Below, one piece after another: positions 1-64,000 of a stretch of 64,000 bases of DNA. Numbering within the stretch: position 1 is the stretch's first letter; the number at the start of each line of letters is the position of its first letter. The DNA lies in contig CAVRAO010000011.1 of NCBI GenBank assembly GCA_963719035.1, positions 1 through 64,000 on the forward strand, given 5' to 3'. The notes beneath the pieces were generated by a model. That model searched no databases and was not told the origin of the DNA. It saw only the letters and a program-made list of their open reading frames with translations. The DNA comes from Methanobacteriota archaeon (GTDB lineage: Archaea; Halobacteriota; Bog-38; Methanoflorentales; Methanoflorentaceae). The position numbers were made by a program, and so were the translations under genes.

Positions 1-1677
1 TCAACGGATATTCTTAGCAAGACCCTCGGTGAGCCGTTGCAACGCTGGCGAGCTGTCGCTTGGATCGAGCTGAACGTCAATAATCGTAAACCCTTCCGTA
101 TAGGTCTGGGCTGCCTTGAGCGCGTTTTCCAGCTCATCCTCGGTCGTGACCACGACGCCCCTCCCTCCGCCAACGATGTCCGGAATGAGGCTGTATTGCC
201 ATAGTTGCAGATCGTTAAACGGCCCATCCTGCAGCGGCCGTTCCGTTGCATATCCAAAGTTGTTGAGCACTACTATCACGGGGTTCAAGCCGAGTCGCGC
301 CGTAGTTGAGGTCTCGATTCCGGTCATCTGGAAGGCCCCATCACCGACCAACACTAACGGACGCAGATTAGGATCTGCAAGTTGCGCTCCAATGCTCGCC
401 GGCACCGCAAACCCGAGCGAGAGGTAATACGCAGGCGCGAGGAATTCAGTTCTGCAGTGCGTAATGAGGTCAAGCCCCCCAAACAGTGCGTCGCCAACGT
501 CTGCTATGACGACTGTATTGTCCTCGAGCGCCCAGTTGAGCCGTTCAAACAACCTTTTAACGGTAATCCGTTGTCCCTGTTGAGTCACAAACGGCTTTCT
601 TGTCCGTGGGCGAGGTAAATCGCGGAGGGCTCGCCGGGTGATGGGCGCACCGATCAACCCGTCGAGGAAGTCATGTAAGCGGACGCACGCGTAGTTGTGG
701 TACTTGATCAAGCACTGTTCGCTTGTGATGTAGATTGCCTTTTCCTGATCGATGTGAGCCGTGTATAGCCCTAAGTTGACGTCCGTCATGAACGCGCCAA
801 GCAGAATCAGACAATCGCTCGATTCGACATAATCGCGGACCGATGCAAAGCCCATAGCCCCTTCATAGATGCCTATGTATAGTGGGTGGTACTCACCGAC
901 GACCGACTTAGCGAGAATTGTTGCTGCGACCGGTATGTGCGCTTTATCGACAAATGCAACGAGTTTATCCTGCAGTCCAAAGCGGTGCAGCTCAATACCC
1001 GCAATTATCACAGGCTGCTCCGCCGCATTGATCATCTTCACTGCCTCGTCGACGGCGCTTGACAAAGCGTCTGGATCGCTCGCGGCCTCAGCTTGCGTTA
1101 AACGAGACGGATGGAGCAGCTCAACAGGCGCGAACGTGATATCGCGGGGTAGCTCAATGTATACCGGTCGGCTAACGCGGAGCGCTTCTGACAACACGCG
1201 GTCAATCTCGCCACACGCTGTGCTTGGGTTGTCAAGGACCGTCGATGCAACGGTGACTTCCGCAAAGACCTTTCGCTGCGTATCAAAGGCCTTCACCTTG
1301 TGGTGGAGGAGCGGGTTGCCAACACGTTCTTTGAACCCCGGCGCTCCGGCGATAACTACCAGCGGGGATTTTTCCGCATACGCCTGTGCTGCGGCATTCA
1401 CGACCTTGAGACCGCCAACCGAGTAGGTGACGCATACGACGCCTATTCCGCGGATGCGCGCGTAAGCGTCGGCGGCGTAGCCCGCGTTCAGTTCGTCGCA
1501 CGTCGTGACAAGGTTGAGTTGACTGTCGCTCAGCTGCTTGAAAAAGCCCAGCACGTAATCGCCTGGCACGCCAAAGACGTGCGAAACACCTAATGATTGA
1601 AGTCGCTCGATAAGATACGCTCCAACGTTGTTTGGACGATCAGACGTCGCCAATTCAGAAGCATTGTTATCTTCCAT
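1..1677 (-). CDS. ThDP-dependent alpha-keto acid decarboxylase (indolepyruvate/pyruvate decarboxylase family)
   Basis: FGVPGDY, ELNAGYAADAYAR and the ThDP motif GDGAFQMT...NN. Start moved to ATG 1677 behind GGAGG. Confidence 0.9.
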   Translation of the reverse strand: MEDNNASELATSDRPNNVGAYLIERLQSLGVSHVFGVPGDYVLGFFKQLSDSQLNLVTTCDELNAGYAADAYARIRGIGVVCVTYSVGGLKVVNAAAQAYAEKSPLVVIAGAPGFKERVGNPLLHHKVKAFDTQRKVFAEVTVASTVLDNPSTACGEIDRVLSEALRVSRPVYIELPRDITFAPVELLHPSRLTQAEAASDPDALSSAVDEAVKMINAAEQPVIIAGIELHRFGLQDKLVAFVDKAHIPVAATILAKSVVGEYHPLYIGIYEGAMGFASVRDYVESSDCLILLGAFMTDVNLGLYTAHIDQEKAIYITSEQCLIKYHNYACVRLHDFLDGLIGAPITRRALRDLPRPRTRKPFVTQQGQRITVKRLFERLNWALEDNTVVIADVGDALFGGLDLITHCRTEFLAPAYYLSLGFAVPASIGAQLADPNLRPLVLVGDGAFQMTGIETSTTARLGLNPVIVVLNNFGYATERPLQDGPFNDLQLWQYSLIPDIVGGGRGVVVTTEDELENALKAAQTYTEGFTIIDVQLDPSDSSPALQRLTEGLAKNIR

Positions 1678-1993
1678 ATCGCCCCTCCATATCCACGCTG
1701 ACACTGCACCAAGCGCTTAGTATAGCGTTCTTAGTCGGGAAGTGCCGTCTAGGCATAACAACATCATCATCCGCTCGTACTATTATTTATATCCAGTATA
1801 CCTCGCTCAAAGTCACTCCACAGACCGATCCGATCGACTGCTGATCAGATGATCGCCGTCTCAAATGGGAACTGGTGCTCCGTCCGACTACTTGCGTGCT
1901 CGGGGACGAAGGATGTGTGCGCTGGAATGTTCATTTATAAAGCTGCGCGCAGCGCACAATATATTTAAACAAATACGTTTCAATTCGGCATCA

Positions 1994-2621
1994 ATGCTAA
2001 AAAATGACCTTCTTACGGCATTTAAAACCACTGTGGTCTTTTTAGTATTGTGCGGATTGGTTTTCCCGCTCCTCCTTTTTGGGATCGCGCAAATTGTAGA
2101 CAAGCCGGCTGCTGAGGGAAGCGTGCTGACTCAAAACGGCACCGCCGTTGGCTCGAGCTTAGTCGGGCAATCGTTTAGCGACCCAATACACTTTCAATCA
2201 AGGCCGGCAAACGTGTCCAATTGGGGGCCAAATAACCCAGCTCTCGTCACGAACGTCAGTCAGCGGGTTGCCTATCAGAAGGGTACTCAACCCGACCATT
2301 GACCTCGTACCGATCGACTTAGTCACCCAGTCCGGATCGGGAGCTGATCCCAACATCTCACCGGAAAGCGCCCTTTTACAAGTGCCTCGCATAGCTAACT
2401 TGACAGGCATCTCGCAAGAGGTGCTCGTGAGGCTGGTCAACCAAAACACAATGGAGCCCTTTGTCGGCGTCTTTGGAGCGCCCCGGGTGAATGTCCTTCA
2501 GCTTAACATTGCACTAAATAGTTTGTTGAGCCCTCCAGCGTTAAGAGCCGCTGAGGCAAATTCTACAGCCCTTAGCGCGGCGGTGCTGAACGCAATGGCA
2601 GCAAACTCAACGGCCAAATAA
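1994..2621 (+). pseudogene. kdpC: K+-transporting ATPase subunit C, one frameshift near 2281 (probably a sequencing error)
   Basis: N-terminal TM, GSSLVGQSF..FQSRP in one frame and VPIDLVTQSGSGADPNISP..RVNVLQLN in the next. Removing one G from AAGGGTA joins them. Confidence 0.85.
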
Positions 2622-2734
2622 CACGTGAGCAGATGGCCGGGAGTGAGGAGTTAGACGCGTGAGGGCGAGCTTAGGCGTGGCGTAATAAGCACACAAAGCT
2701 ATGTCGGTTCAGTTTGAAAGTAACAGTTTCTAGG

Positions 2735-3403
2735 CTACTTCGGGGAGCCGAGCGCTTTTGATAGTTGCGGTTCGCCGGTGGCCGACGTAATCGCCAAGAT
2801 TTCGTCACCGGTTGCTAGAACAGTCGAGCCTTTGGGGAGCAGGAAATCGTTGCCGCGGATTATGCTTACAAACATGACGTCCGCCGGCAGCGACAGGTCC
2901 TTGATTTCCTTCCCGACTCCTGGACTGTTAGGTTCTATCTTCAATTCTACCAGGGACACGTCACCCTTCTTTAGTTTAAGGAGAGTGACTATATCACCGA
3001 GAGCTATCTCTTCCTGGAGGATTTTGGCGATCATATGGGTATTAGAAAGTGCGATATCTACGCCGAACGATTCACGGAACAGCCACTCGTTCTTCGGATT
3101 ATTAATGCGGGCAATTGTGTGCGGCACCTCGTATTCATGCTTGGAGAGCATGCATACTACGATATTGTCTTCGTCGTGCCCGGTCGCCGCGACAACCGCA
3201 TCGGCCTTAAGCACGCGCGCCTCATCCAGGATATACGGTTCACAGCCATCACCTTTGACGATATTCAAGTCAGGCTGGTCTTCAAGAATCTTGGCGACCT
3301 GTTCCTTCCTTTCCTCAACCAATGTGACCTCATATCTGCTTTCCTTCAGCATGCGGGCCAGGTATGAACCGACTTTCCCCCCGCCGACTATGACTACATA
3401 CAT
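2735..3403 (-). CDS. trkA: TrkA-family K+ uptake regulatory protein (RCK_N + RCK_C)
   Basis: VIVGGGKVG Rossmann motif, ATGHDEDN, IARINNP, C-terminal TrkA-C domain. Confidence 0.9.
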   Translation of the reverse strand: MYVVIVGGGKVGSYLARMLKESRYEVTLVEERKEQVAKILEDQPDLNIVKGDGCEPYILDEARVLKADAVVAATGHDEDNIVVCMLSKHEYEVPHTIARINNPKNEWLFRESFGVDIALSNTHMIAKILQEEIALGDIVTLLKLKKGDVSLVELKIEPNSPGVGKEIKDLSLPADVMFVSIIRGNDFLLPKGSTVLATGDEILAITSATGEPQLSKALGSPK

Positions 3404-3425
3404 ATATCCTCCTTATCCCCTTCAT

Positions 3426-4073
3426 CTACGGGGTGAGCATCCTCTTTAGTTTCGGCATGGACGTTGTCAAGACAGCGATCTCGGCGACATCATATTCCTT
3501 AAAAGCGTCCGCCGAGCTTGGAATAAAAGCCTTGCCGCCGCGGATAATCGCGATTACCGAGATTTCTCCCGGGACAGAAAGGTCATTCAGCGTCCTTCCG
3601 ATAAGCCGGGGTGGAATCGCAGCTTTGGTGATTTGCACCTCTCCGTCTCCCAACGAAATGTCTCTAACTATACTTGTATACGTGAGTAGTGTCAGAATCT
3701 CATTGGCCGCCCAAGTGACGGTGGACACGGTCTGTATGCCGAACTTACGGTATATCTCCGCCCGGCGCGGGTCATAGATCCTCGCGACGATCTTGGGCAC
3801 GCGAAAAACGTCCTTGGCAATTGTCGCCGACACGACATTGGAGTTGTCGCCGCTGGTTACCGACAGAAACGCGTCAGCGCGTTCGATGCCGGCCTTCTTT
3901 AACGCGTCGCCGTCGAAGGCCATTCCCTTTATGGTCTGGCCCTTAAAATTTTTTCCCAGGCTTTCAAAAGCCTCCGTATTCTTGTCGATGACGCTAATTT
4001 CGTGTCCCTCTAAGGACAATTTAGTCGCAATCGTCGCTCCTACCCGGCCGCATCCGGCGATGATTATTTTCAT
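3426..4073 (-). CDS. trkA: TrkA-family K+ uptake regulatory protein
   Basis: IIAGCGRVG, VTSGDNSN, VARIYDPRRAEIY. Confidence 0.9.
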   Translation of the reverse strand: MKIIIAGCGRVGATIATKLSLEGHEISVIDKNTEAFESLGKNFKGQTIKGMAFDGDALKKAGIERADAFLSVTSGDNSNVVSATIAKDVFRVPKIVARIYDPRRAEIYRKFGIQTVSTVTWAANEILTLLTYTSIVRDISLGDGEVQITKAAIPPRLIGRTLNDLSVPGEISVIAIIRGGKAFIPSSADAFKEYDVAEIAVLTTSMPKLKRMLTP

Positions 4074-4089
4074 AGGTCACCCCTTTATC

Positions 4090-6894
4090 TTATGACGCTA
4101 GTATACCCGATTGTACTTGGCGTCTTAACTTTCTTCTTACGAAATATTTCCGTATTTCATCGGCAATTAATAAAGTCGGAATCAAGGCGATCAAAAAAGC
4201 CCAATCGATTGGCCCTAACGGACCCATATTGAATACGTTTTGGAGAAACGGAACATAAGTGAGCGCGACTACAGCAACACATTCTGCAAGGATCCCCCAC
4301 AATAGAAGCCTATTACTGAAAAAGCCCACTTTGAATATCGACTCCATGTTTGTGCGTTGGGCGAAACCATTGCCGATTTGAGTTGTTACGATTGCGTTGT
4401 GTGTCATCGTGGTTGCTAGTACGTAAACTAGCCCTGTGGCTGCCATTTCCATGCCCGGTCGCCATCCGTTTATAAGGTACATGAAATAGAATGCCGACAT
4501 AGCCGCTGCCGCTTGAATCGGACCTAAAAAGAGGTATGCCTTAGATAATGTTCTACGGTTCAACAGCCGTTCGTGCCGGTCGCGCGGTTTTCTTTGCATG
4601 ACATCCGGTTCGGGAGCTTCTGCCCCCAAAGCCAGTGCTGGTAACATATCTGTTCCCAAATCAATCGCCAAAATCTGCATAATGGTCAGCGGCAGGGGAA
4701 TCTTAAATATTACGAACAGAATAAACGGAACGAGTTCGGGAAAATTACTCGTGAATATATAGACTACGAATCGCCTGATATTATCATAGACAGCCCGGCC
4801 TTCTTCGATTGCGTTAACGATGCTGGCAAAGTTGTCGTCAGTCAAAATCATTTCGGCTGCTTCCTTGGCGACATCAGTTCCTGTTATCCCCATGGCCACG
4901 CCTATGTCGGCCATCTTAAGAGCAGGGGCGTCGTTGACGCCGTCCCCAGTCATAGCTACGACATGGCCCATTTCCTTAAGGGCTTTGGCTATCTTCATCT
5001 TGTGTTCCGGAGACACTCGGGCAAATAGGATATCCGGCTTGCCGAGCTCTTTCTCCAAAGCTTCGATACTCATTTCATCCAGTTCGGCGCCGGTGATGAT
5101 CCTTACGTTATCGCCTTTTACAATTCCGATCCTTCGGGCAATAGATTCAGCAGTCAATCCATAGTCACCGGTGACCATGACGATTTTTATCCCCGCCGTA
5201 GCGCATGCTTCGACCGCCGTGGCCACTTCCTCGCGCGGTGGATCCATCATGGCAATCAACCCCGCGAAGATCAGGTTTTTCTCAACAGTTTCAGCCGTAT
5301 AATTTTTTTCTTCCCGGGCTATGTTCCGATAGGCCATAGCTAACACGCGCAATCCGTTACGCGCGAATTCGTCGTTCTTTTCCATGATGGCTATTCGCTG
5401 CTTGTCGTCCAACTGCTTTATATCGCCCGCACGCCAAATCGAGTCGCATAAGCCTAGGACTTCTTTGGGGGCGCCTTTGATAAACGCAACCTTATTGTTC
5501 TTTTCAATGTGAATAGTCGACATCATTTTACGCACAGAATCGAACGGCAACGCATAAACACGCTTGGATCGCGACAACTCATCATCGTAGTCAAAGCCGG
5601 CTTTTCTGGCGGTCGTCAGGAGAGCACCTTCAGTCGGGTCGCCCAGGATAGTCCATTTATCAACGTCGTCACCTGGCGGGAGAAGCCTAGCATTGTTGCA
5701 GAATGATGCGATCTTTACCAGGATTTCCAGTGATCGCAGCTCGTTTGCATCAAGTTCTATTTCATTAAGCAGGTAGCCGCCCGCGGGATTGTAGCCGACG
5801 CCTGTCGCATCGTACGTATTACCGTCGAACCATAGTTCCTTTACCGTCATCTCGTTCTGAGTTAAAGTCCCTGTTTTATCGGTGCATATAACTGTTGTAC
5901 TTCCCAGCGTTTCGACCGAGGAGAGCTTCTTAATAAGGGCTCCGCGCTTGGCCATACGCTGGACACCCATGGCCAACCCGAGCGACACAGTCGGCAACAA
6001 GCCCTCGGGCATCAAAGCGACGATAATACCGATAGCGAACAAGAATCCCGTGTTCAGCGGCATGCCTGCGACAAAGGAACCTAAGAAAAAAAACGTCAAT
6101 CCTATGGAAATAGCCAGAATAGCGACCACTTTCGTGACGTTCTTCATCTCTTTTTGTAGCGGACTTTCCTCTTCCCTTACGTCCTGGGTCATCTTGGCGA
6201 TCTTGCCAAACTCGGTCTTCATCCCCGTAGCGAAGATGACTGCCTTACCCGATCCGTAAGCGACGCTTGTGCCAGCAAAGACCAGGTTCGGCATTTCCGT
6301 GCGCGTCAGCGTGGGGTTATCGACTGCGGCAGAGGTTTTTCGCACCGGTTCAGACTCGCCTGTAAGGGTCGCGTTGTTGGTTCTTAGGTCGAACTCCTCA
6401 TACAGTCTGGCGTCGGCCGATATACTGTCGCCTTCCTGGAGGAAGAGCACGTCGCCTGGAACTAGTTGGGATGCTTCAACCTCAATTGTGTCGCCGTTTC
6501 GGACAATTCTCGCTCGCCTCGGCATTAGTTTCTTTAACGCTTCGGTGGCTTTTTCCGCTTTATACTCCTGCCAGAAGCTGAAGATGGCGTTGATTAATAT
6601 GACGGCAAATATTGCCCAACCAAGTTCTGGAAAACCCGCCAGGAAGGCCATGCCTCCGCCGATCCATAGCAGAATAGCGAACAAGTGGTAAAAGTTCTCA
6701 AGGAACTTGAAAATGAGCGGCCGTTGCTTAAGTGTAATAAGCTCATTAGCTCCGAAAGATGCTAAGCGACTTTGTGCCTCTGCGGTGGACAAGCCGCGTT
6801 CGCTGCTTGCAAGGGCTGTAAGAACATCATCCTTAGCCAGAGATGGTATTGATTGAATAACTTTGTCTTCCAATAAAAATCCGTCGTGATTCAT
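4090..6894 (-). CDS. Cation-transporting P-type ATPase, type IIC (Na+/K+, H+/K+)-like
   Basis: TGES, PEGL, DKTGTLT and TGDGVND motifs. TM5 TSNFPE and TM6 IDLGTD resemble the Na,K-ATPase TSNIPE and IDLGTD. Confidence 0.9.
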   Translation of the reverse strand: MNHDGFLLEDKVIQSIPSLAKDDVLTALASSERGLSTAEAQSRLASFGANELITLKQRPLIFKFLENFYHLFAILLWIGGGMAFLAGFPELGWAIFAVILINAIFSFWQEYKAEKATEALKKLMPRRARIVRNGDTIEVEASQLVPGDVLFLQEGDSISADARLYEEFDLRTNNATLTGESEPVRKTSAAVDNPTLTRTEMPNLVFAGTSVAYGSGKAVIFATGMKTEFGKIAKMTQDVREEESPLQKEMKNVTKVVAILAISIGLTFFFLGSFVAGMPLNTGFLFAIGIIVALMPEGLLPTVSLGLAMGVQRMAKRGALIKKLSSVETLGSTTVICTDKTGTLTQNEMTVKELWFDGNTYDATGVGYNPAGGYLLNEIELDANELRSLEILVKIASFCNNARLLPPGDDVDKWTILGDPTEGALLTTARKAGFDYDDELSRSKRVYALPFDSVRKMMSTIHIEKNNKVAFIKGAPKEVLGLCDSIWRAGDIKQLDDKQRIAIMEKNDEFARNGLRVLAMAYRNIAREEKNYTAETVEKNLIFAGLIAMMDPPREEVATAVEACATAGIKIVMVTGDYGLTAESIARRIGIVKGDNVRIITGAELDEMSIEALEKELGKPDILFARVSPEHKMKIAKALKEMGHVVAMTGDGVNDAPALKMADIGVAMGITGTDVAKEAAEMILTDDNFASIVNAIEEGRAVYDNIRRFVVYIFTSNFPELVPFILFVIFKIPLPLTIMQILAIDLGTDMLPALALGAEAPEPDVMQRKPRDRHERLLNRRTLSKAYLFLGPIQAAAAMSAFYFMYLINGWRPGMEMAATGLVYVLATTMTHNAIVTTQIGNGFAQRTNMESIFKVGFFSNRLLLWGILAECVAVVALTYVPFLQNVFNMGPLGPIDWAFLIALIPTLLIADEIRKYFVRRKLRRQVQSGILAS

Positions 6895-6916
6895 AGAGAG
6901 ATTGTACCTTGAGCGC

Positions 6917-7687
6917 CTATGCCCGGACGACGAAGATATTTCGTGTTGTCTGCTCGATGACCTTGTCTACGACGGTGCCAAAAATGACACTTGCCCCGCG
7001 AGATCGCTCAGATGCGCCCATAATTATGATGTCATAGTCTGCAGCCACTGTGGTGATCGTTTCAGCGACCGGGCCCGAACGGATGTCGATGTCGACATCG
7101 TCGTATGCGGAGGCAAGCCGCTGCAAATCAGCCTTAGTATCACTCTTATCCTCCTCGGTAATATGAAGTAACGTGATGTGTCCCTGCGCGCCTTCAGCAA
7201 GGGTTCTCGCCACGTTTAACGCTGCAAGAGAGTGCTTAAATCCTGCTGAGGGCACTAAAATCCGCTTAAACGTGCTTTCGTACTTGAGGTTTGATAGTAT
7301 TACATCACATGGGGCCTCGTTCATCAGCGGGTAGATAATGTCACCGTATCTGATCTTATAGAGGGTTGATTGAAGGCTGTAGCCGAGGAGGGCCAGGTCT
7401 ACCTGGTGTGTCGCTATCTGGGTGAGGATCGCATCGCGAATCGACGAAGCGAGTATGACTTCGGGCACGATCTCGATATCGTCCGACTGTCCTAATTGCA
7501 TCAGGCGGATCACGAGATTAGTTTTGTCGCTGATAACTCTTCGCTCGATTGGGATAGTCCTCGCTCGTCCCGACGACACTTAACAACACAACTGTGCCGC
7601 TGAGGATCGAGCAGTCGCAAGGCTGCCTTAAGCGAATATTCGGCGTTTACTCGGATTTGAAACCGGCAACAAAATACGTTTATACAT
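6917..7687 (-). pseudogene. Tandem universal stress protein (USP) with about 3 frameshifts in the 5' part
   Basis: MYKRILLPVSNP from ATG 7687, second domain FKRILVPSAG, and IIMGAS..VIFGTVVDKVI signature. The frames shift between about 7655 and 7530. Confidence 0.75.
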
Positions 7688-7993
7688 CGCTTAGCAACTC
7701 AGCTCATAAATGCTCACTTAATTTGAAAGTTCTACCGTATATAAGTACTGGTTTTTCAGGTAAGAAGTAACAGTGCGCTTTTTAATTTTTTTAGGGACCG
7801 GTCTTTTGCCCATCTTTTGGATGGTCCATGAGAACACGACATAATCTTATTAGACTTTACAGTTGGCTTAGACGGCTCACACCTCGATGCGTGTTTAATG
7901 CTGCGAAGTTCCTCATCATTCCCTTTGATCGTTTGCCTTGAAAGACGTGAAATGCGTGATCATTTTATAGGACGATATCTATATAGGCGTTCA

Positions 7994-8083
7994 ATGGATG
8001 CCGTTTATTTAGCATTCGTGATTATTTCGATCGTGTTGCTCATGTACCTTACGTACGTGATACTGTATCCAGAAAGGTTCTAG
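7994..8083 (+). CDS. kdpF: K+-transporting ATPase subunit F (29 aa)
   Basis: Single-TM peptide ending YLTYVILYPERF (KdpF signature), directly upstream of kdpA. Confidence 0.85.
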   Translation: MDAVYLAFVIISIVLLMYLTYVILYPERF

Positions 8084-8091
8084 TGATGTAA

Positions 8092-9794
8092 GTGGATTCG
8101 CTGGGGATTATTCAAGCTGCAGTGATAATAGTGATAGTGCTGCTCCTCACCCGTCCCGTAGGAGGGTACCTTGTCTCCGTTTTCTTTAAGCAGCGCAGTC
8201 AGATTCGATGCGCTGTTTGGGCCGTTGGAGCGCGGCTTATTTCGGATACTCGGCGTTAATCCGACCGAAAACATGAGCGTGAAGCGCTACATCCTCAACC
8301 TTTTGCTGCTCAACTGCCTGATGGCTATTGTCAGTTCTAGTGATATCTGGTGAACCAAGCGTCTCTCCCGCTTAACCCAAACGGCGCGCCAAACATGGCG
8401 ATCGACCAAGCGTTTAACACTGCCTCAAGCTTTATCACGAATACCAATTGGCAGAGCTATGCCGGCGAAACACAATTGTCCTATTTCAGCCAAATGGCCT
8501 GCATTACGTTTCTAATGTTCACCTCAGCAGCCACAGGACTGGCTGCTGGTGCTGCATTCATCAGAGGGTTTGCGAGCAGGGACAAACGACCTGGGTTTCG
8601 GCAAATATCGGGAATGGGCAACTTCTACTTTGATTTCGTTCGTTCAATAACGCGCGTGCTAATACCGCTTGCTTTCGATTGTCTCACTTATCTTGGTGGC
8701 GCAAGGGGTTCCACAAACGCTTAGTGGGCCCCAAGACGTACAAAACGGTGGAGGGGGTCAGCGACACCCTGTATCGCGGGCCCGTTGCGTCGCTTGAATC
8801 AATCAAGCATCTCGGGACGAACGGCGGGGGGTTTTACGGGCAGAATTCAGCCTTTCCATATGAGAACCCCACACCTGTGACGAACGTGGTTGAAAAGTTT
8901 GTATGCTGCTGTTGCCGATTTCATTAATTTACGCGTTTGGCGTCCTTGTAGGCAACAGCAGGGAGGCGTGGGTTCTCATCGGAGCGCTCTTACTCATATT
9001 CGTCGTGATGCTTAGCGTCGGACTCGCTGCGGAGTCTTCAAACCAGGCGCTTTCGAACTTTGCTGTAAACCAGTCGAGCGGGAACCTCGAGGGAAAGGAG
9101 ATTCGTTTTGGCGTCGGCGGGTCTGATGATATTCACCGTAACAACAACTTCTACAGGGACGGGATCAGTGAACAGCATGTTAGACAGTTATACAGCCATC
9201 GGCGGATTAGTTCCGCTGAGTTTGCTCATGCTTAGCTCTCTTTTGCAGGCGAAGGGTCTGGGCTGTTGCGTATTCTGATTAACGTGATACTCGCCGTGTT
9301 TATTGCAGGCCTCATGGTGGGTCGCACGCCTGCAGTACCTTGGTCGGAAGATCGAGTCTAAAGAGGTGAAGCTCACACTCCTCGCGTTTCTCGTTCATCC
9401 GGTCTTGATTCTCATCTTTACCGCAGCGGGAGTCGTCTTCGCAGCAAGCTCAATGGGCAACCCAGGATTTCATGGCTTCACGGAGATGCTCTACGCGTAT
9501 GCTTCGGCCGCGGCAAACAACGGATCAGCGTTTGCCGGTTTGCAAGCAAATACGCCTTTTTTAAACTACACTCTAGGGCTCACGATGCTGCTCGGCCGGT
9601 ACATCATTTTCGCGCTCATGCTCCTCGTTTCAAACTCTTTCATGCAAAAGAAGATCACGCCGTATGATGTTGGGACGTTTCGCACCGACAAGTGGATTTT
9701 TGGTCTTATCTTGATCGGCGTTATTGTGATCCTCGGCGCGCTTACGTTTTTCCCGGTGCTCGTGCTCGGACCATTAGGAGAGGCACTAATATGA
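8092..9794 (+). pseudogene. kdpA: K+-transporting ATPase subunit A, split by several frameshifts
   Basis: Successive fragments carry [45 protein letters not shown] and SAAANNGSAF. GTG start at 8092 (VDSLGIIQ...RPVGGYL). Confidence 0.85.
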
Positions 9795-9806
9795 GGAGGG
9801 AATATC

Positions 9807-11816
9807 GTGATTGACCAGAAGTGGTACAGCAGGACATTGCTCACGGAGGCGCTGCGCGCATCGATACGGAAGCTCGACCCACGGCTGCTCATCGCGAACC
9901 CGGTTATGTTCGTTGTCGAAATCGGCTTCTTCTATACGTTTATACTGGCGGTCTCTGCTGCGATATCAGGAAGCGGAATGGCCACGTTCATTGGAGAAAT
10001 TTCAGCAATTCTGCTGATCACCGTGCTCTTCGCAACCTTCTCTGAAGCAATCGCTGAAGGGCGTGGCAAAGCTCAGGCAGAGAGCCTCAAGAAGACAAAA
10101 AAGGAGATCACCGCAAAGAAGGTCGTTGGCGACGAGATCGTCGAGGTGGATGGGCGCTCTCTTGTGAAAGGCGACGTCGTCAAGGTCACGGCTGGCGATA
10201 TGATCCCCAATGACGGCGAGGTCATACAAGGGAGGGGTGCGGTCGACGAATCAGCGATAACAGGCGAGTCGGCACCGGTCATACGAGAGAGCGGGGGGGA
10301 TTTCAGCTCAGTGACCGGTGGCACTACGCTGCTGAGTGATGAACTCGTTATTCGCATTACGGCAAATCCCGGAGAGTCGTTTCTCGACAAAATGATAGCC
10401 TTGGTCGAAGGGGCCTCACGACAAAAAACACCCAACGAAATAGCACTTACGATGGTGCTGGCCGGCCTCACGTGGATATTTCTTCTCGTCATTGTAACAC
10501 TCAATGCGCTCGCAAGCTACTCCGGCGTATTTGTCGATACGACTACGTTGATCGCTCTGCTCGTCTGTCTCATCCCAACGACGATCGGAGGGCTGTTGTC
10601 TGCAATTGGGATCGCAGGAATGGATCGGGTGACACAATTCAACGTCATTGCCAAATCTGGAAAGGCCGTTGAGGCTTCGGGCGACATCAACACACTCATC
10701 CTTGATAAGACAGGCACGATAACGATTGGCAACAGACTAGCGGAAGAGTTCATTCCGCTGGGCGATAAGACCAGCACCGACGTCACGACGGCCGCTTTTC
10801 TCTCCTCTATGCGCGACGAGACGCCCGAAGGTCGGTCAATCGTACGGCTTGCGAAGAAGCTGATGCCTGATCTCGCAGAGCCGCCGGTGAAAGACGTGAT
10901 CGACTTCTCCGCAGATACGAAGATGAGTGGCGTCGATTTGGCTGACGGCTCAGAGATTCGCAAAGGAGCTATTGACGTCATGGCAGCATACGTCAATTAC
11001 ATTCCTAAAGGATTCAAAGAGATCGTCGACGGCATTTCGCGCAAGGGTGCAACGCCTCTCGTCGTTTCTATGAGTCACGAGCCTATAGGTGTGATACACC
11101 TGAAAGATACCGTCAAACCGGGAATGCGCGATAGGCTATACGAGTTAAAAAGCATGGGAATTAAGACCATGATGGTCACAGGGGATAACCGGCTCACCGC
11201 GGCCACGATAGCCGCAGAGGCGGGTGTCGACGACTACGTTCCTGAGAGTAAGCCTGAAGACAAGATTGGCATCGTCAGTGCAGAGCAGGCAGATGGTAAG
11301 CTTGTTGCTATGACCGGCGACGGCACCAACGACGCCCCCGCTTTAGCGCAAGCCGATGTGGGACTTGCCATGAATAGCGGCACACAGGCTGCAAAAGAAG
11401 CCGCAAATATGGTCGACCTTGACAGCGATCCTGCAAAATTGATCGCCGTCGTCTCGATCGGAAAACAGCTCCTAATGACACGTGGCGCTATCACAACCTT
11501 TAGCATCGTTAACGACGTCGCGAAGTACTTCGCTATTATTCCCGCCGTCTTCGCGGTAGCCATTCCTCAAATAAACAAGCTTAACATCATGGCACTTTCA
11601 TCGCCGAGCAGCGCGATACTTTCTGCGGTGATATTCAACGCAATTATCATTCCTGCGCTTATTCCCCTCGCCATGAGAGGCGTCACATACAAGCCGAGAG
11701 ACGCGTCAGCAATCCTCTTGAGGAACATCGCGATTTACGGTGTCGGGGGCTTGATAGTCCCATTTATTGGGATTAAAGCTATAGACGTAATTTTAACTGG
11801 GCTTCATCTTGTCTAA
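9807..11816 (+). CDS. kdpB: K+-transporting ATPase subunit B
   Basis: [48 protein letters not shown]; frame intact. Confidence 0.97.
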
Positions 11817-11952
11817 ATGTTGCGACCCATCTTTTGATTTAGCACCTGAACGATCGTTTGCGTGAAACAGGAATTTCTGTCGGAGAGTTGCATTAGGCAC
11901 GAGTTGCATCGTTTGAACGCAAGAAACTAAATTACTTAAGGAGGAGTAAGAA

Positions 11953-12519
11953 TTGAAAATCGAGCTAGGCGCGTTAAATTGTCTTTACCCTATGCCAACG
12001 ACACTCGTCGGGGCTATGGTAGAAGAGAAGCCGAACTTCATCACGATCGCGCACGTCGGCATCATGGACCCTGGAAGCCTCTCTTTAGGCATGTCGAAGG
12101 CCCATTATACCAACGCTGGAATCAAGGAGTATGGGACGTTCAGCGTAAACCTGCCGTCTGCAGAGATGGTGCAGGAAACCGATTATTGCGGACTCGTATC
12201 GGGCAGACGCGTTGACAAGACAAAGCTTTTTAGCGTGTTCTATGGCACACTGAAGACGGCTCCGATGATTGCTGAGTGTCCGATAAGCATGGAGTGTAAG
12301 CTTACGAAGGTGGTCGATTTCCCAAAGCATGATATCTTTATAGGTGAAATTGTGGCCACTTATGCTGAAGAAGCCGTGCTTACCGATGGTGTAGTGGATT
12401 ACAGCAAAGTGCAGCCGTTTTTTTTCACCATGACCGACAACGGTTACTGGAGACTAGGCGAGCGATTTGCACAAGCGTGGAGCGTTGGAAAAGTAATGGA
12501 AAAGAAACAAAAAACCTGA
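11953..12519 (+). CDS. Flavin reductase-like / flavoredoxin family protein
   Basis: LYPMPTTLVG, FSVNLPS, DYCGLVSG, APMIAECP, HDIFIGEI; GGAGG RBS. Confidence 0.85.
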   Translation: MKIELGALNCLYPMPTTLVGAMVEEKPNFITIAHVGIMDPGSLSLGMSKAHYTNAGIKEYGTFSVNLPSAEMVQETDYCGLVSGRRVDKTKLFSVFYGTLKTAPMIAECPISMECKLTKVVDFPKHDIFIGEIVATYAEEAVLTDGVVDYSKVQPFFFTMTDNGYWRLGERFAQAWSVGKVMEKKQKT

Positions 12520-12650
12520 CCAGTGCGCAGCAATACGATTATTGTGAACATGCGCACAACGCTTCCTCTCAACAACTAAACAACCTGCTCACTGCAGGTT
12601 AACCTGCCGATACTGGTAAAACTGATAAGCGCGAAGCTTGTGAAATAACG

Positions 12651-13079
12651 ATGAAAACTAAATACGCAATTCTGCCAATTATCGCAGTGATTTTCCTAAC
12701 CACCTGTGTATCGGGCTGCTCATCTCTTAACCCCTTGAGTGGAGGAGATAACAATACGAGTGGTGTTCCCGTATTTGAGCCCTCGGTGAAAACGGCAACG
12801 GTCAATACAAGTCAAGGTAGAGTGACGACGTACCAAACAACAAGCTCTTCGACACAGGTAGCTGATTTTTACAGGACAGAGATGGCAATCAGAGGGTATC
12901 AAGCTTCGGCCTCCTACCAACCACGCGTCAGCAGCGACGGATCTGACGTCGTGCTCAGTTTTGTAAAGGGAACAAGCAAAGTGCACGTTGCTATTGCTAC
13001 GATCAGCGCGCAAATTGGCCCTCTGAACTTATCTCAAGCTGGAGGAACGACGTTTGTAATAACAGAGCAGAGCACTTAA
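12651..13079 (+). CDS. Putative lipoprotein, function unknown
   Basis: Signal peptide with archaeal lipobox VSGC; QVADFY motif. Confidence 0.65.
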   Translation: MKTKYAILPIIAVIFLTTCVSGCSSLNPLSGGDNNTSGVPVFEPSVKTATVNTSQGRVTTYQTTSSSTQVADFYRTEMAIRGYQASASYQPRVSSDGSDVVLSFVKGTSKVHVAIATISAQIGPLNLSQAGGTTFVITEQST

Positions 13080-13174
13080 GCTCCCGAAGATTCGTCAACG
13101 TTTTAGATAGTCACATTCGTACGCAAACGTATTGTGTTCGCCTGCCACTGAGACATAAGATGAGGTAAATAACA

Positions 13175-14524
13175 ATGGTCAAGAAGCTCGCCGTTCTTCT
13201 TCTGGTGCTTCTAGTTGGATCCTCTGCCGTTTTTCTTCCCGTAGCGTCCGCGACTATACCGACGATCACAGCAACAGCTCCGGCGGCTTCCAATGTGACA
13301 CTTACCCCACAACTCGACTACCGCGTGTCACTTGCTCCTGACCAAATCTCAAACGATACGATAGGGTATTTTAAGGCCCATGGCTTTACCACAGTCGTGC
13401 TTGTGGCCGCTGAAGCGATCCCGTACGACAAAGAGCTGCAGAAAATAAAGCAACTGGGGATGTACCCCATTTTGGATATTGAAGTAGTCATTTGGAATGG
13501 CGGAAATAACAAGTCGACGCCAATAACAGAGTTCGACGAGGTGTTTGCCACTTGGAAAGAGGCTGGTTGGTGGAACGTTGCTACGGAAGGAGGGCGAAGC
13601 GGCGATTTTGAAAAACTTAAGGACTACTTCCCTGAGATTACTTTTTTTAACTGCGATAAATGTGGCCTCTGGAAAGAGGGCCACAGAAACCCGTATGTGA
13701 CAGAAATGTCGTGGGAGACGTATTATCCCTCTGAGATTGCTAGCATACAGCGTGGGGCCTTGATCTCGTACAACCTCGGAAAGCCTCAGGGCATAACGGC
13801 CGGCGTTTGGACTACCAACAATGAAAACCTCAATTATGACACATACAAAGCGCTTCTCGACTGGAGTTATGCTAATGATGTAGGTTTTACTCACTTCAAC
13901 GTATTCTTCGGATTGGGAGCGACGCTTGCCGACTATCAACGGCTTGGTTTTGAGACCATCATTTCAAAACTGCAAGCGGATTATCCGCCGAAACCGGTGG
14001 GAAAGTGGCCGGTCACTGTAAGATCCGTTCGTCAGGTGCCAACTCCTCAAAACTCTCTCGTATGGGATGTTGCCAACCTTGGAAACGAACAGGTTTGGGT
14101 AGCGCCTTATGCAGTGCTGCGTAACGGAACTGCTGCGCTGCCAGGCCACCTCACTGGCCAAGCGATTCTGAGTCAAGCAACGAACAACAATTCGTCGAAT
14201 GATGTTTTACGGGACGAGGACAGTTATGGCTGGATTCTCCTTAGAGCGGGCGAATGGGCAAGCATCCTATCTCCACCGACGATTCCGCCCGACACCGAAG
14301 GGGCGACATATAATGCATACGTGTATTACAATAATTCCTCTCATGGATGGCTTTTTGCCCAGCCATTGTATACGACTATCGGAGCCAAGCCCGTCCCGGC
14401 AAGCTTCTTCGGGCTGTTTGACTATACCTACGCGGACGTGGCAGGGGGCTTATTACTCGTATTGATCGCAATACTCGTCGCTGCATCTCTGCTTCGACTG
14501 AGACGGACGCGGGAAAAACAATGA
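13175..14524 (+). CDS. Secreted, C-terminally membrane-anchored protein of unknown function
   Basis: GAGGT RBS, signal peptide, long globular region, C-terminal TM followed by a basic tail. Confidence 0.7.
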   Translation: MVKKLAVLLLVLLVGSSAVFLPVASATIPTITATAPAASNVTLTPQLDYRVSLAPDQISNDTIGYFKAHGFTTVVLVAAEAIPYDKELQKIKQLGMYPILDIEVVIWNGGNNKSTPITEFDEVFATWKEAGWWNVATEGGRSGDFEKLKDYFPEITFFNCDKCGLWKEGHRNPYVTEMSWETYYPSEIASIQRGALISYNLGKPQGITAGVWTTNNENLNYDTYKALLDWSYANDVGFTHFNVFFGLGATLADYQRLGFETIISKLQADYPPKPVGKWPVTVRSVRQVPTPQNSLVWDVANLGNEQVWVAPYAVLRNGTAALPGHLTGQAILSQATNNNSSNDVLRDEDSYGWILLRAGEWASILSPPTIPPDTEGATYNAYVYYNNSSHGWLFAQPLYTTIGAKPVPASFFGLFDYTYADVAGGLLLVLIAILVAASLLRLRRTREKQ

Positions 14525-14540
14525 ACAGCTTACTGGGCCC

Positions 14541-15251
14541 TTAATCCCCAATGATGGGTTTTAGGTGCTCTCTTATTTCGTTAATCTCTTCTTCGGACGC
14601 GTTTTTAGCCTCGAAAATGGCGCTTAATGTCTCGAGCGCGTCCCTTTGAACCACCCAATTATCTACCGTCCTGTATCGTGTCGTCATCAACGTCGTCCGG
14701 ATCCCCTCATATGCTCGGGCTAAGTAGTTCTCTCGAAAGAAGGCAATATCAAGATCGCTTGTCCCACTTCCAGCTATGATAACCATTGTTTTATCACCAT
14801 AACAGTGACTTATGTCACGTAAAAGGACGCAGCCAGAAGGAGTCGGCAGGAGCAACACGTTGCCTAAACGCTTTTGGTAGTACTCCTGAAGTTGGATGAG
14901 ATGTCTTTCTAGCGCAAGTAACTCCGTTTTTTCGTCCGATTCAGCGATAATCACAAAATCTGCTGGAAAACCGATCTTCTTCCAATCGATTTGAACGGTG
15001 TATCTCGTAAGCACCCCTCTCTTCGCAAGAAGTTTTACGTGATATGCAGCTGCATTGCCGTCATTGAGGCCGATACGTTCGGCAAGTTCAACGTTCGACG
15101 TCTTGCCGTTCCCAAGAAGCGAGAGCAAGATTATGAGTTCCTTTTTGTCAAGGGCGATTTTCTTCGTGAATGCCTCAGCAAGTTTCAGGTTTTGTTCGTC
15201 TTGCAGTCTCCGATCGTTTTTCTCAAACGCCCTGTTTCCCTTGTTATGCAT
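14541..15251 (-). CDS. Lrp/AsnC-like wHTH transcriptional regulator
   Basis: LDKKELIIL..NGKTSNVELAERIGL...KLLAKRGVL..YTVQIDWKKIG matches the AsnC N-terminus; extended C-domain. Confidence 0.7.
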   Translation of the reverse strand: MHNKGNRAFEKNDRRLQDEQNLKLAEAFTKKIALDKKELIILLSLLGNGKTSNVELAERIGLNDGNAAAYHVKLLAKRGVLTRYTVQIDWKKIGFPADFVIIAESDEKTELLALERHLIQLQEYYQKRLGNVLLLPTPSGCVLLRDISHCYGDKTMVIIAGSGTSDLDIAFFRENYLARAYEGIRTTLMTTRYRTVDNWVVQRDALETLSAIFEAKNASEEEINEIREHLKPIIGD

Positions 15252-15451
15252 ATTTCTCTTCCATAAACCCGCATAGAAGGCGTGCCGCCAGTACTCCGCA
15301 TAACGAGCGATCTTTATACATAGCTTTCGTTGTTTGCGGTCTTACAATTAAATAAACGAACGTAAAGATGGGTAGAGGTTTCACGAAAAGACTTGCCTTT
15401 AGTTATCAACGCGCCAACGTGCTTAACTAGAGATAACACAATCTTTTAGCG

Positions 15452-16270
15452 ATGCTCACAAAGCGTATTATCCCATGTCTTGACGTAAAATACGGCGATG
15501 GCGAAAGGGCGCTAGTCGTCAAAGGAGTTGAATTCGTTTCGCTTAGAGAGGCTGGAGATCCGGTAGAGCTCGCTAAGCGATATGATCAAGAAGGAGCCGA
15601 CGAATTGGTCTTCCTCGACATCACCGCTTCACATGAGCAGCGGAAGACGATGCTCGATATCGTTAAGGATACAGCTGATCAAGTATTCATCCCATTTTGT
15701 GTCGGTGGCGGCGTGCGGACACTCGATGATGTCATCCAGACATTACGGTCTGGCGCGGACAAGATAGCGGTAAACACTGCTGCCGTCAAGAACCCACAGT
15801 TCATAAAGGCCGCAGCTGAAGCGGTTGGTTCGCAGTGCATTGTTTTAGCCATAGATTGCAAGCGCAATACAGATGCCGAAAAAGGACAGCACATTGTTCC
15901 TCTTGAAGACGGGACGCCCGCGTGGTATGAGGTTGTGATTTATGGTGGGAGAACTCCGACCGGCATCGACGCGATTGAATGGGCGATAAAAGGTGAGCAG
16001 CTCGGCGCAGGTGAAATCCTGCTTACGAGCATGAATAGAGATGGCACAAAAGATGGCTACGACATCCCCGTCACTAAGGCGATATCAGAGGCTATCGACT
16101 TGCCGATTATTGCATCTGGCGGTGCCGGAACTGCTGCGCATATCTATGATGGTTTTGTCGATGGAAAAGCAGATGCATGTCTTGCAGCAAGCATCTTTCA
16201 TTTTAGGGAGATCTCCATAGCTTCTTTGAAACAGTACTTACAGGGGCGCGGCATTCAAGTTCGCATTTAA
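15452..16270 (+). CDS. hisF: Imidazole glycerol phosphate synthase cyclase subunit
   Basis: [47 protein letters not shown]. Confidence 0.97.
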
Positions 16271-16303
16271 ACGTGACGATCCGAAGGTAAAAAAGGTGAT
16301 CTC

Positions 16304-16807
16304 TCACTTCGCCCGTTGCTGCTTTTCGCCTCGCAGATAACGCTGCGCGAGTGCGGTGTAACTCTTTGCGTTTGCCTCTATTGACCTCAGCTGCTCAGCG
16401 CTCACCTGCCTAACAACTTTTCCCGGAACGCCTAAGACAAGGCTCCGATCTGGTATTTCGGTGCCTTCAGTCACCACAGCACCCGCCCCAATAAGGGACT
16501 CCGTCCCTACTTTTGCACCATCTAGCACGATTGCGCCGATCCCAATTAAAACGGTATCTTCGACCTGAGCTCCGTGAACGATTGCCCCATGTCCAATTGT
16601 AACCTGATCTCCGATCACGGTCTCAACTCCTTCACTCACGTGAATGATCGCGTTGTCCTGCACGCTTGTATTCCGACCGATTTGGATCAGGGCCATATCA
16701 CTTCTTAAAACCGCGCCGAACCAGACACTTGAGCCCGGGGCAATCTTTACATTTCCGATGACCGTCGCAGTCGGCGCAATGAACACACCATCAAAATTGC
16801 TTTTCAT
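16304..16807 (-). CDS. Gamma carbonic anhydrase family (hexapeptide-repeat) protein
   Basis: VIGNVKI..SSVWFGAVLR.D, TSVQDNAIIH, TIGHGAIVHG. Confidence 0.9.
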   Translation of the reverse strand: MKSNFDGVFIAPTATVIGNVKIAPGSSVWFGAVLRSDMALIQIGRNTSVQDNAIIHVSEGVETVIGDQVTIGHGAIVHGAQVEDTVLIGIGAIVLDGAKVGTESLIGAGAVVTEGTEIPDRSLVLGVPGKVVRQVSAEQLRSIEANAKSYTALAQRYLRGEKQQRAK

Positions 16808-16921
16808 CTGTTCCCCTTCAGTGTTCTTGGGTACCGGTCAATATGCATCTTAACGTTCAAAAAGGCAACTCGTACCCTATTACCATTTATTAAATACCTG
16901 CCAACCCTATGACAGAGAGTC

Positions 16922-17365
16922 ATGGTTTGCGTCGCGATCGGTGGGACATTTGACGTACTTCACGACGGCCACAAAGCGCTACTGAAAAGGGCCTATATGT
17001 TGGGCGACGTGATTATTGGGCTTGTTTCTGACGAGATGGCGGGGGGAAAACTCCACGTGGTCAACGCTTACAACAGCCGCAAAAAATCATTAATCGCGTA
17101 CATAAAGACGCTTACAGGAAACGACCCACTGATCGTAGCGCTGATCGATCCTTATGGACCGACTCTCGAACAGATGTTCGATTATATCGTCGTCTCGCCC
17201 GAGACTCTTCCCACAGCAAAGGAAATTAACACGCTCAGATCGCAGCACGGACTCCCTGCGATAAAGATCGTGTGTGTCGATTTCGTCCTCGCACAAGATG
17301 GAAAACCGATATCGTCAACCCGAATTCACCTTGGTGAAATCGATGAGCACGGGGTGCTTCTATGA
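16922..17365 (+). CDS. coaD: Archaeal phosphopantetheine adenylyltransferase
   Basis: GGTFDVLHDGH, DPYGPT, IVVSPET, ISSTRI..GEID. Confidence 0.9.
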   Translation: MVCVAIGGTFDVLHDGHKALLKRAYMLGDVIIGLVSDEMAGGKLHVVNAYNSRKKSLIAYIKTLTGNDPLIVALIDPYGPTLEQMFDYIVVSPETLPTAKEINTLRSQHGLPAIKIVCVDFVLAQDGKPISSTRIHLGEIDEHGVLL

Positions 17366-17883
17366 AAGTTGCTGTCGGTTCGAACAACCCGGTGAAAAAA
17401 CAGGCAGTCTATAACACGTTCTCAAAGGTTTTTGGAAAGGTTGAGGTCGTGATGCGAAGCATCGATTCAGGCGTGCCATCGCAACCGAAAGGTTACGCAG
17501 TTCTAACCGGCGCCCGCCAGCGAGCAGAGCGCGCGCGTGCATCTGTTTCAAGCGCTGACTTTGGCGTCGGTATTGAATCGGGTCTCTGTGACGTTTTTGG
17601 CGTAGAACTCGATGTACAGGTGTGTTCAATCTTTGATGGAGCGCAGCACACGATCGGTACCTCCCCCGGATTCACCTATCCGGCCAGCGTGCTCGATAAA
17701 ATTGCAGCAGGGGGAGAAGTCGGCCAAATCATGGAACAGCTGTCCGGGATAAAGCGCATAGGACAAAAGGGTGGTGCAGTCGGCTATTTCTCAAGGGGAC
17801 TGGTCGATAGGACACACTTCACAGAGCTCTGCGTTATTATGGCGCTCATCCCTAGAATGAATAACGAGCTCTATGGGTTATAA
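17362..17883 (+). CDS. yjjX: Inosine/xanthosine triphosphatase
   Basis: VGSNNPVK, SGVPSQP, GARQRA, GVGIESG, KGGAVG; ATGA overlap with coaD. Confidence 0.9.
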   Translation: MKVAVGSNNPVKKQAVYNTFSKVFGKVEVVMRSIDSGVPSQPKGYAVLTGARQRAERARASVSSADFGVGIESGLCDVFGVELDVQVCSIFDGAQHTIGTSPGFTYPASVLDKIAAGGEVGQIMEQLSGIKRIGQKGGAVGYFSRGLVDRTHFTELCVIMALIPRMNNELYGL

Positions 17884-17887
17884 AAGA

Positions 17888-18562
17888 CTAATGGACTATC
17901 CTGGTCCCTACTCTTTTGCCCGCGATAACATCAAGCAAAATTCGAGGCTCACGTCCGTCGACGACGACCGCTGAAATCTTAGAGCGTTCGATAATCTTCG
18001 CAGCAAGCGGGTCGATTACGGTCTTTACCCCGGCCTTCATCTCATCAGACATGACTATCTTGACGAGCTCGTCAGTTGTGACTTCATCCAGTTTCTTTGC
18101 ATCCTTGTTAATATTGGGATCAGCAGTATAAACGCCATCAACTGATGTAGCTATTACAAGAAGATCGGTCTGGACATATTCAGAGAGTATCGCTGATACG
18201 GCATCTGTTGTCTGTCCGGGAGCTACGCCTCCCATCACTACAACTTTGCGTGCGGACATCGCCGTTTCCGCTTCCCTATAATCATGCGGGATATCCTGAA
18301 ATGCCGCACTCGATAATGCCGATATTAGCAGCCGGGCATTGACGCGCGAAAGGGCAATCCCGATAAGGTCGCATACCGCTTCGCTCGCCCCCAGAGAGCG
18401 GGCAGTGCGAATGTAATCCCGCGCCGCCTTTCCCCCTCCGGTCACAACAAGTACGGTGTTTTCTTTGGTCAGCTCCTTGATCACGTTCGCGTACTCCACA
18501 AATTTTTCCTGCGAGAGCGTTGGAGCTATGACTGACCCGCCGACGGAAACTACTACTTTCAT
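17888..18562 (-). CDS. pyrH: Archaeal UMP kinase
   Basis: VVSVGGSV, GGGKAARDYI, PGQTTDAV, VDGVYTADP. Confidence 0.95.
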   Translation of the reverse strand: MKVVVSVGGSVIAPTLSQEKFVEYANVIKELTKENTVLVVTGGGKAARDYIRTARSLGASEAVCDLIGIALSRVNARLLISALSSAAFQDIPHDYREAETAMSARKVVVMGGVAPGQTTDAVSAILSEYVQTDLLVIATSVDGVYTADPNINKDAKKLDEVTTDELVKIVMSDEMKAGVKTVIDPLAAKIIERSKISAVVVDGREPRILLDVIAGKRVGTRIVH

Positions 18563-18691
18563 CAGTTTATCAATACTAAAAAAGGTTATAAGTTTATTCC
18601 CTTCTGCTAAGAAGCCCCCCTCGTGCTCTTACAAATCAGCGATTCGGGTGTAGGACAGCGAGTTTTCGTGCGCGAGGTGCATCCAATTCTG

Positions 18692-19300
18692 CTAGCTATA
18701 ACGCTCTTCCAGCCACGGATCGCCCCGGTTGTGATAGCCGTACGATTCCCAAAATCCACGTCTGTCCTTAGCCATAAACTCGATGCCGGTCACCCATTTA
18801 GCGCTCTTCCAGAAATAGAGGCGCGGAACGACAAGTCGGACGGGGTAACCATGTCCAGCGGTAAGGGGCTCCCCATTATGCCCGAGGGCAAAAAGCACGT
18901 CAGGTTGGAGAAAATCATTCAACGATAGGTTGGTTGTAAAGCCCTTTTCAGCGTGAATCAAGACAAACTTGGCTTCAGGTAGCACCGTTGAAAGATCCTT
19001 TATTACTTGGGCGCTTACCCCCTCCCAGTAGTTGTCTAGTTTTGACCACCCCGTGACGCAATGGATGTCGGAAAACACTTTCACTTGGGGAAGCGAGGTG
19101 AATTGTTCGAAATTCAGCTTCTGCTCTGTTTCCACTAATCCAGAGATGGTAAACGACCATTTGGTTATGTCAACTCGAGGGATTACGCCGTAATGCAACA
19201 CTGGCCAATTGTCAGTTTCCTGTTGGCCAGGTGGGATCCTATCGCTTCTGCCTGTGTCCGGGCTTTGAACAACGTTTTTGTCTTTCATTCCACGCTTCAC
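18692..19300 (-). CDS. Sulfite oxidase-like molybdopterin oxidoreductase
   Basis: RIPPGQ, DIHCVTGWS, HGYPVRLVVPRLYFWKSAKW, GFWE..GYH.RGDPW. Confidence 0.9.
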   Translation of the reverse strand: MKRGMKDKNVVQSPDTGRSDRIPPGQQETDNWPVLHYGVIPRVDITKWSFTISGLVETEQKLNFEQFTSLPQVKVFSDIHCVTGWSKLDNYWEGVSAQVIKDLSTVLPEAKFVLIHAEKGFTTNLSLNDFLQPDVLFALGHNGEPLTAGHGYPVRLVVPRLYFWKSAKWVTGIEFMAKDRRGFWESYGYHNRGDPWLEERYS

Positions 19301-19384
19301 TATGCTTTTTCTCGTAATATCAGCGCCTCAACCTCAATTTTTAATGCTGCTGACGATTTTGCGCTAATCGTGGGACTTAAAGCG

Positions 19385-20086
19385 TTATTTTTCTCGTCTT
19401 TTTATTTTCTCTGCTGCGTTATACGCAGCATAACGGACATCAGGATCTTTATCTGAAAGAAGGCGTTCAAGAGGCTCGATTGCGCTTTCGTGGCCAATTT
19501 CTCCAAGGCTTTTTGCTGCCCTTATCTTAATGTCCGGGTCGGTATCGCTTAACATCGAAACGAGTGGATTTATAGAAGGATCACCAATTTTCACTAAAGC
19601 ATCGGATGCCCTCCATCGAACTCCCTTGCTCTCGTCTTTGAGATCCTCGAGGAGCATCTCCACCTCGCTAATCCCGCAAGAGTCACCGAGCCCGCAAATC
19701 TCACCTATCGCCTGGGCGGCTTTTTGACGCACGATTTGATTTTCGTCGTTCATATCCCCAATGAGGGGTTCTAAAGCCTTAGCATCCCCTATCTGCCCCA
19801 GCGCAGCTGCAGCTTCAAGTCGAACGGAGTGCTCTTTATCCTGTAGGGCGTTGATAAGCGAATCTACGGCCTTTGGGTCACCAATCTCCCCGAGCGCTTC
19901 TGCCGCGCACTGTCGAACGAGCATCTCCTTATCGCTGAGAGCTTCTATTAGATGATCTACTGCACTGGTGGCCTTCGCTTTCCCGAGGGCTAAGCACGCC
20001 ATTTTCCGCGTATCGGAATCCGGATGGTGCAAGTCTTCCAGCAGCAATTCTACTTCCTTATCCTCATTAGTTGTTCCTTTGTTCAT
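19385..20086 (-). CDS. HEAT (PBS-lyase-type) repeat protein
   Basis: Repeated VR..AA.ALG.IGD units; ATG 20086 behind GGAGG. Confidence 0.88.
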   Translation of the reverse strand: MNKGTTNEDKEVELLLEDLHHPDSDTRKMACLALGKAKATSAVDHLIEALSDKEMLVRQCAAEALGEIGDPKAVDSLINALQDKEHSVRLEAAAALGQIGDAKALEPLIGDMNDENQIVRQKAAQAIGEICGLGDSCGISEVEMLLEDLKDESKGVRWRASDALVKIGDPSINPLVSMLSDTDPDIKIRAAKSLGEIGHESAIEPLERLLSDKDPDVRYAAYNAAEKIKRREK

Positions 20087-20408
20087 ATCTACGCCTCCCT
20101 CGTCTCCAAACTCGTTACCGTTAACGACAGACACTTTCGTATGAAAGGCACACTTTAGTTTCTTTTTTTAGTCTTATATAGCTGCTATGCCTCTTCTTCT
20201 CAGTTGCGAGACTCAACCGGTTGCGTTACCAGAAGATATATCACTAAAAGCAGTAACCTAAGCTTTGAAATATGGGGACGCGAGAATAGAGCGCATGCTC
20301 AATGTCATGTTGTGCGGCTTCGCAGGCTAGTTTGCGCGTGATTGCTAAAGACAAACAACGGGGGGCCTAACTGCGCAAGCAGAAGGTTGACACAAAGAGG
20401 AAGGGTAG

Positions 20409-21053
20409 ATGGAAACGAGATTAGCGGTCAGAGACGTTATGACGAGAACTGTTGTGACAGCTCCTCCAGATATGAGCGCTGCAGAAGCCGGAAAAAAGAT
20501 GGTGGAAAACAGAGTTGGGAACATTATAATCATTAAAGAGGGGAGACCTGTCGGCATCGTTACTGAAAGCGATATGGTCGCGAAAGTGATATCTAAAAAC
20601 GTAAAACCAGGTTCCATAAAGCTCGAGCAGCTTATGTCAAAACTACTCATCACAACGAAAAGTAGCGATGACATCAATGACGCAGTACGTATGATGGCTC
20701 AGAAAAAGATACGACGGCTCCCTGTGATCGACGGAGGTGAGCTCGTAGGAATCATTACTGATGCGGATGTTATACAGGCCTCTTCTGAGATTAACCAGAT
20801 TCTTGACAATTTGATTCAAATGAATAGGGAGAATGTCCTTGACCGTCGAGACATTATCGTTACGCAGGGAGAGTGCGAGGAGTGTGAAGAGTTCTCAGAG
20901 GATTTACGGCAAGAAGAGGGGCGCCTTAAGTGTCCGCGGTGTCGTGGATCTACCTCATCCGGCGTTTGCGAGATCTGCGGGGAACTTTCTGACGTGCTCG
21001 AATATGTTGATGGCAGCATCGTATGCGAATCTTGTTGGGAGGCCGTTCGATGA
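20409..21053 (+). CDS. CBS-pair protein with two C-terminal zinc ribbons
   Basis: VGIVTESD and IRRLPV CBS motifs; CEEC..CPRC and CEIC..CESC. Confidence 0.88.
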   Translation: METRLAVRDVMTRTVVTAPPDMSAAEAGKKMVENRVGNIIIIKEGRPVGIVTESDMVAKVISKNVKPGSIKLEQLMSKLLITTKSSDDINDAVRMMAQKKIRRLPVIDGGELVGIITDADVIQASSEINQILDNLIQMNRENVLDRRDIIVTQGECEECEEFSEDLRQEEGRLKCPRCRGSTSSGVCEICGELSDVLEYVDGSIVCESCWEAVR

Positions 21054-21805
21054 CGATTCAGCTAATGTCGCCCCCCGTCACGGTTCGTGAAGACGCCTAC
21101 GTTACTCACGTCCGCCAGCTGATGCGAGACGGTTATCGGAGCTTGCCGGTCGTTGACAGTCAAAGCCGAGTGAAGGGTATGGTGATACTGCCCGACATCC
21201 TCAAAGTGACGTCAACGAAATCTGACGTTACAGTCATTGGTTTCGTTCGGGAGACTGGTCTCGCCAATTCTGACTTTGCTCCGCTTGATGTGGCAAAAAT
21301 ATTTGCGACGACCGGGTTCGACGTTCCTGTAGTGAAATCGCAAGAAGATCACACGATTATAGGTGTAATTGACTCAGCTTTATTACTGAACGCTTTGAAT
21401 TTTGATAAGAAAACCACAATCGATGCGGTGATGACAAGCGCCGTTCGAACCTGTGATGCGACTGACCCCGTATCGAAGGTGTGGCTTAATATGGCACAAT
21501 ATGGGTTTTCAGGCTACCCGGTGGTGAAGAAGGGACGCCTTATCGGGATTGTTACACTTCAAGATATTCTTAAAGCTGGCCATATTAGGCTTGAGCGCGA
21601 GGATGAGAGAGGGGGCGGCAGGGTTCATTCACCTTCCGTCGAAAAGGTCATGAAAACTCCCGCCATCACCGTCGAGTCGGACTCGTCCATCTGGGAAGCC
21701 GCGAATCTTATGAAGCAGTACGCGATTGGACGACTACCGGTGGTCGAAGATACGAAGCTGATTGGTATAGTAGATCGACAAGATCTGGTGCGAGCCATAA
21801 TCTGA
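21050..21805 (+). CDS. Tandem CBS-domain protein
   Basis: Four CBS motifs; ATGA overlap with the upstream gene. Confidence 0.88.
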   Translation: MTIQLMSPPVTVREDAYVTHVRQLMRDGYRSLPVVDSQSRVKGMVILPDILKVTSTKSDVTVIGFVRETGLANSDFAPLDVAKIFATTGFDVPVVKSQEDHTIIGVIDSALLLNALNFDKKTTIDAVMTSAVRTCDATDPVSKVWLNMAQYGFSGYPVVKKGRLIGIVTLQDILKAGHIRLEREDERGGGRVHSPSVEKVMKTPAITVESDSSIWEAANLMKQYAIGRLPVVEDTKLIGIVDRQDLVRAII

Positions 21806-21822
21806 TAGCTGCAGGCGTTACA

Positions 21823-22755
21823 ATGCTACGAGGAAACAAACGACAGAAAAGAGCACAAAGTGACTTTAGCGGCAAATCGGACCGCGGGAGTCTCAACTTC
21901 AAAAGCAAGTTGTCCCAGCACGACGGCGACATTATGATGGTAGCAAAGCGAGATGTCGTCCAGATACCCCCCACGATGACCATCATGGGCGCAGTCAAAA
22001 CGATGGTCAAGTACCGATTTCGGCGCTTACCTGTAAGCGATCCTGGAACAAACAGGCTTATGGGGATAGTTACCGTCATGGATGTGGTAAATTTTCTCGG
22101 CGGTGGCGACAAGGCCCAGATAATCGAAAATAAGCACAGAGGAAACTTATTATCGGCGATAAACGAAGAGATTAGCTCAATAATGGAGGAGAACGTTGTC
22201 ACCCTCCACGAGGGAGATTCTATCGACGGTGTCATCAGGATGATGCTGAGCGGAAATGTGAGCGGTTTCCCCATCGTCAATGACGACAGCAAAGTGATAG
22301 GGATCGTTTCTGAGCGTGATTTTGTCGGCCTCGTCGCTAAAACCATTACAGGAAAGAGCGTCGCTGATTTTATGAGCCGTGACGTTGTGACTGTGCGACC
22401 AGATACCACGGTTGAAGATGCTGCACGAGTAATGATCTCAAGCGATTTTCGTCGTGTCCCCATCGTTCAAGAGGGGGTAATGACAGGCATCGTAACAACG
22501 TCAGACATTGTTAATTACCTTGGAAGTGGCGAGGTTTTTGAGAAGCTCGTTACAGGTAATATGCACGAAGCGCTCGACGTGCCAATTAAGGCCATAGCAC
22601 GAGAAGCGCCGATCACTATCGAACCAAATTTAGACCTAGGCGAAGCTGCTGAGTTAATGATCGCGCGCGACGTTAACGTGCTCCCAGTCGTAGTCGATGG
22701 GGCCCTTACTGGTATAATCACTGAAAGGGATTTTCTCAGCGCTATTGTTGATTAA
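21823..22755 (+). CDS. Tandem CBS-domain protein
   Basis: FRRLPV, GIVTVMD, GIVSERD, GIITERD. Confidence 0.88.
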   Translation: MLRGNKRQKRAQSDFSGKSDRGSLNFKSKLSQHDGDIMMVAKRDVVQIPPTMTIMGAVKTMVKYRFRRLPVSDPGTNRLMGIVTVMDVVNFLGGGDKAQIIENKHRGNLLSAINEEISSIMEENVVTLHEGDSIDGVIRMMLSGNVSGFPIVNDDSKVIGIVSERDFVGLVAKTITGKSVADFMSRDVVTVRPDTTVEDAARVMISSDFRRVPIVQEGVMTGIVTTSDIVNYLGSGEVFEKLVTGNMHEALDVPIKAIAREAPITIEPNLDLGEAAELMIARDVNVLPVVVDGALTGIITERDFLSAIVD

Positions 22756-22835
22756 TGGCCCAAAGAAGAACAAGCGATAGCAATTTCAGGTGCTGATAAG
22801 GCAAGTGAGAGGGTGGTCGCGAGAAAAAATGGAGC

Positions 22836-23480
22836 TCAAACCTCATACGCCACTAGCTCACGCTCATGGAGATACTTCAGTAAGGCGTCTAATATTTCGT
22901 CACAAACATCTTCCTCATCAGCTATCTTTTCGATAACGACGTAGTTTCCAGAATCCTCTCGTGCTATCTCGAGATATCGTCCCCGTATTGTGATCAGGTC
23001 AGCCTCGTTCTCGAAAGAGCTTAGCCCGTTGTCTCGCTTTTTGACAAGTGCAAGTGCCATTTCCGCAGGCCAGTTTATGATAAAACTAACGTCGGGCTCC
23101 GGCGCGAACTCTCGATTTGCCTCTAATATGTCCTGCCACGGGCTGCTATCTGCCTGATACGCCGCGGTTGATAAGAAATACCTGTCCATTACAACGATCT
23201 TCTTTTCTGAGAGCGCTGGAGCTATGTACTTCTCTACATCGTATCGTCGATCAGCGAAAAACAAGTCAGTAAGTTCACCGCTCGTGCTCGAGATGCTCTG
23301 CTGAAGCTTTTGATGTATCAGTTTTGCCTCAGGGGTTTCATTAGTAGGCTCGAAAAAGCGGATAGCATCGAATCCAAGGGCTTTTAGTCTGTCAACTAAT
23401 CGCAATGATTGTGTCGTCTTCCCGACACCATCAATTCCCTCTATAGCGACGAGAATTCCGCGCTGTAGTCTATGCTTCAT
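22836..23480 (-). CDS. tmk: Thymidylate kinase
   Basis: IEGIDGVGKTTQ P-loop, FFADR, MDRYFLSTAAYQ. Confidence 0.93.
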   Translation of the reverse strand: MKHRLQRGILVAIEGIDGVGKTTQSLRLVDRLKALGFDAIRFFEPTNETPEAKLIHQKLQQSISSTSGELTDLFFADRRYDVEKYIAPALSEKKIVVMDRYFLSTAAYQADSSPWQDILEANREFAPEPDVSFIINWPAEMALALVKKRDNGLSSFENEADLITIRGRYLEIAREDSGNYVVIEKIADEEDVCDEILDALLKYLHERELVAYEV

Positions 23481-24580
23481 GACTCAAAAACTTTCGGAAA
23501 CTCAACAGCAAACTGCTCGATCAGCGGCTTAGGGATAGCGAAACTTGTACGGACGTATCTGTCTGCGTACCTTCTAGACGTGTACGAAGCTGCCCTTATG
23601 AAAAAGCCCCGTTTCAGCATTTCATCAACGACGCTCTCAGACGTCCTTCCAGTTCTTGAGATGTCGATTACGAACATACTTCCCTGTGAGGGGTACACTG
23701 GGAGAAATACACCTTTAATTTTAGCTACAGCGTCTTTTATGATGACTTGATTTGCTTTGATAGCCTCGACAACTCCCGGGAGCCACTCATGTTTTGTCCT
23801 CAGGGCTGCAATTCCTGCAACTTGACTGACAATAGACGTTCCGAGATCGTTGACCTTATAATGGGCTATTTTCTGTATAAGCTCGTTCGTAGCGATGTGT
23901 GCCCCTAACCGCAGCCCAGCTAAACCACAGTTCTTAGAAAAACTGTAAATGATGACTGTGCCTTCAGGATAAAAGTTGGCAGCGTGTGAATGGAGTTTTG
24001 CCATGTCGTGATACGTGATATCGTTCAACACGTAAATGCCAGCGTCTTGAGCGATTTCACAGAACGCTTTGACTTCTTTGGCAGAATATGTTATGCCTAA
24101 GGGGTTCAGTGGGTCAACAAGCGTCAGAATTTTCGTTCGCTTGTCTATCGCCTCATTTACCATATCTGGCGTTAGTTTGTACTCATTGTCGGGTGAGTAA
24201 ATAGGTAGATCAAGAACTTTAGCTCCGCACAGCTCAGCAAACCTATGAATAACGTAATAACCTGGATCGGTAGAGATCATGACGTCACCAGGGTGCAGCA
24301 GGCTGCGTGTTACTTGATAAAGGGATTCCGTACCGCCCTCTGTCACGTGCACGCTGTGATCTGTGCTCAAACTCAAATCCTCGCGAATTAACGCCCGTAA
24401 CTCCTCAAGCCCGTACGGTGGTGGATATTTATGATAATCCTCCTTGTTTATCGCAGTCACCATGGCCCGCTTGATCGCTTCCGGCGTAGGAAAGTGGTTG
24501 GTATTTTGACCCATCCACACCATCGAATCATCGTCGTAAATGTCTTGAAAAAGTCGATTTTCACTGTTAAAATCGGTCAT
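23477..24580 (-). CDS. PLP-dependent aminotransferase class I/II
   Basis: DPLNPLG, NDITY, YSFSKNCGLAGLRLG. Confidence 0.9.
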   Translation of the reverse strand: MTDFNSENRLFQDIYDDDSMVWMGQNTNHFPTPEAIKRAMVTAINKEDYHKYPPPYGLEELRALIREDLSLSTDHSVHVTEGGTESLYQVTRSLLHPGDVMISTDPGYYVIHRFAELCGAKVLDLPIYSPDNEYKLTPDMVNEAIDKRTKILTLVDPLNPLGITYSAKEVKAFCEIAQDAGIYVLNDITYHDMAKLHSHAANFYPEGTVIIYSFSKNCGLAGLRLGAHIATNELIQKIAHYKVNDLGTSIVSQVAGIAALRTKHEWLPGVVEAIKANQVIIKDAVAKIKGVFLPVYPSQGSMFVIDISRTGRTSESVVDEMLKRGFFIRAASYTSRRYADRYVRTSFAIPKPLIEQFAVEFPKVFES

Positions 24581-24784
24581 TTAAATCACATCGTGAATCA
24601 ACAAGAAAGGTGGCGATCAGTGAGCCACTAACGAGTGGGCGCTTATATTGTCATACCCAGTTCAGCTTTTAAAGCGTTGTGGTTAACACGTCGCACTTCT
24701 TAAAAAAGTCTACAAACTCACTGTCGATGTGGTGGTGCCAGCGCACAATTCGCATAAAAAGTCCGGACGTCAACCGTAAGATGA

Positions 24785-26038
24785 CTAAAACAAGCTTTCT
24801 TTGACCGATCTTCTCGCAAATCGCGTCCCGTCTAAAGCTTCAAGACGATAGTCCTCTAGCAAAACCCTGAACGTCTCATCTAAAGGAACTGAAAGGGAAA
24901 TCTCCTTAGTTCTGCCATACCGACCTTTGCTGACGACTTTGGTGTTGATTATTCCCAGCAAATCCAGCTCCATTATGAGGTCAGTGATTCTCCTTTTGGT
25001 TAACACATCGAGTTCAATTTGTCTACAAAGTGTCTCGTAAACTCGATTTACCTCACCAGTTGTAGCACTCCGGGCTCCGTTTTGGTGAAGCGCGATTATG
25101 CTGTAAAGCACTAACTTTGCTTGGGTAGGAAGCGTTCGTATTACTTCTGCAACTCGATTGAGCTCTATTCTCATCTGAGCGGTTCGAACGTGTTCCTCCT
25201 TAACGCTATCAGCATTTACACGCTCTGCGAATTCTCCAGATACTCGCAACAAATCAAGTGCGCGTCGAGCATCTCCGTGCTCCTGAGCGGCCAATGCAGC
25301 ACATAAAGGAATGACTTCTGGATTTAGCGCGTGTTCCTTAAACGCCATACGCGCTCGTTCTTCGAGGATGTCCCGCAGTTGATTCGAATCATATGGCGGA
25401 AATATTAGCTCTTCTTCAGCGAGCGAGCTCCTAACTCTTGGGTCGAGATACTCGGTAAACTTCAGGTCGTTGGAGATACCGATAAGACTTACCTTTGTGT
25501 TAGTAAGCTCTAAGTTTATTCGAGATAAATTGTAAAGCACATCGTCGCCACTTTTTCGGACCAGCTTGTCAAGCTCGTCAAGTATGATTATCACGCTTCC
25601 AGTTTGAGAGTCAAGTGCTTCAATAAATTGTGAGTAGACCTGATCGGTAGGCCACCCTGTCATCGGCACATCCTTGTCAAATTGACGAGCCAAATATGCA
25701 AGAACGCGATATTGGGTATCGACTACTTCGCAATTTATGTAAGCCACGTTGCAAGGAACCCCTCTTGATGCGCCAACTTCCGTAAGCTCTCTTCCCACAT
25801 ATTTAGCACAAGCTGTTTTTCCTGTTCCAGTTTTGCCATATATAAGAATATTAGAGGGAGTTTCGCCTCTTAGTGCGACGACAAGAATAACAGCGATTGC
25901 GTTGAGTTGATCGCGCCTATGCGGCAGATAACTAGGCGTATAGGATGGTCTCAGTACTTCTTTGTCTTTGAAAACGGGTTTGCTTTCTAAAAGATTGTCA
26001 AAGAGTCCTTCCAATTCTTTGCCTCCGATTTCATACAA
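24785..26038 (-). CDS. cdc6: ORC1-type DNA replication initiator
   Basis: YGKTGTGKT Walker A, ILDELD Walker B, HGDARRALDLLR, wHTH GRYGRTKEI. Confidence 0.97.
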   Translation of the reverse strand: MYEIGGKELEGLFDNLLESKPVFKDKEVLRPSYTPSYLPHRRDQLNAIAVILVVALRGETPSNILIYGKTGTGKTACAKYVGRELTEVGASRGVPCNVAYINCEVVDTQYRVLAYLARQFDKDVPMTGWPTDQVYSQFIEALDSQTGSVIIILDELDKLVRKSGDDVLYNLSRINLELTNTKVSLIGISNDLKFTEYLDPRVRSSLAEEELIFPPYDSNQLRDILEERARMAFKEHALNPEVIPLCAALAAQEHGDARRALDLLRVSGEFAERVNADSVKEEHVRTAQMRIELNRVAEVIRTLPTQAKLVLYSIIALHQNGARSATTGEVNRVYETLCRQIELDVLTKRRITDLIMELDLLGIINTKVVSKGRYGRTKEISLSVPLDETFRVLLEDYRLEALDGTRFARRSVKESLF

Positions 26039-26114
26039 AGAGCACGAATGCTTGCTGGAGGCGCTGTTTTCTCAACAAAAGATGACTGACTACACAGGGC
26101 TATCCGCGCACTTA

Positions 26115-26605
26115 CCGTAAAGTGGAAACGTAACTAAATAAACTTTGTGATTATTAGACTTCTGTTTCCAATGGAGTATAACCATAATTTCCTATGGAAA
26201 GAAGGTACATTTCCACTGTAACATCTCAATGTAATCATTGATCAGTTTTAGAGTCGTTCCATTGCTTGTGTTGGTCAATTTTCAATAATGTTCTTATGGT
26301 CTTTTTTTTACTTTTAAAAACCATAATAACTATTGATACGTAACGACTTTAAAACTCAGCTAGTTAGGAAACTTACCTCTGATTCTCTAATGTAGCATAC
26401 CATCATTGCTTATGGAAGTATTTTAAAGACACCCCATGTTTTCTACTGTAAAAGAAAAAATTGGATAGGTTCCTTTGTTAATATATTAAAAAAATAGGAT
26501 GTTGTAGCGGTAAAGAACTATTAATATATAAATTTTTTTATTAATTTTTGTTAATAATTATGGTTAACGGTCTCTTTGGATGCGCAAACAGGGGGGGTGG
26601 GTTTT
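26115..26605. other. Probable replication origin (oriC): mini-ORB repeats plus AT-rich DUE
   Basis: Immediately upstream of cdc6. Repeats TAAAGTGGAAAC (26118), GTTTCCAATGGAG (26164), TTTCCTATGGAAA (26188), ATTTCCACTGTAA (26209) and ACCCCATGTTTTCTACTGTAA (26431). Very AT-rich 26478-26566, G-string at 26591-26601. Confidence 0.85.
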
Positions 26606-26632
26606 TTAATTACTTGCAAAACAGTTAGTTAC

Positions 26633-27697
26633 TCAGCAGTGCATGAAACCCGATATTAATCCAAAGCAGCCAGCGAGCATCATATCACCACCAGGGACTG
26701 CAAAATATGGGTCTAATCGAGAATCCATCATAATTTCACGTAAAGGTCCTATGACAGTCACGTGAAATCCTCGTTCTTTAAACGCACGATTTATCTCAGA
26801 GAACCCAGCTTGATTTATGTAACAGCCATGTCCACCATCCTCAAAAACCCATTCCTGCGTTAAGTTGCCATCCATAAAGAGTGAAAGGAGACGGTCTAAT
26901 TTGTTTGTATTTAGCATGCCGGTGTGATGTTCGAACATACCTACAACCCTCTTTTCATGAAGCATCGCTGCGAGGGTATGACCGTTCCCAACATTCACGA
27001 CAATATGAGGTTCGTACGCGCGCTTGGCAACAACATCATCATGCAGCGCGCCGAATATCGCGGCCGGACCAGTATCCATCAAGAGGACTTTTTCCATCCT
27101 CTCTTTTTTTAATGTCCGATATACAGCTCGTAGTCTCGTTAGATACTCAGGAATTTTCCCATCCAAATAAGCAAAACGAGTGAGCTCACCTCCTTTTTCG
27201 ATCAAGTCACTGAGGTGTTGGAAGCGAAAAATCCTGTTGCTCACGTAGCTCTCACCATGATCTTGACAAGCTACCGCGCAAACAGTTGGCAAATTGACAT
27301 CGAATTGCTTAAGTGCAGACCGCAACCCGCGTACGTCAACGTCTTTCATCTCTATTTGGACGCAGCTCTCTCGTGGGTGGGTGTCTGTGATCTGCACCCC
27401 CCACGCACCGACTTTGTTGAGGTCATCATTCAAGGTCTTTGCAGCAAGCGGAGTGGCAAATACTGGATACCCAAGCCCTAAGTGCGCCTTTATAGCCGCA
27501 CCGCTGGGCCCGCCCCCCATTGTCTCTCCATGGAGGAAGAGACTCTGACCTTGCGCCGTTGCAGATCTTACCCTCTTGGCGACGATTGTCGTTTGCGAGG
27601 GCATTACCATTTTTGGGCTATTCTCGATTACGACGTTTGTGTCATAGAGGAGCAGATCTTGGGTTCCTTTACCGACATCTAACGCGAGGATACGCAT
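26633..27697 (-). CDS. DUF1786-family protein (ASKHA-like fold)
   Basis: ILALDVGKGTQD, GETMGGGP, CQDHG..SNR..RF, NVGNGHT, FEHHT. Confidence 0.8.
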   Translation of the reverse strand: MRILALDVGKGTQDLLLYDTNVVIENSPKMVMPSQTTIVAKRVRSATAQGQSLFLHGETMGGGPSGAAIKAHLGLGYPVFATPLAAKTLNDDLNKVGAWGVQITDTHPRESCVQIEMKDVDVRGLRSALKQFDVNLPTVCAVACQDHGESYVSNRIFRFQHLSDLIEKGGELTRFAYLDGKIPEYLTRLRAVYRTLKKERMEKVLLMDTGPAAIFGALHDDVVAKRAYEPHIVVNVGNGHTLAAMLHEKRVVGMFEHHTGMLNTNKLDRLLSLFMDGNLTQEWVFEDGGHGCYINQAGFSEINRAFKERGFHVTVIGPLREIMMDSRLDPYFAVPGGDMMLAGCFGLISGFMHC

Positions 27698-27809
27698 GAA
27701 CAAGAGAATAAACGATCTCTCTTATTACGTTTTTCTAGCAGTATACTTCTTTTTGAAAAGGCGTTTTCGGGTCAGAAATACTATATAAGAATCGTATTAA
27801 TCCCCTCTT

Positions 27810-28352
27810 ATGCAACGCAAACAGGGAGGAAATCCTCATAAGGTCGGTGCAAATAAACGATATGAGGCTGCCGTTATCTCGATTAGCACTTCTAGATTTA
27901 TGAAATACGGGAGCGTTAAAACGCCTGAAGAGGCTGAAGACATATCCGGACGGATCATTATTGACCTCTTAGAAAATGCTGGACACAAGTTGCATCGTTA
28001 TGCTTTAATCTCGGATGCAGGGCGATCGATTTCTCAAGCCGTAAAAGCGCAAGTGAATGCCGTTAATGTGGTTATTACGACGGGAGGTACGGGACTTGCG
28101 CCACGCGATGTAACGATCGAGGCCGTTCAAGAAATACTTCAAAAGGAAATTCCGGGGTTTGGCGAACTATTTAGGTCCATCAGCTACGAACAAATCGGTT
28201 CTTCAGCTATGCTCACCAGAGCCTCAAGCGGTATTATAGAAAACACTGCAATTTTTTGTCTTCCGGGCTCTCCAAACGCCGTTAAGCTCGCGATGGAGGC
28301 GCTAATCTTGCCTGAACTTCAGCACCTCTTGCTTCACGTGTCTGAACATTAG
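27810..28352 (+). CDS. moaB: Molybdenum cofactor biosynthesis protein MoaB/MogA
   Basis: TTGGTGLAPRDVTIEA, IPGFGELFR, LPGSPNAV. Confidence 0.92.
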   Translation: MQRKQGGNPHKVGANKRYEAAVISISTSRFMKYGSVKTPEEAEDISGRIIIDLLENAGHKLHRYALISDAGRSISQAVKAQVNAVNVVITTGGTGLAPRDVTIEAVQEILQKEIPGFGELFRSISYEQIGSSAMLTRASSGIIENTAIFCLPGSPNAVKLAMEALILPELQHLLLHVSEH

Positions 28353-28395
28353 TCGGGTAGCCCGCTGTGTGACGAAGCTTAAAAAAAGAACGCGT

Positions 28396-29019
28396 TTATT
28401 CGAGGGTCGCGTGTTTTTTCTTCAAGTCATCCTCGCTCTTTTTTGTGACCTCCATGAGGGCAGCAATCACTCCGTCGAGAAAGACCATTGTGCTTATTTC
28501 GAACATTGTTCCAAGTGGAGCAAAGGAGATGTGTGAACCGATAACCTGCCGCTCCATAAAGTCCATCCCGCTTACTTTAGTACGTCCCTTGACGATTACA
28601 GCGGTATTGGAGATGGTTCCAAGAGTCGAATCCTTGTTTGATGTTACTGAGGCTAATCGCGTGCCTTTAGCCTTTGCGAGGGCACCCATCTCGTTGATAG
28701 ACTTGGTCTCTCCGGAGCCTGATATCACGATAAGCAAATCATCCGTTTCAACAGCGGGGGTTACCGTCTCTCCGACTACGTAAACGTTAAGCCCCAAATG
28801 CATCAATCGCATGGCGAAGCCCTTGGCGACCAGTCCCGATCTCCCGGCACCCATGACAAAAACCCGTTTTTTATTCTGATGCGCGCGTACGAGATCACTG
28901 ATCAGCGAATTGACTTCCACATAGTCTATTTCATCAGCTATAGTCTGCACGTTCGCAGCAATAGCTTTCATAGCCGATCTGGCGTATTCTTCTGGTTTTT
29001 GTAGTCGGGCTCTTTTCAT
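28396..29019 (-). CDS. hxlB: 6-phospho-3-hexuloisomerase
   Basis: GAGRSGLVAKGFAMRLMHLG, SGSGET, PLGTMFE, HATLE. Confidence 0.93.
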   Translation of the reverse strand: MKRARLQKPEEYARSAMKAIAANVQTIADEIDYVEVNSLISDLVRAHQNKKRVFVMGAGRSGLVAKGFAMRLMHLGLNVYVVGETVTPAVETDDLLIVISGSGETKSINEMGALAKAKGTRLASVTSNKDSTLGTISNTAVIVKGRTKVSGMDFMERQVIGSHISFAPLGTMFEISTMVFLDGVIAALMEVTKKSEDDLKKKHATLE

Positions 29020-29126
29020 AAACTCAAAGCGGCTGCGGCGACAAACGCCTTATGTCTTTCGCTGTTCTTGCCGCCCGTTTTAGCTCACAGCCCCCATCAT
29101 GCCTCTGTTTCACTGTTTAGTCTACC

Positions 29127-30179
29127 CTAAAACGGTCCACCGCCGCGGTGAGGCTTTTCGACCTCTTCAAATGCGAGTCTGCATAGCAAGTAAGCGATTG
29201 TTGATTCAGCCCCGAGATTTTGATTTACGCCCTCTTGGAGCGATAAGCCATCAAAACAACCTCCGGTGGCCTCGTCATAGATGGGGGAGTGTAGTCGGTT
29301 GTTCCCAGTAAACCAGCTAAAACATGTGCAGGCGTTTTGGTAGTACTGCACTTTGCCAGTGACTCGGTAAGCGTCTAAAAGCGCTTCGACGAGTGCCCCG
29401 ACATCGATAGCCTGTTCATCGCTGATGGCCCTCTGTTGATCACGGATGTACCAGCCGTCGTTTCCTATTACATTTATCACGCCTTTAGGGGTAATCACGG
29501 CATCCCACAGAAAACCAAGGGTTCTTTCGCCACACGAAAGAAGCTGCGGCTCGCCAATGGCATCGTAAGCTAAGAGCATGGCTTGGGGCAATCGAGCGTT
29601 TGAGTAGGACATCATATCTTCAAACCATTCCCAATCAGGGGCCCGGGCATCTTCGTAGCTGTGTAGCATTTCAGCTGAAAGCGCTTTGATCTTTTCTTGT
29701 GCTTCGCTAGTTGAGGCCCTTGAATGGCAGAACCCTAAAAGCGAATAAGCCATCCCTCGCAGAGAAAAGTCGCTTGTCGCGTGCTTCGCTACCCCTTCAA
29801 ATATGATTCGGGCGACTTCACGGACGTTCTTTGGAAGCTGTTTGCTACCGCAAACGTACCCACAAGCCCAGAGCGTCCGTCCCAACACGTCATCGGTGCC
29901 TACCGAATCGAGAAAGTCGCGTTGGTAACTCATGAAATTATGCATCATGCCGTCTTCTTTTTGCGCATAAAAGAGGAAGGCCATGTAAGTCTTTAATAAG
30001 TCAAAAATCGATTCATCCTTGAACGCGTTGTAGTATTTTGCAGTCACAAGCAGCGCTCTGACATTGTCGTCAGTACAGTACCCTTCAAATCTATTTGGAA
30101 TTGCGTACTTAGCGTGTTGAAATATGCCCGTGCAATCGGTGAGCGTCTTGATATGCCTTAGCGTAACAGGGGGGAGCAG
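29127..30179 (-). CDS. (alpha/alpha)6-barrel protein like the C-terminal domain of GT4-fusion glycosyltransferases
   Basis: The frame stays open upstream of the called GTG and encodes HIKTLTDCTGIFQHA..EGYCTDDNVRAL; also WFE..SYSNARLP and NQNLGAEST. Probable CTG start at 30179 after GGTGAT. Confidence 0.75.
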   Translation of the reverse strand: MLPPVTLRHIKTLTDCTGIFQHAKYAIPNRFEGYCTDDNVRALLVTAKYYNAFKDESIFDLLKTYMAFLFYAQKEDGMMHNFMSYQRDFLDSVGTDDVLGRTLWACGYVCGSKQLPKNVREVARIIFEGVAKHATSDFSLRGMAYSLLGFCHSRASTSEAQEKIKALSAEMLHSYEDARAPDWEWFEDMMSYSNARLPQAMLLAYDAIGEPQLLSCGERTLGFLWDAVITPKGVINVIGNDGWYIRDQQRAISDEQAIDVGALVEALLDAYRVTGKVQYYQNACTCFSWFTGNNRLHSPIYDEATGGCFDGLSLQEGVNQNLGAESTIAYLLCRLAFEEVEKPHRGGGPF

Positions 30180-30421
30180 GCTATCACCGTAAAGTCGTTA
30201 GTCTCTATTCGTCATATACATGGCTGTTGTCCGATAAAAAAAAAGTTGCACACGATCGTGGGTTCACTTGCACTCATCAGCTGAAATCGATTAGCATTCC
30301 ACACGAACTTCACGTACCTAGTCACTCGACATCTTGCAACGGTTGTTTCGTCAGTTATATATCCAAGTTCGCGTTAGTAGTGTCTGTCATCCAGTCTATA
30401 ACTGGCCTAATCGGTCTAGCC

Positions 30422-31756
30422 ATGCAGCGCTCGAAATTAGTCTCTAAGTCATTATTACTTGTTGCTGTCGCTCTCATCGTGTTGGCCACTTTGGTGGTTC
30501 CGGCGAGCGCAGCAGAGCTCACTGTAGGTACCGATGGGCAGTACAAGACCATTCAGCAAGCAGTAAATGCGGCGACATCGGGCGATACCGTACGCGTTGC
30601 TCCCGGCACGTACACAGAGAACGTCGTCGTGAACAAAGCGCTGACCATTACAGCTTTGAGTGGACGACCTACCGTGCGGGCCGCCGATGCGAGCAAAGAC
30701 GTCTTCTTGTTAACGAGCCCCGGCGTGCGTATTAACGGCTTGACGATTACAGGCGGGGCGTCAGGCGTGAACATTCAACAAACGTCGAAGTGTGTAGTGA
30801 CAAATGTCTTCGCACGGGATAATGTGCGAGGAGTGTACCTCTCACACAGCACGGAAAATGAGATCAGTAACAGTAATCTTGCTGACAACGGCTACGGAGT
30901 ATATGGCGACACAGCTTCAAGTAATACCATATCCTCTAACGTCGCAACTGGTGCAAAGGGGAATGGTAATACGCTCGGGGACGGCATATTCTTGAACTAC
31001 GGCGAAGCGAATACTATCACGCACAACAACCTGAGTGCGAATCATGTCTTCGGAATCTCCTTATACACCTCAACTCGAAACATTATCTCTAACAACACCA
31101 TGAGCGACAACGTCAATATTGGCGTTCGTCTCGGCCCGGGATCCAACAACAACACGCTTACCTTCAACACGATTGCTAGGAACGGCCAGACATCCCAACA
31201 AGTGGCACAAGACTTCCCGCCTTCCGGAATTCTGATCGTCAGTGCAACAGGCAACCAGATCTATCTTAATAACTTCATAAGTCAGCCAAGCGCCGTAGTA
31301 GGCGTGTCGGCCGCTATTTTAGATTCACCGGAAAAACTCGTATATACGTTCAACGGCGTTGAGCGAACGAGTCATATGAGCAACTTCTACTCAGACTATA
31401 CAGGAACCGATGCTAACGGCACAGGGATTGGCAGCACGCCTTCTGCTTATGGCGACAAGTTCCCCCTTATACAGTCAGTGACAAGCTACGGGACGATTAT
31501 TCCTGTTAGTGCAGTCACTCCGACCCCTTCTCCACAGAGCGAAAATTCAACAACGGTTTCTGACAATCAAAGCATCAGTGGGATACAAATCCCGAGTTTC
31601 CCTAGTTTCGAAGCTCTCTCCATAGTGGTAGTCTGCGCAGCGGTTGGAGTCGCAATCGCATTTTTTATCCTACGACGACCACCCCCGAGCGAGTCACCCC
31701 CGAGCGAATCACCCCCGAGCGAATCACCCCCGAGCGAGTCACTCCCGAGCGAATAG
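30422..31756 (+). CDS. Cell-surface parallel beta-helix (NosD/CASH) protein with C-terminal TM anchor
   Basis: Signal peptide, YKTIQQAVNAA..GDTVRVAPGTYTENV, repeated GI.L..S..N.I..N, TM segment and PPSES tail. Confidence 0.85.
   Translation: MQRSKLVSKSLLLVAVALIVLATLVVPASAAELTVGTDGQYKTIQQAVNAATSGDTVRVAPGTYTENVVVNKALTITALSGRPTVRAADASKDVFLLTSPGVRINGLTITGGASGVNIQQTSKCVVTNVFARDNVRGVYLSHSTENEISNSNLADNGYGVYGDTASSNTISSNVATGAKGNGNTLGDGIFLNYGEANTITHNNLSANHVFGISLYTSTRNIISNNTMSDNVNIGVRLGPGSNNNTLTFNTIARNGQTSQQVAQDFPPSGILIVSATGNQIYLNNFISQPSAVVGVSAAILDSPEKLVYTFNGVERTSHMSNFYSDYTGTDANGTGIGSTPSAYGDKFPLIQSVTSYGTIIPVSAVTPTPSPQSENSTTVSDNQSISGIQIPSFPSFEALSIVVVCAAVGVAIAFFILRRPPPSESPPSESPPSESPPSESLPSE
31681..31754 (+). 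repeat. 15-bp tandem repeat x5 (ACCCCCGAGCGARTC) encoding (PPSES)n
   Basis: Read directly from the sequence. Confidence 0.95.
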
Positions 31757-31888
31757 GGCATCCGGTTTCGTTGCTTTGTAAGGCGCGCTATATGCATCGC
31801 GACAACTTTTGTTAAAACGTAAACCCAAAAAAAGTAATCTCAGGTTCCCCAAGCGCTTCGATAGAAACACTTTTCACGGCTTGAGTGT

Positions 31889-31911
31889 TACTACTTATTG
31901 CAGAAGTATTA
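31889..31911. promoter_or_regulatory. Candidate NikR operator (imperfect inverted repeat TACTACTT-N7-AAGTATTA)
   Basis: 7/8 inverted repeat 20 bp upstream of nikR; assignment to NikR is inference. Confidence 0.35.
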
Positions 31912-31931
31912 CAGATTATACAGTGAGTGAC

Positions 31932-32366
31932 ATGGAACAAGGACTAGTGCGCACGTGTATATCCCTCCCTGAAGGTCTTTTGAGTCAGTTTGACGAGATC
32001 ACAAAAAAGAGGGGGTACTCTTCTCGCTCCGAGGGAATGCGGGACGCCATAAGGAACACTATAGTTCTTTATGAGTGGATGAACCAGGTCGATGGAAAAC
32101 GCTTAGGCGTTATTTCGCTTGTTTATGAGCATCACCAGCGAGGGCTGAGTGATAACTTAGCCAGGATACAGCACGAACACGCGGACTTAATCATATCGTC
32201 CGTCCACATCCACTTGGACCACGGTGACTGCTTAGAGACCGTTATCTTGCAAGGCGAAGGTAAGCGCATTAAGGAGCTCACCGAGACGATAATGGCGCTT
32301 AAGGGCGTCAAATATGTGAAGCTTAATACGATCTCACCTAGCTCCAGCGATCAACAACCCCTATGA
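31932..32366 (+). CDS. nikR: Nickel-responsive regulator NikR
   Basis: RHH R..ISLP..LL.QFD...RGYSSRSE..RDAIR; Ni site YEHH...HIHL...CLE. Confidence 0.93.
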   Translation: MEQGLVRTCISLPEGLLSQFDEITKKRGYSSRSEGMRDAIRNTIVLYEWMNQVDGKRLGVISLVYEHHQRGLSDNLARIQHEHADLIISSVHIHLDHGDCLETVILQGEGKRIKELTETIMALKGVKYVKLNTISPSSSDQQPL

Positions 32367-33298
32367 TACCTGAGTGGATGAAAGAGGTCGAGCCGTGCAA
32401 TTGTGACGCCGTTAGCGTAGAGAAGAAAAAGAGTTTTGTGGAAAAGACGATTTCTGGCATCCTCAATTTTTTTGAGGAGACTATGATCTCTGAGAGTTAT
32501 ATAAAACGAAACGGTTTCTTACAAAGCATCGATCCTCGGGTGAAGTTGATCTCTTTGCTTATTTTGATTCTCGCCGTTAGCATGACTCGAGTTATCGAGG
32601 TATTAGTTATCGTTTATATGTTGACCTTGGCCCTTGCAGTTGCGAGCAAGATAGACTTACTCTTTTTTATCAAACGCGTGTGGGTCTTCGTTCCTATATT
32701 TGCTGGTGTCATAATGATTCCGGTTATATTCAACGTCTTTTTACCTGGCGATAATCTAGTAACAATCGCTACTTTTGGCAATGGCACATACGTCGGGCCC
32801 ATTCTTCTGCCAAGTTCAATCTATATCACTCAACAGGGAACGATTACTGCCGCTAGGTTTATTTTGCGAGTAGCTACGTGTGTCTCAATCACAGTGTTGT
32901 TGGTCCTTACAACAAAGCGCGACGTCCTTTTCAAGTCGCTCAGATCACTTTACGTTCCAAAAGTCTACGTTCTGACGTTCGACATGTGCTATAGGTACAT
33001 CTTCTTTCTCATGGACGCCATCCGGGATTTTTTCACGGCCAAAAAGAGCAGGACAGTTACGACGTTACCATTGCGCGAAGAACAAAAATGGGTGGCCGGG
33101 CGTATTGGCTATATGCTTGTGAAATCGCTGGATACTAGTGAGCGGGTGCACAAAGCAATGCTCTCCCGCGGCTTTGATGGCGATGTGAAACTCATGCACG
33201 ACTACGCGATACAAAAGAGAGATTACGCAACGATCGTAAGCTTCGCTATGTTTAGCGTGGTTCTAATCCTCATCGCCCAGAACGTCATTAAGATCTAA
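32363..33298 (+). CDS. cbiQ: Ni/Co ECF transporter T component
   Basis: LQSIDPRVKL, YRYIF, SERVHKAMLSRGFDG. Confidence 0.9.
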   Translation: MIPEWMKEVEPCNCDAVSVEKKKSFVEKTISGILNFFEETMISESYIKRNGFLQSIDPRVKLISLLILILAVSMTRVIEVLVIVYMLTLALAVASKIDLLFFIKRVWVFVPIFAGVIMIPVIFNVFLPGDNLVTIATFGNGTYVGPILLPSSIYITQQGTITAARFILRVATCVSITVLLVLTTKRDVLFKSLRSLYVPKVYVLTFDMCYRYIFFLMDAIRDFFTAKKSRTVTTLPLREEQKWVAGRIGYMLVKSLDTSERVHKAMLSRGFDGDVKLMHDYAIQKRDYATIVSFAMFSVVLILIAQNVIKI

Positions 33299-33319
33299 CT
33301 GTCATCGCGAGGATACTTT

Positions 33320-34162
33320 ATGGAGACAATCTTCGATTTACAAAACGTCTCATACACCTATTTGGAAAAGTTCGAAGCACTGAAGGATGTGAACTTGACG
33401 ATGACTGAGGGTGAGCAGATCGTGGTAGTGGGAGCGAACGGCAGCGGAAAATCTACCCTCCTCTCTATACTAGCTGCGCTGATCTTCCCGACAGCCGGTG
33501 AGTTCTATGCGTTCGGCAACGCGGTCAAAGAGGAAGGTTTCAACTCGCTTGACGGTAATGAGTTCGGCCGCTATTTCAGAAAAAACGTAGGTTTCGTGTT
33601 TCAAAACCCAGACATACAGCTATTTTGCTCCACCGTCTTTGATGAGATCGCCTTTGGGCCACTACAACTAGATATGCCACTAGAGGAAGTAAAAAGCCGA
33701 ACCGAAGAGATCATGTCGCTAATGGGGCTCTCTGGCTTAAGGGACCGAGCGCCTCACACGCTTAGCGGGGGTGAGAAAAAGAAGGTCTGCATTGCCTCGA
33801 TACTCTCTGTTAATCCCGATGTGTTGCTGCTAGACGAGCCTACTGCAGGATTAGACCCGCGCAGTCAATTGTGGTTCATTGAGCTTCTCCAGGATCTCGC
33901 TAAAGCTGGTAAAACGGTCATTACGGCTACTCACGATCTTGACATTATTGAACAGATAAGCACAAGGGCTATTGTCTTCGGTGAGGACCACACGATAAAA
34001 GCTGACTCTGATTGTGTTGCAGTAATGAACGATGTAGAACTATTACTCTCCACAAACCTGCTTCACGAACATATGCATCGGCACGCTACGCTAATGCACG
34101 ACCATCTACACAAGATCGATGCAGCGCATCACGACGAGGCTGATCATTATAACGAGGACTAA
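33320..34162 (+). CDS. cbiO: Ni/Co ECF transporter ATPase with His-rich tail
   Basis: GANGSGKST, FQNPD, LSGGEKK, LDEPTAGLDP; C-terminal HEHMHRH...H. Confidence 0.92.
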   Translation: METIFDLQNVSYTYLEKFEALKDVNLTMTEGEQIVVVGANGSGKSTLLSILAALIFPTAGEFYAFGNAVKEEGFNSLDGNEFGRYFRKNVGFVFQNPDIQLFCSTVFDEIAFGPLQLDMPLEEVKSRTEEIMSLMGLSGLRDRAPHTLSGGEKKKVCIASILSVNPDVLLLDEPTAGLDPRSQLWFIELLQDLAKAGKTVITATHDLDIIEQISTRAIVFGEDHTIKADSDCVAVMNDVELLLSTNLLHEHMHRHATLMHDHLHKIDAAHHDEADHYNED

Positions 34163-34475
34163 AAAAGGCATCCTCTTGTAAAAGAATGAAGGTAGACATC
34201 CCTGGAAGCCTTAATTCATGAATAAACTAAAATAAACACTCTGAATTATTCCCTCACCCCGCTACTGGTAGCACGTTTCGTCGCCGGGTAGTAGCTCCAA
34301 TGGTATCTGGTTCGGGTGTATATCGCAGATTATATTCCCAATTAGATTTCAGCGATAGTGACGCATTTGTTACAAATTGAGGGGGTCATGAGATGAAGCG
34401 TGGGTCCTGTTGTTGTTTGTTTCGAGTGCTCTACTCGATTACGTAAAAAAAGAAAAGAAGAAACAACGAGCCTAC

Positions 34476-34811
34476 TTATAGCCCGCTGTTTTTTGAACTA
34501 CCACGCACTAGAGCTTTTCCAAGGAGCCATAACAAAACTCCACAGACTATGACTCCTATGATCGCTGACAGCCAATACCCCACGCTAATGCCTAGGAACT
34601 CTTCTCCGAGAGCCTCTAAAGCATAGTCTGGTATAGGCGCTGTCCATGTGCTAGCAAGGCTTTCAAGGCCTGTTGGGATAAACCCAACCTCTTCTTCAAG
34701 TTCCTCAATCCCCCACTCGCCAAAAGCAGTTCCGACCGCAAGCAGGCCGAGGGGGACGAGTAAGATCAGTATAGCAAGCCCTATTAGCAAATTCCTAAGA
34801 AGCTTGTCCAT
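34476..34811 (-). CDS. PDGLE-domain Ni/Co ECF accessory component (NikN-like)
   Basis: LVPLGLLA.GTAFGEWG, APIPDY, two TM segments; follows the CbiM/NikM gene. Confidence 0.85.
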   Translation of the reverse strand: MDKLLRNLLIGLAILILLVPLGLLAVGTAFGEWGIEELEEEVGFIPTGLESLASTWTAPIPDYALEALGEEFLGISVGYWLSAIIGVIVCGVLLWLLGKALVRGSSKNSGL

Positions 34812-34822
34812 TGGTCTCCCTC

Positions 34823-35545
34823 CTATGCTGGCGCCGGAGGCGCAGCGGACCTTATTTTATCTTGTCCTCCTTTATAGTCGAAGATGATTGTAGGATCATA
34901 GCGAGCTATGTAAGCAAACGCTAGTGCCGTTATTATTGCTTCGACAAAGCAGAACAGAACCAGATGTTCGATCATCATAGCCGGGATCGTAACATCAAGC
35001 CCGTAGGGCATATATAAGGGCACACCGTCTGCACCGGTGTGAAGTGCAGGTTGTATGCCGAGCTCAAGGGCTGTGAAGAACGCGCCGGCGGCGAGGGCTA
35101 CGTATCCGCCAACTCCAGCAGCTAGTGTTCTTGTATTTGACGTAATCTCTGTTTTTCCGCTGATAAACTTATACACATAATACGCGAGGAACGGCATGAC
35201 AAACGCCATGTTGAAGCAGTTCGCTCCTATAGCTGTGATCCCCCCATCGCCGAAAAGCAACGCTTGCATAATGAGCGCAACGCTAACGGTTACGACCGCT
35301 ACCCAAGGCCCTAATATAATCGCGATAAGTGCACTGCCTACAGCGTGTCCAGTGCTCCCGCCTACGATGGGCACGTTGAACATCATGATAACGAAGGAAA
35401 ACGCGGCTGCTAGCGCAAGGTATGGTATTTGTCTGTCTTTGAGGTTGTTTTTAAGCCAATACCCTGCATAGAGCCAAATCGGGATCATAACGACCCATAG
35501 AATTCCGTACGTTATCGGTCCGATATATCCGTCTGGTATATGCAA
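34823..35545 (-). CDS. cbiM: Ni/Co ECF S component (CbiM/NikM)
   Basis: N-terminal MHIPDG, GGSTGHAVG, QALLFGDGG..GAN; TTG start after GGTGAT. Confidence 0.93.
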   Translation of the reverse strand: MHIPDGYIGPITYGILWVVMIPIWLYAGYWLKNNLKDRQIPYLALAAAFSFVIMMFNVPIVGGSTGHAVGSALIAIILGPWVAVVTVSVALIMQALLFGDGGITAIGANCFNMAFVMPFLAYYVYKFISGKTEITSNTRTLAAGVGGYVALAAGAFFTALELGIQPALHTGADGVPLYMPYGLDVTIPAMMIEHLVLFCFVEAIITALAFAYIARYDPTIIFDYKGGQDKIRSAAPPAPA

Positions 35546-35898
35546 TTAAATCACCAAAAAAGTAATAAAAAGGAAGTTATAAAAAGCTATCGAATCGTAG
35601 CACAAAGTGTATCTTGTTTGATAAAAACGTAATAATATATTAGACTAAAAATCGGGTCTACACGAATACGCTATGTTTGTGGAATCTCAAAAGATGAAGA
35701 GAGCAAGTCTAAGGTCATTTTAATAGACCCAGTTAAGCTAGCGTCAATTGATTAAAAGAAGTAATTAACTCAGTCCGTTCACTTTAGCACAGCAATACTC
35801 AATAGTAACGACCACCGCTCACCTCATTGATTTCTTTGAACGCTATAAGCGATAGAGTTCATTGCCATAGGATTAAATATGGGTGTTGGGCTTAGTCA

Positions 35899-36110
35899 TG
35901 CGCATGCTAAAAGCACGGAGCAAAATGCGGAAATCAAAGAACAAGGCTTACATTTACGTTCCTATGGCGATTGTTCTTGACGAGCAGTTCCCCTTCAAAA
36001 CTCACACAGACCCTGAGATGGTAGAGGTCGAAATCTCTATACAAAAGGGCGGATTAACGATTAAACCCATTGAACAGTCTATTCGTGATGATGCCTTAAT
36101 GTATGACTAA
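35899..36110 (+). CDS. Small AbrB/MazE-like (swapped-hairpin) protein, paralog A
   Basis: RKSKNKAYIYVPMAIVLDEQFPF...VEISIQKGGLTIKP; clear paralog at 39201-39428. Fold assignment is inferred from the beta-P-helix-beta pattern. The exact start codon is uncertain (GTG 35883 or a downstream ATG). Confidence 0.65.
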
Positions 36111-36224
36111 CACGTCTTCCACCTTCTCCAACAAACGTACGTGGTTACAAACCAGTCGGCTGAATTTGTCTAAAAAGCTTACACTAGACACAATCACTTT
36201 GAAGCTTAGATCTTTTTTAACAAA

Positions 36225-36274
36225 TCTATTAGAAGTCTAATAATTGCTTGTTAGATTTCCATTAGACTTAAATA
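36225..36274 (+). promoter_or_regulatory. 11-bp-phased TCTAWTAGA array abutting TATA box TTAAATA
   Basis: 9-mers at 36225, 36236, 36247 and 36258; AAGTCTAAT-N19-ATTAGACTT at 36233-36269. Confidence 0.65.
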
Positions 36275-36294
36275 CAAAAAGAACAATTATGATG

Positions 36295-36415
36295 CGGCAA
36301 GTATCCCTCCTAAAGAGATCACCGATTGGCCAAACGTAATTGGTGCTTCGCGTGCGTGCTGGGATCCTCCTTTAATCCCAGCACTTGGAGCGATATGTGT
36401 CTCATAATCTTTTTT
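36295..36415 (+). ncRNA. Putative sRNA A with anti-SD loop hairpin
   Basis: Upstream TATA, perfect 10-bp stem GTGCTGGGAT/ATCCCAGCAC (36356-36384) with loop CCTCCTTTA, second hairpin 36320-36345, T6 at 36410-36415, no ORF in the track. Confidence 0.5.
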
Positions 36416-36632
36416 GAACACTTACTTACCCCTTGATAATATGCCTTCGCGCAGGACAGATAGTTGAAATAAGGACATTATCGCGCAAAGACCTGTTACA
36501 GCCCGCTTCCCTCTCTTCGATGAGTTTAAATCCCGTAGCGAACACTTGAATCACGATTAAAAAAATTACAGTTGGGGACCGTAACTTCAGAATTAGACAT
36601 TTCTATACGCTAGATGGAGGGCACATCATTTG

Positions 36633-37445
36633 ATGGACAAATGGGATCCCGAGGACTATTCTAAACATTCATATTCACAATATGCGTTCGCCTTGGGACT
36701 AGTAGGAAGGCTCGGGCTTCTTGGTAACGAGCGCATTTTGGATATTGGTTGTGGTGATGGGAAGATAACCGCTAAGCTTGCTGCATGTGTGCCAAACGGG
36801 TCTGTCGTTGGCATTGATTCCTCTGCTGACATGATCGCCTTTGCTAAAAACATGTTCCCGCCGTCAGAACATCCAAACCTCCTATTTCGCTGTGGGGACG
36901 CCGCGAAGCTCAAGTTTTGCCAGGAATTCGACCTTGTTGTGTCCTTTGCCTGTCTCCACTGGACTGATGACCTAGTGACGGTATTTCAAGGTATTAAACA
37001 GAGTCTCGCGCCAGGCGGTCGGTTTGCGGCTCAGCTCATGGTGAAGCGACTTACCACAGAAAAGAGAAGCGGGTCTCCGTTGCACCAAGCACGAAGAGAG
37101 GTTATAGATCGCCCCGCTTGGAGAGCGTATTTTCAGGGTTTCGAGAGGCAAGGGACGGTTTACCGTGCCGATGAATACGAAAGGATTCTGCGCGAAGCCG
37201 AGTTCGTCCCGCGCCGAATCGAGTTCGTTACGGAAGATGTGACACACCCCGGAACAGACGCACTAAAGGGGTGCGCACGAGCCACATGGCACCGGTATAC
37301 TAACCGAATTCCGGTCGAGCGCCGCCCCGCCTTTCTTGATGAGGTCGTGCAGCGCTTTATTGAGTTGCACCCTCCTGATCGCAACGGGCAGATACATGTT
37401 CGTGGGAATATATTAGAGGTCGAAGCCACGATAGCAAACAAATGA
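36633..37445 (+). CDS. Class I SAM methyltransferase (trans-aconitate methyltransferase-like)
   Basis: WDPEDY, ILDIGCGDGKIT, GIDSSADMI, FDLVVSFACLHW. Confidence 0.88.
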   Translation: MDKWDPEDYSKHSYSQYAFALGLVGRLGLLGNERILDIGCGDGKITAKLAACVPNGSVVGIDSSADMIAFAKNMFPPSEHPNLLFRCGDAAKLKFCQEFDLVVSFACLHWTDDLVTVFQGIKQSLAPGGRFAAQLMVKRLTTEKRSGSPLHQARREVIDRPAWRAYFQGFERQGTVYRADEYERILREAEFVPRRIEFVTEDVTHPGTDALKGCARATWHRYTNRIPVERRPAFLDEVVQRFIELHPPDRNGQIHVRGNILEVEATIANK

Positions 37446-37531
37446 CTGTTTGCCGCCCTTCTGTTATATGAAGAATTTTGGTGCTATAGCGCTATGATAA
37501 GTGGTTGACGATCAAACCTTCTATGTTGCTT

Positions 37532-38344
37532 TTAGAGCTTACTTACGGTTTTACTGATCAGGACTGAGGTGTTGTTTACCTTGCCTGTCGGTAGCACCCT
37601 CCCCGACTCGTGAAACCCAGCCAAATCCTCTGCGGTCACCGTCGGATACAGGATCGCCCGCATGCCACTGTAAGTCCGATAAAGGATTTTAGTTTCCGTC
37701 GAGACAACACTGCGGACATTCGTAAAGACTCGATTTTTTGGCTCTGCAGACGCCCCTACAATAACCCCATCATACTTCAAATCCGCCAATGCAGATTCAT
37801 CGCCACATACCACTTCAATCGACGAGCTAAACCCTAGTTTATCGAGAACCTGTCTTGAAAGGTCCGCAATTTGTGGGACAAGTTCGAGGCTGATCCCTTC
37901 CACTCCATAGTGCGTATTGAGCAGCATTGACGTTAAGGGCACTGATCCCCCGCCAATGAACACCACCCGATCCCCTGCTGAGAAGGCTGCTAGCAGTACC
38001 TCGTTGCCAACTAAGGTTAGGTAGCGGTTGTAGTAATGGAACGATTCAACCTCTGCCCACGGGTCATCAGCTATCAGTATATCACGAGCGTTCTGAGTTT
38101 CAAGACGAGTGCCCACTGCAACGTAGAACGCTCGAATGACCTTTAAAGCCTCACTAATTCGTTCATCGTTAAGGATAAGCTGCGCCGATACAAAGTTGAT
38201 CTCCATGTCTTGCGCAATTACTTCGATCGCATCAAGCAGCGGGATGATCTTATCTAACGGCTGGCGTTCAAGATCGTCACCGTCATACTTGCTCAACTCA
38301 TCGGCTATTGCAGAGATTTTGACATAGTAATCGTTACGTTTCAT
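37532..38344 (-). CDS. Nicotianamine synthase-like protein (copy 1)
   Basis: F.YY.RY..L..NE, VFIGGGSVPLT, AEPK.RVF, YRTYSGMRAILY, LPTGKVNNTSV as in methanogen NAS-like proteins. Confidence 0.85.
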   Translation of the reverse strand: MKRNDYYVKISAIADELSKYDGDDLERQPLDKIIPLLDAIEVIAQDMEINFVSAQLILNDERISEALKVIRAFYVAVGTRLETQNARDILIADDPWAEVESFHYYNRYLTLVGNEVLLAAFSAGDRVVFIGGGSVPLTSMLLNTHYGVEGISLELVPQIADLSRQVLDKLGFSSSIEVVCGDESALADLKYDGVIVGASAEPKNRVFTNVRSVVSTETKILYRTYSGMRAILYPTVTAEDLAGFHESGRVLPTGKVNNTSVLISKTVSKL

Positions 38345-38742
38345 AGAATCTTCGGCAACAGTTTTCACAAGTCGCGGTTCAGATACAACCGCTCGGTATG
38401 TAGTGTCGACTTTGCTGATAACAGACATTAAGGTTACGTTTCAACCTCTAGTGCTCACCGTGTCCATCAGACGATTCGCCACACAATAATCGTTCCTCGC
38501 GATGTCTTGACGACGGAAAACATATTTGACGTAAATGGTGTCCGCACAACATTGGTTGACGGTAGGCCGGGAGTTGCATTGTTCCTTTGATGTCTGCTGA
38601 GTGATGGCAAATCTTGAGGAGATCCTGAGGGTACCTCTAGGGCCCTCTCAAGCGTATCCGTTAGTCTTGCCATTTTTAATCGAGTTAGGCGGCGTGCGAA
38701 CGCTCGGACAGTGGTTAGAAATCAAAAAGCAGTCGCCTGAGT

Positions 38743-38852
38743 AAAAAAACGAAACAATTTCGTGGACGGATATACTTTGGTTCATAAACGGACGTGCTGG
38801 GAAAAAGAGGTGAAACGCCCAGCACATATATTCCCTACTATAGACAGAGGCT
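38743..38852 (-). ncRNA. Putative sRNA B with anti-SD loop hairpin (paralog of sRNA A)
   Basis: Minus-strand TATA TTAAGTA (38880-38874), stem GTGCTGGG/CCCAGCAC (38794-38825) with loop CGTTTCACCTCTTTTT, T7 at 38749-38743. Confidence 0.5.
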
Positions 38853-38873
38853 AACATAACTCAATGAACCTTA

Positions 38874-38917
38874 TACTTAAGTCTATTGGAATATTTTTAG
38901 AATTCTTATAGACTTAA
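38874..38917 (-). promoter_or_regulatory. 11-bp-phased TCTAWTAGA-like array abutting TATA box
   Basis: 9-mers at 38882, 38893 and 38904; TTAAGTCTAT...ATAGACTTAA inverted repeat with the same 37-bp core span as the other two arrays. Confidence 0.65.
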
Positions 38918-39200
38918 CTGTATAGAAACCGTGGTGAGCAAAGCAACTTCATACTCATTTGCGTTCTATGTGTTAAGTGGTTCCCATAAGTTGGATGGAG
39001 TGCTAAGATATGTGGACATCAAACAAACTGGAAGTAAGTGTAGTGAGCATAGCCGTACCCCTGGCTATGTGTAGCGCTGGGTGCAACTCACAATCATCAT
39101 CAAGAGAACGAACGAGACGACCAGTAGTATCGTTGAGACTAATCAATCGCCTGGTGACCATAATGGGAGGAATCCAGTAATAGAAAAACAAGCGGCAAGT

Positions 39201-39428
39201 TTAGGAGTCGTAGAGGGACTGAATATCGTCGACTATCGGCGGACGTGGACTTAATGGGCTTATAATCAAACTTCCTTCACTAATCGCAAGTTCTACGTCG
39301 AGTCGTTCCGGCATTTCCGACCCATCACTTAACCGGAACGGAAATCGCTCATCCATCAAAATCGTCATCGGTATGTCCAAAAACGCGCTGTTCTTGGATC
39401 GCCTTATGGTACTTATCGTGCCAATCAT
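39201..39428 (-). CDS. Small AbrB/MazE-like protein, paralog B
   Basis: RRSKNSAFLDIPMTILMDERFPF...VELAISEGSLIISP aligns with paralog A; both end in DD...YD. Confidence 0.65.
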   Translation of the reverse strand: MIGTISTIRRSKNSAFLDIPMTILMDERFPFRLSDGSEMPERLDVELAISEGSLIISPLSPRPPIVDDIQSLYDS

Positions 39429-39451
39429 AAGAAATGAGGTACACTGGATGT

Positions 39452-39493
39452 TATTTAAGTCTAATGGTTGTCTAATAGAATTCTATTAGGCTT
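39452..39493 (-). promoter_or_regulatory. 11-bp-phased TCTAWTAGA array abutting the TATA box of paralog B
   Basis: 9-mers at 39460, 39471 and 39482; AAGTCTAAT-N19-ATTAGGCTT at 39457-39493; TTAAATA about 25 nt upstream of ATG 39428. Confidence 0.7.
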
Positions 39494-39649
39494 TAAGGTC
39501 TGCCCTTTCACATTCGGGGTGACGTCGAACAGTTCTGACGCGATTCTCTGTTTGGAACGATAATCAGATTTAATTCAGATATTGCTTGAAGCACGTAGGT
39601 CATATAGTGGAAAAACACAACTGCAACTAGGTATTTGATTGTACGCTCT

Positions 39650-40623
39650 ATGGATACTAGCTACCTCTATGCACTCAAAAACTGCGCGCTGTGTGAGTGG
39701 AAATGCAACGTCGATAGGCTAAATGGTGAACGGGGGGTATGTCGCGTTGGACTACCAGAAATAGCGTATACGAGCTTTGCGCAGGTTCTCAAGAGCTATT
39801 CGATCACCTTCTTGGATGTTGCTTTCGGTGCATATACTGCAATGCATACCGCATCTCACAATACCCGATGCAGGCTGGCTCTATCGGGGATATCGGAGCC
39901 GGAAAACGTCGCAACCGAAGTTCGCAGGGCCTTAGACACCAAAACTGCACAGGAAATTGGGATTCATCGGCTCAGCTTCACTGGCGGAGAAGCGTCAATC
40001 CACATCCTATCTCGAGGCAGCAGTCGATAAAACGAAAGAAGTAATCCCAGACGTCGCAGTAGGCGTTGCGACAAATGGGTTTTCAACACCACATACGCTA
40101 AAACGGCTGTTGGCCATCGCTTCATACCTAAATTTTGAAATTAAGGCGTTTGATGACTCGGTGCATGGGTTACTGACCGGGGCCCCGTCAAACCAGTGTT
40201 GCGCAATGTGGAGTTCGTCATGACGCGGCACTCAGGAAAAATTCGGGTGATTCGCTCGGTTGCGACCTGGCATCACCGATGCAGAGGTGCCGAAGATGCT
40301 GAGTTCATCAGAGATACCAACCTGACATACGGTATCGACTCATTGGATTTAGGCCAAGTTACATCTTATAACCATCCGGGCCACGAAGCGCATGATGGAA
40401 AAACTTGTAGGTCGTGCAAGGACTTAGGAATAAAACGGATGGACATCTCACCATTATATCAAGGAAGGGGCTGCACGTGAGAGCAACTCCACAGCAACTT
40501 GCAGCAAACTACTTAAGACACGCTGGATGCGTTACTGAGCCGAGAGATTGCGGTTCCTGCGCCGTGAAGAACAACTGCTCGGCAACGCTTATAGAGCCTT
40601 GGATGGTAAAGCTTTCCAGCTGA
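39650..40623 (+). pseudogene. Radical SAM protein (PFL-activase-like) with multiple frameshifts
   Basis: CALCEWKC..DRL.GERGVC, CCFRCIYC (CxxxCxxC), SFTGGE, ATNGF, NFEIKAF, C-terminal RDCGSC...C spread over at least 5 frames. Confidence 0.75.
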
Positions 40624-40761
40624 GGTTATAAGCCACAAAGATCGCGAAAACTGTGACGTGCTTACCGTTGATAAGAAGCAGTTAAGATCCGCGAAAGGTC
40701 GCTTGCGAGATAACAAGAGTGTTGGTGTCAGGAGTGCAGACTTGCGCAAAGGAGACGCTTT

Positions 40762-41601
40762 ATGAGCTGTTACGAGTATTGGGCTAAGATTTCCACGATA
40801 GCGGATGCGTTGGGCGTTCATGATATCAATGCCATCAAGAGAAAGGCCTTGGCCGAAATCGTGCCTCTCCTCGATGCGATAGAAATCATTGCACACGATA
40901 CAACCATTGAGTTTGAAGAGGCGCAGCACATTCTGGATAACGAACGAATGAACGAAGCTCTGAAGATTATTAGAGAGTTCTATGTCGCTATCGGGGAGCG
41001 TTTGGAGAAACAAATTGCTTACGAGATACTAGATGCAGAAGAACCGAGGATAGCGCTTGAGTCGTACCACTACTATGAACGGTATCCGATCTTGGTAGGG
41101 AACGAGGTACTGCTAGCAGCCTTCTCAGCAGGGGATCGGGTGGTGTTCATTGGTGGGGGGCCGCTGCCTTTAACACCGATTCTACTACACAAGTGCTATG
41201 GTATTGATGGGATAAGCGTTGAGATAGTGCCTGAGATAGCTGCGCTCTCTGAGCGGGTACTCGGTAAATTAGGTTACGGCTCTGAGATCAAGGTGGTTTG
41301 TGGGGACGAAACAGTATTGTCGGATTTGAAGTGTGATGCTGTTATTGTAGCGGCGCTAGCAGAGCCCAAAAAGAGAGTTTTCAGGAATATCAAACGTTTA
41401 GTTGCCGCAGAAACAAAAATTCTTTATCGGACGTATACCGGTATGCGGGCGATCCTATATGCGCCAGTGGTGAGCACAGACCTAACGGGGTTTCAAGAGG
41501 TAGCGAGGGTACTACCGACAGGTAAGGTAAACAACACTTCGGTTCTAATAAGAAAGAATCGAAAGTTTGCACCAAGCCAAGAAAAGCGTTTTAATCATTA
41601 A
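40762..41601 (+). CDS. Nicotianamine synthase-like protein (copy 2)
   Basis: Same motifs as copy 1: VFIGGGPLPLT, AALAEPKKRVF, YRTYTGMRAILY, VNNTSV. Confidence 0.87.
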   Translation: MSCYEYWAKISTIADALGVHDINAIKRKALAEIVPLLDAIEIIAHDTTIEFEEAQHILDNERMNEALKIIREFYVAIGERLEKQIAYEILDAEEPRIALESYHYYERYPILVGNEVLLAAFSAGDRVVFIGGGPLPLTPILLHKCYGIDGISVEIVPEIAALSERVLGKLGYGSEIKVVCGDETVLSDLKCDAVIVAALAEPKKRVFRNIKRLVAAETKILYRTYTGMRAILYAPVVSTDLTGFQEVARVLPTGKVNNTSVLIRKNRKFAPSQEKRFNH

Positions 41602-42224
41602 GCTCGCGATCGATCACCAGCGCCGAATGACAGTTGCCACTTATTAACGTCATCGCTCCCATAATGAGCCTTTAATGCTTCTTTTACCCCCCATCTAACA
41701 AGTTTCGCTACCCTGCTTCCAAACGGAGTGGCCAGTCCGCTGTATAAAATCGAGTCACCCTTGCTGCTATTTTCATACGCAACGATAACCGCATCGCTCG
41801 TCGTGCCTGTGAATTGCAATCCCTTGTCGCTCAGGGCGCGCGTCTTTGCTTCCGTGGCGGTAATTATCGTCCCTGCGATCGCCCCCTCGCTCAACGTTTC
41901 TGAGGATATGACAATTATGTTAATGGTGCCAAACGACGACGGATTCGTGAGTCCTGCAGTCACAAAAACCGTCACGCACGCACCGCTCAGAATCCGTACG
42001 TTCTGCATCTCAACTGCTGTGAGAAGCGCGAGATACCCCCCTTCGAGCGTCATTGATGCTGCAACGTCATCAATGTAGCTCTTCGGATCGTTGTGAGAAA
42101 AATCGGGGGAAACCTGGATGTTAAGGATATTTTTTACCGCTCTTCTGCCGCCGTCGACACCACTGCTCAGGGCTTCAAAGTTACCTTTCAGCACTAAGAC
42201 TCGGTCTAATATCTCATATTCCAC
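41598..42224 (-). CDS. cbiZ: Adenosylcobinamide amidohydrolase (copy 1)
   Basis: LSSGVDGG, LLTAV.M, VTAGLTN, GTINII, TATEAK, TGTTSDA. Confidence 0.85.
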   Translation of the reverse strand: MEYEILDRVLVLKGNFEALSSGVDGGRRAVKNILNIQVSPDFSHNDPKSYIDDVAASMTLEGGYLALLTAVEMQNVRILSGACVTVFVTAGLTNPSSFGTINIIVISSETLSEGAIAGTIITATEAKTRALSDKGLQFTGTTSDAVIVAYENSSKGDSILYSGLATPFGSRVAKLVRWGVKEALKAHYGSDDVNKWQLSFGAGDRSRA

Positions 42225-42260
42225 GCTTGTTCACCTTCAAGTAATACACTTTGAAATGCG

Positions 42261-42764
42261 CTATCCGACGTGTGACTCTATGTATTCTACGAGCGTCTCA
42301 AGCTCTGTGAAAACGAGGCATCTCTCTCGTAAGTCCCCATATAAACGTTGAGCAACGCCTGGCGTAAAATCGCGAGACTCTATAGGCGTCTCCTCCAATA
42401 TGACGAGTTTATCTCCTGCAAGAGCTGCTGCTTCGAGGTTCTTTAAGTTCGCCGGCCCAAAGCAGATATTCGGCAGTACGACGACGCGTGCCTCCCGAAT
42501 GAGTTGTCCGTTACGGCTGGTCCACCTCACTCGAAATGGGTGAAAACGGTGCTTCGACGGCGCACTCAATGCCGTAGTACTGCGCTACGTCGTAATCGGT
42601 GTCGAGTGTGTTGACCACGCCGGCAGAGACGCTAAACCCTGTTGGATAAGCGCATGGATGACAGGTGCCCCCTTGCCCCCGCCGGGAATGACGTGCACCT
42701 TTTCAGAGCTGCGCTCTCCAGGCGTGTGCTGCGGGAGAAGTGTTATCGAAAAAGCGTTCGTAAT
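42261..42764 (-). pseudogene. Duplicated 3' fragment of the corrinoid ABC ATPase gene
   Basis: Near-identical to 45327-45830 but 5'-truncated and with small indels. Confidence 0.8.
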
Positions 42765-42917
42765 AATGTCTTTTTTTGCTGATTTAATGCACGTGAAGTC
42801 CTGCCTAGAACGGGAATTGAGGGCTGTTTAGATTTCATCACCCAACGACGGTGGTTTGCAGGACGTGTATGCCTCGATGCCGTTTTTAAATGTCGTTGCT
42901 TGGTCGATCACATGTCC

Positions 42918-43162
42918 TCATCGATATTTCGACAAATAAACAAAAGCAGCGATGGCGATAAAAACCAGTGCTAAGACGATTGCGACGTATAAGGGGACGT
43001 TTCCGCCTTCGATAACGCCCTCATGCTCCGCCTCTCAGAGACGTTGGTTAAGCCTTGTTCGATGTCATGCATGTCGACGCGCGAGGCTGTCCAGAAAGAG
43101 AGCGCTATCGCGCCTATGAAGATAGCCGCCAATACGAGATATTGCCACTTCACGTCACTCAC
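42918..43162 (-). pseudogene. Small two-TM CbiN-like ECF partner, one frameshift near 43035
   Basis: TM1 YLVLAAIFIGAIALSFW; after the shift EAEHEG...LYVAIVLALVFIAIAAFVYLSKYR*. Overlaps the cbiM-like stop codon. Confidence 0.55.
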
Positions 43163-43807
43163 CGACAACGTCTCGTGGAGTGAGCAAATCACGGCGCACC
43201 TTCCCCAAATATTCCACGACAAATCCCGTCACAATAGCCTCGCCTACGGCCACAAGCAGGTTCAAGAGGGGGACTTGGAGTGTGTACACGAGCAACGCAC
43301 TTCCCGAAAGGGCGCTCCCCTGTATCCCCGAAATCACGATGATGATTACTGACAAGGCGTTTCCGACAAGCAACCCGCCAAACGCCGCGACCGCTCCGCG
43401 GGTGAAGAGCTCAAAACGGCGGGTCGCATAATAGAAGAGGTAATACGCGCTCGCGACCTCGCTGATATTCACAAGGGTGTTTGCCCCGATCAGCCCCCAC
43501 CCGCCGTGGCTGATCGCGGCGCTGAGAATATTGACAATCAACACGATCAGCGACCCGATGGCAGGGCCGGCGAGAATGCCGATGAGTGGGGTGAGGTTCA
43601 TATGCACCCCGCCAGCGAACGGGATATTCACCTGAAATATTGCAAACGATGCGGCGGCGAGCAATGCGCAGTGGTGATCCGTTGGCTGGCGATAGTCTGG
43701 CGACGTGCGACGAGGAGCGCTACAGCAAGCACGATCAAGGCGATCGCCCACCAGAAGATCACCCACTGGATCGAAAATACTCCATCCGGCAGATGAATGT
43801 GTGCCAT
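43155..43807 (-). pseudogene. Second CbiM-family ECF S component, one frameshift near 43670
   Basis: MAHIHLPDG start, then AASFAIFQVNIP..GGVHMNL...HGGWGLIGAN in another frame. Confidence 0.8.
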
Positions 43808-43898
43808 TAGCGATAGCCTCACGCGGTATCCCCTGTGAAGAGGATATTTTTTAGGTATATGCTATTCCTACCCTATTTATAAATAAATCTATTGATTC

Positions 43899-44354
43899 TT
43901 AGAGTAGGATCTTATCCTTATGCGTATAAACCAGCGTGTACAATAGCGGCTTATTAGTCAGGTTGCTGATATGATCGACCCGATCGACATGTTGTATCGC
44001 TTTAAGAATGGCGTCAAGCCGAGCGGCATACGTTTGCAGCATTTCGTCGATTTCCTGTTGCTTTTTCCAGTCAGCGATGCCCTTCTTCACTTCAACAAGA
44101 CGTTCCCTTGACATGTACCGCCACTTTCCATGCTGCCGCGAAGGCTCAAAATAGTAGTAGGGGCCGTGCAATGCGCCGGTCCTGCAGCGGCAACTCCGCT
44201 TACCACATCGCATATGCCGCTTTCGCAGTGAGCCGGGAAGCGGGTTCAGTTTGGCACGCTCATCAGTCAACGCCGAAATATGCTCAATGAGTTCGCTACT
44301 TTCGTGCAGCAAGTGCTTCACATGGACGATCTCTGATTCAGCACGATTATCCAC
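43899..44354 (-). CDS. DUF6788-like protein (CGK..C.C...HGPY motif)
   Basis: GSLRKRHMRCGKRSCRCRTGALHGPYYYF; GTG 44354 follows AAGGAG. Confidence 0.7.
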   Translation of the reverse strand: MDNRAESEIVHVKHLLHESSELIEHISALTDERAKLNPLPGSLRKRHMRCGKRSCRCRTGALHGPYYYFEPSRQHGKWRYMSRERLVEVKKGIADWKKQQEIDEMLQTYAARLDAILKAIQHVDRVDHISNLTNKPLLYTLVYTHKDKILL

Positions 44355-44684
44355 GTCCTGTTCTCCTTCGTTTGAGCCAATGCGGTAACCGACCACGATA
44401 CGCTGCACTATCAGTGCTAACTCTATTTCAATCGATTGCTCAAATTGGCAGTCTTCATTTGTGGTCCAGTATACTGTGTTTTTTATATCTTATTTTAGCG
44501 ATTGGCTCTCTGAGGCAGCACGTTCAACGAATCATTTTGTCTCATCCTTTATACCGTGAAACCGAAATCACCTGTATAGGTCATAAGCCAGGCGCTTGTG
44601 TGCAGCTCGTGGGCCGCGGCCCCCTTCCAGCGAATGCTGTACCGGGAGGCTCTCTTTTCAAGCCCTCCGATAGTGAACTGATTC

Positions 44685-45290
44685 TCAACGACGTTGTGCG
44701 GCCGAGGTCTCTTCGCCGTTGCTCCCATAATGAGCTTTCAGCGCGTCTTTTACTCCTAGTCTGACGAGTTTTGTGACTCTTTTGCCAAATGGGGTAGCAG
44801 GCCCGCTGTACAGAATATGCCCATCATCACCGCAGTCTTCATATGCGATCACCACTGCGTCAGTTGTTGTCCCGGTGAAATTGAATCCGTAATCGAGAAG
44901 GGCGCGCGCTTTCGCTTCGGTGGCCGTAATTATCGCCCCTGCGATCGCCCCCTCGCTGAACGTTTCTGAGGATATGACAATTATGTTGATGGTGCCAAAC
45001 GACGACGGATTCGTGAGTCCTGCAGTCACAAAAACCGTCACGCACGCATCGCTGAGAATCCGTACGTTCTGCATCTCAACTGCTGTGAGAAGCGCGAGAT
45101 AGCCCCCTTCGAGCGTCATTGATGCTGCAACGTCATCAATGTAGCTCTTCGGATCGTTGTGAGAAAAATCGGGGGAAACCTGGATGTTAAGGATATTTTT
45201 TACCGCTCTTCTGCCGCCGTCGACACCACTGCTCAGAGCTTCAAAGTTACCTTTCAGCACTAAGACTCGGTCTAATATCTCATATTCCAC
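44685..45290 (-). CDS. cbiZ: Adenosylcobinamide amidohydrolase (copy 2)
   Basis: Same motifs as copy 1; last gene of the btuFCD operon. Confidence 0.87.
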   Translation of the reverse strand: MEYEILDRVLVLKGNFEALSSGVDGGRRAVKNILNIQVSPDFSHNDPKSYIDDVAASMTLEGGYLALLTAVEMQNVRILSDACVTVFVTAGLTNPSSFGTINIIVISSETFSEGAIAGAIITATEAKARALLDYGFNFTGTTTDAVVIAYEDCGDDGHILYSGPATPFGKRVTKLVRLGVKDALKAHYGSNGEETSAAQRR

Positions 45291-45326
45291 GCTTGTTCAC
45301 CTTCAAGTAATACACTTTGAAATGCG

Positions 45327-46614
45327 CTATCCGACGTGTGACTCTATGTATTCTGCGAGCGTCTCAAGCTCTGTGAAAACGAGGCATCTCTCTCGTAAGT
45401 CCCCATATAAACGTTGAGCAACGCCTGGCGTAAAATCGCGAGACTCTATAGGCGTCTCCTCCAATATGACGAGTTTATCTCCTGCAAGAGCTGCTGCTTC
45501 GAGGTTCTTTAAGTTCGCCGGCCCAAAGCAGATATTCGGCAGTACGACGACGCGTGCCTCCCGAATGAGTTGTCCGTTACGGTGGTCCACCTCACTCGAA
45601 ATTGGTGAAAACGGTGCTTCGACGGCGCACTCAATGCCGTAGTACTCCGCTACGTCGTAATCGGTGTCGAGTGCGTTGACCACCCCGGCAGAGACGCTTA
45701 AGCCCTTTTGGATCAGCGCGTGGATGACGGGCGCCCCCTTGCCCCCGCCGGGAATGACATGCACCGTTTCAGAGCTGCGCTCTCCAGGCGTGTGCTGTGG
45801 GAGAAGTGTTATCGAAAAAGCGTTCGTAATCGGGTGTTTTCTGACGAGCGCTGAGACGCCAAACGCTTCCGCGATGTGCTCTTGGGTCAGTACCTCCTCG
45901 ACGGTGCCGTCAGCGATGATCTCTCCACGTTTTAACAGCAGCAGTCGATCACAGGTACTGAGCGGCGAGATTGAGATCATGAATAGCAGCGATAACCGCA
46001 ATGCCAGAAGCTGCAAGGCGCCTTACAAGGTCAAAGATCTCAATTTTGATCCCAATGTCGAGCTGTGAAGTTGCCTCGTCAAGAAGGAGTATCTTCGGCT
46101 CTTGGGCCAAAGCACGGGCAATAATGACGCGCTGTCGCTCGCCGCCTGAGAGCTCGGCAATCTTGCGATCAGCAAACTGAGCGACATCAGTCATCTCTAA
46201 GGCCTTTCGCGTCACGTCAAAATCGTACGTCGATTCGGTTCCGAGGAATTTGATGTGGGGGTTCCTGCCCATAAGCACGACCTCCTCGACGGTAAAATCA
46301 AAAAAAAACATGTCGGTACTCTGGGGCACGACTGCCATCTGTTGTGCGAGTCGTTTAGGCTTTATCTGGTAAACATCAACATCATCGAGCGTTATGATGC
46401 CGACTTGTGGCCTTAGCACCCCGCTGATTGCTTTAATGAGCGTTGTCTTTCCTGACCCGTTAGGACCGACAAGACCGATCACCTCGCCGGGCCTGACCGT
46501 CAGTTGTGCGTTATTGAGCGCTTGCGTCTCAATGTAGTAGCAGTCGACGCCATCAACCCGCACACGTCCTGGTCCTCCTGTTTCAGAGCCACCTTCTTTA
46601 TCGAGTATATGCAT
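45327..46614 (-). CDS. btuD: Corrinoid ABC transporter ATPase with C-terminal extension; frameshift near 45954
   Basis: GPNGSGKTT, LSGGERQR, LLLDEAT, HDLNLAAQY/CDRLLLL junction, VHVIPGGGKG extension. Confidence 0.8.
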
Positions 46615-46650
46615 TAACCGTTTCCTCGTCCGTTGTATGTGCGGCAGCAT

Positions 46651-47655
46651 CTAAAAGATGTTTTTCCTCCTGCTCCAGACCAGATACATAAAAAACGGGG
46701 CGCCAAGCAACGCAGTGATAATCCCAACGGGCATCTCAGAACCAGGTATGACGGACCGTGCGACAATGTCGGCCCAGATGAGCAAAATACCGCCGAAGAG
46801 CGCGGAAGCAGGAATGAGCGCCCTATGATCCGGACCCGTAAACGTCCGAACCACGTGGGGCACGATGAGCCCGACAAACCCGATGATGCCGCAGAAAGCG
46901 ACGGCAACCCCCACCACGAACGACACGGTTACCAAGAGGATTTTCTTGAGGCTCTCGACGGCCACACCTAGGTGCTGCGCTGATTCTTCCCCTGAAAGCA
47001 TCAGGTTCAAGTCACGCGCATATGCGTAGATGACGATCGTCCCGATGAGAATTATGGGGAACGTTATCTCCACGTACTCCCATCTGCTCGCCCACAGCCC
47101 CCCCATGAGCCAAAAAACGAGTTGGTGCAGATTCTCCCCCGCGACGAACATGAGGTACGAGATCAACGCTGAAAAGAGGGTTGAGAGCGCGATGCCCGAA
47201 AGCAGCAGCAGCGAGACTGAGCTTCTCGGGCCGATCATGGACAGCGCGTATACCGTAAAGGTGGCGATTACGGCGCCGGCGAATGCCGCGGGCGGGACGA
47301 AGACCGCACTAACCACCCCAAGTGAGATGACGAGGGCGGCACCAAACCCCGCACCGCTTGACGCCCCAAGCACGTAAGGGTCCGCCAACGGGTTCTTAAA
47401 AAGGGCCTGCATTGCGACGCCTGCGACGGCAAGACCCGCCCCCACGAGGAGCGCCATGAATGTTCGGGGGAGGCGTATCTGATATACGATGATTGCCTCA
47501 GCCTCAGACCACGTGCGATTTGTAGGCACGACCAAGTTTGTGAGAATTGCTGCTATCTTTTGTGGAGGGATCCAGACCGGACCGACAGCCACACCTATTA
47601 CAACAGACGCGAATAATACTCCTGCAAGCACTAAGAGCGTCGCGTTTCGTTTCAA
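46651..47655 (-). CDS. btuC: Corrinoid/iron-siderophore ABC permease
   Basis: IRLPR, QALFKNPLADPYVLG, GIIGFVGLIVPH, PVGIITALLGAPFF. Confidence 0.9.
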   Translation of the reverse strand: MKRNATLLVLAGVLFASVVIGVAVGPVWIPPQKIAAILTNLVVPTNRTWSEAEAIIVYQIRLPRTFMALLVGAGLAVAGVAMQALFKNPLADPYVLGASSGAGFGAALVISLGVVSAVFVPPAAFAGAVIATFTVYALSMIGPRSSVSLLLLSGIALSTLFSALISYLMFVAGENLHQLVFWLMGGLWASRWEYVEITFPIILIGTIVIYAYARDLNLMLSGEESAQHLGVAVESLKKILLVTVSFVVGVAVAFCGIIGFVGLIVPHVVRTFTGPDHRALIPASALFGGILLIWADIVARSVIPGSEMPVGIITALLGAPFFMYLVWSRRKNIF

Positions 47656-47702
47656 GCGAATACAGTCCGTTTTTTAACGCCGGACTTCGTGCACTTGCAT
47701 TA

Positions 47703-48623
47703 CTACGATGCTTGGTTTATAATTTTGATTATCTGATCCATAGCATCGAAGGCGCGCGGCCCGGGCCGGGATATTACGTCGGTGTTCAAGACGAAAACTT
47801 TGCCGTTCTTGATGGCATCGACCGTAGTAAGGGCGGGGTCTGACTTGATCTGTTCAATTACCGTAGAATTCATCGCACTGTTCGCGATAATTATCGAAGG
47901 GTTGAGAGCAACTACCGACTCCTTGCTCATAGTACCATACCCGCTTACGTTGGCCAACTTCGCGACATTAATGCCCCCGGCCCGAGCGATGATGTCCCCT
48001 TCAAAGGTGTCCGCTCCTGCCGACATTATCGGGTCGTTCCACACAAGATAAAGCACGCGTGTTTGTGTCGCGTTGCTTGTCGCGTTGCTTTTGTTCAGCC
48101 TCTCCGTCAAGTTCGCAACAAGTGCGCTGCTATTTACGGTCGTACCAGTTATTTTGCCGATCAATGAGAGGTTATCCAATATGCCGGTTAAGCTATGTGG
48201 GTTGAGGACGACCGTCGGTATCCCATAACCACTAAGCGTTGACAGCACGGTATCGTTGTTCAGAGAACTTGCGAAGACGATATCAGGCTTGAGGGAAACG
48301 ATTTTCTCAATGTTAGGCGTGCTGAATCCGCCTACTTTTGTGATATTGACAGCCGCTGGTGGATAGTTGTCATACGTGGTGCCGCCAACAACCTTGTCGC
48401 CCAGTCCGAGGGCGAACAAGTCTTCTGTAATAGAAGGAGCGAGTGACACAATGCGATTAGGTGTTTGAGCGATGGTGACGGTTCTTCCGGCATCATCGGT
48501 AACCGTGATGCCGCCCGATTGAGTTGTCTGGTTTGAAGACAGCTGTGTGCATCCCGCCCCCAACGTAGCGAGGAGTACAGCGCAGATCACGACGCACGTT
48601 ACTTTTTTTTGTGTTATGTTCAT
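47703..48623 (-). CDS. btuF: Corrinoid ABC substrate-binding lipoprotein
   Basis: Lipobox GAGC, VTDDAGRTV, RIVSLAPSITE, ISRPGPR; operon with cbiZ. Confidence 0.85.
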   Translation of the reverse strand: MNITQKKVTCVVICAVLLATLGAGCTQLSSNQTTQSGGITVTDDAGRTVTIAQTPNRIVSLAPSITEDLFALGLGDKVVGGTTYDNYPPAAVNITKVGGFSTPNIEKIVSLKPDIVFASSLNNDTVLSTLSGYGIPTVVLNPHSLTGILDNLSLIGKITGTTVNSSALVANLTERLNKSNATSNATQTRVLYLVWNDPIMSAGADTFEGDIIARAGGINVAKLANVSGYGTMSKESVVALNPSIIIANSAMNSTVIEQIKSDPALTTVDAIKNGKVFVLNTDVISRPGPRAFDAMDQIIKIINQAS

Positions 48624-49245
48624 GTTAATGTACCAAATAACACCCCAAACGATGGGGCCAATCTTACGGTTTGCCCGTAATTGCTACGGTTTCAAATAAC
48701 GGCCAGAGCCGATTATTGCAGGGGGTAAACTCGGCCGGTGCGACAGGAGATGGCGGCGCTACATCAGTGCGAGCAATTGGAGGAGATTATGGATCCGCTC
48801 GTAGCTTGATAATGTCAAAGACATCAACCCACAAAAAGGATTGCAGCCGCCGCCATTCCCATGTGGAAGCCAGTCATATCCAACGCTTAAGTGCACCTTA
48901 TCCTATATCAATTTATCTTGAGAATCATCAATTTTACTTGATAAATTGGAAAGCAAGCGGCTCAAGCTTTGAGGCGACCCGCGTGAAGAGTTGTCAAGGC
49001 GTGTTGTCTCGTTTAAGGCGTTTCATGGTCCAAAGAGCCTAACTCTGAAATGATGGAACATTAGCGAGTAATACTTTCATCCTTCTTTTGGACAATACAT
49101 ACAGCTTTAAAGAAAGAGACAAGGCACCCCCGCTTTGTCGTACAGTTGAGTGGATTTCGTTCGAAGCTACGTGCTTTAACAAGGCAGTACGCGCTTTGAG
49201 AGGCCGGGGCGTTGTTACACACGTATTAAACGAGCAGGCGAATGG

Positions 49246-51000
49246 ATGACCCATCGAAGCGTTTCTCCGCCGTACGAGTATATTACCACTGAAGGGCGCC
49301 TTGCTGCCATCCTTGAGCGTATCGCGCCTTCGTCGGTTATGGCAATAGCGCTTGGAACCACGGGTCCTGACACCTTCGTTGACCGCATACGGGTCCTCCA
49401 ATTGGCAGTACCAGATCACCCCCCGGCAGTTATTGATTGTGCCCAGGTGCCCGAAGAGGGGCTGGCGAAGTTGCAGGAGCTCTTTGAGCTACCGGTCGTC
49501 AAGGTAGTGCATAACGGAAAGCTCGCCCTCAAGTTCCTCTGTCAGGCCGGATTTGGCCTATCCAGCCCATATTTCGATACGATGCTTGCCTCGCAACTGC
49601 TTAATGGTGGGTTGATGGATGCACGACACGATCTGAAAACCGTGGCAAAAGCGTATCTTGACGAGTACTTGCCGGAAACGTGCGGCATTATGCGAGCGGG
49701 CCCCCTTACCGATCAGCAGCTTCGATGTGCCGGACAAACGGTCAGCGTGGTCTTGAGCCTCCATGCGGCGTTATCCGAGCGCATCGCGAGCGCCGGCCTC
49801 ACCGACTGCATGCGTTTAGAGTGCAACTGCCTTCCCGCGGTTGCGGCAATTGAGCGCAACGGCATGCTCATGGACATGGGGCAATGGCGGACGTTGCAGG
49901 ATACGTATAACGAGTTAGAGGAGAGTCTCGCGCATGAGGTGCGCCGCGAGCTGACGACGTCGGGGCAGCGTACCCTCGGTGACGTTGCTGCCATCAATCT
50001 CGGTAGCCCCCACCAGGTGAAGCGTGCCCTCAGAAGCGCAGGTGTTCCTGTCCGCAACGTGCGCGAGGACGAGTTGCTTAAGTATGAGAAGTTGCATCCC
50101 GCGATCCCTCTTTATATTCGCTACAAGCACGTCTTGAAGCTCAAAAACGGCTTTTTGGATGCCCTCCCTCGGCACGTCCACCCGTTGACGGGAAGGGTAC
50201 ACCCCACCTTTCTTCAGGTCGGCACGGTAAACGGGAGATTCGCATGCCGCGATCCCAACCTGCAGCAAATTCCGAGAGACGGGACGGTGAGGGGGTGTTT
50301 CGTTGCGGCACGCGATCATCGTCTTGTGATCGCCGACTACGCCCAATTTGAGCTGCGCGTCATTGCGGACATCAGCGGCGATGAGACCATGACACGGGCG
50401 TTCCAACGGGGGGAGGACTTGCATAGGCTGACCGCATCGCTCGTGCTCGATACGCCCCTTGACCAGGTGACGAAGGACGAGCGCCTTATCGCAAAGGTGC
50501 TGAACATCGGTCTTATCTACGGAATGGGCGCACGGAGCTTACGGCGATATGCGAATTACATCTACGGTGTACACTTCACCCTCGAAGATGCGTTTGAATT
50601 TCGTAGGCGTTTCTTTGAGGCGTACTCAGGCGTGCGGGCGTTCCACCGGAGTATGGGCACCACACCACTGGTCTCTATCCGGACCCTAAGTGGAAGAATA
50701 CGCAGGTGGGCAGACGGCCAAGATCCAAAGCTGACTGAACTGCTGAACACCCGGGTACAGGGGACTGCCGCGGATATTATGAAACGGGCGGTGCCCTCCC
50801 TCCACGAAGCGCTTAGTGCGAGGGCAAAAATCGTCTGCTGTGTGCACGACGAGTTGCTGGTCGAAGCGCCGCAGGCACGCGCTGCTGAGGTCGCTGAGAC
50901 CGTCGCCTACCACATGCGAGCGGCAGGAACTGAGTTTTTGCGAACTGTCCCTCTTGACGTCGACGTGGCGATTGCTCGGAGCTGGGCGGGGAAGGTGTGA
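49246..51000 (+). CDS. Family A DNA polymerase with degenerate 3'-5' exonuclease domain and no 5'-3' nuclease
   Basis: GRFACRDPNLQQIP, motif A ADYAQFELR, motif B RLIAKVLNIGLIYG, NTRVQGTAAD, motif C VHDEL. Confidence 0.92.
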   Translation: MTHRSVSPPYEYITTEGRLAAILERIAPSSVMAIALGTTGPDTFVDRIRVLQLAVPDHPPAVIDCAQVPEEGLAKLQELFELPVVKVVHNGKLALKFLCQAGFGLSSPYFDTMLASQLLNGGLMDARHDLKTVAKAYLDEYLPETCGIMRAGPLTDQQLRCAGQTVSVVLSLHAALSERIASAGLTDCMRLECNCLPAVAAIERNGMLMDMGQWRTLQDTYNELEESLAHEVRRELTTSGQRTLGDVAAINLGSPHQVKRALRSAGVPVRNVREDELLKYEKLHPAIPLYIRYKHVLKLKNGFLDALPRHVHPLTGRVHPTFLQVGTVNGRFACRDPNLQQIPRDGTVRGCFVAARDHRLVIADYAQFELRVIADISGDETMTRAFQRGEDLHRLTASLVLDTPLDQVTKDERLIAKVLNIGLIYGMGARSLRRYANYIYGVHFTLEDAFEFRRRFFEAYSGVRAFHRSMGTTPLVSIRTLSGRIRRWADGQDPKLTELLNTRVQGTAADIMKRAVPSLHEALSARAKIVCCVHDELLVEAPQARAAEVAETVAYHMRAAGTEFLRTVPLDVDVAIARSWAGKV

Positions 51001-51100
51001 CGTGTTTGTCGGAATCCTTCGCGCTTTTGTCAAGAGAGCCCTCCAGCGCGCGTGAGCAGCGTGAGCAATTACCGTCGGGAAACGGCGACCCTCGTCCAGA

Positions 51101-51256
51101 TCACACTCTTCGCACTTTTTTCAACTTTACCGGCTTAAACTGTGCACAACCCTCGGGACGGTATGATGTATGGCTGGCAAACCGTCGCGTCGGCTCCATT
51201 TTTTCAGGCACAGGACAAAGCTGATAGAAGTGCTTACATGAAAGACACAGCAACAT
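51101..51256 (-). CDS. 51-aa Cys-rich microprotein
   Basis: AAGGAGG RBS before ATG; CLSCKHF...C...GCAQF. Confidence 0.55.
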   Translation of the reverse strand: MLLCLSCKHFYQLCPVPEKMEPTRRFASHTSYRPEGCAQFKPVKLKKVRRV

Positions 51257-51550
51257 CGTGGCCTCCTTGGTTTTGTGCGCAGTTGGGTTTTTCGTAAGCA
51301 AGTGGTGAAACTAACAGGACCGCGCGACTACGCAGCGACGTGTTTCATTCTTGCCAAAATCGCCTGAGCTAAAAAAAAAGCGTGTCGGCCATGAGCGCCT
51401 TACTTCTCCTTCTTGTCACGCGCGTTTGACTAGTGTTTACAACGTTCAAGAAGTACAACCGGTTGAGGTTCTTCTAGGGGTGCCCTAAATAGAAACCCTT
51501 ATAAACGTTCTACTTTGTGTTGATCATCACGAGCTGTTTGCGAGGTACTT

Positions 51551-53917
51551 ATGAAAGCTGTTAAACTTATTTCTCCACTTGTTGCGCTGCTCCTTATCAC
51601 CGTCTTCTTTGCCGGCGGTGTGACGATCACCGCTGCGACAAACGTAACGACGAATAGCACATTAACTGGCGATCCCACAACAACGCCGAGTGCTAGTCAA
51701 GCCGCTACCGTCGGCGCAGGGACTATAACGACCAGCATTAGCGCATCTGTAGATAAACAAAACGTCGCTGCAACTGAACAGTTTAACATCACCGGCAAGC
51801 TCACAGACAGTTCGAATGCAGGAATCCCCAACCAAACGGTTAACCTCGACAGATGGAACGGCGTCACGTATGTTTACACCGGCGTGAGGACGATCACTGA
51901 CGAAGATGGCAACTACAAGCTCAATCACTCGGAGTCCGTGGCTGGCACGTATAACTACTCATCTAACTTCACTGGTTTTGCCACCTATAGTGCGAGCCAC
52001 TCTTCTCCAAACGTCATCGTCACGGTTGCGGATCGGAAACCGACCGCACTTACGCTCGTCGTTGACAATACGAACCCATTCTCTAGCGAAACCTTTCACT
52101 TCACCGGACTGCTTACGAATTTGACCGGCGGCATTCCCGACGCTCGGGTTGAGCTGCAGCGTTCGTTAGATAACAGGGTTTGGTCGAGCGCCTCTGCCGC
52201 GGCTAAGACCGCTAACGGCACGGACGGACAAAGCGGGACGTTTGGTTTCGCCGGCGCCATTACTGGCGGCGGCACCGTCTACTTCCGCGCGAACTACAGC
52301 GGCAACTTCACTTACAAACCGGCCTACAGTCAAGCCCTAGTAGTCAATGTACTCAAACCAGAGACCAATATGGCTGACTTCCAGGTCAACAACGCCAATC
52401 CGATAACCGATCAAGCCATTTACTGGGCAGGCCACCTTAAAACAAATGCGACTGCTTCGAACCCCTCAAAGGCGCTTGCAGGTCAGCTCGTTTACTTGGA
52501 AGTGTCGGGAGAGGGTGTTTATTGGCAGCAAGTAAGCGATCCATTCGTGACTGACGCTGCGGGTTTATTTGCCTTTACAGGCGCTCTCGGGGCAACCGGC
52601 ACCTACTACTTCCGCGCCCACTTCTTCGGAACCGATGATGCCCGCGAGTCGGCAAGCCCTATTGTAACGGTAAAGGTCACGAGCTCCACAGCCAAGCTAC
52701 CGAGCGACCTTTCTATATTGGCATCGCCGCCGAATCCAATTGAGGGACAACTCGTCTACATCTACGGTGTGGCACGAAGCAAAGAGACTTATCCAGTTGC
52801 GTTTGCAGACGCTAAAGTCTACCTCTATTGGTCGTTAGATGGCAGCACAGGCTGGTCCTTGGCTTCTAGCAGCCCAAGTGTCGCCAACGCTTCGGGTGTC
52901 TACGCTTTCGCTGGTTCGCTTACCAAAGGCACCTACTACTTCCGCACCCACTACGACGGGAGTGCCAAGTACGAAGCGGTTGATAGTTCACCTCTGAAAG
53001 TTACTTGCACGGGGGGGCAATCTACCACGACGACCCTTACTGCGTCAACCGACACCCCCGCCATCGGCAAACCCGTCACCCTCACCGCCACCCTCAAGAG
53101 CGGCACCGCCCTCGCCGGCAAATCCGTCACCATCTACCACTACCTCAACAACGTCCGCTATAACGACTTCACCGGGACCACCGACGCTAACGGCCAGATC
53201 ACCCTCACCCAGACCTTTAGCTCTGCCGGCCAACGCCCCTACTACGCCACCTTCGCGGGTGACAGCTCCTACACCGCATCAACGAGCACCGTCGTCAACA
53301 TCAAAGTTGGAGCGACGCAGGTCGACTTCAAAGCGTCCACCACCGCCCCCGCCGTCGGCAAACCCGTCACCCTCACCGCCACCCTCAAGAGCGGCACCAC
53401 CGCTCTCTCCGGCAAATCCGTCACCATCTACCACTACCTCAACAACGTCCGCTATAACGACTTCACCGGGACCACCGACGCTAACGGCCAGATCACCCTC
53501 ACCCAGACCTTTAGCTCTGCCGGCCAACGCCCCTACTATGCCACCTTCGCGGGTGACAGCTCCTTCGCCTCATCAACGAGCACCGTCGTCAACATCAACG
53601 TCGGCGCAAGCAGCGAAAACACCACAACTATAGTTCTCCAAGCGTCCACCACCGCCCCCGCCGTCGGCAAACCAGTCACCCTCACCGCCACCCTCAAGAG
53701 CGGCACCACCGCTCTCTCCGGCAAATCCGTCACCATCTACCACTACCTCAACAACGTCCGCTACGACGATACCACCAAGACCACCAACGGTAACGGCCAG
53801 ATCATCCTCACGCAGACTTTTAGCTCTGCCGGCCAACGCCCCTACTATGCCACCTTCGCGGGTGACAGCTCCTACGCCTCATCAACGAGCACCGTCGTCA
53901 ACATCAACGTGCAATAG
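51551..53917 (+). CDS. Secreted multi-Ig-like-domain surface protein
   Basis: GAGGT RBS, signal peptide, repeated TD..G.Y/F..YYFRA.Y.G Ig-like units. Confidence 0.85.
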   Translation: MKAVKLISPLVALLLITVFFAGGVTITAATNVTTNSTLTGDPTTTPSASQAATVGAGTITTSISASVDKQNVAATEQFNITGKLTDSSNAGIPNQTVNLDRWNGVTYVYTGVRTITDEDGNYKLNHSESVAGTYNYSSNFTGFATYSASHSSPNVIVTVADRKPTALTLVVDNTNPFSSETFHFTGLLTNLTGGIPDARVELQRSLDNRVWSSASAAAKTANGTDGQSGTFGFAGAITGGGTVYFRANYSGNFTYKPAYSQALVVNVLKPETNMADFQVNNANPITDQAIYWAGHLKTNATASNPSKALAGQLVYLEVSGEGVYWQQVSDPFVTDAAGLFAFTGALGATGTYYFRAHFFGTDDARESASPIVTVKVTSSTAKLPSDLSILASPPNPIEGQLVYIYGVARSKETYPVAFADAKVYLYWSLDGSTGWSLASSSPSVANASGVYAFAGSLTKGTYYFRTHYDGSAKYEAVDSSPLKVTCTGGQSTTTTLTASTDTPAIGKPVTLTATLKSGTALAGKSVTIYHYLNNVRYNDFTGTTDANGQITLTQTFSSAGQRPYYATFAGDSSYTASTSTVVNIKVGATQVDFKASTTAPAVGKPVTLTATLKSGTTALSGKSVTIYHYLNNVRYNDFTGTTDANGQITLTQTFSSAGQRPYYATFAGDSSFASSTSTVVNINVGASSENTTTIVLQASTTAPAVGKPVTLTATLKSGTTALSGKSVTIYHYLNNVRYDDTTKTTNGNGQIILTQTFSSAGQRPYYATFAGDSSYASSTSTVVNINVQ
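53042..53907 (+). repeat. Three near-identical ~265-bp intragenic repeats (53042-53304, 53333-53598, 53642-53907)
   Basis: Each encodes GKPVTLTATLKSG...YHYLNNVRY...QRPYYATFAGDSS. Confidence 0.95.
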
Positions 53918-54473
53918 TTCGTAAGCGCTTTAGAAAAAGACCTCGCGACGAGAACGTGGTTTTCATTTGATGCTGGAAGCTTCACCGAGTTGAAGGTGTA
54001 AGTAGTGCGGCATCGCTGCGCGCTCTCTTCAAGCAGGGCGCAGCTCGCTAGGTCATCTGTCCCAGAGCAAGCTTACGTATTGCGCAAGTGAATTCGGGAA
54101 GCTACAATGATTGGTGGCTAAAATAGCTTTTCTGCAGCGTAGGGAATAAAACACGTGACGGGCCACTTGGTGGCAAAGAAACCCTGTGCTGTAGCCGTGT
54201 CCGCGCGTGCGCCCGGGCTCAGCTCGATATAGGTGCGCTGAATCTAATGAGAAACTACTTGTGCTGCAGGGTTAGTAAGCTCGCCCGTCTTACTGTCTTA
54301 CTTGCATGGTCGTGTATGCCTGCAGCCCCCTCTATGACTGTCTTCCGGATCATCAAGCACACTAATCGAATCTACGCATCTTATCAGCTTTTCATATCTT
54401 CGATCATCCCTACTGACGTTAAGATTTTAAGCTCTTCGAAAATATTATCTCCGGTAGGTGAGGACAGAGGGCT

Positions 54474-54950
54474 ATGAAAACGATCGTTATCTGTGTTTCT
54501 ATTCACCACGGCAATACGAAAAAAATCGCGGATGCGATCGCAGACGTCCTTCATGCCCAGGTATGCACGCCTGGAAAAGTGGATGCGGCCATGCTCGACG
54601 ATTGCGACCTAATCGGCGTTGGCTCCGGCATCTACTACGGACAGCATCATCAAAGCTTGCTCGATTTCGTAGACAACCTCCCGCTGCTTCACAAACAAGC
54701 GTTCGTCTTTTCGACCCGAGGCGGTGCGCTCGATCATAACCATGAGCCGCTTAAGCAACGACTGGAAAGAAAGGGGCTTCGCATTATCGCAGAGTTCTCC
54801 TGTAAAGGATTGGACACGTCGGGGGTATTCAACTACATCGGCGGCATAAACAATAATCGGCCAAACGACAATGACTTGAGCGACGCGCGGGCGTTTGCAC
54901 GCACGCTCCTCGAGCACCCTCACGCGAAACAGGCGGAACCGCCGGATTGA
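54474..54950 (+). CDS. Flavodoxin-family protein
   Basis: SIHHGNTKKIA, GVGSGIY, FSTRG, FSCKG.D. Confidence 0.85.
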   Translation: MKTIVICVSIHHGNTKKIADAIADVLHAQVCTPGKVDAAMLDDCDLIGVGSGIYYGQHHQSLLDFVDNLPLLHKQAFVFSTRGGALDHNHEPLKQRLERKGLRIIAEFSCKGLDTSGVFNYIGGINNNRPNDNDLSDARAFARTLLEHPHAKQAEPPD

Positions 54951-54967
54951 TCAAAAGGATTGACCAG

Positions 54968-55726
54968 ATGAAGCAATGGTACGAAGAACTCTTCGAAAAC
55001 GCTGCTAAGTCGTATGATAAAGAGCCGTTTGTAAAAGGAACGCACGGCGAAGTTGACTTTATTGAAAAGGAGCTCGCGTACGATAAAAGCGCCCCCGTCT
55101 TAGACATAGGGTGTGGAACCGGCCGACACGCCATTGAACTGGCAAAAAGAGGGTTCGCAGTAACTGCCGTTGATTTGTCCGCGACGCAGTTGGATCTTGC
55201 GCGCGTGAAAGCCGCAGCAGCAAACGTTCCCGTTCAGTTTGTGAGGGCTGACGCTCGCCATCTTAACTACAGCGCTCAATTTGACGCTGTGATTATGGTT
55301 TGTGAGGGTGCGTTCCCCTTGATGGAAACGGACGAGATGAATTTTGAGATACTAAAGAACGCGTTCCGCGCACTCAGACAAGGCGGCGTGTTTATCCTTA
55401 CCACTCTGAACGGACTGTTTCCTTTGTTCCATTCTGTCAAGGACTATATTAACGAGCATCAAGATCACGACAGCATCAAGGCGAGCACGTTCGATCTTAT
55501 GACGTTTCGAGACTATTCAGAATATGAACACGTTGACGATGACGGAAACAAGCACCCCATCAAATGCAACGAGCGCTACTACGTCCCGTCTGAAATTACC
55601 TGGCTGCTAAAAATGGTCGGATTCTCAGAAATCGACATATACGCGGCGGAACTGGGGAATTGGAGCCGCGACAAAAAACTGACCACGGAAGATTTGGAGA
55701 TGTTAGTGGTTACAAGAAAAGAGTAA
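54968..55726 (+). CDS. Class I SAM-dependent methyltransferase
   Basis: VLDIGCGTGRHAIELA, VDLS, FDAVIMVCEGAF. Confidence 0.9.
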   Translation: MKQWYEELFENAAKSYDKEPFVKGTHGEVDFIEKELAYDKSAPVLDIGCGTGRHAIELAKRGFAVTAVDLSATQLDLARVKAAAANVPVQFVRADARHLNYSAQFDAVIMVCEGAFPLMETDEMNFEILKNAFRALRQGGVFILTTLNGLFPLFHSVKDYINEHQDHDSIKASTFDLMTFRDYSEYEHVDDDGNKHPIKCNERYYVPSEITWLLKMVGFSEIDIYAAELGNWSRDKKLTTEDLEMLVVTRKE

Positions 55727-55996
55727 GAGCCTCGTAAAAAGCGCAACGCGCAGCTTAGTGCGTACAAAGTCAAAGGTCCTTGTGCAACCACGCGACCGAA
55801 TTTAGCGTCTCTCATTACAAAAAGGCATCAATTTGTTTGGTCGCGCCTGTTCTCTTCTTGTCTGCTACGCCATCGCTCGAGGAAATACTCGATTTATCCC
55901 ATCCAATCATTCAAAACAGTGGCCTGAATGGAAACGATTAAGTCCGCCCATCTCATTCATGGTTTAATCCGATAACAGAACTAAGAGGGTGTAGAA

Positions 55997-56713
55997 ATGA
56001 AAAATACTGGATTAGCGAGTTGGGTGGTCGTAATCTCTCTTGCGCTGGCGATGTTTTGCGCAGGTTGTACCTCGTCAACGACGCCGAGCCCAAGTGTGGG
56101 CACTTCCACTAACAACGCAACGGCACTTGGAGCGGCGATCACAGTGGTACAAGGACAGAACTTTACTATCCAGCTGCAATCGAATCCGTCAACGGGCTAC
56201 CACTGGGAACCAACCTATGACAACTCTTCTATCACCTTCATTAATCGAGCGTTTATAGCCAGCAGCGCTCCAACGCTCGGAGCGCCGGGCGCAGACACGT
56301 TTGCCTTCAAAGGCACAAAACAGGGAACGAGCATCATCACGTTCAATAACATAAGTCCATCGAACGTGACAGCAAATAGCGTGAATTACACCGTCACATG
56401 TACGACGACAAACGTGACGCAAGGAAACGCTGCGCTCGTTTCACAAGGACAGAACTTTACTATCCAGCTGCAAACGAATCCGTCAACGGGCTACCACTGG
56501 GAACCAACCTATGACAATTCTACTATTACCCTGATCAATAGGGCGTTTGCGAGCAGCGTTAGCACCGAGAGCGCTATCGTTGGAGCGGGCGGCACCGACT
56601 TGTTTACCTTCAAAGGCACAAAACAGGGAACGAGCATCATCACGTTCAATAACATAAGTCCATCGAACGTGACAGCAAATAGCGTGAGTTACACCGTCGT
56701 CATACAGTCGTAA
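55997..56713 (+). CDS. Lipoprotein with two chagasin-like (I42 cysteine protease inhibitor) domains
   Basis: Lipobox CAGC; NPSTGYHW and G(A/AG)PG/GAGG motifs occur twice; internal DNA repeat 56150-56395 / 56444-56698. Confidence 0.85.
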   Translation: MKNTGLASWVVVISLALAMFCAGCTSSTTPSPSVGTSTNNATALGAAITVVQGQNFTIQLQSNPSTGYHWEPTYDNSSITFINRAFIASSAPTLGAPGADTFAFKGTKQGTSIITFNNISPSNVTANSVNYTVTCTTTNVTQGNAALVSQGQNFTIQLQTNPSTGYHWEPTYDNSTITLINRAFASSVSTESAIVGAGGTDLFTFKGTKQGTSIITFNNISPSNVTANSVSYTVVIQS

Positions 56714-57185
56714 GGGCATTCGCCCTTCTCTTTGTTTGTGATCTCCCCTCCTGTCGCCGCGGTTTATGAAGGACGCGCGGGTGTGCTGCAGCAGAGCCTT
56801 CACTACTCCCAGCTATACCCCAGGCTGCAGTGTTTGGACCCGTTTCTTTTAGACCTGGCGCTGCAGTTTATGAGTGGTGCTGACGAGTAAGCTGGACACA
56901 TAAAGCACTCGACTGCATATTGCGTCGAGATCGATTGCATACGCACAAGAAAGCGTGACACCATCGACTACGCAGCACACGCACAACTATAAAGCGATGA
57001 TATCGCGACGCAGTCGATCCGCAAGGAAAGGATGAGCTTCCGTTTTTCGTCGCAGGACGTGCCGTCGAAGCAATCACAAAGTACGGCCCGCTCACAACTT
57101 CCAAGTGCAGCTCAGAAAAGCAAACATTACTTAGAAAAAGAGGGTGATAGGTAAATTTGCTTGAGTGCAAAGGCGGTGTATGAAA

Positions 57186-57951
57186 ATGAAATCACTGTGG
57201 AAAGGATCGATAGCGTTTGGACTGGTGAACATCCCTATAAAACTCTACTCAGCGATCGAACAAAAGCCACTTCAGAACGCGGCTCTTGCACAGAGACAAG
57301 CTCTCACCGATTCGATACAAGAAATGGTGCGACGCCTGCACGGAAGAGGTCTCATCGGATGAGATCGTACGGGGAATCGAGGTCGGCCCGGACAAATATG
57401 TCGTTATAAGCGAAGACGAGCTCCGATCCATCAGACCGGAAAAATCCACCTGGATAGAGATCGTCGAGTTTATTCACTCCCATCAGATAGATCCGATCTT
57501 TTTTAACGCCCACTACTACGTTGGTCCGGAAAGACCAAAGGACAAGACGTATTTTTTATTCAGGGACGTGCTCCGCCAGACCGGGAAAACCGCAATCGGC
57601 AAGTTTGTCATGCGGGAAAAGGAGCATGTGTGCGCAATCGAAGCCTACCGAGAGGCGTTACTTCTAACGACGCTGAACTACGACTACGAGATTAGGGACA
57701 TCAAGCGAGTCGACGGTCTTGCGGAGGAGCCGTCGATTTCACAAGCGGAAATGGACCTCGCGAGACAACTCCTCGGCCAGATCACCGTCGATGAGTTTGA
57801 CATCACTCAGTTTCACGACACGTTTGAGGACGAGCTCCAGCAGCTCGTTGCAAAAAAAGCCCGGGGTGAAACGATTAGCGTCGAAAAGATCGAATACCAC
57901 GCGACTCCCGTAGAGAACCTCATCGAAGCGTTGAAGGCAAGTCTCAAATGA
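57186..57951 (+). CDS. ku: Prokaryotic Ku (NHEJ), one frameshift near 57275
   Basis: MKSLWKGSIAFGLVNIPIKLYSA, then PIRYKK.C, YV.ISEDEL, IDPIFF..HYY, NLIEALKASL. Confidence 0.9.
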
Positions 57952-58823
57952 TGCTCGCTGCCACCGGCACGCGTGAGATTCTGCAATCTAAGTCATACAT
58001 CTTCGAGCCTAAGCTGGACGGTTATCGGGCGCTCTGCCAAAAAAGGGGAGGGACGTTACGATTGCTATCACGAAACAACCGGGACATTACCCTTGAGTTT
58101 CCAGGACTGTCGTTTGGCGATCACATTAACGCCGATTGCACGCTTGACGGCGAGATCGTGATATACGACGAAAAGGGGAACCCCTCATTTGCGCTCATGC
58201 AACAGCGAAAGCACCACCGTCCGCCGCCAACCTACGTCGCGTTTGACATACTCGAGCTGGAAGGCCGGGATCTGCGGAGGCTGCCACTTTCAGAGAGGAA
58301 GCGGCTGCTTGCTGAGGTCGTTGAGGAAGGGGGGAATTTACAGCTGATGCCAAGCACTGAAAACGGAGCAGCGCTCTGGAACGTCGTTACCACAAGAGGC
58401 CTTGAAGGAGTGATGGCAAAGAAAAAGGAAAGCGTCTACGTCACTGGACGATCCCGCGCTTGGCTTAAGATCAAGCTCGAAAAAACGGTCGATTCCGTTA
58501 TCGTCGGGTATGCAACGAAGACGAGGGAGATCGCTTCGTTGGCACTTGGGTTGTATGACGGGGCGACCCTCACTTATATTGGACAGGTCGGCACGGGCTT
58601 TAGCGAGTCGCTCCTTGAAAAACTTAGCAAGGACCTCGTCCGGGCAAGTAACGACGTTGCTCTTCCCACGAATGTGCGCCCGGTCGTTCCCGATAAAGTG
58701 TGTGAGGTCAAGTACCTTGAATATACGAAGGACGGTCGGTTAAGGGCACCGGTGTTCTTGCGGATACGCGATGACAAGTCTCCGAGCGAATGCACGATCG
58801 ACCAGGTGATAAAAGGTGCTTGA
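57948..58823 (+). CDS. ATP-dependent NHEJ DNA ligase (stand-alone LigD ligase domain)
   Basis: EPKLDGYR, LDGEIV, VAFDIL, EGVMAK, WLKIK, VGTGFS, LRAPVF..IRDDK. Confidence 0.92.
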   Translation: MMLAATGTREILQSKSYIFEPKLDGYRALCQKRGGTLRLLSRNNRDITLEFPGLSFGDHINADCTLDGEIVIYDEKGNPSFALMQQRKHHRPPPTYVAFDILELEGRDLRRLPLSERKRLLAEVVEEGGNLQLMPSTENGAALWNVVTTRGLEGVMAKKKESVYVTGRSRAWLKIKLEKTVDSVIVGYATKTREIASLALGLYDGATLTYIGQVGTGFSESLLEKLSKDLVRASNDVALPTNVRPVVPDKVCEVKYLEYTKDGRLRAPVFLRIRDDKSPSECTIDQVIKGA

Positions 58824-60158
58824 GGAGTACAGGAAAAAAAGGGACTTTGCTAAAACCGCCGAACCAGCGCCTGAGCAGTTGGAAAGCGAGCACGCGATCT
58901 ACGTCGTGCAGAAGCATAACGCGAGGCGAATACACTTTGACTTTCGCCTTGAGCACGATGGCGTCCTTAAGAGCTGGGCGGTTCCCAAGGGGCTCTCGGA
59001 CGACCCGCAGGATAAGCGGCTTGCGATCAGAACAGAGGACCATCCTGTCGCTTACGCGGCGTTCTCTGGCGAGATACCGCAAGGTGAGTACGGGGCCGGG
59101 ACCGTCGAGATCTGGGATAGGGGAAAATTTGTCAATATCACCATAAAGGGCGGAAAGGTTCAGCCGCTTAGCGAGGCGTTGGCAAAGGGACACTTCATTA
59201 TCTATCTGAAGGGTGACAAGCTCAACGGGTCCTACGCATTCACGCGTCTTGACAACGACGAGTGGGTAATCGTCAAAAAAAAGGAGAAGCCTCACCTGAG
59301 TACCGACATAGACGTTAGGGGGCACCGTATCAAGATAACGCATCCTGAAAAAGAGCTCGATGAGGGGATAACAAAAGCAGAGCTTGTGGAATACTATCGC
59401 AACGTTGCACCGTTGATGCTGCCCCATATTAAAGACAGATTCCTCTCGATGTTCAGGTTTCCCGAAGGGGTGCGCGGAGAGAAGTTCTTCCAAAAGAATA
59501 TCCCCGATTATTTTCCTGAGTGGATAGAAAGCAAGTGCCTGGAACACGAAAGCGGCGTGACCTGTTATGCGATCGTTAAGGACGAAGCAGCGATCGTCTA
59601 CATCAGTAATCAGGTTGTTGTGCCCCACATCACGGTCACGCGAATTGACAAACCTGACCTTCCTGACAAGATGATATTTGACCTCGACCCGTCTCGACCC
59701 GACGTGCCATCGCTCAAGTCAGCCGCAGTTAAGTTGAAGGGCTTTCTTGAAGCTTTAGGGTTTAAACCGTATATCATGACGACGGGGGGGAGGGCTATCA
59801 CGTTGCGGTGCCCGTCAAGCGCGAGCTTGACAACAGAGGCGTCCGAGACTTTGCCCTCAAGATCGCTCAGACCCTCGCTAAGCAAGACGACACCGTAACG
59901 ACGGAGCTAAGCACGGAAAAAAGAAAGGGACGAATCTTCATCGACGTAAACCGGATATCTGCGATGCAGACCGCGGTGGCACCGTACGCGGCACGATCAG
60001 AACCGGGCCTTCCTATTGCGAGCCCGTTTCCTTGGGACGAGCTGCCAAACATCAATCCAACGTCGTACACCATCAGAAACTACCCGAAAGAGGATGCATG
60101 GGAAAATTTCTTTTCAAATGCTGTGTCAATACGGGGTATCCTTAAGAACCTCGCGTAA
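58816..60158 (+). CDS. LigD phosphoesterase (PE)-primase/polymerase (Pol) fusion, one frameshift near 59790
   Basis: PE: EYRKKRDF..T.EP, VQKHNARRIHFDFRLE, SWAVPKG, TEDHP..Y. Pol: THPEK, RFPEG, FFQKN, FDLDP, TTGG.GYH, IFID, VAPY..R. Confidence 0.88.
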
Positions 60159-60465
60159 ACGCTCTTGAGAACGGAGCGTTGAAGGGTTTTAAACTTACAC
60201 CTCACCGGGGTTTACCCCCTTCTCTTTTCCACTTCAAACTATACCGGCTTTGTCATATCCTTGAGTACTACTCGCCTTAAGTCGCCTGCTCTCTCGAGCA
60301 TCACGCGCGAACAATTTCCCAGCCTCTCAGCCATTGCTGCACTGCCGTACAAACGGATCCATCCACACACCCGGTCGTGTGACACAGACCCTTTGTCACG
60401 CTTTTCCACGAAATCGCAGCCTCACGCGGCCTTATGACAGCACTCCGTGTAGTCTTGATTCGGAG

Positions 60466-60630
60466 ATGAGCGTGATGGCAACAAACGCAGCGACCATAAA
60501 AAACGGGGCCTGTCTCTACGGCCTTCGCTTCGGCTGTGTGAACACCACAAACGACCCGAACTGCAACAAGTGCGCAGAGCGCCTCGCCAATGCGGTGAAC
60601 AACGTGCTCAGGCCACGGCACACAAACTAA
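60466..60630 (+). CDS. ~51-54-aa Cys4 microprotein
   Basis: GGAG followed by MSVMATNAATIKNGACLYGLRFGCVNTTNDPNCNKCAERLANAV...; a second copy starts at 63965. Confidence 0.5.
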   Translation: MSVMATNAATIKNGACLYGLRFGCVNTTNDPNCNKCAERLANAVNNVLRPRHTN

Positions 60631-60771
60631 ACAGACCCTGTTTGTGGACCGTTTCTTTGATTAATTTATGGGTACGGCTGCTAAATTTACTGTTAAATCA
60701 CGCTGTTTGGCTGCTTACTGACAGCGAACGGGACTCATATTCTCCAGGTAACTCGGCGTCCGAAACGACCC

Positions 60772-61623
60772 TCATTCATTCAACTTCCAGTATACCCGAT
60801 GATCAGTAATGTCGTAAGCCACTTTGTACGTGCTGACAAGTCCGCTCAAGTGGCCCTTTATGGTAGTGACGGAAAGCCAGTATTGAGCCAGGTTGTCCTG
60901 CACGTTAAGCTCTTTGAGCACGTCGTAGATGAGGTCTTCCGTTGATCGAGCACGCTCTAAAAGTCGCAGTATCATAGCATCGATCTGTGCAAGCCGCTCT
61001 AAGTGAAGTGCGATCTGTTCAACGCTTTCTTCCTTTGACATAACCGCGCCGTGACTCGGAACGAGCCAGTCAAACGCTGTTTTTTTAATCGCGTCAAGCG
61101 AGCGGCGCGTGAGCTCGACGTCAATGGAGTAGGGCAACTTGTGACGTTCCCAGGTTGCCTTCGGGTAGAGGGCGTCTCCTGCAAAGAGCACACCGTTACA
61201 TAAGAAGCCCGTGTGCCCCATAGTATGCCCAGACAAGAGTAATGGGGTTATGCCTCCTTCGAACGGGTACTCTTCGGTATAGCGGTCGACCTTACACGGC
61301 TCTCCGCGGAAGAATTTTGTCGTCATCTCAACCGGTGGACGCGCCCAGTTAAACATGCCCCGGGCATTGAGCTCCGGATTCTCGATTAAAAATGCGTCCT
61401 CTTTCGGAGCAACTACGAGTGCTCGCGTACGCTTCTGCAGCGTACTGGCCCAAGCGAAATGATCGGCATGACCGTGGGTGATGAGGATCCCCTCAAGGTC
61501 GAGCGGGGCGTCAATAACGGCTGTATCGATTAGGTGGTTTTCGTAAAGACCGATGTTGGTTTTGCCAAGAATGCATTTGACGTCGTTTAATTCGATGAAT
61601 TTTTGTCTCACGTAATTTCGCAC
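60772..61623 (-). CDS. MBL-fold metallo-hydrolase
   Basis: THGHADH, GHTMGH, FAGDAL, VPSHG, C-terminal wHTH. Confidence 0.9.
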   Translation of the reverse strand: MRNYVRQKFIELNDVKCILGKTNIGLYENHLIDTAVIDAPLDLEGILITHGHADHFAWASTLQKRTRALVVAPKEDAFLIENPELNARGMFNWARPPVEMTTKFFRGEPCKVDRYTEEYPFEGGITPLLLSGHTMGHTGFLCNGVLFAGDALYPKATWERHKLPYSIDVELTRRSLDAIKKTAFDWLVPSHGAVMSKEESVEQIALHLERLAQIDAMILRLLERARSTEDLIYDVLKELNVQDNLAQYWLSVTTIKGHLSGLVSTYKVAYDITDHRVYWKLNE

Positions 61624-62156
61624 CCCAATTAGTCTCCAACGGTTAGCGAGAGTCTCATTCTAGCATGTGAAAAATGTGACAAGCCTCCCTTCATGTCGCG
61701 ACGATCGAGTCTTAGCAGGTCCTCAGCGATAACTCTAACGGAGCAGATTTTTTAAAATGTCAGCAATTTCATCAGGTACAGGATGGAGCTCGCAATGGAC
61801 CTATTGACGCTGCAAGACCTGCCAAACGTTTAAACATATGCTACGCGGCGGGTTTTATTACGCGACCGGCAAGAGCGAAATAACCCCTGAACAAAAAGGG
61901 TGCTAGTTCCGCACTGCCCCGTGCACTTAGCGTACGGCCTCAAACATGACTTCTTTTGTTTACATAGTGCGGCAGATTAGTTTAGGGTAGGGGGTTTTCG
62001 CACATGTTAAAACGTGCTACGTAGATTGTACTCCCGTTTTGAGGTCACCATCGACCTAATGCGGCAACTTTTATCTTAAATCGAAAGAGTATGTCTGTCT
62101 TTAAAGATCTTTGATGGTCACTGACCACCATCTAAAACACGATGAGGTGATAAACG

Positions 62157-62474
62157 GTGCAATTCTTTGTAAGGTGGCGCATTGACAATACAATGCTTGC
62201 TAAGCCCGCTACGCCCGAAGAGATTGGGAAGCTATATTCAGCGATGCTCAAAATGGTAAAAGAGGATCTGCGCTACGGGTCCTTTAGCGCGTTTGGACAG
62301 TTTGGGAACGGCAGGGATGGATATGTCATAAGCGATCTAAAAGACGTAACAGACTTGGCTGCGGTTATGTTCAAGTACCGGCCATATGTTACGTGGAAGA
62401 TCCGTCCGGTGCTTGATGTTGACGAATCGATGGTAGTGATACAGGAAGCAAGTGCGACCGTCAAGCTTGAGTAA
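62157..62474 (+). CDS. Small dimeric alpha/beta-barrel protein (DUF3303-like)
   Basis: GAGGTGA RBS; F.V.W, FGQFGNGRDGYVI, PVLDVDE. Confidence 0.6.
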   Translation: MQFFVRWRIDNTMLAKPATPEEIGKLYSAMLKMVKEDLRYGSFSAFGQFGNGRDGYVISDLKDVTDLAAVMFKYRPYVTWKIRPVLDVDESMVVIQEASATVKLE

Positions 62475-62679
62475 TTTGGTTTAAATGTAATTCAAGCAAT
62501 CTCCTTACCCGCGCGCCACGTCGCCTGCAGGAGGCCGCTCGACGCACCGGAGCAGATCATCCTTTTAGGAGAACATGCTCGAGCTGTGTGTGCTGCGGTA
62601 CAGCGTGTAAACCTTCTTACTGTCCGTTTAAGCAAAAAAGTCGTGAGCGGGTTTTTTAGCTTTTGTTTCAACTCCTGCT

Positions 62680-63178
62680 CTACGAATTAGCGAGATAGTC
62701 TCGATAATTAAGGACGAAATACCTCTTCCCTTTTTTCCGTACGACAAACCCTTCATCCTCGAGCAGTCGTTTCTGAGCTTCAGCGCCACCCGGATATTTC
62801 TCGTTTAGAAATCCATCCGCCTTCAACGTTCGCCAGTATGGAATGTTCAAGAGCGTGCCATCTTGTATGCCCTCTTCCACAGCGTTTGCCGCTGTCATGA
62901 TGAAAATACCAGTAGTAAGCGAGCAGCACGCTTTGACCCCGTGGTTCTTGGCAATTCTCTTACATATCTCCACAATGGTGATGAGCTTACCCGCCGGGAC
63001 ATCTTTCATGACCGCAACAACCTCGCTCGGATTGACCAGAACGACAGGGTCGCCAGGCTCAGCTCCCATTTTGTGCACCGCGTTGTAGCAGGGGAATCGC
63101 TCTTCTAATTCCATCACCTTTGGCAGCCCTTTTTTATCTCCCAGTTTCTGCATCCACGTTTTCTTTTTTGTACGTCAT
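62680..63178 (-). CDS. MGMT/alkyltransferase-like DNA-binding protein
   Basis: VPAGKLIT, ACCSLTTGIF, PYWRTLKADG.LNEKYPGG...LLEDEG. Probable ATG 63178 with one extra A in an A-run. Confidence 0.75.
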
Positions 63179-63276
63179 TAGTCACGCCCCTTGAGTTTCG
63201 CCCCTCCGTTTTTGACCAATCCACGGTCGCGCTTTTTTGCTTCATTAATGTTTTTTGGCAAGCCCCAGCCTCGTTG

Positions 63277-63735
63277 TCACTCTTCCCACCTGTACAACTG
63301 CTTTTTCGTCAGTAAGCGATCACCGTTACAATTAAAACATATCCCATTGTGGCAACATAGCATCCCGCCGCACTTCGAACACTGCCACTTCGCGTTCTCA
63401 CGCTCAATAAAAGCAGCAAGCGAATGCTGTTTGATAAAGACAAGATTTTCGATAAAACTCATGCGATAACGCTTTTGATACCGTGCGTCAATATGTTCTA
63501 AGTTCCTGCACGGGAAACTGCTACATTCGTAACAAAACCGTACGTTGTGATTCAGAAGGAGCTCACATTGTTTCTTTAGAAACGCGCATTTCTTATCTCG
63601 GGGGCGACATCCAGCGCAGTAAGACATTCTCACCCCTTTACGTTTTACATCGTGCTTGCGCGCAAGGTAGCTACTACATACCAAGCAGTTCATGCCGCAC
63701 GGAGCGATGAGTTCGGCTTTTTCAGTCTCGAGCAT
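63277..63735 (-). CDS. DUF3795-family Cys-rich protein
   Basis: IAPCGMNCLVC, CAGCR, FCYEC..FPC, WQCSKCGG. Confidence 0.8.
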   Translation of the reverse strand: MLETEKAELIAPCGMNCLVCSSYLARKHDVKRKGVRMSYCAGCRPRDKKCAFLKKQCELLLNHNVRFCYECSSFPCRNLEHIDARYQKRYRMSFIENLVFIKQHSLAAFIERENAKWQCSKCGGMLCCHNGICFNCNGDRLLTKKQLYRWEE

Positions 63736-63850
63736 AAGCTATCTTGGGGAATTTCGTCTGCCCGCTCATATAATGCTTTCTTTCACCCTAGCTCCGTACA
63801 TTGGTAGCCGTTTATAAACGGGCATAGCGCATCGCCCGCACGTTCCCATC

Positions 63851-63902
63851 ATGTGACGAAAACGTTCTGTCACGCTATGTGACAAAAACGTTCTGTCACG
63901 CT
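63851..63902 (+). repeat. 26-bp tandem repeat x2, each containing GTGACR-N9-TGTCAC
   Basis: ATGTGACRAAAACGTTCTGTCACGCT twice; the same palindrome geometry occurs at 60379-60399. Confidence 0.9.
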
Positions 63903-64000
63903 TTTCCACGAAATCGCAGCCTCACGCGGCCTTATGACAGCACTCCGTGTAGTCTGATTCGGAGATGAGCGTGATGGCAACAAACGCAACGACCATAAAC

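Follow-up and report, generated by a model that had tools for sequence, protein, structure and literature searches.

Results

Three promoters have a TATA box that is fused to a 37-nt palindromic operator, AAGTCTAWT-N19-AWTAGACTT: those of two predicted hairpin RNAs (RNA1 and RNA2) and that of one of two small paralogous proteins (paralog 2). Our best reading, to which we give an even chance, is that two riboregulators, either sRNAs or 5′ leaders, are under the control of a MazE-fold repressor that also regulates itself.

We analysed a window of 64,000 nucleotides (the whole stretch of DNA under study) and searched the 2,190,301 bases (2.19 Mb) of the genome. The host is an uncultured peat methanogen, and both cassettes, each a small-protein gene with its hairpin unit, lie in a nickel/cobalt gene island (Table 1). 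Pfam agrees with the original prediction that the cassettes face each other across a methyltransferase and a nicotianamine-synthase-like (NAS) gene inside a Ni/Co/corrinoid island: CbiM, CbiN and CbiZ surround the cassettes, and the NAS-like gene is convergent with that of the methyltransferase, which begins 215 nt past the RNA1 T-run and has GGAGGG as its Shine-Dalgarno (SD) sequence.

Table 1. Features of the two cassettes and their surroundings (window coordinates).
Feature	Position	Strand	Basis or remark
nikR	32106-32333		within window
Paralog 1 promoter, CCATAGGATTAAATAT	35865-35880	+	degenerate operator right arm fused to TATA box
Paralog 1, 68 aa, predicted MazE/AbrB fold	35904-36110	+	ORF, family alignment
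Operator 1 + TATA	36222-36275	+	0 mismatches; drives RNA1 (predicted)
RNA1 TATA-like box, CTTAAATAC	36267-36275	+
RNA1, ~120 nt predicted transcript	36295-36415	+	fold, covariance model; predicted ends
Class I SAM-dependent methyltransferase	36630-37445	+	Pfam Methyltransf_25, E 6.8e-22
NAS-like gene 1	37532-38428	-	Pfam NAS PF03059, E 2.1e-22
Second conserved block, GAGCGUUCGCACGCCGCCUAACUCGAU	38679-38705	-	downstream of RNA2 T-run
RNA2, ~110 nt predicted transcript	38743-38852	-	covariance model; predicted ends
RNA2 TATA-like box, CTTAAGTATAAGG	38870-38881	-
Operator 2 + TATA	38870-38915	-	1 mismatch; drives RNA2 (predicted); operator 38879-38915
Paralog 2, 75 aa	39201-39428	-	ORF, family alignment
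Paralog 2 TATA box, CTTAAATAAC	39450-39459	-
Operator 3 + TATA	39450-39493	-	1 mismatch; drives paralog 2 (predicted); operator 39457-39493

An operator shared by three promoters

The operator has three matches in the window, where none is expected by chance, and the remainder of the genome lacks it, so that this architecture is unique to the three promoters; upstream half-sites accompany three of the 11 genomic [AG]GACTT[AG]A[AG]TA sites. The core of operator 1, AAGTCTAAT-N19-ATTAGACTT, lies at 36233-36269, with an additional 11-nt repeat at 36222-36232. In related loci the operator is 37 or 48 nt long, the longer form having one more helical turn. The proximal half-site keeps a fixed position on the TATA box in all 10 aligned full operator promoters, and the distal inverted half-site lies 27 or 38 nt upstream in them, a difference of 11. 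The paralog 1 promoter is similar to CCATTAGACTTAAATAC in the full operators and shows just one half-site-like word in the promoter alignment; its homologue in L005 matches the RNA1 operator (blastn). The paralog 1 start codon follows its promoter by ~25 nt, which implies a leaderless mRNA, and that of paralog 2, ~25 nt from the TATA box, implies an mRNA that is leaderless or nearly so. Neither the common 37-nt operator nor its third copy, before paralog 2, was part of the original prediction.

Operator and protein strictly co-occur: palindromic operators are confined to the two protein-bearing genomes among the 24 of the class, and the operator is absent at the three hairpin loci of protein-less genomes. 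From this co-occurrence, which covers two genome lineages plus metagenome contigs with about five distinct sequence versions, we think it somewhat probable that the family protein binds the operator.

Small proteins with a predicted MazE/AbrB fold

Both of the ~70-aa paralogs described in the original prediction are present as ORFs, but the start given for paralog 1, 35899, misses the reading frame by one base. Other in-frame starts are found at 35883 and 35898; ATG 35904 is favoured because relatives open with MLKARSK. The two proteins (lengths 68-75 aa) are 42% identical (E 1.1e-10), and the residue pattern claimed to be common to them is seen in the family alignment. The family consists of 25 clusters, every one unnamed; paralog 2, identical to representative P0026, is its most divergent member.

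The paralogs probably have a MazE/AbrB fold, as judged from a transitive sequence link and a structure model. The family profile, in a search of 1.84 billion proteins, matched the whole length of P0031 (E 4e-4), and hhalign of the family against P0031 gave 97.2% (E 3.1e-11). P0031 in turn matched E. coli MazE (0.0019) and Pfam MazE_antitoxin (9.1e-5; 22.8 bits, below the cut-off of 24.7). A direct Pfam search with the protein gave no match, a PF04014 scan of the genome missed the paralogs, and hhalign yielded only 0.2% when 13 local AbrB proteins were aligned to serve as its target. The first structure model had no fold match. The second AF2 model (pLDDT 75.2) has a beta-beta-alpha-beta-beta order, and the best 14 of the Foldseek matches listed for it are all VapB or MazE chains (top match E 0.03, probability 0.96), none of the listed matches reaching E 0.001. 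The AbrB-like identity originally proposed for the proteins is thus supported transitively through P0031 and backed by the second model.

Conserved hairpin units

The RNA1 stem, GTGCTGGG-N13-CCCAGCAC, lies at 36356-36384, within a whole hairpin at 36354-36386 (loop AUCCUCCUUUAAU), and the RNA2 stem, GTGCTGGG-N16-CCCAGCAC, at 38794-38825, within a hairpin at 38792-38827 (loop CGUUUCACCUCUUUUU). RNA1 also contains CCCUCC at 36305-36310 and a conserved stretch, GGCCAAAC..GGUGC, at 36328-36347. A T6 run follows its hairpin at 36410-36415, and RNA2 has a T7 run on the minus strand at 38743-38749. Neither unit holds an ORF of at least 40 aa on the transcribed strand. The stem copies, TATA boxes, ORF-free units and T-runs are therefore all where the original prediction had placed them. 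The stem pattern has two matches in the window (none expected from 100 shuffles) and two places only in the genome (none for a reversed-pattern control); with just two copies genome-wide, the stem is not a REP/MITE, the origin against which it had been proposed to check it.

As a family, the stem comprises 10-11 bp, (GC)GUGCUGGG/CCCAGCAC(GU), with a variable loop and a spacer of 12-16 nt. Its cells are paired in 97.3% of cases, versus 36-54% with the partner slid; three pairs differ on both sides, and seven of 11 never vary. The outer pair is G-U in five of 10 sequences, which fits one strand only, as the other would carry A-C, and one inner pair in L016 is also G-U. Covariance model scores are 41.9 bits for RNA1 and 45.3 bits for RNA2; no Rfam family matches the units. 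RNA1 folds at -41.9 kcal/mol (z -4.56), its 5′ CCUCC pairing with GGAG just past the hairpin, and the fold of RNA2 by itself is no more stable than those of shuffled sequences (z -1.39). RNAalifold found no conserved structure besides the hairpin and a 3-bp closure. Between RNA1 and L011a conservation runs from the promoter to ~15 nt beyond the hairpin and is then lost; between the window and L011b the second block (Table 1) is kept and its flanks are not. A T-run of at least 5 within 60 nt follows only four of 10 units. Pairing and covariation, the block shared with L011a and the promoter alignment bear out the claim that the units are conserved RNA elements with promoters of their own, and the hairpin probably works as RNA on the strand given in Table 1.

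The idea that these RNAs act through anti-SD words has been weakened, and we regard this mechanism as doubtful. CCUC-type words occur in five of 11 loops and are missing from six, the family has no conserved loop sequence, and the enrichment is about twofold (12 sites versus 5.8 expected, the sequences being mutually related). Dozens of ribosome-binding sites are complementary and no specific target emerges among them. The RNA2 loop word UCACCUC is identical to a 7-nt part of the 3′ tail of this genome's 16S rRNA, GGATCACCTCCT.

Of 12 related loci, 11 have both hairpin and protein, in line with the proposed pairing, but the pairing is not obligatory: the RNA is present in six of the 24 class genomes and the protein in two, G008, G011, G017 and G022 having the RNA without the protein. 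In three genomes the RNA is accompanied by neither protein nor operator. The hairpin's neighbours always include cbiM, cbiZ, NAS or FmdE genes. A co-oriented gene (methyltransferase, NAS, FmdE-like or cbiZ) lies within 230-470 nt in four of six contexts. No such gene lies downstream of L011a, where the unit is directed towards the end of a NAS gene convergent with it, or of L011b, where it faces a convergent fasciclin-like gene with its own operator promoter; the G011 element comes after a small membrane-protein ORF.

Alternative explanations

The hairpin units may instead serve the methyltransferase and NAS mRNAs as 5′ leaders, in the form of cis attenuators or riboswitch-like elements, which we consider possible but rather unlikely. 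The operator promoters would then be the methyltransferase and NAS promoters, the T-runs regulated premature terminators, and CCCUCC would pair in cis with the SD-like GGAG, as the 5′ CCUCC does in the RNA1 fold. RNA1 indeed has the same orientation as the methyltransferase gene and RNA2 that of NAS, an FmdE-like gene lies ahead of the L005 and L016 units and cbiZ ahead of those of L008, L015, L018, L020 and L062, a second conserved block lies past the RNA2 T7 run, and the genome's only three operators would govern real enzymes. However, leaders of 340-470 nt would be needed, whereas conservation with L011a stops so soon after the hairpin; also against it are the convergent genes at L011a and L011b, the position of the G011 element, the lack of an Rfam match and the RNAalifold result. 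A toxin-antitoxin-like pair, with a MazE-like antitoxin and a protein or RNA toxin, is very improbable, even though the fold is of the MazE/VapB antitoxin type and a 45-aa ORF overlaps the paralog 1 stop codon by 8 nt. The ORFs after both paralogs lack relatives in 11 related loci (in tblastn for a toxin partner orf45 had no match and orf62 E 0.35 or worse), no PIN or MazF domain shows up in the Pfam search of the neighbours, and four genomes have the RNA but not the protein; with no conserved partner ORF downstream of either paralog, the RNA-toxin/protein-antitoxin reading of the original prediction is left unsupported.

Two explanations would deny the hairpin a role as RNA. The GTGCTGGG/CCCAGCAC inverted repeat could be bound, as DNA, by a dimeric regulator, for instance the island-encoded NikR; nikR lies in the window and also beside cbiNM in L018, and the arms are almost invariant. 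Its variable spacer, the G-U pairs, which do not match on the other strand or as DNA, and the place of the RNA1 repeat, ~60-90 nt inside the predicted transcript, on no promoter and ~245 nt from the next start codon, make this quite improbable. Only a little less improbable is that the units have no present function and are decaying remnants of a former mobile cassette or of island DNA that was rearranged, their conservation reflecting recent common descent and transfer. The island does hold a 968-nt duplication (96% identity) and a frameshifted radical-SAM gene, btuD C-terminal relics immediately follow the hairpin in L018, 3 kb around the hairpin are 98.4% identical between genomes of two genera, and independent lineages are few. 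Yet conservation is block-like with diverged flanks, the stem is kept by compensatory and G-U changes, every unit has a dedicated operator promoter at a fixed distance, and the hairpin portion of the unit scores 18 against the btuD relic (shuffle mean 18.6), i.e. no homology.

Discussion

We propose a small, lineage-restricted transcriptional cassette inserted into a Ni/Co/corrinoid and nicotianamine-like metallophore island. The paralogs would be stand-alone MazE/AbrB/SpoVT-fold (swapped-hairpin) DNA-binding proteins without a toxin partner, and their dimers or higher oligomers may bind an array of WTAGAC half-sites spaced every 11 bp on the same DNA face, the outermost of which would form the 37- or 48-bp palindrome with its proximal arm fused to the TATA box. 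Binding at this arm would block TBP/TFB and thereby repress the three promoters, i.e. those of paralog 2 (autoregulation) and of both short hairpin RNAs. The RNAs may belong to an older, island-specific family that also adjoins cbiM/cbiZ in sister genomes, without protein or operator. RNA1 and RNA2 are most likely riboregulators of neighbouring metal and metallophore genes; we lean slightly, with the balance close to even, to free sRNAs (discrete transcripts of ~110-120 nt) rather than 5′ leaders. It is odd that the operator regulon would here comprise just the RNAs and the regulator, unless genes follow on from the RNAs. With C/U-rich words at the 5′ end and in the loop that are similar to the 16S 3′ tail, the RNAs could cover ribosome-binding sites, which is shown for Methanosarcina mazei sRNA162 (PMC3510493) and described for sRNA154 and sRNA41 (PMC5867862).

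The cassette proteins share with the MazE/VapB antitoxins and AbrB/SpoVT regulators (PF04014 superfamily) a size of 60-80 aa, the predicted order of beta-hairpin, helix and beta-hairpin, the best fold matches and, through P0031, the pattern K..GNS..(I/V)..P.....D....(V)..(L).I..G.L.I.P. A palindromic operator before their own gene is a further likeness to VapB and MazE, AbrB-type antitoxins that autoregulate via pseudo-palindromic operators (PMC5389673, PMC4333400). Unlike these antitoxins, they have no toxin gene and no direct HMM match, their operator is archaeal, TATA-fused and built of half-sites 11 bp apart, they appear to control promoters of non-coding RNAs, and the invariant DE.FPF motif and acidic DD..LYD tail are peculiar to their family. 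C56 (pSSVi) and C68 (pSSVx), small archaeal SpoVT/AbrB-like swapped-hairpin proteins, are weak Foldseek matches of the second model (ranks 30 and 34, E 2.6 and 4.7); they differ in being encoded on Sulfolobales mobile elements, and we know of no relation of them to metal islands.

The hairpin units resemble the M. mazei sRNAs named above in their methanogen host, in being intergenic, ~100-130 nt long and equipped with their own promoters, and in their unpaired C/U-rich words complementary to SD sequences. They differ in having no sequence or Rfam relation to them and in being predicted; their anti-SD word is unconserved, and their conserved part is the stem, not a single-stranded region. In the bacterial cnt operons for nicotianamine-like (opine) metallophores, which are under metal-responsive control, NAS-like enzymes likewise adjoin metal-uptake genes and answer to a local repressor. 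Repressors of bacterial cnt operons are of the Fur/Zur type. Among the neighbours of the NAS genes there is no sign of a CntM-like opine dehydrogenase; its place is occupied here by the methyltransferase, and the local repressor would be a predicted MazE-fold protein.

Organization of the Ni/Co/corrinoid island

The genome containing the window encodes McrA and is that of an uncultured methanogen, whose class comprises only 24 species genomes from one family and two genera. ORF calls and Pfam confirmed the earlier description of the locus, except that the start assigned to paralog 1, a gene that is indeed present, had slipped by one base. The features, in island order, are collected in the table below, together with those of related loci (L-numbers) mentioned in the text.

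Features of the island and of related loci (RNA ends are inferred)
Feature	Sequence	Coordinates	Strand	Remark
nikR	window	32106-32333		first in island order
cbiQ/cbiO-like ORFs	window	32363-34162		named by sequence
PDGLE (cbiN-like) and cbiM	window	34476-35545	-	
Paralog 1	window	35904-36110	+	follows cbiM
Operator, RNA1 promoter	window	36233-36269		
RNA1	window	36295-36415	+	predicted transcript
SAM methyltransferase	window			
NAS-like gene (nicotianamine-synthase-like)	window			convergent
RNA2	window	38743-38852	-	predicted transcript
Operator, RNA2 promoter	window	38879-38915		
Paralog 2	window	39201-39428	-	
Operator, paralog 2 promoter	window	39457-39493		
Radical-SAM-like gene	window	39635-40600	+	apparently frameshifted
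ORF with N-terminal part	window	39635-40030		other frame
ORF with cysteine-rich CCFRCIYCNAY	window	39739-40044		
Second NAS-like gene	window			
cbiZ	window			last in island order
Duplicated segment	window	41800-42764 and 44866-45830		968 nt, 96% identical
Truncated duplicate copy	window	42261-42569		fragment
btuD-like ATPase	window	45327-46650	-	ORFs 45949-46650 and 45327-46016, overlapping
Three small hydrophobic ORFs	L006	5117-5835	-	~46-79 aa, upstream of NAS gene
68-aa ORF	L006	6836-7042	-	His/Met/Glu-rich
Fasciclin-like gene	L011	6384-6784	+	split into two ORFs, named by sequence
CGATAGTTATAAAAAACTATCG palindrome	L018	~1375-1400		also in L020, L062
btuD C-terminal relic	L018	1600-1870		frameshifted

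The duplicated segment of the window carries cbiZ and the C-terminal domain of the btuD-like ATPase. The split of the ATPase gene could reflect a frameshift or an assembly error, and its C-terminal domain (VHVIPGGGKGAP...) received no name from the searches made.

Small proteins with a probable MazE/AbrB fold

As had been predicted, the two small proteins are paralogs, with 42% identity. Among 5.8 billion proteins clustered at 90% identity, their family accounts for 25 clusters, all of them without a name beyond 'hypothetical protein'. Direct searches did not place it: Pfam matched neither paralog (E 0.01) and none of 27 aligned members (E 10), a six-frame scan of the genome with PF04014 gave five matches but none at this locus, and hhalign gave 0.2% between the family alignment and one made from 13 local PF04014 (AbrB) proteins. 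The top match of a PDB profile search was 7d2n_E, named an AbrB/MazE/SpoVT protein, at an E of only 0.38. With a first AF2 model (pLDDT 69.7), neither Foldseek nor a wide VIA-align search (best Z 2.9) returned a usable match; in the ESM Atlas the closest clusters were unnamed archaeal proteins, a MazE cluster first appearing at rank 29 (score 0.81).

Homology to the AbrB/MazE/SpoVT superfamily could, however, be traced via intermediates. Searching 1.84 billion representative proteins with the family profile yielded four short distant relatives. The family alignment reached the distant relative P0031 with a profile E of 4e-4, and by hhalign over the full length (97.2%, E 3.1e-11); P0031 in turn reached PF04014 (MazE_antitoxin) at 9.1e-5 and 22.8 bits, just below the Pfam cut-off of 24.7, and E. 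coli MazE (2mrn) at 0.0019. A second AF2 model, built from the alignment enlarged by distant relatives, had the topology beta1-beta2-alpha-beta3-beta4 (pLDDT 75.2), and the top of its Foldseek list consisted almost entirely of VapB/MazE chains, with AbrB-N at rank 49, but the best row had an E of only 0.03, with a probability of 0.96, and TM values were 0.41-0.49. On the strength of the P0031 links, the topology of the second model and the Foldseek rows, we consider it probable that the paralogs have a MazE/AbrB fold. The AbrB-like character originally proposed is thus supported through P0031 and the second model, whose top Foldseek rows are VapB/MazE, but not through a direct HMM match, nor by the first model.

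The locus had also been read as a possible toxin-antitoxin-like pair. ORFs of 45 and 62 amino acids downstream of the paralogs have no relatives in 11 related loci, and among 11 neighbouring products Pfam found no toxin family (MazF, PIN). Membership of a type II toxin-antitoxin system (MazEF/VapBC) was rejected because no adjacent conserved toxin gene is present at this locus. As no conserved ORF lies behind either paralog, we place the protein outside any toxin-antitoxin pair and abandon that part of the prediction.

A TATA-fused operator accompanies the protein family

Three promoters of the window, those of RNA1, RNA2 and paralog 2, share the palindrome AAGTCTAWT-N19-AWTAGACTT (three matches with at most two mismatches, versus none in 100 shuffles), an architecture found at no further site genome-wide. 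In all three copies the proximal arm runs into the TATA box (..TAGACTTAARTA), and ~25 nt past the latter the two RNAs have their predicted starts and paralog 2 its start codon, so that the paralog 2 mRNA would be leaderless. The promoter of paralog 1 carries a degenerate version, CCATAGGATTAAATAT. Operator-type promoters in related loci precede hairpin RNAs, the fasciclin-like gene of L011 (promoter CCAGTGGACTTAAATAT) and the 68-aa ORF of L006 (MWEKEGEEHEMMGKEH...). The small ORFs of L006 may belong to the same regulon and encode peptides that bind metal or sit in the membrane.

In an alignment of ten full promoters the distal inverted half-site lies at one of two distances, 27 or 38 nt, from its proximal counterpart, with additional half-sites at 11-nt steps between them and the TATA box at a fixed distance in all ten. 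Cooperative binding of a protein along one face of the DNA would give such a change of spacing by one helical turn.

By profile search, the protein family occurs in 2 of the 24 class genomes, the window's own (G000) and G021, and in one of 60 relatives when the window's own genome is excluded. TATA-fused palindromic operators were found only in these two genomes and in protein-bearing metagenome loci. Of the 12 related loci, the 11 of sufficient length all have both operator and protein; in the remaining one, L014 (1.5 kb), no operator and no hairpin are seen. These 12 amount to about five different sequence versions only: L007 is identical with the window, and L009-L012, L005/L006/L013 and L008/L015 are near-duplicates. 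The operator is absent at the three hairpin loci inspected in the protein-less genomes G008, G017 and G022, where another palindrome, CGATAGTTATAAAAAACTATCG, surrounds the TATA box. The operator-arm word CCAWTAGACTTRA had 10 matches in class genomes beyond G000 and G021, versus 3 control matches; eight of these, all but G005:C81 and G014:C293, were inspected and lacked both palindrome and TATA, and several were one stretch in different genomes. Since operator and protein co-occur, we provisionally assign the former to the latter.

In L018, L020 and L062, the CGATAGTTATAAAAAACTATCG palindrome flanks the TATA box between divergent cbiM and hairpin RNA. The loci bearing it have nikR adjoining cbiN, and CGATAGTTATAAAAAACTATCG is a candidate NikR box.

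The hairpin is a conserved element of the metal island

The stem GTGCTGGG/CCCAGCAC occurs, as described, exactly twice in the window (0 expected) and exactly twice in the 2.19-Mb genome, both times at this locus, and every other class genome has 0-2 matches to the covariance model. The objection that the stem might be a genome-wide REP/MITE repeat, raised in the original prediction itself, therefore falls.

Across ten aligned units, pairing in the 11-pair stem amounts to 97.3%, versus 36-54% with a slid partner. At three stem positions both partners are exchanged (G-C to A-U, C-G to A-U or U-G, and A-U to G-C), and 5 of 10 units have G-U as their outer pair, where the opposite strand would read A-C. 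This pattern and the variable spacer of 12-16 nt lead us to argue for a hairpin that acts as RNA, on the strand running from operator to hairpin, rather than as a DNA binding site. An operator of a dimeric regulator such as NikR was rejected on account of the same spacer variation and of the position of the repeat inside the predicted transcript. A coding reading was likewise discarded, as frames are lost between L015 and L018 and between the window and L011, and so was a C/D-box RNA: AUGAUGC lies near the RNA1 start, yet a D box of the usual consensus is absent. Rfam 15 gave no match at gathering score in the window and, on seven loci at E up to 5, four rows at chance level only. Two of these four, miRNA-precursor rows, fall on the long G021 hairpin and score 21-24 bits, where the cut-offs are 49-55.

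The covariance model scored 42-56 bits in G000 (two copies), G008, G011, G017, G021 and G022; a variant copy in G021 reached 25 bits (stem GUGCUAUGGG/CCCUAGCAC, loop UUACCCUCCUGUUUU). Matches in G001 and G004 (20 bits), a coding stretch beside tRNA-like sequence, were dropped, as was an unrelated AT-rich hairpin in G033 (27 bits), the sole match in ~130 genomes sampled from the rest of the phylum. The pairing of hairpin and protein is seen at related loci but not across the class, where 6 of the 24 genomes have the hairpin and only 2 the protein. Three genomes, G008, G017 and G022, have the element flanked by divergent cbiM on one side and, on the other, by a decayed C-terminal piece of btuD with cbiZ behind it; the G011 copy comes after an ORF for a small membrane protein. 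From these contexts we conclude that the RNA family belongs with the metal island and not with the protein, and that it is the older of the two.

The btuD relic of L018 lies directly 3′ of the hairpin and upstream of cbiZ (alignment score 64 versus a shuffle mean of 18.6, the mean being measured on the neighbouring hairpin part). Descent of the hairpin region from this relic was rejected, no homology being found. L018 (from G022) and L062 (from G017) are 98.4% identical over 3,040 nt covering cbiN-cbiM, hairpin and cbiZ. Both loci come from closed genomes, placed in two different genera, which suggests a recent island transfer or a binning or assembly problem.

Nature and possible action of the RNAs

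The odds are about even between discrete sRNAs and 5′ leaders of the genes downstream. A co-oriented gene follows at 230-470 nt in four of six contexts, as leaders would require, but L011a and L011b, the two units of L011, have none. Termination points both ways: the window units are followed by T6 and T7 runs, whereas a run of at least five T within 60 nt is present in only 4 of 10 units, and RNA2 has a second conserved block past its T-run. The conservation shared by RNA1 and L011a comprises the promoter, 5′ CCCUCC, GGCCAAAC..GGUGC and the hairpin and ends ~15 nt past the latter, as for a discrete RNA. RNA1 also folds well (z -4.56), but RNA2 alone folds no better than shuffles (z -1.39). 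Finally, unless the units are leaders, the only operators of the genome would control just RNAs and the regulator.

The units had been predicted to be anti-Shine-Dalgarno (SD) sRNAs. In this genome the 16S tail reads GGAUCACCUCCU; RNA1 has similar words near its 5′ end (AUCCCUCCU) and in its loop (GAUCCUCCU), the loop of RNA2 reads UCACCUC, and L011a and the variant loop of L006 have UCACCUCC and ACCCUCCU. Eleven units, which are mutually related, contain 12 anti-SD-type sites versus 5.8 expected from the genome-wide rate, and the window and L011, with four units between them, have 7 in 481 nt versus ~1.7. A CCUC-type word is found in 5 of 11 loops and is absent from the other 6, and when RNA1 is folded, its 5′ word is taken up by pairing with GGAG immediately past the hairpin. 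When both RNAs were scanned for duplexes with 3,383 crudely defined start regions, long artificial duplexes prevailed and the top 200 included no neighbouring gene; complements of at least 9 nt match 48 (RNA1) and 101 (RNA2) start regions, too many to name a target. That methanogen sRNAs can mask ribosome-binding sites is established, with precedents in M. mazei: PMC3510493 shows it for sRNA162, and PMC5867862 describes sRNA154 and sRNA41 in this way. Masking of ribosome-binding sites by RNA1 and RNA2 nevertheless seems to us rather unlikely: the site excess speaks for it, the six loops without the word and the lack of a specific target against it.

Discussion

In our reading, the locus encodes a toxin-less regulator of the MazE/AbrB fold with a private TATA-fused operator of 11-bp half-site spacing, and in two lineages of one class this regulator-operator pair is superimposed on members of an island-specific family of hairpin RNAs. 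Of the protein-plus-sRNA regulatory module first proposed, the observation itself, the conserved RNA element and the fold are retained; the sRNA nature stands at about even odds, the anti-SD action is rather unlikely, and the toxin pairing is lost. A literature search of limited extent found no published description of such a cassette.

Ni/Co/corrinoid genes supply the cofactors of methanogenesis. Few of the transcription factors and regulatory RNAs of methanogens have been characterised, and no account of the control of archaeal nicotianamine-like metallophore genes is known to us. A far-reaching and quite improbable scenario is that a toxin-less MazE-fold repressor was recruited, under a metal or metallophore signal, for switching on two RNAs. 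These would mimic the 16S 3′ tail, via RNA 5′ end and hairpin loop, and mask or titrate the SD sites of Ni/Co-uptake and metallophore mRNAs. Such a two-tier (protein to RNA) metal-homeostasis circuit would combine an antitoxin fold with an island-specific RNA family predating the protein.

The distribution is narrow, one class of uncultured methanogens, and our reading is drawn from sequence. What the locus offers is a compact, testable circuit of a protein family without a Pfam model, a TATA-fused operator and an RNA family absent from Rfam, all tied to Ni/Co/corrinoid genes. If the operator-protein pair is true, the MazE/AbrB fold would serve as a stand-alone archaeal repressor acting by TATA occlusion, and methanogen genetics would gain a small orthogonal part. 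Compared with known systems, the locus would combine two familiar kinds, an autoregulated AbrB-type repressor and archaeal riboregulators.

Follow-up and report, generated by a model that had tools for sequence, protein, structure and literature searches.

The 64,000-nucleotide stretch of archaeal DNA analysed here, referred to as the window, contains two inverted hairpins with a common stem and different loops around a SAM-dependent methyltransferase gene and a nicotianamine-synthase-like (NAS) gene. The loops resemble the 3′ end of 16S rRNA, which raises the question of whether these hairpins belong to small RNAs acting on ribosome-binding sites or serve some other purpose. Our tentative answer is that they represent a new small-RNA family of a known kind, displaying anti-ribosome-binding-site (anti-RBS) loops.

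Two inverted hairpin units with a shared promoter block

Hairpin A (P2; 36356-36384, + strand) is composed of GTGCTGGGAT / CCTCCTTTA / ATCCCAGCAC, with a stem of 10 bp and a loop of 9 nt (CCUCCUUUA). Hairpin B (38794-38825, - strand) has a stem of 8 bp, its + strand letters being GTGCTGGG / AAAAAGAGGTGAAACG / CCCAGCAC, and a loop which reads CGTTTCACCTCTTTTT on the - strand (CGUUUCACCUCUUUUU as RNA). An 8-bp stem, GUGCUGGG/CCCAGCAC, is common to both. The pattern GTGCTGGG-N4-30-CCCAGCAC has two matches in the window, namely hairpins A and B, and none in 100 dinucleotide shuffles of the window, while in the whole genome (2,190,301 bases) it is again found at these two places only. Hairpins A and B are non-random and unique within the genome, and both sequences bear out the initial annotation, which described paralogous units on opposite strands with stems identical over 8 bp and different loops.

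The minimum-energy fold of RNA A (-44.3 kcal/mol; z -4.0) was equalled by none of 200 shuffles, and full-length RNA B folds no better than its shuffles (z -0.74; 44/200). The loops of both stay unpaired in the predicted folds. RNA A also contains P1, a small bulged hairpin (GGC-CAA-AC...GGU-GC; 36327-36350, + strand), and five genomes keep this helix in their R1-type elements. At unit A the G-U pairs of P1 exist on the + strand alone, and hairpin B has no such helix. The second CCCUCCU which had been noticed at 36305 is present in the sequence and the fold (36305-36311, + strand), where it pairs with GGAG at 36388-36391 and closes RNA A, so that in this fold the motif is buried instead of being exposed. 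Inspection by eye also led us to drop several other ideas: H/ACA or C/D box RNAs, a K-turn in P1, pairing of the A loop with the 3′ GGAG as an H-type pseudoknot, and a small ORF encoded by the RNAs.

Each hairpin has a conserved promoter/operator block upstream and an oligo-T run downstream, and the two units converge across the methyltransferase and NAS-like genes. The block combines CCAWTAGACTTAAR with upstream TCTAWTAG-type repeats (17 invariant positions in five aligned instances) and runs towards each hairpin, on the + strand for A (36259-36272) and the - strand for B (38889-38876), which backs the strands previously read from the TATA boxes. In promoter/operator A (36222-36275, + strand), CCATTAGACTTAAA occupies 36259-36272 and a TATA-like CTTAAATAC 36267-36275, together with repeats of the TCTAWTAG type. 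With the spacing usual between TATA box and start in archaea, RNA A is predicted to start near 36298, and it would be about 118 nt long if the T6 run at 36410-36415 (+ strand), ~26 nt past the hairpin, is its terminator. Promoter/operator B (38868-38925, - strand) carries CCAATAGACTTAAG at 38889-38876 and a TATA-like TTAAGTAT, giving a predicted start near 38850 and a putative RNA B of about 105 nt if the T7 run at 38743-38749 (- strand), ~44 nt past the hairpin, terminates it. Block B may furthermore be bidirectional, since a second TAGACTTAA is located on its + strand (38909-38917). Exact copies of the promoter motif are restricted to three in the genome, all in the A/B locus, and in a relative, G021, the block accompanies two further hairpins at its NAS locus. 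Four copies with one mismatch lack the upstream repeats and were dismissed, as was an exact copy in G005, which precedes an unrelated ORF. Judged from their sequence, units A and B are probably short, non-coding RNA genes, and we infer that they are transcribed from these strands with approximately these ends.

Homologous hairpins and the likeness of their loops to the 16S rRNA tail

Homologous hairpins are present in six of the 24 genomes of this small archaeal class, many of which are incomplete, and adjoin nickel, cobalt and corrinoid genes, those next to the R1-type relatives being cbiM/cbiZ/btuC-like. A strand-specific covariance model scored 71-85 bits in five of the 24 class genomes and 12-22 bits on the reverse strand. 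One further match (G000:C12:252413-252495; 20.3 bits) was set aside as it lies in what looks like coding sequence, and another in G007 (17.5 bits) was treated as chance. Over nine stem variants 96% of the cells pair, and three stem pairs are changed on both sides; this pair count is reached by 4 of 500 shuffles, and the stem cell count, percentage paired and covariation score by none of 500. All of the compensatory changes come from the two G021 hairpins, whose substitutions differ from one another and are matched in the partner arm of the same hairpin. The R1-type stem is almost invariant, with no compensatory pairs among the six distinct sequences of that set. A metagenome scan returned at least 135 pattern matches at no fewer than 121 loci; among the matches listed, nine had the 3′ arm and seven were judged homologous, and these homologs are near-identical to known types, with no new loop types. 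Searches against Rfam 15 gave no matches at gathering score for the window, and for five loci at E up to 5 only two chance-level matches (E 1.6 and 3.6). The family, if real, would thus be an archaeal small-RNA family undescribed so far. No description of the element was found in the accessible parts of the literature on anti-Shine-Dalgarno (anti-SD) mimic small RNAs, nor in a search combining NAS, archaea and small RNA.

The organism's own 16S rRNA ends ...CTGCGGCTGGATCACCTCCT, and as such the tail quoted in the initial annotation, GGAUCACCUCC, is right for this genome. On the RNA-sense strand, CCUC or CUCC is found in five of the seven distinct loops against a background of 5.5-8% (binomial p about 2e-4; 4e-3 with either strand allowed), and similarity to the 16S tail gives p 0.004-0.024 in four loops, 0.096 in a fifth and 0.8 in the other two (combined by Fisher's method, p about 4e-5 to 2e-4 on the sense strand; nothing for the antisense loops), all of these loop statistics being overstated because the lineages counted are related. 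The two loops without either motif are those of G022/G017 (ACCGC) and of the second G021 hairpin, h2 (none). A typical loop contains 6-9 nt identical to the 16S tail (CCUCCU, UCACCUC, AUCAUCUCC). Beyond these 6-9 nt the likeness was not significant when whole elements were compared with the last 60 nt of 16S rRNA, with p values of 0.05 (A), 0.04 (G011), 0.20 (B) and >0.6 (the other four). A more extended mimicry, involving the 5′ arm plus loop or P1 against the AAGGUAGCC region, was discarded after local alignments without significance.

The mimicry of the 16S 3′ end which had been proposed for these loops therefore stands for 6-9 nt in most of them and fails beyond that length. The expectation set in advance, that homologous loops keep CCUC, holds for the five loops with CCUC or CUCC and not for the remaining two. 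In agreement with the original reading, the anti-SD-like enrichment lies on the strand which two independent features, the promoter block and the P1 helix, indicate, and by eye the opposite-strand GGAGG/GAGGTG is not followed by a start codon. The use of SD sequences throughout the window is real but only moderate, with 19 of 90 crude ORFs (GGAGG 14; GAGGTG/AGGTGA 5) when the 20 nt preceding the best-scoring start were searched in ORFs of at least 120 aa, a list that includes spurious frames.

Candidate targets and alternative explanations

Under the small-RNA explanation, A and B would be two genes for RNAs of about 100-120 nt, each made from a locus-specific, operator-bearing archaeal promoter and ending at its oligo-T run. 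The functional module would be the very stable, GC-rich GUGCUGGG/CCCAGCAC hairpin, which would keep a C/U-rich loop single-stranded, while the loop sequence would be free to vary, usually retaining 6-9 nt of the 16S tail. Such a loop would be able to pair with purine-rich ribosome-binding sites, presumably in trans, and thereby block initiation. The most plausible target of RNA B would be the adjacent NAS mRNA, and other metal or corrinoid mRNAs would be the targets of RNA A and of those R1-type relatives that neighbour cbiM/cbiZ/btuC-like genes. As the initial annotation proposed, A and B might also each mask one of the two SD classes across the genome.

The NAS-like gene (37532-38428, - strand) is located downstream of unit B. 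Its alignment with relatives begins no earlier than residue 23, which makes the start codon uncertain. A segment of its leader, AGAGGUUGAAACG (38437-38449, - strand), which ends 8 nt before the ATG, is complementary to loop B over 12 bp, arranged as 6 + 6 around one bulged U. At -18.4 kcal/mol this pairing ranks 58 of 3036 candidate start regions; the complementarity is suggestive and not unique. Few small-RNA targets are known in archaea, and loop B with the NAS leader would make a compact test case. The methyltransferase gene (36630-37445, + strand), downstream of unit A, has a likely ATG at 36633 and an SD, GGAGGG, at 36616-36621, and its start region ranks 344 of 3036 for loop A. No extended A-specific target was found among the genome-wide exact complements and the 3036 start regions. 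Exact loop complements of at least 10 nt number 49 for A and 138 for B genome-wide, hairpin self-matches included. Most are situated away from start codons, the 12-mer number is near a rough chance estimate, and the best complements of loop A (11-12 nt) occur in about the number expected by chance.

The position of the units is also consistent with hairpins in the long 5′ UTRs of downstream genes, A preceding the methyltransferase, B the NAS gene and their relatives CbiZ, BtuC-like and FmdE-like genes. The oligo-T runs would then be attenuators, and on read-through the anti-SD loop would pair with the RBS of its own mRNA. Six of the seven units face a same-strand gene at 200-370 nt, all of them metal- or corrinoid-related, loop B is complementary to the NAS leader encoded on its own strand, and the methyltransferase SD, GGAGGG, has a counterpart in the CCCUCCU near the 5′ end of A. 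We nevertheless consider such a cis-acting leader unlikely. Archaeal transcription is terminated by oligo-T runs, and the T6 and T7 runs, which separate each hairpin from its gene, should have this effect here; TATA-like CGATTAAAAA boxes were seen by eye between each T-run and its gene, and complementarity of a loop to its own start region past GGAGG was observed for B alone. Furthermore, G008 and G022 share 82-97% identity from cbiM through the element, with homology ending about 60 nt beyond, and the element keeps to the cbiM side while the gene after it changes (a FecCD fragment versus CbiZ), so the unit does not depend on one particular downstream gene. In G011 the element comes after a small ORF, and what follows it is a hairpin and T-run instead of a gene. 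This location at the 3′ end of a small ORF would suit an RNA hairpin whose function has nothing to do with SD pairing, such as protein binding, processing, stabilisation or 3′-end formation, in which the C/U-rich loop content would be incidental or serve protein recognition. The conservation of the stem sequence far beyond structural need (five of ten pairs invariant across the nine variants) suggests sequence-specific recognition and points in the same direction, as do the two loops without CCUC and the G021 stems, which extend to 17-20 bp and end in ACUUUUG, terminator-like on both strands. This role would, however, leave the strand-specific, 16S-tail-like enrichment in otherwise unrelated loops unexplained. 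In addition, no U-run abuts the stem in A or B (gaps of about 25 and 44 nt), and P1 is no K-turn, lacking tandem G-A pairs after its bulge. It too appears doubtful.

A palindrome acting at the DNA level is less probable still. It could be an operator, bound by NikR or another dimeric or tetrameric regulator that leaves the loop uncontacted as a spacer, or, in a variant, a cruciform or recombination site at the boundaries of the methyltransferase-NAS cassette. In the accessible part of the source, predicted NikR signals are the inverted repeats GTGTTAC-[N13/14]-GTAACAC and GTATGAT-[N13/14]-ATCATAC, 27-28 bp in size, and the GTG....-spacer-....CAC element beside nikR-cbi(nik)MNQO genes resembles these in its palindromic arms and variable centre (PMC545781). 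Its half-sites are conserved in sequence while the spacers vary, NikR is encoded 4 kb from the A/B locus, nikR adjoins the element in G008, G017 and G022, and an inverted pair of copies flanks the gene pair in G000 and G021 alike. In contrast to the fixed length of NikR signals (7-nt arms, N13/14), the elements total 28, 29, 30, 30, 31, 32 and 34 bp, their 8-nt arms being separated by 12-16 nt. The mirrored, compensatory arm changes of G021 fit a hairpin rather than the operator of one protein, and the strand-specific G-U pairs of the flanking P1 helix and the loop motif have no DNA-level explanation. NikR_C is found in 23 of the 24 class genomes and the hairpin in six, many of the genomes being incomplete, and GATAGTT-N8-AACTATC, overlapping the cbiM TATA, is a better NikR-site candidate. 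The NikR-cbiM loci without the element in G006 and G010 were uninformative, as their NikR context differs. The restriction to two copies in 2.19 Mb, with no transposase domain among the 22 ORFs around the locus, argues against a DNA-level palindrome and against REP or IS200/IS605 hairpins. If the RNAs are not expressed, a curious conserved palindrome would remain.

We also regard as improbable a stronger version of the small-RNA explanation, in which the family would be a regulated decoy of the 16S 3′ tail, with a fixed scaffold, interchangeable anti-SD versions and a metal-responsive repressor switch. Its effect would then be either the sponging of whole SD-led mRNA classes (GGAGG versus GAGGUG) or the titration of a factor recognising the 16S tail; if true, an archaeon would control translation globally through RNAs that mimic the ribosome.

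Comparison with known systems and the neighbouring small proteins

In Methanosarcina mazei, sRNA154, through its loop 2 on glnA2, and sRNA41, on the ACDS polycistronic mRNAs, mask ribosome-binding sites (PMC5867862). As described in the accessible part of that source, they would share with the present elements a euryarchaeal intergenic location, a length of about 100 nt, a stable stem-loop whose loop is complementary to ribosome-binding sites, a promoter controlled by conditions and RBS masking as the proposed effect. The exposure of SD/RBS-complementary sequence on such a stem-loop is here indicated by the folds, five of the seven loops and the tail similarity. Unlike sRNA154 and sRNA41, to which they have no sequence or Rfam relationship, the elements described here conserve their stem and exchange the loop between paralogs and between relatives. 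Their candidate target genes lie between two inverted paralogs, the genes around them concern nickel, cobalt, corrinoids and NAS-like functions where those of the M. mazei case concern nitrogen, and both RNAs and targets are predicted from sequence. At gathering score, Rfam 15 contains no described small-RNA family to which the window shows homology. The bacterial RsaE/RoxS and RNAIII hairpins belong to small RNAs whose C-rich loops pair with SD sequences. They are comparable in their C/U-rich single-stranded loop motifs directed against G-rich ribosome-binding sites and in their sibling copies, and differ in belonging to another domain of life, with neither a shared Hfq-type context nor homology. 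A cobalamin or NiCo riboswitch is not indicated, as there is no Rfam match and the stems are conserved while the loop is variable. The T6 and T7 runs start about 26 and 45 nt past the stem, unlike the U-run of an intrinsic terminator, which directly follows a GC-rich stem, and ACUUUUG ends occur in G021 only.

If the RNAs are real, this uncultured archaeal class, a relative of the methanogens, would possess small RNAs of unusual design, in which the sequence of the scaffold hairpin is conserved and the anti-RBS loop can be exchanged. With inverted paralogs on both sides of the NAS-like and methyltransferase genes, their likely targets next to NikR and CbiMNQO, the arrangement would tie archaeal riboregulation to nickel/cobalt/metallophore homeostasis.

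P0003 (35883-36110, + strand) and P0002 (39201-39428, - strand), encoded on either side of units A and B, are paralogous 75-aa proteins (41% identity) that belong to no known family; 25 proteins of the P0003 family were identified. P0003 has no Pfam match at E up to 10 and no NCBIfam match at E up to 1, and its AlphaFold model (pLDDT 68.8) has no PDB match at E <= 0.001 with Foldseek; an AbrB/MazE-like DNA-binding role, which had been considered, found no support in these profile and structure searches. From their co-occurrence, P0003 is a candidate regulator of the shared operator, presumably responding to a signal of its own, and the operator together with the two paralogs would add a new local regulator to the locus. 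Promoter/operator C (39445-39495, - strand), the third and last exact genome copy of the motif (39467-39454), appears to drive the P0002 ORF, whose ATG lies at about the predicted start, and its mRNA is therefore probably leaderless.

The paired hairpins and their occurrence in related genomes

Two paralogous units in inverted orientation each harbor a hairpin, which reads GTGCTGGGAT-CCTCCTTTA-ATCCCAGCAC in unit A (+; 36356-36384) and, likewise on the forward strand, GTGCTGGG-AAAAAGAGGTGAAACG-CCCAGCAC in unit B (-; 38794-38825). The pattern GTGCTGGG-N4-30-CCCAGCAC matched only these two sites, both in the window and in the whole assembly (2.19 Mb, 13 contigs), while none of 100 dinucleotide shuffles of the window contained a match. 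A second CCCUCCU is located at 36305-36311, and the 16S rRNA of the organism itself terminates in ...CUGCGGCUGGAUCACCUCCU; the initial annotation had described these features correctly. Both hairpins share an upstream block in which TCTAWTAG-type repeats precede CCAWTAGACTTAAR, the final bases of which form a TATA-like box (unit A: 36259-36272, +; unit B: 38889-38876, -). On the basis of the usual TATA-to-start spacing, transcription would begin near 36298 (RNA A) and 38850 (RNA B), and with the oligo-T runs following the hairpins (T6, 36410-36415; T7, 38749-38743 on the reverse strand) the predicted RNA lengths are ~118 and ~105 nt, respectively. The predicted RNA A adopts a closed three-helix fold (-44.3 kcal/mol; z -4.0), while the hairpin is the sole marked feature of the predicted RNA B fold (z -0.74).

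The element occurs in six of the 24 genomes of the archaeal class, which comprises one family and two genera, and the exact stem in four of the 61 genomes searched (the source genome, G008, G011 and G022). R1-type elements also contain P1 (GGCCARAC...GGUGC), a small hairpin with a bulge located 5-9 nt upstream of the main hairpin (P2), and a covariance model of both scored 71-85 bits in 5/24 genomes (unit A of the source genome, G008, G011, G017 and G022), versus 12-22 bits on the reverse strand. The R1 element of G008, G017 and G022 is flanked by a divergent cbiM on one side and a CbiZ gene or FecCD fragment downstream. That of G011 is found 3′ of a small hydrophobic ORF, identified by eye, which is itself downstream of amt-glnB, and a hairpin and T-run then follow. 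This ORF (L008, oriented 1372-1506; 44 codons, translated by eye) has a strong AGGAGGTGA ribosome-binding-site (SD) word, and the element starts immediately past its stop codon.

The nicotianamine-synthase (NAS) locus of a further relative, G021, contains the promoter block twice, and each copy precedes a hairpin-only element whose stem is a longer variant: h1 (TTTCAAAAGTGCTAtGGG...CCCTAGCACTTTTGAAA) and h2 (ACATTTCAAAAGTACTGGGG...CCCCAGTACTTTTGAAATGT), the latter upstream of an FmdE-domain gene. Small membrane ORFs resembling that of G011, several in number and likewise with strong SDs, were observed by eye between h1 and NAS. The corresponding record, L016 (DASPRZ010000117.1; G021:C114), is titled 'Candidatus Acidiferrales bacterium', yet its NAS locus is of the archaeal type and includes the promoter block and hairpins, and its motif spacing (3972 nt) is that of G021:C114 in the archaeal class; the title probably reflects mislabelling or a binning error. 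A metagenome pattern scan gave at least 135 matches in at least 121 loci; among the matches listed, nine had the 3′ arm, and seven of these were homologs, every one almost the same as a known type.

Loop sequences and the 16S rRNA 3′ end

In the RNA sense the loops read AUCCUCCUUUAAU (A), CGUUUCACCUCUUUUU (B), AUUUGACCUCGGUU (G008), AUUUGACCGCGGUU (G022/G017), AAUCAUCUCCCA (G011/L051), UUACCCUCCUGUUUU (G021 h1) and UUCGCACGGGUUC (G021 h2). CCUC or CUCC is present in five of the seven and missing from two, compared to 5.5-7.9% of random genomic windows of 12-16 nt (binomial p ~2e-4; either strand ~4e-3; with G008 and G022 merged ~1e-3 to 1e-2). When the loops were aligned locally, one by one, with the 12-nt 16S tail, the p-values were 0.020 (A), 0.006 (B), 0.096 (G008), 0.80 (G022/G017), 0.004 (G011/L051), 0.024 (G021 h1) and 0.81 (G021 h2), with a Fisher combination of 4e-5 to 2e-4, although these loop figures overstate the evidence as the lineages are kin. 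Antisense loops did not resemble the tail (p >= 0.30). Against the last 60 nt of the 16S rRNA, whole-element alignments reached no more than marginal p-values, 0.05 (A) and 0.04 (G011), and the five others were not significant. Given the loop enrichment and these marginal alignments, the loops hold an anti-SD-like word of 6-9 nt and no longer copy of the rRNA end. The proposal that a variable loop on a conserved stem mimics the 16S 3′ end thus holds for this short word, but not for longer similarity.

A complement of the B loop, AGAGGU(U)GAAACG, is present at 38449-38437 and stops 8 nt short of the annotated NAS ATG. RNAduplex gave -18.4 kcal/mol for this pairing (mean -10.5, sd 3.4), ranking the NAS start region 58th of 3036 crude candidates, with the NAS start codon being uncertain because relatives align from residue 23 only. 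The A loop ranked the methyltransferase start region 344th of 3036, and exact loop complements of at least 10 nt revealed no specific target genome-wide.

Operator, leader or independent small RNA

When all nine hairpin variants are considered together, 96.3% of the cells are paired, and three pairs are altered on both sides (four cells), the compensatory evidence all deriving from one genome. The count of such pairs was matched in 4/500 shuffles, and the cell count, percentage paired or covariation score in 0/500, while slid controls were 26-49% paired. In this genome, G021, h1 and h2 differ in their substitutions, and every substitution is matched by one in the partner arm of the same hairpin. 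The R1 type alone (six distinct sequences) has 88% of its cells paired but shows no compensatory change, and its one-sided changes give G-U pairs on the modelled strand. The pairing statistics and the mirrored arm changes argue for a hairpin rather than a protein operator. A DNA-level role as NikR-type signals is improbable, even though the hairpins adjoin nikR-cbiMN and resemble the predicted NikR signals, given in PMC545781 as inverted repeats of 27-28 bp (GTGTTAC-[N13/14]-GTAACAC and GTATGAT-[N13/14]-ATCATAC). The hairpins vary in total length from 28 to 34 bp, and their arms change in the manner of a hairpin. NikR_C was present in 23/24 genomes, compared to 6/24 for the hairpin, and the strand-specific P1 and loop motif lack an explanation at the DNA level.

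Most units are oriented towards a downstream gene, 200-370 nt away and related to metals or corrinoids, as would be expected of a cis leader. However, strong oligo-T runs separate hairpin and gene, TATA-like CGATTAAAAA boxes are visible by eye 3′ of these runs, and no gene follows the G011 copy. Furthermore, G008 and G022 are 82-97% identical across the element but lose homology ~60 nt beyond, where their downstream genes differ. A leader function is therefore rather unlikely, and an independent sRNA is tentatively predicted as the better, if still doubtful, reading. By analogy, the putative RNAs come closest to archaeal intergenic sRNAs whose loops are anti-RBS, exemplified in a review (PMC5867862) by sRNA154 (loop 2) and sRNA41 of M. 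mazei. They would differ from these in their unusual design, a conserved scaffold with a variable loop, and in their metal homeostasis context. No homology to Rfam families was found, and literature searches gave no description of the element.

Between L006 and L007, ~60-85 nt 3′ of the hairpin (1580-1650) are conserved between G008 and G022 before homology ends, including GAAGCTYGCACTGGAAGAATGGTC, which is partly repeated farther downstream in G022. The RNA unit in these genomes may be ~180 nt long with further structure.

The promoter block and its gene neighbourhood

The genome contains three exact block copies, all inside 3.2 kb. The third (39467-39454, -) precedes a 75-aa ORF (P0002; 39201-39428, -), the ATG of which coincides with the predicted transcription start; it probably drives this ORF as a leaderless mRNA. 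Four one-mismatch copies elsewhere in the genome lack the upstream repeats. P0002 is a paralog of P0003 (35883-36110, +; 75 aa; 41% identity; E 6e-17), and neither matches Pfam or NCBIfam. Protein searches yielded 25 family members including the query, most unnamed and the rest described as no more than 'hypothetical protein'. Within the class the family is restricted to the source genome and G021, the two with the CCAWTAGACTTAAR block, and this co-occurrence makes the proteins candidate operator-binders, putatively new small transcription regulators. The palindromic operator/promoter block (TCTAWTAG repeats and CCAWTAGACTTAARTA) is conserved at the NAS-like loci of these two genomes only (window 36222-36275, 38868-38925 and 39445-39495; L016 806-860 and 4776-4835), and may be bidirectional, as its left half resembles a second promoter on the other strand. 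A separate palindrome, GATAGTT-ATAAAAAA-CTATC, overlies the cbiM TATA box in G022, G008 and G017 (L006/L007/L010, about 1385-1420) and is partly retained in the window (35560-35600); it is a better candidate NikR operator for the cbiMN operon than the hairpin.

Units A and B enclose a SAM-methyltransferase gene (36630-37445, +) and a NAS-like gene (37532-38428, -), and the neighbourhood further includes NikR, CbiM/N/Q/O, a second NAS-like gene (40762-41601), paralogous to the first, and two CbiZ genes. Through a direct repeat (38981-39003 and 36600-36622; 74% over 23 nt), the methyltransferase start region (TTTCTATACGCTAGATGGAGGGC) recurs before a 56-aa ORF (39010-39180), which suggests a remnant of a duplication that gave rise to units A and B. 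The CbiZ paralogs (41598-42224 and 44685-45290, both -) share the same 18 nt upstream (TTACTTGAAGGTGAACAA), and this part of the genome has the look of a metal/corrinoid island that was duplicated.
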